Source: a virus (taxonomy: Duplodnaviria > Heunggongvirae > Uroviricota > Caudoviricetes). Taken from it: a DNA stretch of 6,191 nucleotides. This document shows positions 1 through 6,191 of this stretch, one piece after another (position 1 is the first letter of the stretch; each line of letters starts with the position of its first letter). A program made the translations under genes and the position numbers. Where the stretch lies: the IMG/VR virus record IMGVR_UViG_2703718872_000025. One strand, 5' to 3'. The notes below the pieces were generated by a model. It ran no database searches. It was not told the origin of the DNA and worked only from the letters and a program-made list of their open reading frames with translations.

Positions 1-1
1 T

Positions 2-2758
2 GCGGCGAAAACGTCAGAAACGAATGCTTCAGCGTCACAACAATCAGCAGCCACATCTGCATCCACCGCGACCACGAAGGCATCAGAAGCTGCGACCTCG
101 GCCCGGGATGCGGCGGCCTCAAAAGAGGCGGCAAAATCATCAGAAACGAGCGCAGCCTCGAGCGCCAGTAGTGCAGCTTCCTCGGCAACGGCGGCAGGAA
201 ATTCCGCGAAGGCGGCAAAAACGTCCGAGACGAACGCCAGGTCTTCTGAAACGGCAGCGGGACAGAGCGCCTCAGCTGCGGCAGGCTCAAAAACAGCGGC
301 TGCGTCGTCTGCCAGTGCAGCGTCAACAAGTGCCGGGCAGGCCTCAGCCAGTGCCACCGCCGCCGGAAAATCGGCAGAAAGCGCTGCATTGTCCGCTTCA
401 ACAGCCACAACGAAGGCTGGCGAAGCCGCTGAACAGGCCAGCGCAGCAGCGAGGTCTGCATCCGCAGCGAAGACATCCGAAACGAACGCGAAAGCGTCGG
501 AAACCAGCGCAGAATCCTCAAAAACGGCAGCGGCATCGTCTGCCAGTTCGGCGGCGTCATCGGCATCATCTGCGTCTGCTTCAAAAGATGAGGCGACCAG
601 ACAGGCGTCAGCAGCGAAGGGCAGCGCCACGACGGCATCCACGAAGGCGACAGAGGCTGCTGGCAGTGCGACAGCGGCAGCACAGAGCAAAAGTACGGCG
701 GAATCCGCGGCAACGCGCGCCGAGACAGCAGCTAAACGGGCAGAGGATATTGCATCCGCCGTGGCGCTTGAGGATGCAAGTACGACGAAAAAGGGGATAG
801 TACAGCTCAGCAGTGCGACCAACAGTACGTCTGAAACGCTGGCGGCAACGCCAAAGTCAGTAAAATCAGCCTATGACAATGCAGAGAAACGTCTGCAGAA
901 AGACCAGAACGGCGCTGATATACCCGATAAGGGACGCTTCCTGAACAACATTAACGCGGTCAGTAAAACAGACTTTGCTGATAAACGTGGTATGCGTTAT
1001 GTGCGGGTTAACGCTCCTGCAGGTGCAACATCTGGAAAATATTACCCTGTTGTTGTTATGCGTTCTGCTGGCTCAGTAAGCGAACTGGCATCAAGGGTCA
1101 TTATCACCACGGCAACGCGAACCGCAGGCGATCCGATGAATAACTGCGAGTTTAACGGATTTGTTATGCCTGGTGGCTGGACTGACAGGGGGCGTTATGC
1201 TTATGGAATGTTCTGGCAATATCAAAACAATGAACGAGCCATCCACTCAATAATGATGAGTAATAAGGGCGATGATTTGCGCTCTGTGTTCTATGTTGAT
1301 GGCGCTGCTTTCCCTGTTTTTGCGTTTATCGAAGATGGCCTGTCAATATCCGCACCTGGTGCTGATCTCGTTGTTAATGATACGACCTATAAGTTTGGGG
1401 CAACAATTCCAGCGACTGAATGTATCGCGGCGGACGTTATCCTTGATTTTAAGAGTGGGCGTGGTTTTTATGAGTCCCATTCGTTAATCGTTAACGATAA
1501 CTTGTCGTGCAAAAAACTTTTTGCCACAGACGAAATTGTAGCGCGTGGTGGTAATCAGATTCGAATGATAGGTGGGGAGTATGGGGCATTATGGCGTAAT
1601 GATGGCGCTAAAACTTACCTGCTGCTTACCAATCAAGGTGATGTTTATGGTGGCTGGAATACATTAAGACCGTTTGCTATTGATAACGCAACCGGCGAAC
1701 TGGTTATTGGAACCAAACTGTCCGCAAGTCTGAACGGTAACGCATTGACAGCAACAAAGCTGCAAACGCCAAGACTGGTTTCTGGGGTTGAGTTTGATGG
1801 TTCAAAAGATATTACTTTAACCGCCGCGCATGTGGCTGCTTTTGCCAGAAGGGCAACGGATACATATGCCGATGCGGATGGTGGCGTTCCCTGGAATGCC
1901 GAATCAGGCGCTTACAATGTCACCCGCTCTGGCGACAGCTATATTCTGGTTAACTTCTATACCGGAGTCGGAAGTTGCCGGACCCTGCAGATGAAGGCGC
2001 ATTACAGAAATGGAGGTCTGTTCTACCGTTCCTCAAGAGATGGCTATGGTTTTGAGGAAGGCTGGGCAGAAGTTTATACCTCGAAAAATCTTCCACCAGA
2101 AAGCTACCCAGTTGGCGCACCAATTCCGTGGCCATCAGATACCGTTCCGTCTGGTTATGCCCTGATGCAGGGGCAGACTTTTGACAAATCTGCATACCCG
2201 AAACTTGCAGTTGCTTATCCGTCAGGCGTGATCCCTGATATGCGTGGCTGGACGATTAAGGGCAAGCCCGCCAGTGGTCGTGCCGTATTGTCTCAGGAAC
2301 AGGACGGCATTAAATCGCACACCCACAGCGCCAGCGCATCCAGTACGGATTTGGGTACGAAAACCACATCGTCGTTTGATTACGGCACTAAATCTACGAA
2401 TAACACCGGGGCACATACACACAGTGTGAGCGGCTCTACAAACTCGGCTGGAGCACACACACACTCACTAGCCAACGTGAACACGGCTAGTGCTAACTCC
2501 GGTGCTGGTAGTGCATCAACAAGATTGTCTGTTGTGCATAATCAAAACTATGCAACATCATCTGCTGGCGCACATACCCACTCACTGTCCGGCACTGCTG
2601 CAAGCGCAGGTGCACACGCACATACTGTCGGTATTGGTGCTCATACGCACTCGGTTGCGATTGGCTCACATGGACACACCATCACCGTTAACGCTGCTGG
2701 TAACGCGGAAAACACCGTCAAAAACATCGCATTTAACTATATTGTGAGGCTTGCATAA
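2..2758 (+). CDS. stf: Side tail fibre protein Stf, 5-prime partial (true start upstream of window)
   Basis: Frame 2 is open from nt 2 to the TAA at 2756-2758; the ORF-track start at 389 is only an in-frame TTG. Translation shows Ala/Ser/Thr-rich N-terminal repeats (AKTSETNA recurring), a phage-tail-fibre-repeat-like segment ([31 protein letters not shown]) and a C-terminus (GAPIPWPSD...KSHTHS...GAHTHS...[11 protein letters not shown]) that I recognise from memory as the lambda Stf / T4 gp37-type tip. No frameshift interrupts the gene within the window. Confidence 0.92.
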
Positions 2759-3342
2759 TGGCATTCAGAATGAGTGAACAACCACGGACCATAAAAATTT
2801 ATAATCTGCTGGCCGGAACTAATGAATTTATTGGTGAAGGTGACGCATATATTCCGCCTCATACAGGTCTGCCAGCAAACAGTACCGATATTGCACCGCC
2901 AGATATTCCGGCTGGCTTTGTGGCTGTTTTCAACAGTGATGAGGCATCGTGGCATCTCGTTGAAGACCATCGGGGTAAAACCGTCTATGACGTGGCTTCC
3001 GGCGACGCGTTATTTATTTCTGAACTCGGCTCATTACCGGAAAATGTCACCTGGTTATCCCCGGAAGGGGAGTTTCAGAAGTGGAACGGCACAACCTGGG
3101 TGAAAGATGCAGAAGCAGAAAAACTGTTCCGGATCCGGGAGGCGGAAGAAACAAAAAACAGCCTGATGCAGGTAGCCAGTGAGCATATTGCGCCACTTCA
3201 GGATGCTGCAGATCTGGAAATCGCAACGGAGGGAGAAACCTCGTTGCTGGAAGCCTGGAAAAAGTATCGGGTGTTGCTGAACCGTGTTGATACATCAACT
3301 GCACCTGATATTGAGTGGCCTACGAACCCTGTCAGGGAGTAA
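2758..3342 (+). CDS. tfa: Tail fibre assembly protein Tfa (194 aa)
   Basis: ATG at 2758-2760 overlaps the stf stop (TAATG), with GAGG 8 nt upstream; 194 codons ending TAA 3340-3342. Translation [24 protein letters not shown]...[39 protein letters not shown]... closely matches my recollection of lambda Tfa, which is also 194 aa. Confidence 0.92.
3178..3297 (+). repeat. Direct repeat copy A (3-prime end of intact tfa)
   Basis: Aligns without gaps to 4227-4346 with 13 mismatches in 120 nt (~89%), in the same reading frame; similarity stops abruptly on both sides. Confidence 0.85.
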
Positions 3343-3356
3343 TCATTGGGATTATG

Positions 3357-3389
3357 CCGCAGCACGTCTTAAGCAAGAACGTGCTGCGG
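3357..3389. terminator. Stem-loop between convergent tfa and methyltransferase genes; possible weak intrinsic terminator
   Basis: ccgcagcacgtctt (3357-3370), loop aagc, then aagaacgtgctgcgg (3375-3389) gives a 14-bp stem with one bulged A. On the + strand a T6 run (3400-3405) follows about 10 nt later; no U-run follows on the - strand. Non-canonical spacing, hence low confidence. Confidence 0.3.
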
Positions 3390-3396
3390 TTGGATG

Positions 3397-4053
3397 CTAT
3401 TTTTTCCCTGAAGCGGAAAACATTACTACAGTACCTTGAACCTTGGTTTTAACATTCTCGAAATGCTCTGAGAGTATATGTGTTAAGCCTTCTTCGGAAT
3501 CTTTTGTGTTTGAAAAGATGCCTTTCTGATTGTAAATGCGCATCAGTTTTTGACCGAAGCTATTGTGCACAACTCCATCGCCAAGAATTGTGGCTCCGTA
3601 TAGAGTTCCATCGTCAGTTAAGGCCTGCGCCGCATTGCGTATTACACAGCTTTTTGTAGATATATTTCCAGGCAGGCAGTGAAGAAGGTAAAACATGGAA
3701 ATGGAATCAAATTGACCATGTAACGCCGCGGGATAAGGTTCAAAAACATCATGGCTAATTTTATGTTTAATTTTTGATTCCCCAGCCCTTGTAGATGCCG
3801 CGTTCAGGCTAGCTTCGTTCAAATCCATTAAAGATATCAGACTACTCTCAGGTACGTGAGTAAGGTAAAACCCAGTTCCAACACCAATATCCAGATGGTT
3901 GTTACCTAAATGTTCCAGAAAGTGTGGAAGAAGGTGTTCCTTTGTAGGACATCCCCATGCAAGCCGATTTGATACTCCCAAAACCCACCAGTCATAAAGC
4001 TTTAGGGTAAGTGGTGTGTAAATTTTAGCCCCATCATCTGTGTTTTTTTTCAT
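3397..4053 (-). CDS. ybcY: Class I SAM-dependent methyltransferase (Rossmann-fold, small-molecule/protein type), prophage cargo; ybcY-like by genomic context
   Basis: The - strand ORF runs 4065 to 3397 (stop TAG, complement of 3397-3399). Two in-frame ATGs: 4065-4063 with no Shine-Dalgarno, and 4053-4051 preceded by GGTGA at a 5-nt spacing, so I take 4053 as the start (218 aa; 222 aa if 4065 is used). Motif I LDIGVGTG (codons at 3871-3885), acidic residue after the second strand (LMDLNE), motif II-like FDSISMFYLLHCL. Gene symbol is assigned from the tfa / MTase(-) / tfa-fragment synteny recalled for DLP12, not from sequence identity, so treat it as provisional. Confidence 0.75.
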   Translation of the reverse strand: MKKNTDDGAKIYTPLTLKLYDWWVLGVSNRLAWGCPTKEHLLPHFLEHLGNNHLDIGVGTGFYLTHVPESSLISLMDLNEASLNAASTRAGESKIKHKISHDVFEPYPAALHGQFDSISMFYLLHCLPGNISTKSCVIRNAAQALTDDGTLYGATILGDGVVHNSFGQKLMRIYNQKGIFSNTKDSEEGLTHILSEHFENVKTKVQGTVVMFSASGKK

Positions 4054-4121
4054 TAATTTCACCATGTTATAGTTTTATTTGTGAATTAAATCAATTATGG
4101 CGATGAATTACAAGGGGTTAA

Positions 4122-4427
4122 ATGCTGCCGCAGCATAGCGATATTGAAATAGCCTGGTATGCTTCGATACAGCAGGAGCCGAATAGCTGGAAGACCGTCA
4201 CCACACAGTTCTACATCCAGGAATTCAGTGAGTATATTGCGCCACTGCAGGATGCTGTAGATCTGGAAATCGCAACGGAGGAAGAAAGATCGTTGCTGGA
4301 GGCATGGAATAAATATCGGGTATTGTTGAATCGTGTTGATACATCAGTAGCTCTGGGTATGAAGCTGTTTGTAACTCATGTTACAGTAACAGCCATTACT
4401 ATCTCGAAGGTGCAAAATGTATATTGA
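4122..4427 (+). CDS. Tail fibre assembly protein C-terminal fragment (tfaX-like remnant; probably non-functional)
   Basis: 101-codon ORF with ATG at 4122 and AGGGG 5 nt upstream. Only residues ~36-75 ([40 protein letters not shown]) resemble Tfa; the flanking sequence is unrelated. Contains direct-repeat copy B. Confidence 0.5.
4227..4346 (+). repeat. Direct repeat copy B (inside tfa remnant)
   Basis: Partner of 3178-3297; 107 of 120 nt identical, ungapped, same frame. Confidence 0.85.
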
Positions 4428-4554
4428 TTTGATATTTTATAAATTTACTTCGAATCTGGCACGTCAACTTTTGATTAAAGTAATATCAGTTTTCGGCGAA
4501 AAAAGGACCGTGTACATGAGACGATTTCATACAAGAATAACAAAAATATGAATA

Positions 4555-4590
4555 TGCTCCCAATGCAATATATGTTTTGCATTGGGAGCA
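4555..4590 (-). terminator. Probable Rho-independent terminator of the hydrolase gene
   Basis: Perfect inverted repeat gctcccaatgcaa (4556-4568) / ttgcattgggagc (4577-4589) with an 8-nt loop, extendable by one T-A pair. On the - strand it begins 20 nt after the hydrolase stop codon and is followed by the U-rich stretch auauucauauuuuuguuauuc. Confidence 0.45.
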
Positions 4591-4610
4591 AATAGCGGAA
4601 TATTTTGAAA

Positions 4611-6095
4611 TTATTGTATTTCTGCTTCAGAATTTCCTGGGCAGTATATATTTTCTATTTTTTGTGGAGTGATCAGGTGATGTACAACTGCTTTATCTAC
4701 ACATAAATTAACTCCGGTGAGAGCTAATGTATGCCCATCACCATTTATTGTTAGTAACGGGCTGGAAAATTTCTCTGCCATCTTACGGGCATTAATCCAG
4801 GGCGTTGTTGGGTCGTATTTGTGTGCTACAAACAGTAAACCAGAGGGCAGAACAGTATTTTTCAGGCGAGTTTTGTTCAGGTCGCTATGTATTGGCCATA
4901 ATTCACAAAAATCAGGTGAATCGGAACGTCCATTGTCAAAGTTAATAGCCGGGAAGGCATTCGCAAGAGCGTCTTTTCGGGATTTTCGCTCTTCTGGTGT
5001 TAATTGCTCATCCCCCTGATCTACACAGAGGATTACCCCCGAAGCATCGCTTGACTCTTCTGAGGCTATCGGAGCACTGAGCGCAGTTTCAATTTCATTA
5101 CTGACAATCCCCTGAGAGAACTGGCGTATGGCAGTTGCAAGGGTTGGCCATGATGAACGCCATAGCAGAAGGTCTGTTGTTAATGATATGAGTTCACCTG
5201 AAGATATATTTTCTCCCTTACTGTCTAATAAAGGTTTGTGATGTAATTTTGATAATAGCTCATGGAAGTGAGTTATTGCCTTATCTCTGTCTGAAGAAAG
5301 CGGGCAACTTTTTGTACGCGCACACCAGGATGCAAAGCGATCAAACGTTTCCTGATAACTCTGTGCCTGTTTGAGTTGCCATGTGAAGTTGTCCTCCAGG
5401 TCATCGATATCGACGACTCCATCAAGAACGATAGATCTTACGTTGTAGGGAAAACGTTCTGCATATAAGGCTGCAATTTGAGTTCCATACGAATACGCCA
5501 CGGCTGTCAGTTGTTTATCCCCCAAGGCTTGCCTAATACGATCAATATCGTATACAGCCTCGTTAGAGCCGATATGGCGAATGACTTCGGCTCCGGTATT
5601 ATGGATACAGGCATTAATTTTATTTAATACTTGTTGCTTTTCGGTTATGTTTTCCTGAGTCTCTGTATCTGATTGCCGGCAGTTTATTGTCGGAGTGGAC
5701 TGTCCGACGCCTCGAGGATCAAATCCAATAATATCCCATGACTCACGAAGATTTGTGACTGGCCAGTCAAAGTTAATATAAGGATTTATGCCTGGTAACC
5801 CGGGACCACCACTTATTATCAGGATACTTCCTTTATGCTTGCTTTTTGCCGGCAATTTTGTCAACGCTAGTTTGACTTGTGATTTTTTTTCATAAGAAGC
5901 ATCTCCGCCTGTGTCTGTATATTTTAATGGAACAGACAAATAACCACATAGTAAGTCAGGAGACGGTTTTTCCTCACCAAACCAGTGGTTGAATTGACTG
6001 GCCATACAGGATTGCCACTGTATCTGCTGGGCAGATACGGTTACTGGTAGAAGTAACGTTAAAACAACTTTGAAATGAGTAATTATTTTTCGCAT
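4611..6095 (-). CDS. Secreted/periplasmic alpha/beta-hydrolase, S33 (prolyl/tripeptidyl aminopeptidase, TAP-like) family serine hydrolase
   Basis: 494 codons from ATG (complement of 6093-6095) to TAA (complement of 4611-4613). N-terminus MRKIITHFKVVLTLLLPVTVSA/QQ looks like a Sec signal peptide with no lipobox. Ordered motifs: IISGGPGLPG (oxyanion-hole region), GFDPRGVGQS, AYSYG nucleophile elbow (Ser codon 5490-5492), then KYDPTTP and GDGHT near the C-terminus as candidate Asp and His of the triad. Confidence 0.85.
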   Translation of the reverse strand: MRKIITHFKVVLTLLLPVTVSAQQIQWQSCMASQFNHWFGEEKPSPDLLCGYLSVPLKYTDTGGDASYEKKSQVKLALTKLPAKSKHKGSILIISGGPGLPGINPYINFDWPVTNLRESWDIIGFDPRGVGQSTPTINCRQSDTETQENITEKQQVLNKINACIHNTGAEVIRHIGSNEAVYDIDRIRQALGDKQLTAVAYSYGTQIAALYAERFPYNVRSIVLDGVVDIDDLEDNFTWQLKQAQSYQETFDRFASWCARTKSCPLSSDRDKAITHFHELLSKLHHKPLLDSKGENISSGELISLTTDLLLWRSSWPTLATAIRQFSQGIVSNEIETALSAPIASEESSDASGVILCVDQGDEQLTPEERKSRKDALANAFPAINFDNGRSDSPDFCELWPIHSDLNKTRLKNTVLPSGLLFVAHKYDPTTPWINARKMAEKFSSPLLTINGDGHTLALTGVNLCVDKAVVHHLITPQKIENIYCPGNSEAEIQ

Positions 6096-6191
6096 TGTGT
6101 CTCTGAATATCGGAATAAAGATAAAATTTGAATATATTGAGGTCTTGTGTTGCGGTAAGAGATTACTGGATTTGCCCCTATATTTCCAGAC

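Follow-up and report, generated by a model that had tools for sequence, protein, structure and literature searches.

The 6,191-nt stretch of viral DNA analysed here (hereafter the window; IMG/VR record IMGVR_UViG_2703718872_000025) opens with a reading frame on the + strand (nt 2-2758, frame 2) that is open from the left window edge to a stop codon at nt 2756-2758, and whose two ends, but not its middle, resemble the side tail fibre (Stf) of phage lambda. The question raised by this locus is whether a lambda-type fibre gene had its middle exchanged here, as an initial annotation made from the sequence had proposed, or whether the patchwork reflects something more general about this gene family.

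Gene identity and genomic setting

Read in a genome matching the window at 100%, the full gene begins 605 nt to the left of the window edge and comprises 3363 nt, encoding 1120 aa (Table 1). Its product has the same length as StfR of the K-12 prophage Rac (b1372, NP_415890) and is identical to it at 1107 of 1120 positions (99%) in a gap-free alignment. Similarity at the DNA level was equally uniform, with 97.8% identity to K-12 stfR overall, between 95 and 100% in each 100-nt bin, and 60 evenly spread nucleotide mismatches over the part of the gene that lies in the window, alongside 13 scattered amino-acid substitutions. Uniform similarity to a single known Stf, here K-12 StfR, is the outcome that the initial annotation itself had named as contradicting its proposal: the mosaic pattern against lambda is a property of the whole StfR family and is not locus-specific. 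Because it corresponds to StfR over its full length, the gene does not imply descent from an ancestor specific to lambda. We consider it very probable that nt 2-2758 belong to an intact StfR-type allele encoding the side tail fibre of an ordinary lambdoid prophage. StfR-type genes were already known, and the mosaicism of tail fibres is textbook knowledge and well documented.

The element hosting this gene is a lambdoid prophage at the ompT/envY/nfrA (DLP12) position, with a complete lambdoid tail-gene set and the gene order J-lom-stf-tfa at the right end of the tail operon, as in lambda (annotation of NZ_CP027586). K-12 StfR resides instead in Rac, a cryptic prophage, where tfa likewise lies downstream (TfaR, 180/191 identical, 94%). 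The two loci differ 3' of tfa, where the present prophage carries a ybcY-like methyltransferase gene, a tfa relic, and a hydrolase gene, whereas an invertase gene occupies this place in Rac as well as in phages Turner, mEp460, and 2H10. Upstream of the window, aa 1-134 correspond to the docking domain PF08400 (prophage tail fibre N-terminal; lambda StfN; Pfam E-value 1e-71), which also matches residues 1-94 of lambda Stf in PDB 9e7m (E-value 6e-52). NCBIfam gave no match for Stf, Tfa, or the downstream methyltransferase. The adjacent Tfa is identical to lambda Tfa at 182 of 194 positions (94%), and the previously suggested lambda-like chaperone pairing is supported on this ground.

Table 1 Features of the stf-tfa region, with positions in the window and the evidence on which each assignment is based.
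Feature	Position (nt)	Strand	Evidence
3' part of stfR-type side tail fibre gene	2..2758	+	2757 nt = aa 203-1120 plus stop; 82% of gene; 5' 605 nt outside the window
Ala/Ser/Thr-rich proximal rod, predicted trimeric coiled coil	2..865	+	Composition, repeat spacing, offset of lambda HSPs
Conserved junction region (aa 441-521)	716..958	+	PDB match to Mu tail fibre S (5yvq/8ju3 residues 91-172), BLAST breakpoints, protein alignments
Central module (aa 500-903), absent from lambda	893..2104	+	No lambda match; homologues in other phages
T4 gp34 C-terminal trimerisation-like domain (aa 663-762)	1382..1681	+	Pfam PF21446 Gp34_trimer, E 7e-27
Mu S'-like distal domain (aa 812-907)	1829..2116	+	PDB 8ju3 residues 321-415, domain E 3e-19; profile E 7e-29
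T4 gp37-type receptor-binding tip (aa 902-1120): collar, then needle with seven HxH motifs	2099..2755	+	2XGF, E 2e-88
Hypervariable head cassette (aa 1024-1053)	2465..2554	+	Sole non-conserved stretch in five-way tip alignment; DNA gaps
tfa, tail fibre assembly chaperone	2758..3342	+	Pfam Caudo_TAP, E 1e-43; start codon overlaps stf stop

Modules of the fibre and their reassortment

The natural reference for the patchwork is Ur-lambda Stf (orf-401 + orf-314, 774 aa), which is encoded with a Tfa at the same position after J and lom, and for which both the architecture and the receptor, OmpC, have been described (PMC12617516). Residues 1 to ~496 of the present protein match lambda orf-401 (80% over 352 aa, E-value 2e-106) and aa 904-1120 match residues 70-314 of orf-314 (72%, E-value 2e-108), while no lambda match was obtained for protein or DNA between aa ~496 and 904. 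At the DNA level, lambda matches in the window are confined to nt 1-304 (88%), 609-864 (80%), 2114-2440 (84-87%), and 2579-2758 (81-85%). Lambda-like ends with boundaries at ~900 and ~2100, as initially annotated, were thus recovered (N-terminal match to nt ~864, C-terminal match from ~2105-2114), and so was the notion of an exchanged middle, in the sense that the centre is a different, exchangeable module when compared to lambda Stf. Common to both fibres are the docking domain, the Ala/Ser coiled coil, the junction motif, the gp37-like needle scaffold, and Tfa. Conversely, the Ur-lambda coiled coil is 105 aa shorter, its hinge and distal segment (aa 395-529, 135 aa) are replaced here by an unrelated module of 404 aa, its needle carries two extra inserts (10 and 9 aa), and its head cassette is unrelated to the one found here. 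The length sum closes exactly (774 + 105 + 269 - 28 = 1120 aa). Functional chimeras of lambda Stf have been engineered with fusions at R393 and S528 (PMC11338833), and these two fusion points coincide with natural module breakpoints mapped here.

Within the proximal rod, nt 305-608 have no lambda counterpart, and the offset between the flanking BLAST alignments to lambda amounts to 315 nt, or 15 heptads. Direct repeats within the rod are spaced 21, 84, 126, 231, 252, and 336 nt apart, all multiples of 21 nt, and Tandem Repeats Finder detected no tandem arrays in stf. As residues 102-393 of lambda Stf have been modelled as a coiled coil (PMC12617516), the Ala/Ser rod of the present fibre would by analogy adopt the same fold.

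The rod leads into a junction region that is common to Mu S, lambda Stf, and other lambdoid Stfs, and that contains a conserved motif ([23 protein letters not shown]...[11 protein letters not shown]). Left recombination breakpoints fall inside this junction, at nt 864 relative to lambda and at nt 924 relative to PhiR29_1 and mEp460. The left breakpoint lies at the position of the gix site of Mu S. A vestigial Gin/Cin/Pin crossover site was considered as an explanation for this breakpoint and rejected for the present locus, given the lack of an invertase and of an inverted repeat, and a match of only ~9/12 to the half-site. No invertase indicative of an invertible switching segment was found in the window or in its 15-kb flanks, and stf and the region 3' of it are not connected by any inverted repeats.

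Of 5426 complete E. coli genomes, 1360 (25%) carry the central module at ≥80% coverage. Parts of this module occur in P1, P2-like, and T4-like phages, and its identity reaches 55-72% in Turner, 9g, and JenK1. For 9g, the side tail fibre matches across the whole centre at 65%, and the phage's own record describes it as 'similar to lambdoid Rac prophage'. Besides the gp34-like domain, within and beyond which aa 706-777 match T4 gp34 residues 1036-1106 (PDB 4uxe, 5nxf, 9x3r), the centre includes a Mu S'-like domain. DNA identity to Turner along a sliding window jumps from ~50-70% to 91-98% at nt ~1800, and this distal domain behaves as a separate sub-module. With Mu S/S' (5yvq, 8ju3) and the T4 gp34 C-terminus only individual domains are common, whereas the overall fibres, tips, and virion types differ. 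The tail-fibre-repeat-like motif initially placed in the centre could not be retained there, as the corresponding Pfam match lies instead in the C-terminal part (nt 2399-2440).

The first ~190 aa of the centre had no solved-structure relative in sequence and profile searches of the PDB, and a profile built from seven phage homologues retrieved nothing from the PDB beyond gp34 and Mu S/S'. Conserved residues (NNCxFNGFVxxGGWTDRG...ERAIHS) are found across aa ~522-705 in lambdoid, 9g-like, T5-like Vibrio, and T4-like Aeromonas fibres. An AlphaFold2 model of the 404-aa centre built without an alignment was unusable (pLDDT 36). Homologues of aa 511-710 were mostly E. coli fragments either ~60% or 97-100% identical and yielded a shallow alignment; an AlphaFold2 model of the first part of the centre built from 17 sequences reached a pLDDT of 56 and a pTM of 0.61, and a Foldseek search of this model against the PDB returned nothing below an E-value of 0.05, with TM-scores ≤0.32 typical of generic beta-sandwich noise. 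From its context, this part of the centre would act as shaft.

Comparison to other lambdoid phages revealed how these modules are combined. The region up to aa ~510 and the needle scaffold are common to 2H10, mEp332, ev099, Kati, PhiR34_1, Turner, PhiR29_1, and mEp460. The first five of these encode a StfR-type Stf with the same centre (99-99.5%) and the same ends, yet 2H10 combines this centre with a PhiR29_1-type head cassette. Conversely, Turner has the head cassette found here next to a ~70% identical centre, the first sub-module of which is just 50-70% identical in DNA, and PhiR29_1 and mEp460 have both ends in common with the present gene, but a shorter and unrelated centre. Centre and head cassette thus reassort independently among lambdoid phages, and the exchanges are documented by a single tblastn-level comparison, which gives neither their date nor their direction.

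Receptor-binding tip and nucleotide composition

The C-terminal 219 aa align end to end with the T4 gp37 tip (2XGF), with needles of equal length but for 1 aa, and include the Pfam domains Collar (aa 907-954) and Phage_fiber (aa 1002-1015). In a five-way alignment, the tip is 79% identical to that of lambda, 71% to T4, 87% to PhiR29_1, and 83% to mEp460, and seven invariant HxH pairs, which would bind iron, flank one hypervariable stretch. A conserved C-terminal region of about 215 aa with collar and repeated HxH motifs, a single variable stretch, and a downstream chaperone gene, all described for the T4/lambda receptor-binding protein tip family (Magaziner & Salmond 2022), are present here. 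The family is further characterised by iron coordination through the HxH motifs and by binding to OmpC or LPS, and of these traits the motifs are seen in the present tip. The setting differs from that of T4, in which the chaperone is gp38 and the fibre is the long tail fibre of a myovirus, as opposed to a lambda-type Tfa and a siphovirus side fibre.

The hypervariable stretch, or head cassette, is ~30 aa long and unrelated to those of lambda, T4, PhiR29_1, and mEp460; the stretch without lambda DNA homology is wider than the cassette itself (nt 2441-2578). Its position corresponds to T4 gp37 residues 932-965, which have been proposed as a specificity determinant (PMC9659904) and differ in sequence from the cassette found here. 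We infer that aa 1024-1053 are probably the receptor-specificity determinant of the present fibre. The initial annotation of the C-terminal part as lambda-like from ~2100 onward therefore holds for the scaffold, but not for nt ~2441-2578, and its extension to receptor specificity loses its footing: only the gp37-type needle scaffold is conserved, and a lambda-like specificity is unsupported because the head cassette is unrelated to that of lambda. A literature search identified no reported receptor for StfR.

Nucleotide composition was the other argument initially put forward for a foreign middle. GC content drops from 60.8% (N part) to 47.3% (centre) and recovers to 52.1% (C part), and the 37-43% GC attributed to the centre proved overstated, as just 15% of its 60-nt lines are at or below 43%, with a median of 47%. 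The GC contrast is mostly an effect of amino-acid composition, the N part consisting of 72% Ala+Ser+Thr with a GC2 of 0.77 and a GC3 of 0.53. GC3 values were 0.528, 0.421, and 0.465 for the N part, centre, and C part, respectively, with a significant difference between N part and centre (p-value = 0.007), but not between centre and C part (p-value = 0.31), so that the 3' end does not form the higher-GC bracket that had been described. Since GC3 is 0.62-0.67 in the upstream tail genes and 0.46 in tfa, it is the whole distal part from nt ~900 that is lower in GC3.

Alternative readings and a model of the fibre

A lambda stf in which the middle alone was swapped for a foreign low-GC module, with the tip, OmpC recognition, and lambda-type Tfa pairing all kept, would account for the lambda-matching ends, the 94% identity of Tfa, and the drop in GC3 from 0.53 to 0.42 at nt ~900. 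This reading is improbable when set against the remainder of the comparison, in which the head cassette (aa 1024-1053, nt ~2441-2578) bears no relation to that of lambda, the lambda needle has two additional inserts (10 and 9 aa), the coiled coils differ by 15 heptads, centre and C part are statistically indistinguishable in GC3, and the gene equals StfR from end to end. Even less probable, in our view, is a dual-specificity fibre in which part of the centre (aa ~522-705, nt ~959-1510) serves as a lateral receptor- or glycan-binding domain instead of a passive shaft. If true, StfR-type fibres would touch a receptor at a second place in addition to their gp37-like tip, and the conserved residues of this ~190-aa stretch across lambdoid, 9g-like, Vibrio, and Aeromonas phage fibres, its presence in P1, its lack of a solved relative, and the beta-rich core hinted at by the AlphaFold2 model (pTM 0.61) are all consistent with it. 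However, neither family, fold, nor motif evidence points to binding (no Foldseek hit below E 0.05, TM ≤0.32, pLDDT 56), annotations of T4-like phages list the homologous regions as shaft subunits (gp36/gp34), and conservation across phages of such dissimilar hosts as Vibrio, Aeromonas, and E. coli favours a structural over a specificity role.

More plausible than either of these, although still rather unlikely, is that the gene is a silent relic in a defective prophage, intact by chance or through recent acquisition, and at most a reservoir of fibre modules for superinfecting phages. K-12 StfR indeed sits in a cryptic prophage, and lambda can acquire Rac stfR sequence: experiments put homologous recombination between lambda and Rac stfR/tfaR at about 2e-6 (PMC3945230). 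Moreover, in strain 2012EL-2448, which carries a 100%-identical locus, tail assembly gene T is interrupted by an IS3-family element, and the fibre of that strain may never be mounted on a virion. Several findings speak against this reading: the 1120-codon reading frame is intact with 99% amino-acid conservation, 13 amino-acid changes against 60 nucleotide differences from K-12 (window part) are consistent with purifying selection, near-identical genes occur in the plaque-forming phages 2H10, Kati, mEp332, and PhiR34_1, and the prophage holds a full set of tail genes. The relic reading also bears on activity in one host, not on the identity of the gene.

Under the preferred reading of an intact StfR-type allele, homology suggests a trimeric fibre made of serial modules. 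The N-terminal tail-docking domain would be followed by an Ala/Ser-rich coiled-coil rod of heptad periodicity, which exceeds the lambda rod by 15 heptads, and by the conserved junction motif. Next would come a 404-aa distal shaft, in which a T4 gp34-like trimerisation domain and a Mu S'-like domain follow a domain without solved relative, and finally a T4 gp37-type needle, through whose ~30-aa head the fibre would first, and reversibly, engage a receptor in the outer membrane. Lambda-type side tail fibres are mounted on the virion as four trimers that speed up adsorption, and the present fibre may be assembled likewise. Lambda-type Tfa, encoded on the same transcript, presumably assists the conserved needle scaffold in folding. 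Swappable modules make up fibre genes in general, and the patchwork seen beside lambda would be a standing modular polymorphism of the gene family and not an event particular to this locus, likely arising via homologous recombination at conserved junctions among phages and prophages.

As a routine StfR allele, the gene is of small value as a discovery. It does delineate natural module boundaries. Those behind lambda aa ~393 and behind lambda S528 coincide with fusion points already used for engineering lambda delivery particles, and others enclose the ~30-aa head cassette. Finally, since this cassette reassorts independently of the centre in nature, predictions of host range for lambdoid prophages should use the cassette and not overall Stf similarity.

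Gene identity and neighbourhood

The fibre reading frame is open from the left edge of the window and is the 3′ part of a gene found at full length in strain 2012EL-2448 (NZ_CP027586), whose locus matches the window at 100%. There the gene spans 3363 nt and 1120 amino acids, is annotated stfR, and comes after J and lom where a complete lambdoid tail operon ends (window nt = gene nt − 605; residues are numbered on the full protein). At least 80% of the window was covered in 87 complete E. coli genomes, several of them 100% matches (megablast). StfR of the K-12 Rac prophage (b1372) is identical to the full protein at 1107 of 1120 residues, gap-free, and DNA identity over the window part is 97.8%, with the 60 mismatches evenly distributed (95–100% in each 100-nt bin). 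Such uniform, full-length similarity to one known Stf is the outcome that the initial annotation had named as refuting its mosaic reading.

The 2012EL-2448 prophage adjoins ompT, envY, ybcH, and nfrA, the K-12 DLP12 neighbourhood, and its tail assembly gene T, upstream of the window, is interrupted by an IS3-family transposase (positions 3661–5311 of that locus, L001). Tail assembly has probably been lost in this prophage, and the K-12 copy of stfR lies in the cryptic Rac. At the sequence level, the intact 1120-codon frame with only 13 amino-acid changes from K-12, together with near-identical genes in plaque-forming phages, argues that the StfR gene type is functional.

Features of the window and of the fibre protein
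Feature	Window (nt)	Strand	Residues (aa)	Basis or remark
stf ORF	open from left edge; stop 2756–2758	+	203–1120	frame 2; ORF calling, translation
tfa (tail fibre assembly)	2758–3342	+		194 aa; Pfam Caudo_TAP
class I SAM-dependent methyltransferase	3397–4065	−		YbcY-like by name in PhiR29_1
tfa relic ORF	4122–4427	+		101 aa; residues 31–77 match C-terminal part of Caudo_TAP
alpha/beta hydrolase	4611–6095	−		494 aa; Abhydrolase_1 and TAP-like C-terminal domain
phage_tail_N			1–134	Pfam
lambda Stf, virion structure 9e7m			1–94	PDB sequence match
Mu fibre S			441–521	PDB sequence search
Gp34_trimer			663–762	Pfam
T4 gp34 residues 1036–1106			706–777	PDB sequence search
Mu S′			812–907	PDB sequence search
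T4 gp37 tip 2XGF			902–1120	PDB sequence search, E 2e-88
Collar			907–954	Pfam
Phage_fiber repeat			1002–1015	Pfam

Beyond tfa, the 101-aa ORF looks like the remnant of a second tfa; nt 4215–4346 form an 87% direct repeat of the tfa 3′ end (3166–3297), and RefSeq annotates a tail fibre assembly pseudogene without its N-terminus. We take this relic to be comparable to tfaX of K-12 DLP12, and phage PhiR29_1 has the same arrangement. The methyltransferase and hydrolase genes, encoded on the other strand in the interval from tfa to ompT (41–42% GC, GC3 0.35), are probably prophage cargo (‘moron’) genes; PhiR29_1 carries at least the methyltransferase as well as the relic. The hydrolase N-terminus resembles a signal peptide, and just beyond the stop of the gene a 17-nt inverted repeat (nt 4552–4593, 94% complementary, 8-nt loop) makes a terminator-like hairpin. 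A 258-aa Arg/Pro/Gln-rich ORF (nt 24–800, plus strand, frame 3), which overlaps the Ala/Ser-rich stretch of stf, most likely just reflects biased, stop-poor composition; in lambda, orf206b is annotated over the equivalent region on the opposite strand. The last 25 nt of the window (6167–6191, TGGATTTGCCCCTATATTTCCAGAC) are unlike all 20 best genomes listed, whose matches end at nt 6166. They resemble an IS2/IS3-family terminal inverted repeat; if they are one, an IS would have inserted in the source strain between the hydrolase gene and ompT.

Fibre architecture and base composition

Protein alignment to lambda Stf (orf-401 plus orf-314) placed aa 1–352 on orf-401 (80% identity, E 2e-106), aa 343–499 on lambda 231–394 in a second HSP with extra rod sequence on the StfR-type side, and aa 904–1120 on residues 70–314 of orf-314 (72%, E 2e-108); aa 500–903 had no lambda counterpart. 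DNA matches to lambda covered nt 1–304, 609–864, 2114–2440, and 2579–2758. These protein and DNA matches bear out the initially proposed boundaries near nt 900 and 2100 and the non-lambda-like middle. Fibre lengths balance accordingly, the 774 residues of lambda plus 105 (rod) and 269 (a 404-aa centre replacing 135) minus 28 (shorter tip) giving 1120. The two N-terminal DNA HSPs are offset by 315 nt, exactly 15 heptads, and direct repeats in the Ala/Ser region are spaced by 21, 84, 126, 231, 252, and 336 nt, each a multiple of 21, which fits the coiled-coil model of lambda Stf residues 102–393 (PMC12617516).

Searching the PDB with a profile built from seven phage homologues returned the same set of relatives as the single sequence, with no solved-structure relative for the first ~190 aa of the centre. 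Pieces of the centre fall into many different PHROGs tail-fibre families. Structure prediction for it gave a pLDDT of 36 when run on the sequence alone and, with a shallow alignment, a pLDDT of 56 (pTM 0.61); Foldseek with the latter, low-confidence model gave no meaningful match. The tail-fibre-repeat motif initially placed in the centre corresponds instead to the Pfam repeat of the C-terminal part.

GC content is 60.8% at nt 2–865, 47.3% in the centre (nt 893–2104), and 52.1% at nt 2105–2755. The centre is thus lower in GC, as first noted, but the drop had been overstated: rather than the 37–43% reported, the median 60-nt line has 47%, with only 15% of lines at or below 43%, and the step mostly reflects amino-acid composition, since the N-terminal region is 72% Ala+Ser+Thr, with a GC2 of 0.77 and a GC3 of only 0.53. 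GC3 is 0.62–0.67 in upstream tail genes, 0.528, 0.421, and 0.465 in the N-terminal, central, and C-terminal parts, 0.464 in tfa, and 0.35 in the downstream cargo genes (Fisher tests: N-terminal vs. centre, p = 0.007; centre vs. C-terminal, p = 0.31). The pattern is a gradient, lower everywhere distal to nt ~900, and not a low-GC island between two higher-GC lambda-like ends.

Receptor-binding tip and Tfa

The last 219 residues were aligned with lambda (79% identity), T4 gp37 (71%), PhiR29_1 (87%), and phage mEp460 (83%). All seven HxH pairs in this five-way alignment are invariant, and divergence is essentially confined to a head cassette at aa 1024–1053 (nt 2465–2554), which aligns with gp37 residues 932–965, a stretch proposed to determine specificity (PMC9659904); DNA homology to lambda is absent at nt 2441–2578. 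Unlike the StfR-type tip and T4, the lambda needle contains one insert of 10 aa and another of 9 aa, the latter bringing one HxH. These inserts, SFDYGTKTTG and IGAHQHPVV, flank the head cassette (sites at window nt 2369–2400 and 2620–2650) and are consistent with one extra layer carrying one more HxH. The tip scaffold is lambda/T4-like, but the head cassette, the probable specificity determinant, is not. The lambda Stf receptor is OmpC (PMC12617516, PMC11338833); retention of that specificity, as initially proposed, is unsupported, since the cassette differs though the scaffold is alike. Lambda-like Tfa pairing remains reasonable, Tfa being identical to lambda Tfa at 182 of 194 residues (180 of 191 for TfaR), and presumably acts via the conserved needle scaffold.

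Module exchange and proposed working of the fibre

Lambdoid phages 2H10, Kati, Chlobot, mEp332, ev099, and PhiR34_1 have the centre at 99–99.5% identity; Turner and PhiR30_1 have it at ~70%, and 9g-like siphoviruses at 54–65%, with the database record of phage 9g noting ‘similar to lambdoid Rac prophage’. Portions of this module are shared with P2-like phages, P1, a T5-like Vibrio phage, and T4-like Aeromonas ‘gp36’ proteins. Among 5426 complete E. coli genomes, 1360 contain it at a coverage of at least 80%. In PhiR29_1 and mEp460, the N-terminal region (up to aa ~510) and the needle scaffold are shared, whereas the centre is shorter and unrelated. Breakpoints cluster at nt 864–924, ~1800, 2073–2114, and 2441/2578. 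2H10 combines the same centre with a PhiR29_1-type head cassette, and Turner a divergent centre with the same cassette, so that centre and cassette reassort independently. Separately, in mEp460 (L007) stf the (T/S)LAATPKAVK-ending junction motif is duplicated in tandem (132 nt, 44 aa; between window nt 852 and 853 in the alignment), which shows that the junction itself can expand.

Recombination between lambda and Rac stfR/tfaR occurs at ~2e-6 through 88% and 95% identical flanks, mainly by Red-beta (PMC3945230), and lambda Stf chimeras engineered with fusions at R393 and S528 work (PMC11338833); both fusion points are junctions mapped here. An invertible fibre switch was rejected, as gene context and a repeat search gave neither invertase nor inverted repeats at the locus, unlike Turner, mEp460, and 2H10, where an invertase follows tfa. 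Modular exchange is real, but general to the fibre family, and the initial annotation was largely right in its sequence-level observation and only partly right in its interpretation.

By analogy with the lambda structure, the N-terminal domain would anchor three chains to the tail where gpV meets gpM, and a heptad rod, ~15 heptads longer than that of lambda, would project the fibre. Homology to gp34, gp36, and Mu S′ suggests that the junction motif and centre form a hinge and distal shaft. As in lambda and T4, the gp37-type needle may mediate the first adsorption, fast and reversible, by bringing its hypervariable head to an outer-membrane receptor, after which J would engage its own receptor; Tfa would aid trimer folding. 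The gene itself is the already known StfR, and its modularity is the already known modularity of tail fibres.

Follow-up and report, generated by a model that had tools for sequence, protein, structure and literature searches.

Modular evolution, with mosaic 'novel joints' and morons, has reportedly been described for the lambdoid phages by Botstein, Hendrix, Juhala and Casjens, and Haggard-Ljungquist in 1992 and Sandmeier in 1994 are reported to have found that segments of tail-fibre and tfa genes pass horizontally between lambda, P2, Mu, P1 and the T-even phages. The locus analysed here resembles the lambdoid mosaics in having a gene fragment at a non-homologous joint and lower-GC autonomous cargo between late-operon genes, and in that its flanking modules have been exchanged between phages; there is no essential difference. 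The likeness to tail-fibre exchange is that the conserved C-terminal domain of Tfa provides homology between different fibre modules, with a crossover at position 4300. However, the distal unit exchanged here is non-tail cargo (appY versus a hydrolase versus int) and not a set of receptor-binding domains. A further parallel is the tfaD-ybcY-tfaX region of DLP12 in Escherichia coli K-12 MG1655 (b0561-b0563), which has the same locus, gene order, orientation and chimeric orfN'::tfa' reading frame. In the literature on ybcY and tfaX, no paper on a repeat or a chimeric origin was found, and the relevant items concerned promoter and H-NS data and the ompT context.

The window, meaning the whole stretch of 6,191 nucleotides that was analysed, is the stf-tfa-ybcY-tfaX end of a lambdoid prophage at the DLP12 site. 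Genome L001 was 99.98% identical to it, and in the closest genome among the matches listed the equivalent of the window was followed by ompT-envY-ybcH-nfrA. K-12 was found to be colinear with window positions 2904-4351 at 96.9% identity (NC_000913, 581,659-583,104), and 99-100% identical over 3298-4299. The chromosomal neighbourhood also matches that of the DLP12 locus (ompT, envY, ybcH and nfrA distally, integration on the argU side), consistent with orthology, and strain 536 carries tRNA-Arg and an int remnant at this locus. An earlier note on this DNA had likened the layout to tfaD-ybcY-tfaX and had taken the upstream tfa and the methyltransferase gene to be intact, and both statements agree with the downstream genes, the K-12 colinearity and the reading frames found here. 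K-12 has ybcY as a pseudogene and a tfaD that lacks its 5' part, whereas stf (which starts upstream of the window), tfa and the methyltransferase gene are all complete or intact here. The K-12 remnant is also of a different haplotype from 4300 onwards, with appY directly distal to tfaX where the window has an alpha/beta hydrolase module, and K-12 tfaX carries a TGA and extends to the equivalent of tfa position 3322. The core unit was present in 3798 of 5426 complete E. coli genomes (~70%), and also in sequenced lambdoid phages.

The 3' two-thirds of the stf side tail fibre gene occupy positions 1-2758 on the plus strand (Pfam Gp34_trimer, Phage_fiber_2, Collar and Phage_fiber; annotated stfR in L001, 16697-20059). 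This gene is followed by tfa (2758-3342, plus strand), which encodes an intact tail fibre assembly chaperone of 194 aa matching Caudo_TAP (PF02413; E 9.6e-44) over profile positions 1-130 of 131, and which is annotated as intact in the closest genome among the matches listed (WP_000885603.1). Residues 127-191 of Tfa align with TfaU of phage Mu (PDB 5yvq), and this alignment, together with PMC9608196, assigns the first copy of the repeat (R1; 3178-3297, plus strand; 3166-3297 in a longer version), which covers codons 141-180, to the conserved C-terminal helical domain. A GC-rich conserved hairpin (3356-3391; MFE -28.5 kcal/mol, z = -4.5), located just 3' of tfa, is a recurrent module boundary, and a terminator scan did not list it among canonical intrinsic terminators.

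The methyltransferase gene (3397-4065, minus strand) is an intact ORF of 222 aa for the class I SAM-dependent methyltransferase YbcY (Pfam Methyltransf_12, 23, 25 and 11), and as homologues are 218-221 aa long, translation probably begins at Met5 (4053). Sequence searches of NCBIfam and PDB gave weak resemblance to UbiG and to juvenile-hormone-acid methyltransferases, of a generic small-molecule methyltransferase kind. In Enterobacter and Salmonella, homologues of 56-65% identity occur on the chromosome as stand-alone genes, and the GC content is ~41% versus ~50% for tfa, hence the gene appears to be captured cargo, a 'moron'. The hairpin that flanks the unit is stable, and its promoter is the one described for K-12 in the literature. 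In K-12, the spacer between ybcY and tfaX contains divergent sigma-70 promoters and is bound by H-NS (PMC3946193), and in the corresponding spacer of the window (4066-4121) the ybcY promoter hexamers TTGATT and TATAAC are present as reverse complement. A consensus promoter and terminator scan of 3250-4700 gave nothing above shuffled expectation.

The ORF on the far side of this spacer (4122-4427, plus strand), recorded in RefSeq as a partial tfa pseudogene, was found to be a chimera. Its first 35 codons (4122-4226) are, from tblastn and N-terminal alignment, the 5' fragment of a gene, here orfN, belonging to a 79-aa family of Enterobacterales prophages. The fragment matched Klebsiella phage Kp4882-3 and phage Ayreon in tblastn, and a search with the 79-aa Klebsiella homologue as query found 125 members. 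Fused to it in frame is the second copy of the repeat (R2; 4227-4346, plus strand; 4215-4346 in the longer version), an internal fragment of a second tfa that corresponds to K-12 tfaX. Residues 31-77 alone match Caudo_TAP, at profile positions 75-121, hence the product is not a full-length member of the Tfa family, and as tfaX is an orfN/tfa fusion the label "tail fiber assembly protein" is misleading. An intact orfN of 79/80 aa is found divergent to a methyltransferase gene with 90% identity (aa) in Citrobacter freundii (loci L023-L025), in DNA that is 91.6% identical to window 3385-4208. Since orfN is whole there, next to and divergent from this methyltransferase gene, R2 begins on its left at an illegitimate joint, with the patchy microhomology seen at 4209-4227, and is not the footprint of an insertion. 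On its right, R2 is followed by an AT-rich spacer (4347-4610; GC 33%), into which the ORF reads through to 4427 and which includes a hairpin terminator (4552-4593; inverted repeat I3 and a terminator-like call). The alpha/beta hydrolase gene (4611-6095, minus strand; 494 aa; Pfam Abhydrolase_1 and Abhydrolase_4) then occupies the position of appY in K-12, and carries this annotation in L001 as well as in phages 2G7b and Turner.

A repeat search identified a single long direct repeat in the window, 3166-3297 versus 4215-4346, of 132 nt with 87% identity and an offset of 1049. In ungapped counts, 115 of 132 positions (87.1%) matched in this longer version and 107 of 120 (89.2%) between 3178-3297 and 4227-4346, and the BLAST E-value for the pair was 1e-40. 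The start at 3178/4227 is to be preferred because the 12 nt that open the longer R2 (4215-4226) derive from orfN and resemble tfa through microhomology alone. In the flanks, identity along this diagonal drops to a random level (30% upstream; 42% over 45 nt and 30% over 103 nt downstream), and a weak, non-significant likeness to the tfa 3' end may persist beyond 4346. Each copy is in frame with its own ORF, encoding the peptides that had been read from the sequence before, and the self-comparison bears out the description in the earlier note of in-frame, ungapped direct repeats of ~120 bp and ~89% identity with sharp ends and a methyltransferase gene on the opposite strand between them. The 13 differences from 3178/4227 onwards comprise six non-synonymous and seven synonymous changes, and as seven of the 13 are synonymous, this suggests that the divergence built up while both tfa genes were functional and not after a recent duplication in situ. 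It is very probable that R1 and R2 come from two different tfa genes, each being the segment for the conserved C-terminal domain.

The reading that we favour, to which we give a probability of about 80%, is that the locus carries the scar of a recombination event, in which the captured methyltransferase gene separates tfa from 120 nt left over from the interior of a second allele, tfa'. A lambdoid phage would have carried a captured chromosomal methyltransferase gene directly after the tfa hairpin, divergently paired with orfN, and illegitimate recombination at a few bases of microhomology to another lambdoid genome would have joined codon 35 of orfN to approximately codon 141 of the tfa' of that genome. 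The predicted product, stf-tfa-hairpin-methyltransferase-orfN'::'tfa'-hairpin, is extant in phage 204576, which is identical to the window up to 4346. From there this phage has the true 3' end of a tfa gene, stop codon and hairpin included, which makes the repeat 227 nt long, and int-xis come next. Phage Ayreon has kept the tfa 3' end, the hairpin and a decayed orfN, and is without R2. The distal part would later have been replaced in two ways, in the window lineage by the hydrolase-ompT module, joined sharply at 4346/4347, and in the K-12 type by a homologous crossover at ~4300 with an appY-linked tfa allele. We infer the order of events (204576-type first, then replacement by the hydrolase or appY) by a parsimony argument, and the second parent too, as no intact tfa with the R2-specific allele (GTAT, CTGCAGG, GAAAGATCG and GAGGCATGGAATAAA) was present among the alleles sampled. 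AR_0128 and tfaQ of TUM14759, which were nearest to R2 in the genome search, are R1-like at the diagnostic sites and were rejected as sources of this allele. Phage ev099 was likewise rejected as a cassette-less ancestor of the K-12 type, its AraC-family gene region having no DNA similarity to the appY region of K-12.

Taken strictly, the reading in the earlier note would mean that homologous recombination in the tfa segment brought in or swapped the cassette, with the repeat edges as module junctions. Its view of the conserved tfa segment as an exchange point fits the comparisons, in which the block is used for exchange. The window and K-12 have no differences over 4215-4299 (100% identity) and 14 in 52 positions over 4300-4351 (73% identity), placing a breakpoint between the hydrolase-linked and appY-linked haplotypes at 4300, within R2. 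Other tail-fibre modules are joined inside R1, at 3197-3223, in Ayreon, 2G7b, ev243 and PhiR49_1, and the right edge of R2 at 4346/4347, the joint to the hydrolase module, is a junction relative to phage 204576. However, the left edge of R2 adjoins the unrelated orfN fragment and not the 5' region of tfa, an arrangement that homologous exchange cannot yield. The recurrent junctions near R1 fall at 3320, 3357 and 3391. In pin-bearing phages similarity to the window resumes at 3357, in lambda-type phages it lasts until 3391, and the Citrobacter homology begins at 3385. None of the genomes compared has a junction at the right edge of R1 (3297), which the repeat overruns in both 204576 and K-12. 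Exchange at the repeat edges is an unlikely origin for the cassette, and those edges are the truncation points of the remnant and nothing more. The starts of three independent tfa 3' relics fall within a span of ~46 nt (R2, equivalent of 3178; Ayreon, ~3197-3210; 2G7b, ev243 and PhiR49_1, 3223). On this basis lambdoid phages might favour the last ~120-165 nt of tfa and the hairpin as a place to join modules, either as a recombination hot spot where the conserved C-terminal domain begins or as a segment retained to insulate or terminate the late operon, but we consider this unlikely.

Tandem duplication of the tfa 3' end in situ, followed by insertion of the methyltransferase gene and orfN between the copies and then divergence, would explain the direct orientation and shared frame of R1 and R2, as well as the presence of the tfa 3' end and hairpin in both copies in phage 204576. 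It is nevertheless very unlikely, as the copies differ by 11-13%, with about half of the changes synonymous, whereas the whole region is 97-100% identical across thousands of genomes. The methyltransferase-orfN pair is contiguous elsewhere, orfN is cut exactly at the joint, and extra steps are needed where a single illegitimate crossover between two genomes suffices.

Derivation of R2 from an invertible tail-fibre segment of the Pin/Gin/Cin type, with an alternative tfa, is suggested by the pin-type invertase found between tfa and the methyltransferase gene in Kati, Turner, PhiR68_2, 2H10 and PhiR42_1. However, R2 is direct and not inverted, no stf' fragment accompanies it, and the window contains neither an invertase gene nor a Din-type crossover site at up to 3 mismatches to a consensus pattern. 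The pin block replaces only window 3321-3356, upstream of the methyltransferase gene, and neither inverted variants of the 3357-4346 block nor flanking crossover sites were seen among the genomes, making this origin extremely improbable. It is just as hard to credit that the repeat is under selection because the 101-aa product of the chimeric ORF is functional, for example as a dominant-negative Tfa trimerisation domain that disturbs the assembly of tail fibres in superinfecting phages. No stop interrupts the frame in the hydrolase-type haplotype, the unit is kept in ~70% of complete E. coli genomes, the segment retained is the conserved trimerisation domain, and a sigma-70 promoter facing tfaX has been reported in K-12 (PMC3946193). 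However, the K-12/appY haplotype has an in-frame TGA, the copy in 2G7b has a 7-nt deletion, strain 536 has the methyltransferase gene without the ORF, the last 26 codons are read-through into apparently unrelated AT-rich DNA, and the spacer is bound by H-NS in K-12 (PMC3946193). A transposon- or integron-type cassette was rejected, the unit having no transposase or integrase gene and the repeats being 120-132 nt of coding sequence from two tfa alleles that are only 87-89% identical.

Under the recombination-scar reading, the consequence of the relic is structural, in that it supplies homology in direct orientation. Homologous recombination between R1 and R2 (120-160 nt, 87-89% identity, direct) would delete the 1,049-bp methyltransferase cassette and leave a hybrid tfa, a loss that had been anticipated from the repeats. 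Genomes EM18-18-42 and WGI31CT each have one 576-nt tfa, annotated 'internal stop', with appY directly next. This tfa is of the R1 type until CACTTCAGG and of the tfaX type from GAAAGATCG on, including the tfaX TGA, and the crossover therefore lies within a ~40-nt identical stretch. The predicted deletion is thus found in at least two genomes, which may represent a single event, as the two loci are identical from 6017 to 6970. The hybrid repeat, the crossover in an identical stretch and the loss of 1,049 bp are as in direct-repeat deletion by homologous recombination (RecA or Red), but the product differs from the classic case in being a disrupted tfa with the stop codon of the relic, and deletion in the appY lineage therefore also kills the chaperone gene. 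The hydrolase-type deletion product, sought with a synthetic chimera (2904-3165 joined to 4215-4650) at ≥80% coverage, was found in 0 of 5426 complete E. coli genomes.

The finding is ordinary, essentially known mosaicism in a very common DLP12-type lambdoid prophage, and leaves current understanding unchallenged. Its practical value is modest. It explains the K-12 pseudogene tfaX, a feature of ~70% of complete E. coli genomes, as 35 codons of an unrelated prophage gene followed by 40 codons of tfa. It is also a well-documented example of mosaic evolution, with the parental arrangement (Citrobacter and Ayreon), the presumed primary recombinant (204576), the module swaps and the natural repeat-mediated deletion all in sequenced genomes. 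The cargo adjacent to ompT (the methyltransferase gene, appY or the hydrolase gene) varies by recombination at the relic, which bears on strain differences at the ompT locus.

Outside the finding, the window departs from all relatives compared at 6166, and ends with the first 25 nt of an IS2 copy (6167-6191, plus strand). This 25-mer is multi-copy and forms one end of a 1.33-kb element that encodes InsC/InsD.

A repeat search of the window found a single long direct repeat, 3166-3297 against 4215-4346 (132 nt, 87% identity, offset 1049), with copy 1 inside the intact tfa gene (2758-3342) and copy 2 in an open reading frame at 4122-4427, the equivalent of K-12 tfaX. The segments 3178-3297 and 4227-4346 are ungapped, identical at 107 of 120 positions (89%) and in frame within both ORFs, and the pair has a BLAST E-value of 1e-40, with identity on the same diagonal falling to 30% upstream, and to 42% over 45 nt and 30% over 103 nt downstream. 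This confirmed the in-frame repeat of about 120 nt described in an earlier note, and likewise its placement of a methyltransferase between the copies on the opposite strand (class I SAM-dependent, 222 aa; 3397-4065, minus strand). The repeat encodes Tfa residues 141-180, which belong to the C-terminal portion alignable with Mu TfaU. That portion is described as the conserved helical trimerisation domain, with fibre binding assigned to a variable N-terminal domain (PMC9608196); of all parts of tfa, this segment is therefore the one most likely to remain recognisable across alleles and to supply homology from one phage to another. Duplication of the tfa 3' end in situ fits poorly as an origin for copy 2, as it requires more steps and the copies have diverged by 11-13%, with about half of this synonymous.

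Positions 1-6166 are 99.98% identical to Escherichia coli 2012EL-2448, where the matching DNA forms the right-hand end of an almost complete lambdoid prophage. The genes there run from portal through J, then lom, stf, tfa, the methyltransferase, a partial tfa and the alpha/beta hydrolase, and are followed by ompT, envY, ybcH and nfrA, which places the locus at the DLP12 position. In the closest genome (L001), tail assembly gene T is interrupted by an IS3-family insertion (5962-7612), and the prophage, although complete-looking, is therefore probably defective. DLP12 of K-12 MG1655 is colinear with 2904-4351 at 96.9%, spanning tfaD, ybcY and tfaX; the resemblance to this arrangement pointed out in the note is thus one of orthologous loci, and tfa and the methyltransferase are, as also proposed, intact here, together with stf. 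The core (3357-4300) was found in 3798 of 5426 complete E. coli genomes at ≥80% coverage and the full 2700-4650 arrangement in 1127, and lambdoid phages PhiR26_1, PhiR29_1, PhiR29_2, PhiR30_1, Turner, Kati, PhiR68_2, 2G7b, ev243, PhiR49_1 and 204576 carry the arrangement. What is seen here is mosaicism of the ordinary lambdoid kind, at a locus that already carries annotation.

The methyltransferase matched only generic class I families and weakly resembled UbiG and juvenile-hormone-acid methyltransferases. Its homologues in Enterobacter and Salmonella (56-65% identity) are stand-alone chromosomal genes, and its GC content is ~41%, against ~50% for tfa; judged from sequence, it is best seen as a putative captured host gene (moron). 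Strain 536 retains it beside ompT, without copy 2. In K-12, a genomic SELEX study reported divergent sigma-70 promoters and H-NS binding for the spacer between ybcY and tfaX (PMC3946193). The -10 hexamer given there for K-12 ybcY directly adjoins the annotated start at 4065 (region 4053-4071); homologues are 218-221 aa long, and the true start is probably Met5 at 4053.

In the 4122-4427 ORF, the Pfam match is confined to residues 31-77 (Caudo_TAP profile positions 75-121). The first 35 residues are not Tfa sequence; their homology is with the N-terminal part of a 79-aa family, here orfN (5' fragment at 4122-4226), which is common across Enterobacterales prophages (125 matches), has no Pfam domain and lies upstream of an umuD-like (S24 peptidase-like) ORF. 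Members are called "DNA polymerase V" in NCBI records (L015 4004-4243; L023 3699-3941; proteins P0001-P0120), a name probably carried over, since the gene, which lacks any Pfam domain, merely precedes the umuD-like ORF. It is unlikely that the chimeric ORF encodes a functional protein, because it is broken by a stop codon in K-12, has lost 7 nt in 2G7b and is missing from strain 536.

An intact orfN (79/80 aa) was found divergent beside a methyltransferase 90% identical to that of the window in two Citrobacter freundii loci (L023, L024) and a contig (L025), with 91.6% DNA identity to 3385-4208; in this pair the parental cassette is seen uninterrupted. Comparison of orfN (GTCCAGGAACTGAGCAAGG), tfa (ATGCAGGTAGCCAGTGAGCAT) and the window (ATCCAGGAATTCAGTGAGTAT) across the joint indicates that the left end of copy 2 would have formed by an illegitimate crossover at patchy microhomology (4209-4227); the extra 12 nt of the 132-nt repeat are orfN/tfa microhomology at this joint. 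Phage Ayreon has no copy 2, but does carry the hairpin, a relic of the tfa 3' end (from ~3197) and a decayed orfN (CAG>TAG) extending past 4208, so a lambdoid phage, too, once had the parental cassette downstream of its tfa. Ayreon also has a clean deletion of almost the entire methyltransferase gene, equivalent to 3433-4091 (L014 3974/3971), leaving the last 12 methyltransferase codons and the upstream spacer.

The cassette junctions had been expected at the repeat edges. However, in the pin-bearing phages 2H10, Kati, Turner, PhiR68_2 and PhiR42_1 the match to the window ends at 3320 and resumes at 3357, with a ~1.76-kb pin/ynaE block between, in lambda-type phages it runs to 3391, and Citrobacter homology begins at 3385. 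As none of these junctions meets the right edge of copy 1 (3297), the repeat edges are the truncation points of a relic rather than the borders of an inserted cassette; the cassette is bounded instead by the illegitimate joint and the stable hairpin following tfa (3356-3391; -28.5 kcal/mol, z = -4.5). Both the orfN joint and the positions of these junctions contradict a strict origin by homologous exchange. That copy 2 is the relic of an invertible segment is excluded by its direct orientation, the location of the pin block and the lack of crossover sites in the window (Din-type consensus, ≤3 mismatches).

Phages with unrelated fibre modules have their joints within copy 1, at 3223 in 2G7b, ev243 and PhiR49_1 and at ~3197-3210 in Ayreon. 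With copy 2 (3178 equivalent), three independent tfa 3' relics start within ~46 nt (window 3178-3223; L014, the Ayreon locus, 3739; L003, another compared locus, 5001), a clustering with a probability, computed post hoc, of ~0.02 under uniform breakpoints; the truncations in K-12 tfaD (2904) and strain 536 (~2851) fall outside it. This could reflect a hot spot, or selection keeping the tfa 3' end and hairpin. A 45-aa RefSeq hypothetical protein (WP_001309429.1; 3315-3452) that spans the tfa stop codon and the hairpin and reaches into the 3' end of the methyltransferase gene looks spurious.

Copy 2 has three 3' forms. Phage 204576 equals the window up to 4346 and continues as a true tfa 3' end with its stop codon, then the hairpin, with int and xis next; its repeat is 227 nt long at 89%, and it looks like the primary recombinant. 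2G7b and Turner share with the window a sharp change past 4346 to AT-rich DNA (33% GC) leading toward the hydrolase gene. Between the chimeric ORF and that gene, a near-perfect inverted repeat of 17 bp (4552-4593) was called as a minus-strand terminator, and so is a predicted hydrolase terminator. In K-12, Kati and PhiR68_2 the sequence is tfa-like up to the equivalent of 3322, has TGG replaced by TGA, and is followed by appY. Against the window, this last form shows 100% identity over 4215-4299 and 73% over 4300-4351 (14 of 52 positions differ), and as divergence jumps from 0% to 27%, there is a recombination breakpoint at 4300, inside the conserved tfa block. The proposal of modular exchange at this segment thus stands in that the block serves exchange, but the cassette borders lie elsewhere than at the repeat edges.

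The expected R1/R2 deletion products were built as synthetic queries and searched in the 5426 complete E. coli genomes. The window (hydrolase) type was found in none at ≥80% coverage, and the K-12 (appY) type had a one-piece end-to-end match (98.2%) in at least two, EM18-18-42 and WGI31CT, a minimum drawn from the 25 best matches listed. Each carries one 576-nt tfa, annotated "internal stop", with appY directly after. Alignment showed this tfa to be a hybrid, of copy-1 type on the left (ATGCAGGTAGCC...CACTTCAGG) and of tfaX type from GAAAGATCG on, including the tfaX TGA, which places the crossover within a ~40-nt identical stretch. Both genomes are read as putative deletion products, because an ancestral pre-cassette gene is not expected to join the copy-1 diagnostic bases with the relic stop codon. 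They show no difference from the hybrid region on and 19 differing sites upstream of it, and represent at least one deletion event, possibly two. The suggestion that the repeats can mediate loss of the cassette was thereby borne out.

The last 25 nt of the window (6167-6191; TGGATTTGCCCCTATATTTCCAGAC) differ from every related genome and phage compared. This 25-mer occurs in multiple copies in genomes of E. coli and Shigella and forms the end of a 1.33-kb element with IS2-type InsC/InsD genes, so in the source strain an IS2 copy sits between the hydrolase gene and ompT. At the other end, the N-terminal part of stf (1-900) contains 21-nt-periodic Ala/Ser/Lys-rich repeats (families D2-D8), and its C-terminal part (2430-2700) GAHTHS-type Phage_fiber repeats.

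Follow-up and report, generated by a model that had tools for sequence, protein, structure and literature searches.

We asked what the lone methyltransferase gene of a lambdoid prophage modifies, and whether the gene is still fit to work. The window under study is a 6,191-nucleotide stretch of Caudoviricetes DNA (IMG/VR record IMGVR_UViG_2703718872_000025). An initial annotation, made from the letters of the sequence, had read positions 3397-4053 as an orphan cargo methyltransferase of the small-molecule or protein type rather than a DNA methyltransferase, and had proposed profile classification, structure comparison and a comparison with K-12 as checks.

An open reading frame runs without interruption along the minus strand at 3397..4065 and counts 222 aa from its first ATG. 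Alignment showed that the start at 4053 (218 aa, MKKNTDD...) was common to 29 of 29 homologues, and positions 1-218 of the phrog_2132 profile matched residues 5-222 of the 222-aa frame over the full length (E = 7.9e-157). The four additional in-frame codons (ATG GTG AAA TTA; 4054..4065, minus strand), which are included in the 222-aa RefSeq model, were missing from the homologues in the alignment and hold a Shine-Dalgarno-like GGTGA at 4063-4059; in strain GPEC60-33-648 the RefSeq annotation is the 218-aa form. Pattern matching located a sigma-70 promoter of the gene, TTGATT-17-TATAAC, at 4066..4094 on the minus strand, as one exact match in the window against a chance expectation of 0, and the same hexamers have been listed for ybcY as a constitutive RpoD promoter (PMC3946193). 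Its -10 hexamer ends at 4066 and abuts the ATG of 4065. Because the promoter directly adjoins this first ATG, the codon likely lies outside the mRNA, and the four-codon extension is probably not translated. On the grounds of the intact frame, the Pfam and phrog_2132 matches, the homologue start and an AlphaFold model, the coding sequence of a ybcY-family class I SAM-dependent methyltransferase was placed at 3397..4053 on the minus strand. It has neither a frameshift nor a stop, so the copy is intact, as the initial annotation had supposed. Residue numbers below refer to the 222-aa frame, in which the conserved start is M5.

The gene is ybcY of a lambdoid prophage at the DLP12 site. Comparison with the cryptic DLP12 prophage of K-12 showed that both the gene and its locus (tfaD - ybcY - tfaX, near ompT) are shared, with 99% DNA identity across gene and flanks and with the same promoter hexamers. 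The initial annotation had named the K-12 copy a pseudogene, and NC_000913 does annotate ybcY (b0562) in this way. Its lesion is a 2-bp deletion (ATGAAAAAAAAC to AT--AAAAAAAC) that costs the conserved ATG its G and shortens the A8 run by one A, so that the conserved start codon is lost. The window copy is intact and further differs from that of K-12 by two substitutions (K to R and F to S in K-12). K-12 also has a truncated DLP12 with appY, whereas the window strain has a full prophage with an alpha/beta hydrolase gene.

Around the methyltransferase gene, the window holds parts of the tail-fibre region. An intact tail-fibre assembly gene (2758..3342, plus strand; Pfam Caudo_TAP, E = 9.6e-44, and RefSeq) is the last of the late operon and convergent with the methyltransferase gene. 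Between the two genes lies a strong hairpin (3346..3379, no strand assigned), whose minus strand folds at -23.9 kcal/mol (z = -5.4), without a canonical U-run, and whose plus strand folds at -28.5 kcal/mol (z = -4.6); it is likely a bidirectional terminator or a 3'-end stabiliser. On the other side lies the tfaX remnant (4122..4427, plus strand), where Caudo_TAP matched over profile positions 75-121 only and which RefSeq lists as an incomplete tail-fibre assembly pseudogene. A repeat search found that the cassette is flanked by the two copies of a 132-nt direct repeat (plus strand; 87% identity, 1049-nt spacing), the left of which (3166..3297) is the 3' end of the intact tail-fibre assembly gene, while the right (4215..4346) lies within the tfaX remnant. 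Farther out is a TAP-like alpha/beta hydrolase cargo gene of 494 aa (4611..6095, minus strand; Pfam Abhydrolase_1 and Abhydrolase_4) with a terminator-like hairpin of its own at 4590-4555. The same cargo block is carried by the sequenced lambdoid phage ev243. Since the methyltransferase gene has its own promoter, runs antisense to the late operon and lies between two tail-fibre-assembly 3' ends, we take it to be a cargo cassette of the 'moron' type, located in the b-region of a lambdoid phage that has integrated next to tRNA-Arg, which fits the description 'orphan cargo' given to it at first.

Every test run supported the assignment of the protein to the class I SAM-dependent methyltransferases. 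The motifs named in the initial annotation could be located: motif I LDIGVGTG, where strand beta-1 ends, spans residues 58-65, the acidic residue D81, within LMDLN, ends strand beta-2, and FDSISMFYLLHCL covers residues 119-131. Across 79 diverse members of the family, G61 of the glycine loop was invariant, and G63 and G65 were at least 90% conserved. The SAM-binding residues are all present, namely G61/G63/G65, ribose-binding D81 and, after strand beta-3, adenine-binding D106, and each aligned with a SAM contact of CysG; in the alignment from a profile search of the PDB, D81 and D106 fell on CysG Asp77 and Asp102, whose ribose and adenine contacts have been set crystallographically (PMC11408123). 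Pfam Methyltransf_12, _23, _25 and _11 all scored above their gathering cut-offs, and all four are generic families, so that HMM classification returned generic methyltransferases and no DNA-methylase profile. An NCBIfam scan of the 79 members gave weak matches only, with BioC in 34 of the 79 and also UbiE, CpaM, NodS and UbiG, which are families of small-molecule methyltransferases. No family-specific match was obtained in NCBIfam, in PADLOC or in sequence searches of solved structures, none of which belongs to the YbcY family.

Orphan DNA methyltransferases are frequent in phages, and a SAM-binding fold in a prophage location could be read as one more, serving anti-restriction or epigenetic control. 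We consider this extremely unlikely. A regex search of the protein found neither the (D/N/S)PP(Y/F/W) motif of amino-methyltransferases, the sequence after strand beta-4 being MFYLLHCLPG, nor the PC dipeptide of C5-cytosine enzymes, and as the PC motif is missing, a tripeptide ENV at residues 203-205, unconserved in homologues, carries no meaning. DNA-methylase Pfam families, PF00145 included, gave no match even at E ≤ 10, there was no match to the N6_N4_Mtase, MethyltransfD12, N6_Mtase, Dam or MT-A70 profiles, and the Pfam scan revealed no target-recognition domain. The PADLOC defence models returned only mad2 (E = 0.0033, 14.3 bits), which is not a significant match. Nor did the window neighbours (tail-fibre assembly gene, tfaX remnant and alpha/beta hydrolase gene) include a nuclease gene; endonuclease and specificity subunit are absent from the locus, and no nuclease family recurred near homologues in 77 species. 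Many phyla, and also a fungus, have the family as a stand-alone chromosomal gene. These results support an enzyme that does not act on DNA and resembles the small-molecule type, and they agree with the earlier view that a restriction-modification or anti-restriction role is unlikely. One argument for that view has to be weakened: a protein of about 218 aa had been called too small for a target-recognition domain, and the conclusion holds, but some phage DNA adenine methyltransferases have fewer than 200 aa, so that size alone says little and the case is carried by motifs and fold. To our knowledge, nobody has claimed that ybcY encodes a DNA methyltransferase.

The AlphaFold model (pLDDT 90.3) has a seven-strand Rossmann-like sheet with an N-terminal helical lid; its strands span residues 56-60, 76-81, 99-104, 119-125, 149-160, 202-210 and 213-221, with an antiparallel hairpin at the C-terminus. 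The best Foldseek matches were PmtA, JHAMT, phosphoethanolamine methyltransferases, SgvM, NodS and CysG, and the structural matches of the model were small-molecule or lipid methyltransferases only (MM_2633, BelI/CysG, DhpI, RebM, JHAMT, PmtA), in keeping with the type proposed at the outset. The BFVD viral structure library gave generic class I matches only. PmtA ranked first (E = 5e-12), yet at a TM-score of 0.61 and 15% identity, which is similarity at the level of the fold only, and its profile match (E = 3e-4) covered the Rossmann core alone. MM_2633 (PDB 3DTN), DhpI, JHAMT and PmtA are likewise small class I enzymes that methylate small molecules or lipids, but their identity to the window protein is 12-21%, the TM-score is about 0.6, and the YbcY-family motifs are not common to them.

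A further comparison was with CysG and BelI (PDB 9FCD, 9FCE), carboxyl O-methyltransferases that depend on Ca2+ and act in the biosynthesis of cystargolide and belactosin (PMC11408123). Both have about 215-230 aa, an N-terminal helical lid and aligning SAM contacts. CysG variants ranked first in the PDB profile search (E ~1e-6, Rossmann core only), where G61, D81, D106 and H129-C130 fell on Gly54, Asp77, Asp102 and His122-His123. With a CysG profile built from partial homologues, which had been found in a large protein database with a 100-aa CysG fragment, hhalign gave the YbcY family a probability of 98.2% over columns 54-162 only. CysG binds its metal through His122, His123 and Asp191 (PMC11408123). 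The invariant His129 of the YbcY family thus aligns with the ligand His122, whereas the second ligand, His123, is replaced by Cys130. The hhalign and HMMER alignments end at about residue 160, before Asp191, and N186 and D189 are candidate equivalents of that residue; for Arg22, which binds the carboxylate in CysG, the alignment placed no YbcY equivalent. Identity to CysG and BelI is just 15-19%, and both of these belong to beta-lactone clusters, whereas the YbcY family has no conserved neighbour (77 loci) and the window copy sits among prophage tail genes. The resemblance concerns the type of mechanism and not membership, and a metal site in YbcY is a hypothesis, because the His of the His-Cys pair is generic to Methyltransf_11/12-type enzymes.

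From sequence and model together, we think it reasonably likely that the gene product is a stand-alone class I small-molecule methyltransferase of the YbcY / phrog_2132 family, which is active in the cytoplasm and carried as lysogenic-conversion cargo. A heteroatom on a substrate of low molecular weight would accept the methyl group of SAM through SN2 attack. The favoured acceptor would be an O atom of an acidic group (carboxylate or phosph(on)ate), because acid O-methyltransferases (CysG/BelI, DhpI, JHAMT, BioC) are the closest neighbours of the enzyme by profile and structure. The substrate may be held between the invariant lid residues Y24, D25, W37 and C39 and the invariant His129-Cys130 after strand beta-4; this pair would occupy the place of the metal-binding His122-His123 of CysG, with N186 and D189 as candidate additional ligands. 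The gene would be a self-sufficient lysogenic-conversion function that is expressed in the lysogen.

A macromolecule other than DNA could also be the target, either a protein (for example ribosomal or phage) or an RNA (tRNA, rRNA), and a stand-alone gene with no pathway partner would suit a macromolecule found in all cells. The Pfam MTS family (RsmC/PrmC-type small domain) gave a weak match below its cut-off (E = 5e-4), and a few family members weakly matched PrmC or HemK-type NCBIfam models. We nevertheless regard such a target as rather unlikely. The best profile matches are small-molecule enzymes, and the NPPY motif of the PrmC/RsmC type is missing. According to the model, the 218 aa comprise a catalytic domain and a short helical lid, without an RNA- or protein-binding extension, and the calculated pI is neutral (6.9). 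The patchy distribution on mobile elements is also unlike that of a core modifier of the translation apparatus. The initial annotation, which spoke of a small-molecule or protein type, thus stands in its exclusion of DNA, but narrowing the choice among small molecules, proteins and RNA is not computationally possible.

At E < 1e-30, the phrog_2132 family has 418 representatives (50% clustering). Its conservation across phyla is at 34-68% identity, and its alignment has 8 invariant and 22 nearly invariant columns. The window protein has all invariant columns and the family motifs YDWWVL..SN..W.C.T, YLLHCLPG and YN.KGIF.N..D; C39, H129, N186 and D189 are invariant in Proteobacteria, Actinobacteria, Bacteroidota and a fungus. 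To examine gene context, 77 loci from different species were compared by ORF calling and all-against-all BLASTP clustering. No neighbour gene was conserved among the 77 species, and the commonest neighbouring families were generic (SDR at 14 loci, LysR at 10, ABC-F at 10). As no lineage has a conserved neighbour, the substrate is probably a metabolite common in cells or else a compound of exogenous origin. In the window, in Erwinia and in Yersinia, genes for esterases or lipases occur close to the methyltransferase gene, and a functional link was considered and rejected. Only about one-third of the E. coli genomes that carry the methyltransferase also have the alpha/beta hydrolase (1,226 genomes with the hydrolase, 3,797 with the methyltransferase), K-12 has appY at its position, and no hydrolase family was identified among the recurring neighbour clusters at the 77 loci. 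The hydrolase is thus no obligate partner.

Mobile elements are a recurrent site of the family. Besides the E. coli prophage near ompT, examples are the plasmid of hypervirulent Klebsiella, where the gene adjoins rmpA, the R. equi vap island, Erwinia amylovora pEA29 and an R. fascians plasmid. The plasmid protein of hypervirulent K. pneumoniae (pK2044 BAH65943, equated with WP_011251259.1 from gene order) is a full-length member, about 65% identical, and like ybcY its gene is isolated mobile-element cargo (603 Klebsiella plasmid records). It differs in lying on a plasmid, beside IS elements and rmpA/rmpD/rmpC/peg-344, and not in a prophage. According to published reports, linkage makes this Klebsiella methyltransferase a marker associated with liver abscess (PMC5126061; PMC9372168). 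The Salmonella copy, 56% identical and adjoining cybB, is in contrast a fixed chromosomal gene, which we take to be STM1638 (name and rydC/cybB position from PMC11340327). The R. equi pVAPB copy (pVAPA_0470 locus), 34% identical, lies between lsr2 and the virR operon and matches a conserved non-vap gene described previously (PMC5434932). It has a degenerate glycine loop (GARSA), no acidic beta-2 residue and Arg for Cys130, and is therefore probably non-catalytic. We found no functional study of ybcY, STM1638 or the vap-island gene in the literature.

Such degenerate copies bear on whether the window gene is only a decaying or silent passenger with no present function in the lysogen. The K-12 allele is dead, roughly 2 of 20 evenly spaced records have the same start-site deletion, and the SAM motif of the pVAPB homologue is degenerate. 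An H-NS site has been located in the ybcY/tfaX spacer (PMC3946193), and H-NS at the promoter suggests possible silencing of the gene in laboratory culture. The single assay found showed no phenotype for a deletion of K-12 ybcY, but that strain's ybcY was already dead. A mere passenger is nonetheless distinctly unlikely in our view. The window allele keeps every catalytic-site invariant, the 222-aa form is the dominant cluster (6,589 sequences at 90% identity), allele differences are mostly synonymous, and the family is conserved across phyla as described above. In a strain whose prophage has decayed to remnants, the gene was still intact and differed at 4 synonymous and 2 non-synonymous positions (dN/dS 0.14).

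A more far-reaching proposal holds that the YbcY family is a host-adaptation enzyme repeatedly captured by mobile elements of animal and plant pathogens, which would methylate a small acid or other metabolite, host-derived or stress-related, through a His-Cys(-Asp/Asn) site not described before, and would thereby neutralise or alter that compound. We rate it as highly unlikely; if true, the family would be a metal-assisted detoxifying methyltransferase of a new class and would contribute to virulence.

An intact ybcY copy is in itself an ordinary, very common E. coli prophage cargo gene that is already annotated. Of the complete E. coli genomes, about 70% have it, and RefSeq already names its product 'class I SAM-dependent methyltransferase', so that the finding as such matters little. 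The interest lies in the substrate of a compact, strongly conserved and always stand-alone family whose carriers include prophages and well-known virulence plasmids, and of which one member serves as a statistical marker in hypervirulent Klebsiella. The natural null of K-12 and the intact allele of the window form a ready-made isogenic pair for functional study, and the identity of the substrate would separate a true lysogenic-conversion or virulence function from a neutral passenger.

The methyltransferase gene occupies an uninterrupted ORF on the minus strand (3397..4065) that encodes 222 aa when counted from the first ATG; a shorter form (3397-4053, minus strand) encodes 218 aa with the N-terminus MKKNTDD, and it is this intact form that the initial annotation had described. 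All of the aligned homologues (29/29) start at the methionine of the 218-aa form, and PHROG profile positions 1-218 align to residues 5-222 of the 222-aa ORF, conservation that supports the shorter form over the longer one. A sigma-70 promoter, TTGATT-17-TATAAC (4094-4066, minus strand), was found once in the window, with 0 occurrences expected by chance. Because its -10 hexamer directly abuts the first ATG of the 222-aa form, the transcript probably does not include that codon. The same hexamers are listed as a constitutive RpoD promoter of K-12 ybcY, and an H-NS site lies in the ybcY/tfaX spacer of K-12 (PMC3946193). The gene is a known, annotated one (ybcY; phrog_2132; RefSeq WP_000239881.1).

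The class I motifs quoted in the initial annotation are all present, with LDIGVGTG at residues 58-65 of the 222-aa ORF, D81 within LMDLN, and FDSISMFYLLHCL at residues 119-131. Regex searches of the protein returned no [DNS]PP[YFW] motif and no PC dipeptide, as had been claimed, and an ENV tripeptide at residues 203-205 is not kept in the aligned homologues. Pfam classification yielded only generic class I families above cut-offs (Methyltransf_12, _23, _25 and _11), with Methyltransf_31 and MTS below their own cut-offs, and no DNA-methylase family appeared even at E<=10. We therefore rejected membership of the DNA amino-methyltransferases, for lack of both the motif and a DNA-methylase profile, and of the C5-methyltransferases, for lack of the PC dipeptide and of a conserved ENV. 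Membership of a restriction-modification system was also rejected for this gene, as was that of a PADLOC defence system, since the PADLOC scan gave nothing meaningful. NCBIfam holds no model specific to the ybcY family; weak matches across 79 diverse members were to BioC (34), UbiE/MenG, CpaM, NodS, MpqE and UbiG, families whose substrates are all small molecules or acyl carriers. AlphaFold2, given 30 homologues, predicted with a mean pLDDT of 90.3 one domain with a seven-strand fold and a lid formed by two N-terminal helices. Foldseek matched this model in the PDB to PmtA, JHAMT, phosphoethanolamine methyltransferases, SgvM, NodS and CysG, and no DNA methyltransferase was among the structure matches listed (top 60 or top 50). 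Pfam, NCBIfam and Foldseek results together support the initial reading of a small-molecule or protein methyltransferase rather than a DNA methyltransferase. The length of 218 aa on which that reading partly relied was correct, but a protein this short may still be a DNA methyltransferase, as some phage adenine methyltransferases are shorter than 200 aa. The substrate may also be an RNA or a protein. The computed pI of the methyltransferase is 6.9.

The best PDB profile matches were CysG variants (E about 1e-6). In CysG and BelI, which are carboxyl O-methyltransferases dependent on Ca2+, the metal site consists of His122, His123 and Asp191 (PMC11408123). With CysG numbering set as chain index + 14, fixed by crystallographically assigned contacts, the HMMER alignment paired ybcY G61, D81 and D106 with CysG Gly54, Asp77 and Asp102, and H129-C130 with His122-His123, the second residue being Cys in ybcY and His in CysG. 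Mutant chains 9FCQ (H123A) and 9FCS (H123N) confirmed this register. Alignment of the core by hhalign reached 98.2% probability and stopped at column 162, short of CysG Asp191. The gene was not assigned to the CysG/BelI family. A putative substrate pocket would lie between the N-terminal lid and the His-Cys pair after beta-4, and this pair may bind a metal. We offer the pocket and its possible metal as a hypothesis, because a first-position His is common to enzymes of this class and because the acid O-methyltransferase activity of the nearest neighbours (CysG/BelI, DhpI, JHAMT and BioC) is only a trend.

The window locus is the DLP12 locus. Over 901 nt that include the gene, the window matches E. 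coli 2012EL-2448 at 100% identity; in that strain a complete lambdoid prophage has the methyltransferase gene at its right end, in the order tape measure ... J - lom - stfR - tfa - methyltransferase (antisense) - tail-fibre-assembly remnant - alpha/beta hydrolase - ompT - envY - ybcH - nfrA. The order in MG1655 is nohD - aaaD' - tfaD - ybcY - tfaX - appY - ompT, and strain 9FA matches MG1655 in layout and coordinates of the DLP12 region. Since the methyltransferase, tfaX remnant, alpha/beta hydrolase and ompT also lie between the tail genes and integrase of ev243, a sequenced lambdoid phage, the whole methyltransferase-to-ompT block is phage b-region cargo. The cassette is flanked on both sides by a 132-nt direct repeat (87% identity, 1049-nt spacing). 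The left copy (3166-3297, plus strand) comes from the intact tail-fibre assembly gene and the right copy (4215-4346, plus strand) from the tfaX remnant, in each case from the 3' end. This bracketing suggests that the cassette was gained, or can be lost, through recombination between tail-fibre modules. Between the convergent tfa and methyltransferase genes stands a strong hairpin (-24 and -28 kcal/mol, z about -5), and a terminator-like hairpin upstream of the methyltransferase belongs to the hydrolase gene. On the basis of the repeat and both hairpins, the methyltransferase gene is an independently transcribed unit of 'moron' type.

The neighbouring gene (4611-6095, minus strand) encodes a TAP-like alpha/beta hydrolase of 494 aa with Abhydrolase_1 and Abhydrolase_4 domains, assigned to phrog_20134 (unknown function). 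Its N-terminus looks like a signal peptide, and the gene is present in 1,226 of 5,426 E. coli genomes as well as in phage ev243. Nearly the entire hydrolase also aligned with PDLC01094 'C3a206 TAP-like protein', a candidate-defence model in PADLOC (E=3.2e-55). On the opposite strand, a 45-aa ORF (3315-3452, plus strand) overlaps the 3' end of the methyltransferase gene; it is called 'hypothetical protein' in RefSeq for one genome and 'nucleocapsid protein' for K-12-like genomes, had no match in PHROG, and is probably a spurious gene call.

In the MG1655 and 9FA annotations, ybcY (b0562) is a frameshifted pseudogene, so the K-12 status given in the initial annotation was correct. The window allele is 99% identical to K-12 ybcY in alignment, and the K-12 lesion is a 2-bp deletion (TTA ATG AAA AAA AAC -> TTA AT- -AA AAA AAC). 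At ATG+A8, window 4051-4065 (minus strand) reads ATGAAAAAAAAC and the K-12 loci (L015/L002) read AT--AAAAAAAC; the deletion takes one A from the A8 run and the G from the conserved start codon. Downstream the K-12 ORF is open, with two missense changes; judged from the alignment, the defect is a lost start codon, not an internal disruption. The A8 homopolymer at codons 2-4 may be slippage-prone. With a 77-nt start-site probe, the K-12-type deletion appeared in 2 of 20 rows of an evenly spaced listing, both laboratory strains, which suggests a frequency of roughly one record in ten.

The gene region was present (coverage >=80%) in 3,797 of 5,426 complete E. coli genomes, at up to five copies per genome, and 14 sequenced Escherichia phage records carry the gene with protein identity >=99%. 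At 90% identity, the 222-aa form belongs to a cluster of 6,589 sequences. In E. coli GPEC60-33-648 (L096 1974-4951), all that is left of the DLP12-site prophage next to tRNA-Arg is one remnant each of the integrase and of tfa. The methyltransferase is still intact there and adjoins ompT; here the cargo outlived the phage. This allele differs from that of the window by 4 synonymous and 2 non-synonymous changes, and the resulting dN/dS of 0.14, from very few events, is consistent with purifying selection. Adjacency of ompT and ybcY has been noted in CFT073, UTI89, 536, J96 and E2348/69 in work on OmpT-like proteases (PMC6854850).

Family members also reside on other mobile elements and chromosomes. 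The fire-blight plasmid pEA29, ubiquitous in E. amylovora, carries one (L012 6001-6660, 53% identity) adjoining choline transporter and recombinase genes, and on Erwinia and Yersinia chromosomes a carboxylesterase or GDSL-lipase gene is found near the copy; clustering of the neighbours in 77 loci showed no consistent linkage across species. A homologue of about 65% identity, present in 603 Klebsiella plasmid records, lies close to rmpD/rmpC/peg-344 on hypervirulent K. pneumoniae plasmids, often at two places per plasmid; the copy on pWSCRKP-1 (L011 6995-7648) is an example. A 'putative SAM-dependent methyltransferase' beside rmpA is a liver-abscess and hypervirulence marker in association studies (PMC5126061, PMC9372168). 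Further members occur on an R. fascians D188 plasmid and on R. equi virulence plasmids. The pVAPB1413 copy (L097 7962-8723, 34% identity) lies in the vap island between lsr2 and the virR operon, a position that fits the conserved non-vap methyltransferase gene of that island (PMC5434932). With a degenerate glycine loop (GARSA, in HLEVGARSAW), Cys130 replaced by Arg and the acidic beta-2 residue missing, this copy is probably a catalytically dead pseudo-enzyme. The pVAPN match examined (L013 6968-7654, 42% identity) keeps all the motifs lost in pVAPB, and its neighbours, unlike those in pVAPB, are a CopG regulator, a sigma factor and an SOS-response peptidase. [quoted passage not shown] This sRNA activates cyclopropane fatty acid synthase, another SAM-dependent methyltransferase; the STM1638-rydC adjacency may be coincidental.

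Among 1.84 billion cluster representatives, a profile search identified 1,742 proteins at E<=0.001, of which 418 scored E<1e-30; almost all are 210-240 aa long and matched over their full length. Annotated members, including one from Aspergillus wentii, are named only 'class I SAM-dependent methyltransferase' or else 'UbiE', the latter by automatic transfer. Taken at one genome per species, the family spans Enterobacterales, Pseudomonas, Dyella, Burkholderiales, Vibrio, Acidobacteria, Nostoc, Pseudarthrobacter, Oceanobacillus and others. Among 79 members with 32-56% identity to the window protein, H57, G61, G63, G65, D81 and S121 of the SAM site were invariant or nearly so, as were the family-specific residues Y24, D25, W37, C39, H129, C130, N186 and D189. 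When ORFs were called in 77 loci and all neighbours clustered, no neighbour family occurred in more than 14 of the 77, and the recurrent ones (SDR, LysR and ABC-F) are common everywhere. The gene described as an 'orphan' in the prophage is therefore an orphan across the whole range of the family. The finding as first written is correct but ordinary; for a mobile, stand-alone family as widespread as this, the point of remaining interest is the substrate.

Follow-up and report, generated by a model that had tools for sequence, protein, structure and literature searches.

A poly(A) run at the start codon of a lambdoid prophage methyltransferase gene as a probable slippage-prone site of gene decay

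The locus and its genomic setting

The window analyzed here, a stretch of DNA of 6,191 nucleotides held as IMG/VR virus record IMGVR_UViG_2703718872_000025 (Caudoviricetes), carries on its minus strand an intact methyltransferase gene flanked by tail-fibre genes. The window is 100% identical to Escherichia coli E2865, where it forms the end of the DLP12 (argU-side) lambdoid prophage. The genes there run from side tail fibre through tfa, the oppositely oriented methyltransferase, a 3′ fragment of tfa and a secreted alpha/beta hydrolase to ompT/envY. At the same position K-12 has tfaD′-ybcY′-tfaX′-appY-ompT, with the methyltransferase annotated as frameshifted and with appY where the window has the hydrolase downstream of the gene. 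Because the K-12 site carries the same gene in frameshifted form, the methyltransferase of the window is the intact orthologue of ybcY. The two share about 99% nucleotide identity and the same site beside tfaX/appY/ompT, and the window holds the intact ancestral form. The gene and its immediate surroundings are as follows.

Positions 3397 to 4053, minus strand: class I SAM-dependent methyltransferase of 218 aa, a member of PHROG 2132, intact here and orthologous to the K-12 pseudogene ybcY.
Positions 3166 to 3297, plus strand: 3′ part of tfa (Pfam Caudo_TAP) and left-hand copy of a direct repeat of 132 nt, with 87% identity to positions 4215 to 4346.
Positions 4215 to 4346, plus strand: 3′ fragment of tfa (a tfaX-like pseudogene, in PGAP an incomplete tail fiber assembly protein) and right-hand copy of the repeat.

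The 132-nt direct repeat brackets the methyltransferase cassette, an arrangement that recombination between tfa genes would be expected to leave after inserting a cassette or “moron”. Of 5,426 complete E. coli genomes, 3,838 (∼70%) carry the gene, some in up to four copies. Fourteen isolated lambdoid phages have it too, among them PhiR26_1, Turner, 2G7b, ev243 and Kati. Its placement downstream of a tail-fibre assembly gene recurs in the window, in E2865, in DLP12 of K-12 and in phages 2G7b, ev243, Turner and the PhiR series.

The methyltransferase

The protein matches PHROG 2132 over its full length (residues 1–218 on profile positions 1–218, E = 7.4e-157), and its only Pfam domains are Methyltransf_12, 23, 25, 11 and 31 and MTS, all of the generic small-molecule type. 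Motif I (DIGVGTG, residues 55–61) is invariant in an alignment of 37 homologues. An AlphaFold model built on that 37-sequence alignment (pLDDT 90.9) has alternating strand and helix topology, and its matches in the PDB, at a probability of 1.00, place the predicted fold with the class I Rossmann-like methyltransferases. The top fold match is a bacterial phosphatidylethanolamine N-methyltransferase, and the best 50 are lipid, small-molecule, natural-product or uncharacterized SAM-dependent methyltransferases, with no DNA methyltransferase among them. By sequence, the closest PDB entries are UbiG and juvenile-hormone acid methyltransferase (E ∼ 1e-3), NCBIfam gives only far-sub-threshold matches (PmtA, RquA and CpaM) and PADLOC gives none above threshold and a single weak one (mad2, E = 0.003). 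The annotation of the E2865 locus lists no restriction or specificity gene near the methyltransferase. From the domains and the modelled fold, we take the enzyme to be a small-molecule or lipid-type class I SAM methyltransferase and not a DNA methylase. Our literature search on ybcY returned no functional study, only an entry in a promoter table, a mention of gene context and a deletion with no phenotype.

The N-terminus stands apart from this conserved core. Residues 1–10 have pLDDT values below 50 in the AlphaFold model and are predicted to be disordered, and residues 2–4 are hypervariable among homologues, which begin MKKN, MKIN, MNKS, MEKN, MTNN, MQNN, MSLD, MKKQ, MNKE and others. Given this variability, the two lysines encoded at codons 2 and 3 of the window gene are not functionally required.

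Start codon and upstream elements

The position of the homopolymer within the gene depends on which ATG is used, and two in-frame candidates lie 12 nt apart, together with the following elements.

Positions 4051 to 4053, minus strand: ATG start of the methyltransferase, indicated by orthologue N-termini, the PHROG 2132 profile, alleles that lack the upstream ATG and the K-12 alignment.
Positions 4063 to 4065, minus strand: in-frame ATG 12 nt 5′ of ATG 4053, the start in the ORF listing and in PGAP (MVKLMKKN, 222 aa), and probably not the real start.
Positions 4059 to 4063, minus strand: GGTGA, read in the sequence 5 nt upstream of ATG 4053, a Shine-Dalgarno-like motif by presumed function.
Positions 4066 to 4094, minus strand: sigma-70 promoter-like element, TTGATT (4094–4089), a spacer of 17 and TATAAC (4071–4066), a hexamer pair published for ybcY and found by eye in the window.

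The initial annotation had taken ATG 4053 as the best-supported start, against PGAP and the ORF listing, and four lines of sequence evidence support the view that this is probably the true one. The upstream ATG is replaced by ACG in strain U1 and by ATA in L102, both in otherwise intact alleles, and in the U1 allele PGAP itself moves the start to the ATG that precedes the A8 run. Homologues from Citrobacter, Salmonella, Enterobacter, Klebsiella, Yersinia, Pantoea and Erwinia (56–90% identity) nearly all start at the aligned methionine, with a modal length of 218 aa. The PHROG 2132 profile begins at the same residue, and the GGTGA motif is kept in every E. coli allele inspected.

Transcription may begin very close to this codon. 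The ybcY/tfaX spacer contains a site selected by RpoD holoenzyme in SELEX, TTGATT-17-TATAAC, with an H-NS flag (Shimada et al., 2014; PMC3946193). A generic promoter and terminator scan near the gene returned chance-level matches only, and it overlooked this pair because position 6 of the −10 hexamer is C. The published hexamers end 12 nt before ATG 4053, which predicts a leader of about 6–9 nt. The −10 hexamer abuts the upstream ATG, and therefore that codon would lie at or before the 5′ end of the transcript.

The A8 tract and its coding consequences

On the minus strand the gene begins ATG AAA AAA AAC ACA GAT. The plus strand reads gtg TTTTTTTT cat over positions 4040–4053, with the T8 at exactly 4043–4050 and CAT at 4051–4053, within the wider context ctgtg TTTTTTTT cat taatttcaccat; the coordinates and the description given to the tract in the initial annotation are exact. 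The tract, the stops reached after a change in its length and a second run of the same length are listed here.

Positions 4043 to 4050, minus strand: A8 homopolymer (T8 on the plus strand), made up of codons 2 and 3 (AAA AAA) plus the initial AA of codon 4 (AAC).
Positions 4002 to 4004, minus strand: TAA stop reached after contraction from A8 to A7, giving a 16-aa peptide, MKKTQMMGLKFTHHLP*.
Positions 4034 to 4036, minus strand: TGA stop reached after expansion from A8 to A9, giving a 6-aa peptide, MKKKHR*.
Positions 5883 to 5890, minus strand: second A8 run, at about codons 69–71 of the neighbouring secreted alpha/beta hydrolase, which serves as an internal control for tract length.

Under a first-order Markov model of the window, 0.53 A/T runs of at least eight are expected per 6.2 kb, with a probability of 0.40 of at least one. 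Two are present, at 4043–4050 and 5883–5890. The run itself is by this measure statistically ordinary, and what is notable about it is only its position. The prediction that a gain or loss of one base would frameshift the methyltransferase is borne out, and because the tract sits at codons 2–4 a slip in it is fully inactivating, with products of 16 aa (A7) or 6 aa (A9). A length change at these codons would switch expression, which is the placement of a contingency locus, and a poly(A) or poly(T) run of at least six in the first few codons is also the arrangement of inlA in Listeria monocytogenes. The 5′ position makes a frameshift maximally inactivating, and it has been argued that selection can favour such placement of a tract (Orsi et al., 2010; PMC2831843).

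Tract-length alleles in genomes, phages and metagenomes

Alleles were counted in complete E. coli genomes with queries of 73–76 nt, for which only a perfect match reaches the identity band of ≥99%. The counts cover the two commonest 75-nt flank haplotypes, that of the window and GAAATCAATG, and miss variants on rarer haplotypes; as assemblies are consensus sequences, minority tract lengths within a culture are invisible in them. The locus occurs in about 3,612 complete-genome records. ATG followed by A8 accounts for 1,315 records on the window haplotype and for the bulk of the second haplotype, and ATG followed by A7 for 11 and 4 records respectively (15 of ∼3,612, 0.4%); ATG followed by A9 was found in no record on either haplotype. 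Among 1,241 records of the control run in the hydrolase, three have T7, three from a single strain have T10, and none has T9. Variant frequencies at target and control are thus alike (15/3,612 vs. 3–6/1,241; Fisher p = 0.59, or 0.80 with the T10 records), the control being a single locus in fewer genomes than the target, and no excess of length polymorphism over this non-switch repeat was detected (p = 0.59–0.80).

A scan that is independent of tract length (pattern CCCATSATCTGTG-N{5,12}-ATTRATTTCACC) was applied to 120 IMG/VR and 120 metagenome loci. ATG with A8 was found in 111 and 112 of them, respectively (223/240). None of the IMG/VR loci had ATG with A7, which was seen in two of the metagenome contigs (L236 and L341), and no A9 allele occurred among the 240 loci. 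Alleles in which the start codon is reduced to AT were followed by A8 in one IMG/VR and two metagenome loci, and by A7, the K-12 type, in four of each. The run is interrupted in four IMG/VR loci (K3T three times and K2R once) and in no metagenome locus, and these interrupted alleles are intact. Among isolated lambdoid phages, all 14 full-length matches are consistent with A8 and none has a length change at the gene. The tract is nearly monomorphic in these collections, and its variability is no greater than that of an ordinary A8 run.

Beyond E. coli, the run is not maintained. Orthologues in other Enterobacterales lack A8 and begin, for example, ATG AAG AAG CAG in Enterobacter cloacae and ATG AAT AAA GAG in others.

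The ATG-A7 alleles lie on at least six distinct 800-nt haplotypes and are labelled by PGAP as frameshifted pseudogenes, so that natural frameshift alleles at the tract have arisen independently, as they have in inlA. Two of these haplotypes were each recovered in several independent assemblies (E6, GPEC1201 and GPEC1366; 13E0767 and OkiPb01716). A few A7 singletons are suspected to be errors of assembly: in JL05 the target and control runs are both T7 and both genes are flagged as frameshifted, and 442/2 and OkiPb01716 contain further frameshifted neighbour genes.

Where the gene breaks

The pattern scan yielded 219 complete copies of the gene, 199 of which are intact (∼91%). In this unbiased sample, 11 of the roughly 18 copies with real lesions carry the lesion within the 11 nt made up of the ATG and A8, as copy counts inflated by clonal inheritance. 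The remaining lesions are one-base losses in short runs at about positions 22, 266 and 543, a one-base insertion in an A6 run at about 649, two deletions of 177–188 bp and two rearrangements. Counted as distinct events, lesions are enriched at the junction very roughly 30-fold per nucleotide, in a small sample. The alignment of alleles that had been proposed as a check on whether inactivating changes map to the tract places these 11 of ∼18 lesions at the junction, where K-12 ybcY is also broken. A lesion density of about 30 times at the junction could be read as “designed” mutability.

K-12 itself illustrates the outcome. Its ybcY differs from the window by a single gap in the 751-nt aligned region of gene and flanks, and this gap is a loss of 2 bp at the junction of the ATG and the A run, the G of the start codon and one A (ATG-A8 to AT-A7). 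The rest of ybcY is a fully open frame with only two missense changes, K10R and F121S, and translation from the upstream ATG would give MVKLIKKHR*. The AT-A7 allele occurs in 380 records, mostly laboratory derivatives of K-12 and also wild isolates such as the goose strain L73. The other stages of a start-less series are found as well. AT-A8 is present in 12 records, among them copies in GB089 and CT29 on the K-12 haplotype with identical flanking SNPs, and ATA followed by A8, an A9 run, is present in one record (GPEC1189), whose haplotype is shared with another AT-A8 allele, L159.

These alleles suggest a path in which the start codon would first have mutated from ATG to ATA, creating an A9 run, which would then have contracted to A8 and to A7. 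We infer this stepwise route as the most parsimonious one for K-12, and favour it because all three stages exist in sequenced strains; it is possible instead that a direct deletion of 2 bp produced the K-12 allele. The dominance of A8 in alleles that retain the ATG and the occurrence of lengths 7, 8 and 9 in start-less alleles fit purifying selection on a functional gene, followed by free drift after loss of the start codon.

Interpretation and alternative explanations

We consider it likely that the A8 run acts as a passive, lineage-specific 5′ poly(A) slippage hot spot and is the main site of loss of this gene, and not a programmed switch. The run would be an incidental by-product of the AAA-AAA-AAC codons (Lys-Lys-Asn) in a disordered, hypervariable N-terminal tail. 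With eight identical bases it is expected to be a hot spot for replication slippage, and the rate of indels in E. coli climbs exponentially with homopolymer length (PMC8510543). Rare contraction by one base would create a null allele encoding the 16-aa peptide, and the run and the adjoining start codon would together be the principal place where the gene breaks, with K-12 ybcY at the end of such a path. Of the two roles that the initial annotation had offered for the tract, the route to a pseudogene is supported by the 2-bp loss at the K-12 junction, by A7 on at least six haplotypes, by the start-less series of A9, A8 and A7 and by the share of lesions at the junction. The on/off switch is not supported, given A7 at 0.4%, no A9, a frequency equal to that of the control, orthologues without the run and an enzyme that is not a DNA methyltransferase. 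As a whole, the earlier proposal is thus partly supported.

A contingency switch would use slipped-strand mispairing to turn the gene off and on reversibly at a low rate, with the 5′ placement of the tract held by selection. It would draw on the position in codons 2–4, where any change of one base yields a peptide of 6 or 16 aa, on the repeated origin of A7 across at least six haplotypes, on the presence of lengths 9, 8 and 7 in the start-less lineage and on the precedent of inlA with its A7/A6 alleles (PMC2831843). Against these points, off-length alleles make up 0.4% of records, include no A9 and do not exceed the control A8; the run is not conserved in orthologues, where residues 2–4 are free to vary; in all 14 isolated phages the length is unchanged, consistent with A8; interruption of the run (K2R or K3T) leaves the gene intact; and no sign of reversion was found among the assembly alleles. 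We regard a selected switch paralleling that of L. monocytogenes as unlikely, and the specific proposition that A8 genuinely and reversibly turns a prophage lipid or small-molecule methyltransferase ON and OFF at a low rate, in sub-populations at ∼1e-6 to 1e-5, as quite improbable. Slipped-strand contingency switching is, to our knowledge, considered rare in E. coli, and were the switch real, the locus would be an E. coli slipped-strand contingency gene carried on lambdoid phages. Programmed recoding, in which transcriptional slippage or ribosomal frameshifting on the run would make a second product, starts from the general property that A runs of at least eight can cause RNA polymerase to slip and ribosomes to slide. 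Both shifted frames nevertheless end after 6 or 16 codons with no second ORF, and no stimulatory hairpin is predicted downstream, which leaves this reading with a negligible probability; a programmed frameshift or slippage product is effectively refuted by the lack of an alternative ORF.

The run might also be kept for translation, with AAA after the AUG holding the initiation region unstructured and boosting initiation, perhaps on an mRNA with a very short leader, and with mutability as a side effect. Selection in E. coli favours AAA at codon 2 and A-rich ORF starts (PMC2034453; bioRxiv 2021.08.27.457967), the TTGATT-17-TATAAC hexamers imply the predicted leader of about 6–9 nt, and structure prediction shows the initiation region as unstructured. 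Replacing AAA with synonymous AAG shifts the predicted folding by no more than 1.6 kcal/mol, however, and every such variant is still unstructured. Because the region is unstructured whatever the synonymous codons, a role in mRNA structure is unsupported; orthologues use many other codons at these positions and the promoter scan yielded only matches at chance level, and we think selection for translation a very unlikely reason for the run. The last alternative, that the A7 alleles are errors of homopolymer sequencing or assembly and that the tract is truly invariant, is suggested by JL05, with T7 in both runs and both genes frameshifted, and by the other frameshifted neighbours in 442/2 and OkiPb01716. 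Identical A7 haplotypes nonetheless come from different laboratories (E6, GPEC1201 and GPEC1366; 13E0767 and OkiPb01716), A7 also occurs in the metagenome contigs L236 and L341, and hundreds of assemblies agree on the K-12 allele, which makes error highly improbable as a general explanation.

Comparison with known systems

In phasevarions, such as those based on mod in Haemophilus, Neisseria and Helicobacter, the phase-variable enzyme is a DNA N6-adenine methyltransferase that belongs to a restriction-modification system, and its repeat is highly polymorphic. The present locus resembles them in being a methyltransferase ORF with a simple repeat whose change in length would turn the gene off. 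It differs in that the domains and predicted folds of its product are of the small-molecule type and not those of a DNA methyltransferase, and in that its tract is nearly monomorphic. A phasevarion is ruled out, since DNA-methyltransferase domains are absent from the Pfam results and DNA-methyltransferase folds from the best 50 PDB matches.

A closer parallel is inlA of L. monocytogenes, with an in-frame A7 allele, an A6 allele of at least two origins whose product is 8 aa long, and a non-slippery A2GA4 allele (Orsi, Bowen and Wiedmann, 2010; PMC2831843). Both genes have poly(A) in the first codons and alleles one base shorter that truncate the product (at 8 aa in inlA and at 16 aa here). In both, the frameshift alleles have multiple independent origins and interrupted runs are known, A2GA4 in the one and K2R or K3T in the other. 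The two diverge in prevalence and in function: the truncated allele of inlA is common in one lineage, whereas A7 stands here at 0.4% and matches the control, and inlA encodes a virulence adhesin whereas the gene studied here encodes an accessory enzyme of a prophage. The frequency of the inlA A6-to-A7 frameshift, about 5.5e-7, was obtained with reporter fusions (PMC2831843), and the figures for the present locus are allele frequencies in assemblies.

The lysine codons also belong to a broader pattern. AAA at codon 2 and A-richness at the 5′ ends of E. coli ORFs are a general and selected bias (Zalucki et al., 2007; PMC2034453), and A-rich starts are general among E. coli ORFs (Ward and Curran, 2021; bioRxiv 2021.08.27.457967). 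The methyltransferase gene shares this bias, with AAA at codons 2 and 3 and an initiation region predicted to be unstructured. The bias accounts for the frequency of AAA, but not for an uninterrupted run of eight or for the decay of the gene.

Implications

We regard the locus as a further example of the known weak points that homopolymers create at the 5′ ends of genes, with no new regulatory mechanism. The analysis provides an account at base resolution of the pseudogene state of ybcY in K-12, and shows that the intact gene is the norm: ∼91% of sampled complete copies are intact, and the gene is carried by ∼70% of complete E. coli genomes and by viable lambdoid phages. The practical value of these results is modest. 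They correct the annotated start codon, probably to ATG 4053, and offer a case for genome annotation in which homopolymer length, the choice of start by PGAP (the ATG 12 nt upstream, or even an ATT) and “frameshifted” flags interact.

Start-codon-less alleles and pseudogene status

The Prokaryotic Genome Annotation Pipeline (PGAP) calls the start-codon-less alleles of the methyltransferase gene (3397-4053, minus strand) in strains GB089, CT29 and GPEC1189 “intact”, the equivalent region of the window being 4051-4065. For the AT+A8 allele of GB089 and CT29 the pipeline starts the protein at an ATT codon, giving a product of 219 aa (WP_071961356.1), and for the ATA+A8 allele of GPEC1189 it starts at the upstream in-frame ATG. 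Because start-less alleles are rescued in this way, whether the methyltransferase counts as a pseudogene depends on the rules of annotation. The K-12 pseudogene ybcY carries F121S, at a residue conserved in at least 90% of the 37 aligned homologues, a substitution that, as read from the alignment, is consistent with relaxed constraint once the gene had been inactivated.

Possible methyltransferase substrate and cassette slot

Among known structures, the methyltransferase is matched best by 8ys9, a phosphatidylethanolamine N-methyltransferase from bacteria (E=4e-12, TM 0.63-0.66), and PmtA is among its weak NCBIfam matches; a lipid head-group is a conceivable substrate. The gene is flanked by a direct repeat of the tail-fibre assembly gene (tfa):

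3166-3297 and 4215-4346, plus strand: 132-nt direct repeat of tfa 3′ ends, 87% identity

Since this repeat brackets the methyltransferase gene, the sequence suggests entry of the 1-kb cassette via recombination between tail-fibre assembly genes. In other strains the same slot holds a recombinase gene together with ydfK and ynaM.

The hydrolase gene beside ompT

The hydrolase ORF lies between the prophage end and ompT; the ORF, a run within it and a hairpin beyond its stop are:

4611-6095, minus strand: secreted alpha/beta hydrolase ORF, 494 aa (Pfam Abhydrolase_1/4, TAP-like; signal peptide)
5883-5890, minus strand: another A8 run of the window, in frame within the hydrolase ORF (codons ~69-71)
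4555-4590, minus strand: strong terminator-like hairpin with a 14-bp stem, then a T-rich tail TATTCATATT

Whereas K-12 has appY at this place, the strain of the window carries the hydrolase gene instead. In profile searches PHROG 20134 matched across the entire hydrolase, which also matched the PADLOC candidate-defence model C3a206 (E=3e-55). The A8 run within it, used as a control only, showed T7 alleles in 3 of 1,241 records and a T10 (+2) allele in three, from strain UC4224 and its derivatives. The hairpin is situated ~20 nt 3′ of the hydrolase stop codon.

Doubtful open reading frames

Two further ORFs in the window are doubtful:

3315-3452, plus strand: 45-aa ORF, “hypothetical protein” in PGAP (“nucleocapsid protein” in K-12-type records)
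24-800, plus strand: 258-aa ORF rich in Arg, Pro and Gln

The former, which overlaps the tfa stop and runs antisense to the 3′ end of the methyltransferase gene, looks like a spurious call spread by homology. The latter, which reads the Ala/Ser-rich N-terminal portion of the tail-fibre gene (389-2758, plus strand) in another frame, is almost certainly an artefact of composition. The true start of the tail-fibre coding sequence lies upstream of the window.

Follow-up and report, generated by a model that had tools for sequence, protein, structure and literature searches.

A candidate exported TAP/Hip1-like serine hydrolase encoded beside omptin genes in lambdoid phages and plasmids of E. coli

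The gene at 4611..6095 (minus strand) of the analysed DNA, a 6,191-nucleotide stretch here called the window, encodes a 494-aa candidate exported alpha/beta serine hydrolase (TAP/Hip1-like, MEROPS S33-type), as indicated by its open reading frame, its Pfam matches, its similarity to Hip1 and a structural model. On balance, it is probably an accessory cargo gene of lambdoid phages that forms the second gene of an omptin-hydrolase module and specifies an exported TAP/Hip1-like envelope peptidase. The gene is common: around one complete E. coli genome in four has it, O157:H7 carries it, and so do plasmid F and ColV-type virulence plasmids. A strong enrichment in STEC has been reported.

Coding sequence, predicted export and catalytic residues

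The open reading frame is intact, starts with ATG and specifies 494 aa, exactly as described in the initial annotation of the window, and its location downstream of both stf and tfa on the opposite strand was confirmed from the ORF list. The base-composition contrast claimed for this region held for the hydrolase gene (42.4% GC, GC3 35%) and for the 5′ part of stf (positions 1-900, 60%), but tfa has 49% and not 55-60%; the window as a whole has 47%. Met1 is the only start that retains the family-conserved W27 and C30, because both precede Met31. The use of Met31 as the start in phage records and in the PHROG family has a consequence for annotation, in that these calls drop the signal peptide and one conserved cysteine. 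Two further ORFs lie within the hydrolase gene, at 4717..5019 (plus strand) and 5273..5425 (minus strand), without evidence of their own.

A Sec (type I) signal peptide, MRKIITHFKVVLTLLLPVTVSA, is predicted at codons 1-21 (6033..6095, minus strand), with cleavage before Q22, from hydropathy, the -3/-1 rule, the homologues and low pLDDT. By sequence heuristics, the N-terminus (followed by QQ) begins with a basic n-region, continues into a hydrophobic core of 11 residues (Kyte-Doolittle 2.64) and ends in V-S-A at -3 to -1; the predicted cleavage site is VSA21/QQ, with neither a lipobox nor a twin arginine. Equivalent hydrophobic N-termini are present in all 44 aligned homologues (44/44), and residues 1-20 have low confidence in the model (pLDDT 56-59). 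No second hydrophobic segment was found in the mature part, where the highest 19-mer Kyte-Doolittle score is 1.27. Alignment of the homologues identified ten conserved cysteines, a pattern that would fit an oxidised, extracytoplasmic hydrolase. The signal peptide proposed in the initial annotation is therefore supported by the heuristics, the 44 homologue N-termini, the pLDDT of residues 1-20 and the ten conserved cysteines, and we infer that the hydrolase is exported and contains disulfides.

Profile searches agreed with the assignment to alpha/beta hydrolases with a TAP C-terminal domain, both Pfam matches exceeding the curated cut-offs: Abhydrolase_1 (PF00561) was matched at 4.9e-32 (112 bits vs a cut-off of 25.8) and Abhydrolase_4/TAP-like (PF08386) at 1.7e-14 over residues 386-479 (54.2 bits vs a cut-off of 21). 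The NCBIfam prolyl aminopeptidase equivalog scored 35.8 against a cut-off of 259.75, far below it, and the hydrolase is therefore not a prolyl iminopeptidase orthologue.

The GGPG, AYSYG and C-terminal DP and GDGH motifs that had been read from the sequence are all four present. GGPG (residues 96-99; 5799..5810, minus strand) is the putative oxyanion-hole loop, which follows strand 89-94 in the model and has G97, P98 and G99 invariant. The predicted nucleophile, Ser202 (codon 5490..5492, minus strand), lies in AYSYG (residues 200-204) between strand 196-201 and helix 203-214. The predicted triad acid, Asp428 (codon 4812..4814, minus strand), lies in YDPTTP directly after strand 420-427, and the predicted triad base, His455 (codon 4731..4733, minus strand), lies in GDGH after strand 447-453. 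These three residues align with Ser228, Asp463 and His490 of Hip1, respectively, and S202, D428, H455, G97-P98-G99, Y203 and T431 are invariant across 44 homologues, down to 27% identity. At the elbow, A200-Y-S202-Y-G204, the same 44 homologues have S202, Y203 and G204 invariant, and Ala takes the place of Gly as the first small residue.

The AlphaFold model (pLDDT 90.1, pTM 0.90) has the strand and helix order of a canonical alpha/beta-hydrolase core. Foldseek matches were alpha/beta hydrolases without exception, the top matches all being Hip1 (E 1e-34, TM 0.77-0.81), followed by TnmK1/2 and then prolyl aminopeptidases. The Ser-Asp-His order, judged from sequence order and alignment to the Hip1 triad, is that of TAP-like/MEROPS S33-type peptidases. 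The Ser, Asp and His proposed in the initial annotation align exactly with the proven Hip1 triad and occupy canonical post-strand positions in the model.

Carriage, flanking sequences and the omptin-hydrolase pair

The hydrolase gene is true phage cargo. It occurs in 11 deposited coliphage genomes, including the isolated lambdoid phages 2G7b, ev243, Turner and PhiR, and in 22 IMG/VR contigs; the earlier reading of the gene as prophage cargo was right, as it lies within isolated lambdoid phage genomes. The gene order in phage 2G7b is int - ompT - hydrolase - tfa fragment - methyltransferase - tail fibres, with the hydrolase between the tail fibres and int/attP, outside the essential modules. 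Phage-chromosome homology stops just past ompT, adjoining int. About 23% of complete E. coli genomes carry the gene, including O157:H7 Sakai (ECs_1662), and about 1200 of them have an intact copy with at least 99% identity. Comparison with K-12 by blastn identified 4352..6166 as the window part of a 1880-bp hydrolase cassette, which is allelic to the 1529-bp K-12 appY cassette and has its left breakpoint at 4351/4352; K-12 has appY in place of the hydrolase, as observed with both the window and locus L001 as queries. The hydrolase is deleted in CFT073-type strains and truncated by ISL3 in one prophage.

The hairpin that had been placed downstream of the gene is real. It was recovered by a hairpin scan at 4555..4590 (minus strand), 20 nt past the stop codon, as a terminator-like hairpin with a 14-bp stem (7 GC pairs), an 8-nt loop and a stability of -24.3 kcal/mol, followed by AUAUUCAUAUUUUUG. 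Two terminator-like sites were observed in 3300-6191 and 2.3 were expected from shuffles, so that the site count alone is not significant; the hairpin is significant by its position and stem length. It is kept in the ColV-type plasmid copy of the module, whose homology to the window begins at 4527.

Upstream of the gene, 71 bp are left of the 186-bp ompT-hydrolase spacer (6096..6166, minus strand); they include a weak Shine-Dalgarno sequence, AGAGA, 5 nt before the ATG. A simple scan of the intact 186-bp spacer (locus L001) found no consensus sigma-70 promoter and no terminator. The omptin stop codon is followed by a hairpin that does not qualify as a terminator, and since no consensus promoter was found in the spacer, transcription from ompT may read through into the hydrolase. 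In the genome of the window, the end of an IS3-family (IS2-like) element, recognised by a homology break and a transposase match, occupies 6167..6191 between the hydrolase and ompT, 71 bp upstream of the hydrolase start. Homology to every other genome ends at 6166, and 35 nt at the IS end match a transposase region of the IS3 family. Locus L107 has the same kind of IS end 11 bp away, with a transposase ORF before it, and the junction in the window was absent from the complete E. coli genomes searched. The neighbour just beyond the window, missing from the initial annotation, is an omptin gene, which here lies on the far side of the IS insertion and outside the 6191 bases.

An omptin gene lies directly upstream of the hydrolase on the same strand at loci L001, L004, L005 (where it is OmpP), L006-8, L102-3 and L104-5, and on plasmid F itself. 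Six diverged versions of the module were distinguished (phage/chromosomal ompT, ColV-type plasmids, ompP on plasmid F and three more), across which hydrolase identity is 75-95% and omptin identity 70-90%. Pairwise identity values for the two genes are correlated (r = 0.875): omptin and hydrolase co-diverge. The junction between them was found in 1234 complete genomes, compared with 1227 genomes containing at least 80% of the hydrolase query, and 20 of the 21 viral loci whose sequence extends upstream have an omptin there. Purifying selection acts on the hydrolase, with dN/dS of 0.12-0.23 between the six versions at dS values of up to about 1.1, and every motif and the ten cysteines are retained in all six (6/6).

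No omptin neighbour was found for relatives at 54% identity or less (Salmonella, a Serratia plasmid, Budvicia and a metagenome contig) or for one 78% variant, and the hydrolase is therefore not strictly dependent on omptin. A tblastn search detected no omptin in 80 loci of a family-alignment contig scan, among the matches listed, almost all of which are from Actinomycetota; nor were new enterobacterial contexts observed among the matches listed in that scan.

The hydrolase is transcribed in O157:H7 Sakai, as shown by others. By microarray, ECs1662 mRNA changed by a log2 value of -2.53 at entry into stationary phase, in parallel with ompT (-2.72), and both genes were placed in QT cluster 1 (PMC2241611). 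This cluster is very large, and co-clustering is therefore weak evidence of co-regulation. A literature search on ompT/omptin/ompP together with the hydrolase, and on ECs1662/Z1930, found no functional study. In one isolate, a gene named ‘ymcE’ was described 186 bp downstream of ompT (Desloges 2019); it is probably the hydrolase under another label, because the distance equals that of the 186-bp spacer. Velez et al. (Vet Sci 2026, PMC12945212) reported a ‘hydrolase marker’ of STEC, WP_249926694.1, which occurs in 81.6% of STEC and in 15.8% of the remaining genomes. It is an alpha/beta hydrolase of 472 aa that STRING links to OmpT, and a second allele has 81% identity. The hydrolase cluster includes a 472-aa truncated member and 81-82% variants, and the marker is very probably the same gene.

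Proposed function and alternative explanations

In the mechanism proposed here, the precursor would be exported by the Sec pathway and cleaved after Ala21, and its ten cysteines would be oxidised in the periplasm to about five disulfides. The mature enzyme, of ~52.5 kDa, would operate by Ser202-His455-Asp428 catalysis, with an oxyanion hole formed by the GGPG loop and Tyr203 and with a large helical lid (approximately residues 230-410) above. On the model of Hip1 and the Streptomyces tripeptidyl aminopeptidases, the enzyme would most likely trim or cut peptides and unfolded protein N-termini and might have a side esterase activity. It would act in the envelope, next to the outer-membrane protease that is inherited with it. 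We infer the chemistry to be that of a peptidase and not of an esterase, and likewise infer any cooperation with the omptin.

An enzyme acting mainly as an esterase or lipase on envelope lipids, LPS, lipoproteins or host lipids, and not on peptides, appears rather unlikely. Hip1 itself hydrolyses p-nitrophenyl butyrate (PMC4022732) and bears the name ‘Carboxylesterase A’ from its PDB depositors, and two genomic contexts point the same way: one 78% variant lies amid LPS/envelope genes (DUF535/VirK, PerC, polysaccharide deacetylase, glycosyltransferase, sulfatase-family and lipid A acyltransferase), and the Budvicia homologue is two genes away from an EptA-type phosphoethanolamine transferase. 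Both contexts are single observations, however, whereas the dominant conserved neighbour is a protease, and the characterised proteins that come closest in sequence and fold (Hip1, the Streptomyces tripeptidyl peptidases and prolyl aminopeptidases) are peptidases. The second-best structural matches, TnmK1/2, are not known to be hydrolases at all; given this, and as Hip1 was first called a carboxylesterase, the fold alone cannot tell the chemistry. This counts against the preferred peptidase reading, as does an elbow of the form A-x-S-x-G in place of G-x-S-x-G. A non-hydrolytic TnmK-like enzyme is nevertheless very improbable, as is a quorum-quenching lactonase or other small-molecule enzyme: TnmK1/2 share only 19-22% identity with the hydrolase and belong to actinobacterial biosynthetic clusters, nothing similar to which lies near the hydrolase, and the full triad is invariant in the hydrolase family. 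The lactonase reading derives from the deposited annotation of phages 2G7b and ev243 (LR595866, LR597639), where the label is ‘putative lactone hydrolase’; no lactonase family was found among the Pfam or NCBIfam matches, and the label was rejected for want of such support.

The accessory position between the tail fibre genes and attP/int would suit an anti-phage or superinfection-exclusion function, as is the case for many genes in moron positions, and the PADLOC-DB ‘TAP-like protein’ model PDLC01094 (C3a206) was matched over its full length at 3.2e-55. This E-value reflects the same family-level similarity as that to Hip1, however, and no further defence-system component adjoins the hydrolase in any locus examined. 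An exported periplasmic enzyme would be unusual as a defence effector, plasmids conserve the module just as well, and PHROGs gives the gene only the label ‘unknown function’; such a role is judged highly unlikely. The PADLOC match was rejected as a defence lead, being generic family similarity without system partners nearby. Least probable of all is a decaying, hitch-hiking passenger gene without current function. The deletion in CFT073-type strains, the appY replacement in K-12, the ISL3 truncation and the IS between hydrolase and ompT in the window could be taken as signs of decay, but dN/dS of 0.12-0.23 over deep divergence contradicts it, and the gene is intact at identities of at least 99% in some 1200 complete genomes and transcribed in Sakai.

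The exported envelope peptidase is the preferred reading. A bolder extension of it, offered tentatively and considered improbable as it stands, is that omptin and Hip1-like hydrolase constitute a two-tier envelope proteolysis unit moved whole by E. coli mobile elements. At the cell surface, omptin would cleave cationic peptides or proteins of the host, and the periplasmic TAP-type peptidase would destroy incoming fragments or process a shared substrate. If this were true, the unit might provide antimicrobial-peptide resistance or a colonisation advantage and could explain the STEC enrichment, and an obligate genetic partner, present even on plasmid F, would have gone unnoticed through decades of research on OmpT, OmpP and ArlC-type omptins. 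In every E. coli omptin lineage examined the two genes are paired and co-diverge, which provides a concrete hypothesis for omptin biology and antimicrobial-peptide resistance, and the link to Hip1 brings with it ready assays, inhibitor chemistry that already exists and a Ser-to-Ala control.

Comparison with known systems

The nearest solved relative is Hip1 of M. tuberculosis (Rv2224c, CaeA), a serine protease/esterase of the cell envelope, matched at E 5e-51 over residues 21-475. Hip1 has been assigned to the Streptomyces tripeptidyl aminopeptidase family; its triad, S228/D463/H490, is required for protease activity, the S228A mutant being inactive, and it has 11 cysteines and 5 predicted disulfides (PMC4022732). 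Both proteins combine an alpha/beta core, a helical lid and a TAP-like C-terminal part, and the order and spacing of the triad are alike (S228/D463/H490 vs S202/D428/H455, with a spacing of 27 residues from Asp to His in each). Also shared are the GGPG loop, DP(A/T)TP with its conserved Thr (Hip1 Thr466, here T431), many conserved cysteines and export to the envelope, which is predicted for the E. coli protein. Identity is only 27-28%, however, the two come from different phyla, and the hydrolase gene travels on mobile elements (phages or plasmids) as the partner of an omptin gene; the hydrolase is a homologue of Hip1 and not an orthologue. The elbow is GYSYG in Hip1 and AYSYG in the hydrolase, and neither the GroEL2 substrate nor the immune-modulating role of Hip1 is transferable to it. 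Several actinobacterial relatives appear from the alignment to have a Cys-containing, lipoprotein-signal-like N-terminus, in contrast to the plain predicted Sec signal found here.

The S. lividans enzymes TAP, SlpD and SlpE, founders of PF08386 (MEROPS S33), share, at the level of the family, the same Pfam domain pair and are extracytoplasmic, as predicted for the hydrolase. Their tripeptidyl exopeptidase specificity could be extended to the E. coli protein only by analogy. The in-silico study of the STEC marker predicted an extracellular location and is silent on Hip1, the catalytic residues, carriage by phages and the conserved pairing with omptin (PMC12945212).

The hydrolase of plasmid F and F-like plasmids (WP_072145210.1 and relatives) belongs to a paralogous version of the module, with ~75% aa identity, the same motifs and 10 cysteines, and here too an omptin gene immediately precedes it in the same orientation. 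That version differs in its conjugative plasmid carrier, in having OmpP as the omptin and in its 92-bp spacer with a strong AGGAG. Like the classical lambdoid morons bor and lom and the K-12 appY cassette, the hydrolase gene is an accessory gene of the phage late/b region, with a GC content below that of its neighbours, its own terminator-like hairpin and a presence/absence pattern among related prophages. Unlike them, it encodes a predicted enzyme, not a membrane protein or regulator, and it moves paired with ompT, which itself lies inside the phage genome beside attP.

Gene product, predicted active site and export

The initial annotation had described a prophage cargo gene for an exported S33/TAP-like serine hydrolase on the minus strand. 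Its reading frame was found intact at 4611–6095 (−), with an ATG start and 494 uninterrupted codons, and all of the proposed motifs are present: GGPG (residues 96–99), AYSYG (200–204) and, in the C-terminal part, YDPTTP (427–432) and GDGH (452–455). The proposed hairpin terminator (4555–4590) has a perfect 14-bp stem (−24.3 kcal/mol), begins 20 nt beyond the hydrolase stop codon and precedes a T-rich stretch. The GC content of the gene is 42.4% (GC3 35%), lower than the 60% of the initial 900 bases of stf, in keeping with the contrast described. These observations are confirmed save for the GC content of the adjacent tfa, which is 49% and not 55–60%.

Pfam profiles matched significantly and far above their curated cut-offs (Abhydrolase_1, 4.9e-32; Abhydrolase_4/TAP-like, 1.7e-14), and by sequence the protein is assigned to the Pfam TAP-like group. 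NCBIfam returned only prolyl aminopeptidase matches, all sub-threshold, so the hydrolase is not orthologous to these aminopeptidases; its PHROGs family is labelled "unknown function". Among all PDB sequences the top matches were to Hip1 (Rv2224c, CaeA; E 5e-51, residues 21–475), a cell-envelope serine protease/esterase of Mycobacterium tuberculosis, followed by TnmK1 and TnmK2. An AlphaFold2 model built from an alignment of 44 homologues was confident (pLDDT 90.1, pTM 0.90), with weak parts confined to residues 1–20, two short loops and the final four residues. Foldseek ranked Hip1 structures highest (E about 1e-34, TM 0.77–0.81), with TnmK1/2 next and prolyl aminopeptidases and further S33/S28-type peptidases after them. 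The S33/TAP-like reading is thus supported by Pfam, the Hip1 match and these structural relatives.

S202, D428, H455, G97-P98-G99, Y203 and T431 are invariant across the 44-sequence alignment, in which identity falls to 27%. The proposed Ser, Asp and His pair one-for-one with Hip1 S228, D463 and H490, and the Asp-His spacing is 27 residues in both proteins. The Hip1 triad is required for protease activity, the S228A mutant being inactive (PMC4022732). In the predicted model, Ser202 lies between strand 196–201 and helix 203–214, Asp428 follows strand 420–427, His455 follows strand 447–453 and GGPG follows strand 89–94; these are the canonical positions and order as modelled, with a helical lid spanning roughly residues 230–410.

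A signal peptide, also proposed initially, is predicted from the N-terminus, MRKIITHFKVVLTLLLPVTVSA followed by QQ, which combines basic residues with a hydrophobic core of 11 residues and V-S-A at −3 to −1. Neither a lipobox nor a twin arginine was found in this N-terminus, and the mature protein has no additional hydrophobic segment. An equivalent segment is present in every aligned homologue; in several actinobacterial ones the alignment reads as a Cys-containing N-terminus resembling a lipoprotein signal. Ten cysteines (C30, 50, 139, 163, 258, 264, 357, 397, 465 and 485) are conserved or invariant in the 44-sequence alignment, which would fit an oxidised extracytoplasmic protein. Met1, used in the 494-aa form of E. 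coli genome annotations, is on the alignment the sole start retaining W27 and C30. The RefSeq annotation of phage 2G7b (464 aa, starting at Met31; L003 20091–21485) and the PHROG profile phrog_20134 (beginning at residue 31) drop the signal peptide together with these two family-wide conserved residues, which precede Met31.

Phage carriage and alleles of the locus

Window positions 1–6166 are 99.98% identical to an E. coli chromosomal locus (L001) that is the DLP12 site, with the order lambdoid tail genes, J, lom, stfR, tfa, SAM methyltransferase (−), tfa fragment, hydrolase (−), ompT (−), envY, ybcH and nfrA. Of 5426 complete E. coli genomes, 1250 have the hydrolase, generally at ≥99% identity; it is also present in 11 deposited coliphage genomes (2G7b, ev243, Turner, PhiR26_1 and others) and in 22 IMG/VR contigs. 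The order in 2G7b is int, ompT, hydrolase, tfa fragment, methyltransferase and tail fibres; since phage-chromosome homology stops next to int, ompT and the hydrolase lie in an accessory region beside attP. The hydrolase is genuine phage cargo, as the initial annotation held. In O157:H7 Sakai it is ECs_1662 ("hydrolase"), which lies with its neighbour ompT (ECs_1663) where prophage Sp8 ends, in a chromosomal position other than that of L001. Another genome has an ISL3-truncated copy in a prophage that occupies a further tRNA-Arg site.

K-12 (L002) is homologous to the window over 2904–4351, after which a 1529-bp appY segment (L002 7106–8634) stands against the 1880-bp hydrolase segment (window 4352 to about 6231; L001 11953–13832); homology picks up again 50 bp beyond the ompT stop codon. 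The two cassettes are alternative fillings of one slot, bounded by the tfa fragment (tfaX) on one side and the ompT terminator on the other. Three arrangements downstream of ompT were distinguished by Desloges et al. 2019: appY, a gene at 186 bp named ymcE, and ybcY directly; 186 bp is the length of the hydrolase spacer here. CFT073-type strains have a clean 1976-bp deletion (8-bp junction overlap) that removed the tfa fragment and the hydrolase. The hydrolase-bearing arrangement is older there, because the part of the spacer spared by the deletion extends to within 29 bp of the hydrolase ATG.

The window ends in an IS3-family element (6167–6191; terminal repeat TGGATTTGCCCCTATATTTCCAGAC), which from its terminal sequence we take to be IS2. 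The insertion, 71 bp upstream of the start codon of the hydrolase, separates the gene from ompT. This junction was found in no complete E. coli genome. In one IMG/VR contig (L107 1–705) an IS2-like element has inserted independently, 11 bp from this site and in the same orientation, and its transposase reads in the direction of the hydrolase. The spacer could be prone to such insertions; alternatively, the element could drive outward transcription.

Several other features lie in the window. The stf frame is open from base 2 and extends past the left end; its N-terminal part (2–900) is long, low-complexity and Ala/Ser/Thr-rich, and seven HxH motifs (AGAHTHS-type repeats) lie near its C-terminus (2318–2677, +). 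A 258-aa ORF at 24–800 was rejected as an alternative-frame artefact of the GC-rich region. An Rfam IS009 match (3101–3299, +; 225.7 bits, E 3e-56) falls entirely within the tfa coding sequence and probably reflects a family built from this prophage sequence, not an RNA gene in its own right. An intact 222-aa class I SAM-dependent methyltransferase (3397–4065, −; phrog_2132, labelled unknown function) occupies the same place in isolated phages and is the pseudogene ybcY in K-12. The tfa fragment (4122–4427; C-terminal part of Caudo_TAP alone, equivalent to K-12 tfaX) repeats the 3′ end of intact tfa (3166–3297) at 87% identity and looks like a scar from tail-fibre cassette exchange.

Pairing with an omptin and expression

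The main new point is the pairing of the hydrolase with an omptin (OmpT or OmpP outer-membrane protease), a noteworthy and testable genetic partnership. In L001, ompT lies directly upstream on the same strand, just beyond the window end, and six diverged versions of this arrangement were identified: that with OmpT on phages and chromosomes (L001); one on a ColV-type IncF plasmid, near iro and cvi (L004; hydrolase 95% and omptin 90% identical); that with OmpP on F-like plasmids (L005; 75% and 70%); and three further pairs (L006–8, L102–3, L104–5). At least 156 plasmids hold ≥80% of the 2.5-kb OmpP unit. Plasmid F itself (L129 32322–34861, NC_002483.1) has ompP followed directly by an intact paralogue, so that laboratory strains with F already possess one version of the module and may express it. 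The ompT–hydrolase junction was present in 1234 complete genomes, against 1227 with ≥80% of the hydrolase query, and 20 of the 21 viral loci with upstream sequence have an omptin. Pairwise identities of hydrolase and omptin correlate (Pearson 0.875, given without a p-value because identity pairs are not independent). Together with a hydrolase dN/dS of 0.12–0.23 at dS up to about 1.1, this correlation among diverged pairs indicates that the pairing is old and that both genes are under purifying selection.

More distant relatives (≤54% identity) stand alone between transposase genes (Salmonella, Serratia plasmids, a metagenome contig) or, in Budvicia, beside Fic and EptA. A 78% variant (L106 431–9055), whose called start adds about 40 residues and is probably wrong, has no omptin neighbour and lies between a PerC-like regulator gene and envelope/LPS-modification genes (DUF535/VirK, polysaccharide deacetylase, glycosyltransferase, sulfatase family, lipid A acyltransferase). 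Among the matches listed, an omptin was absent from all 80 mostly actinobacterial loci. Elsewhere, then, the enzyme would work without an omptin, and the partnership is a trait of the Escherichia lineage.

The promoter scan found no consensus sigma-70 promoter in the 186-bp spacer, and the GC-rich hairpin that directly follows the ompT stop codon does not qualify as a terminator by the criteria of the scan; the hydrolase may be transcribed by read-through from ompT or from a weak promoter of its own. A time-course array of Sakai showed ECs1662 falling at the stationary-phase transition (log2 −2.53) and ompT over 4.6–5.5 h (log2 −2.72), both within one very large expression cluster (PMC2241611). 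The hydrolase gene is therefore transcribed in the lysogen during growth.

Proposed function and relation to known enzymes

The initial interpretation is supported by family, fold, motifs and phage carriage, and the enzyme chemistry is drawn by analogy with Hip1. On that analogy the product is probably a periplasmic peptidase. It would be exported by Sec, acquire disulfide bonds and act through Ser202-His455-Asp428 beneath the helical lid, with peptidase action and a side esterase activity as in Hip1 and Streptomyces tripeptidyl peptidases, and it may have been selected as accessory cargo jointly with the omptin.

An enzyme acting primarily as an envelope-lipid or LPS esterase is a distinctly less likely reading. 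Little weight falls on a defence function, for which the PADLOC "TAP-like" model matches at 3.2e-55; that match reflects family-level similarity, and no system partners lie nearby. A lactonase or TnmK-like small-molecule enzyme seems equally improbable, and a decaying passenger gene, least probable of all, is contradicted by the selection data (dN/dS 0.12–0.23).

No functional study of the hydrolase was found in the literature searched. A 2026 in-silico study reported a 472-aa alpha/beta hydrolase as a STEC marker; it has a STRING link to OmpT, a frequency of 81.6% in STEC and 15.8% in other genomes, and a second allele at 81% identity (PMC12945212). By description this is very probably the same gene, because the cluster here has a 472-aa truncated member and 81–82% variants. 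The Hip1 relationship, catalytic residues, phage carriage and conserved omptin pairing do not feature in that study (PMC12945212). Hip1 is a homologue of the hydrolase and not an orthologue; its 11 cysteines, with five predicted disulfides (PMC4022732), are matched by the ten conserved here. The enzyme is of a known kind, and its partnership with an omptin is new here.
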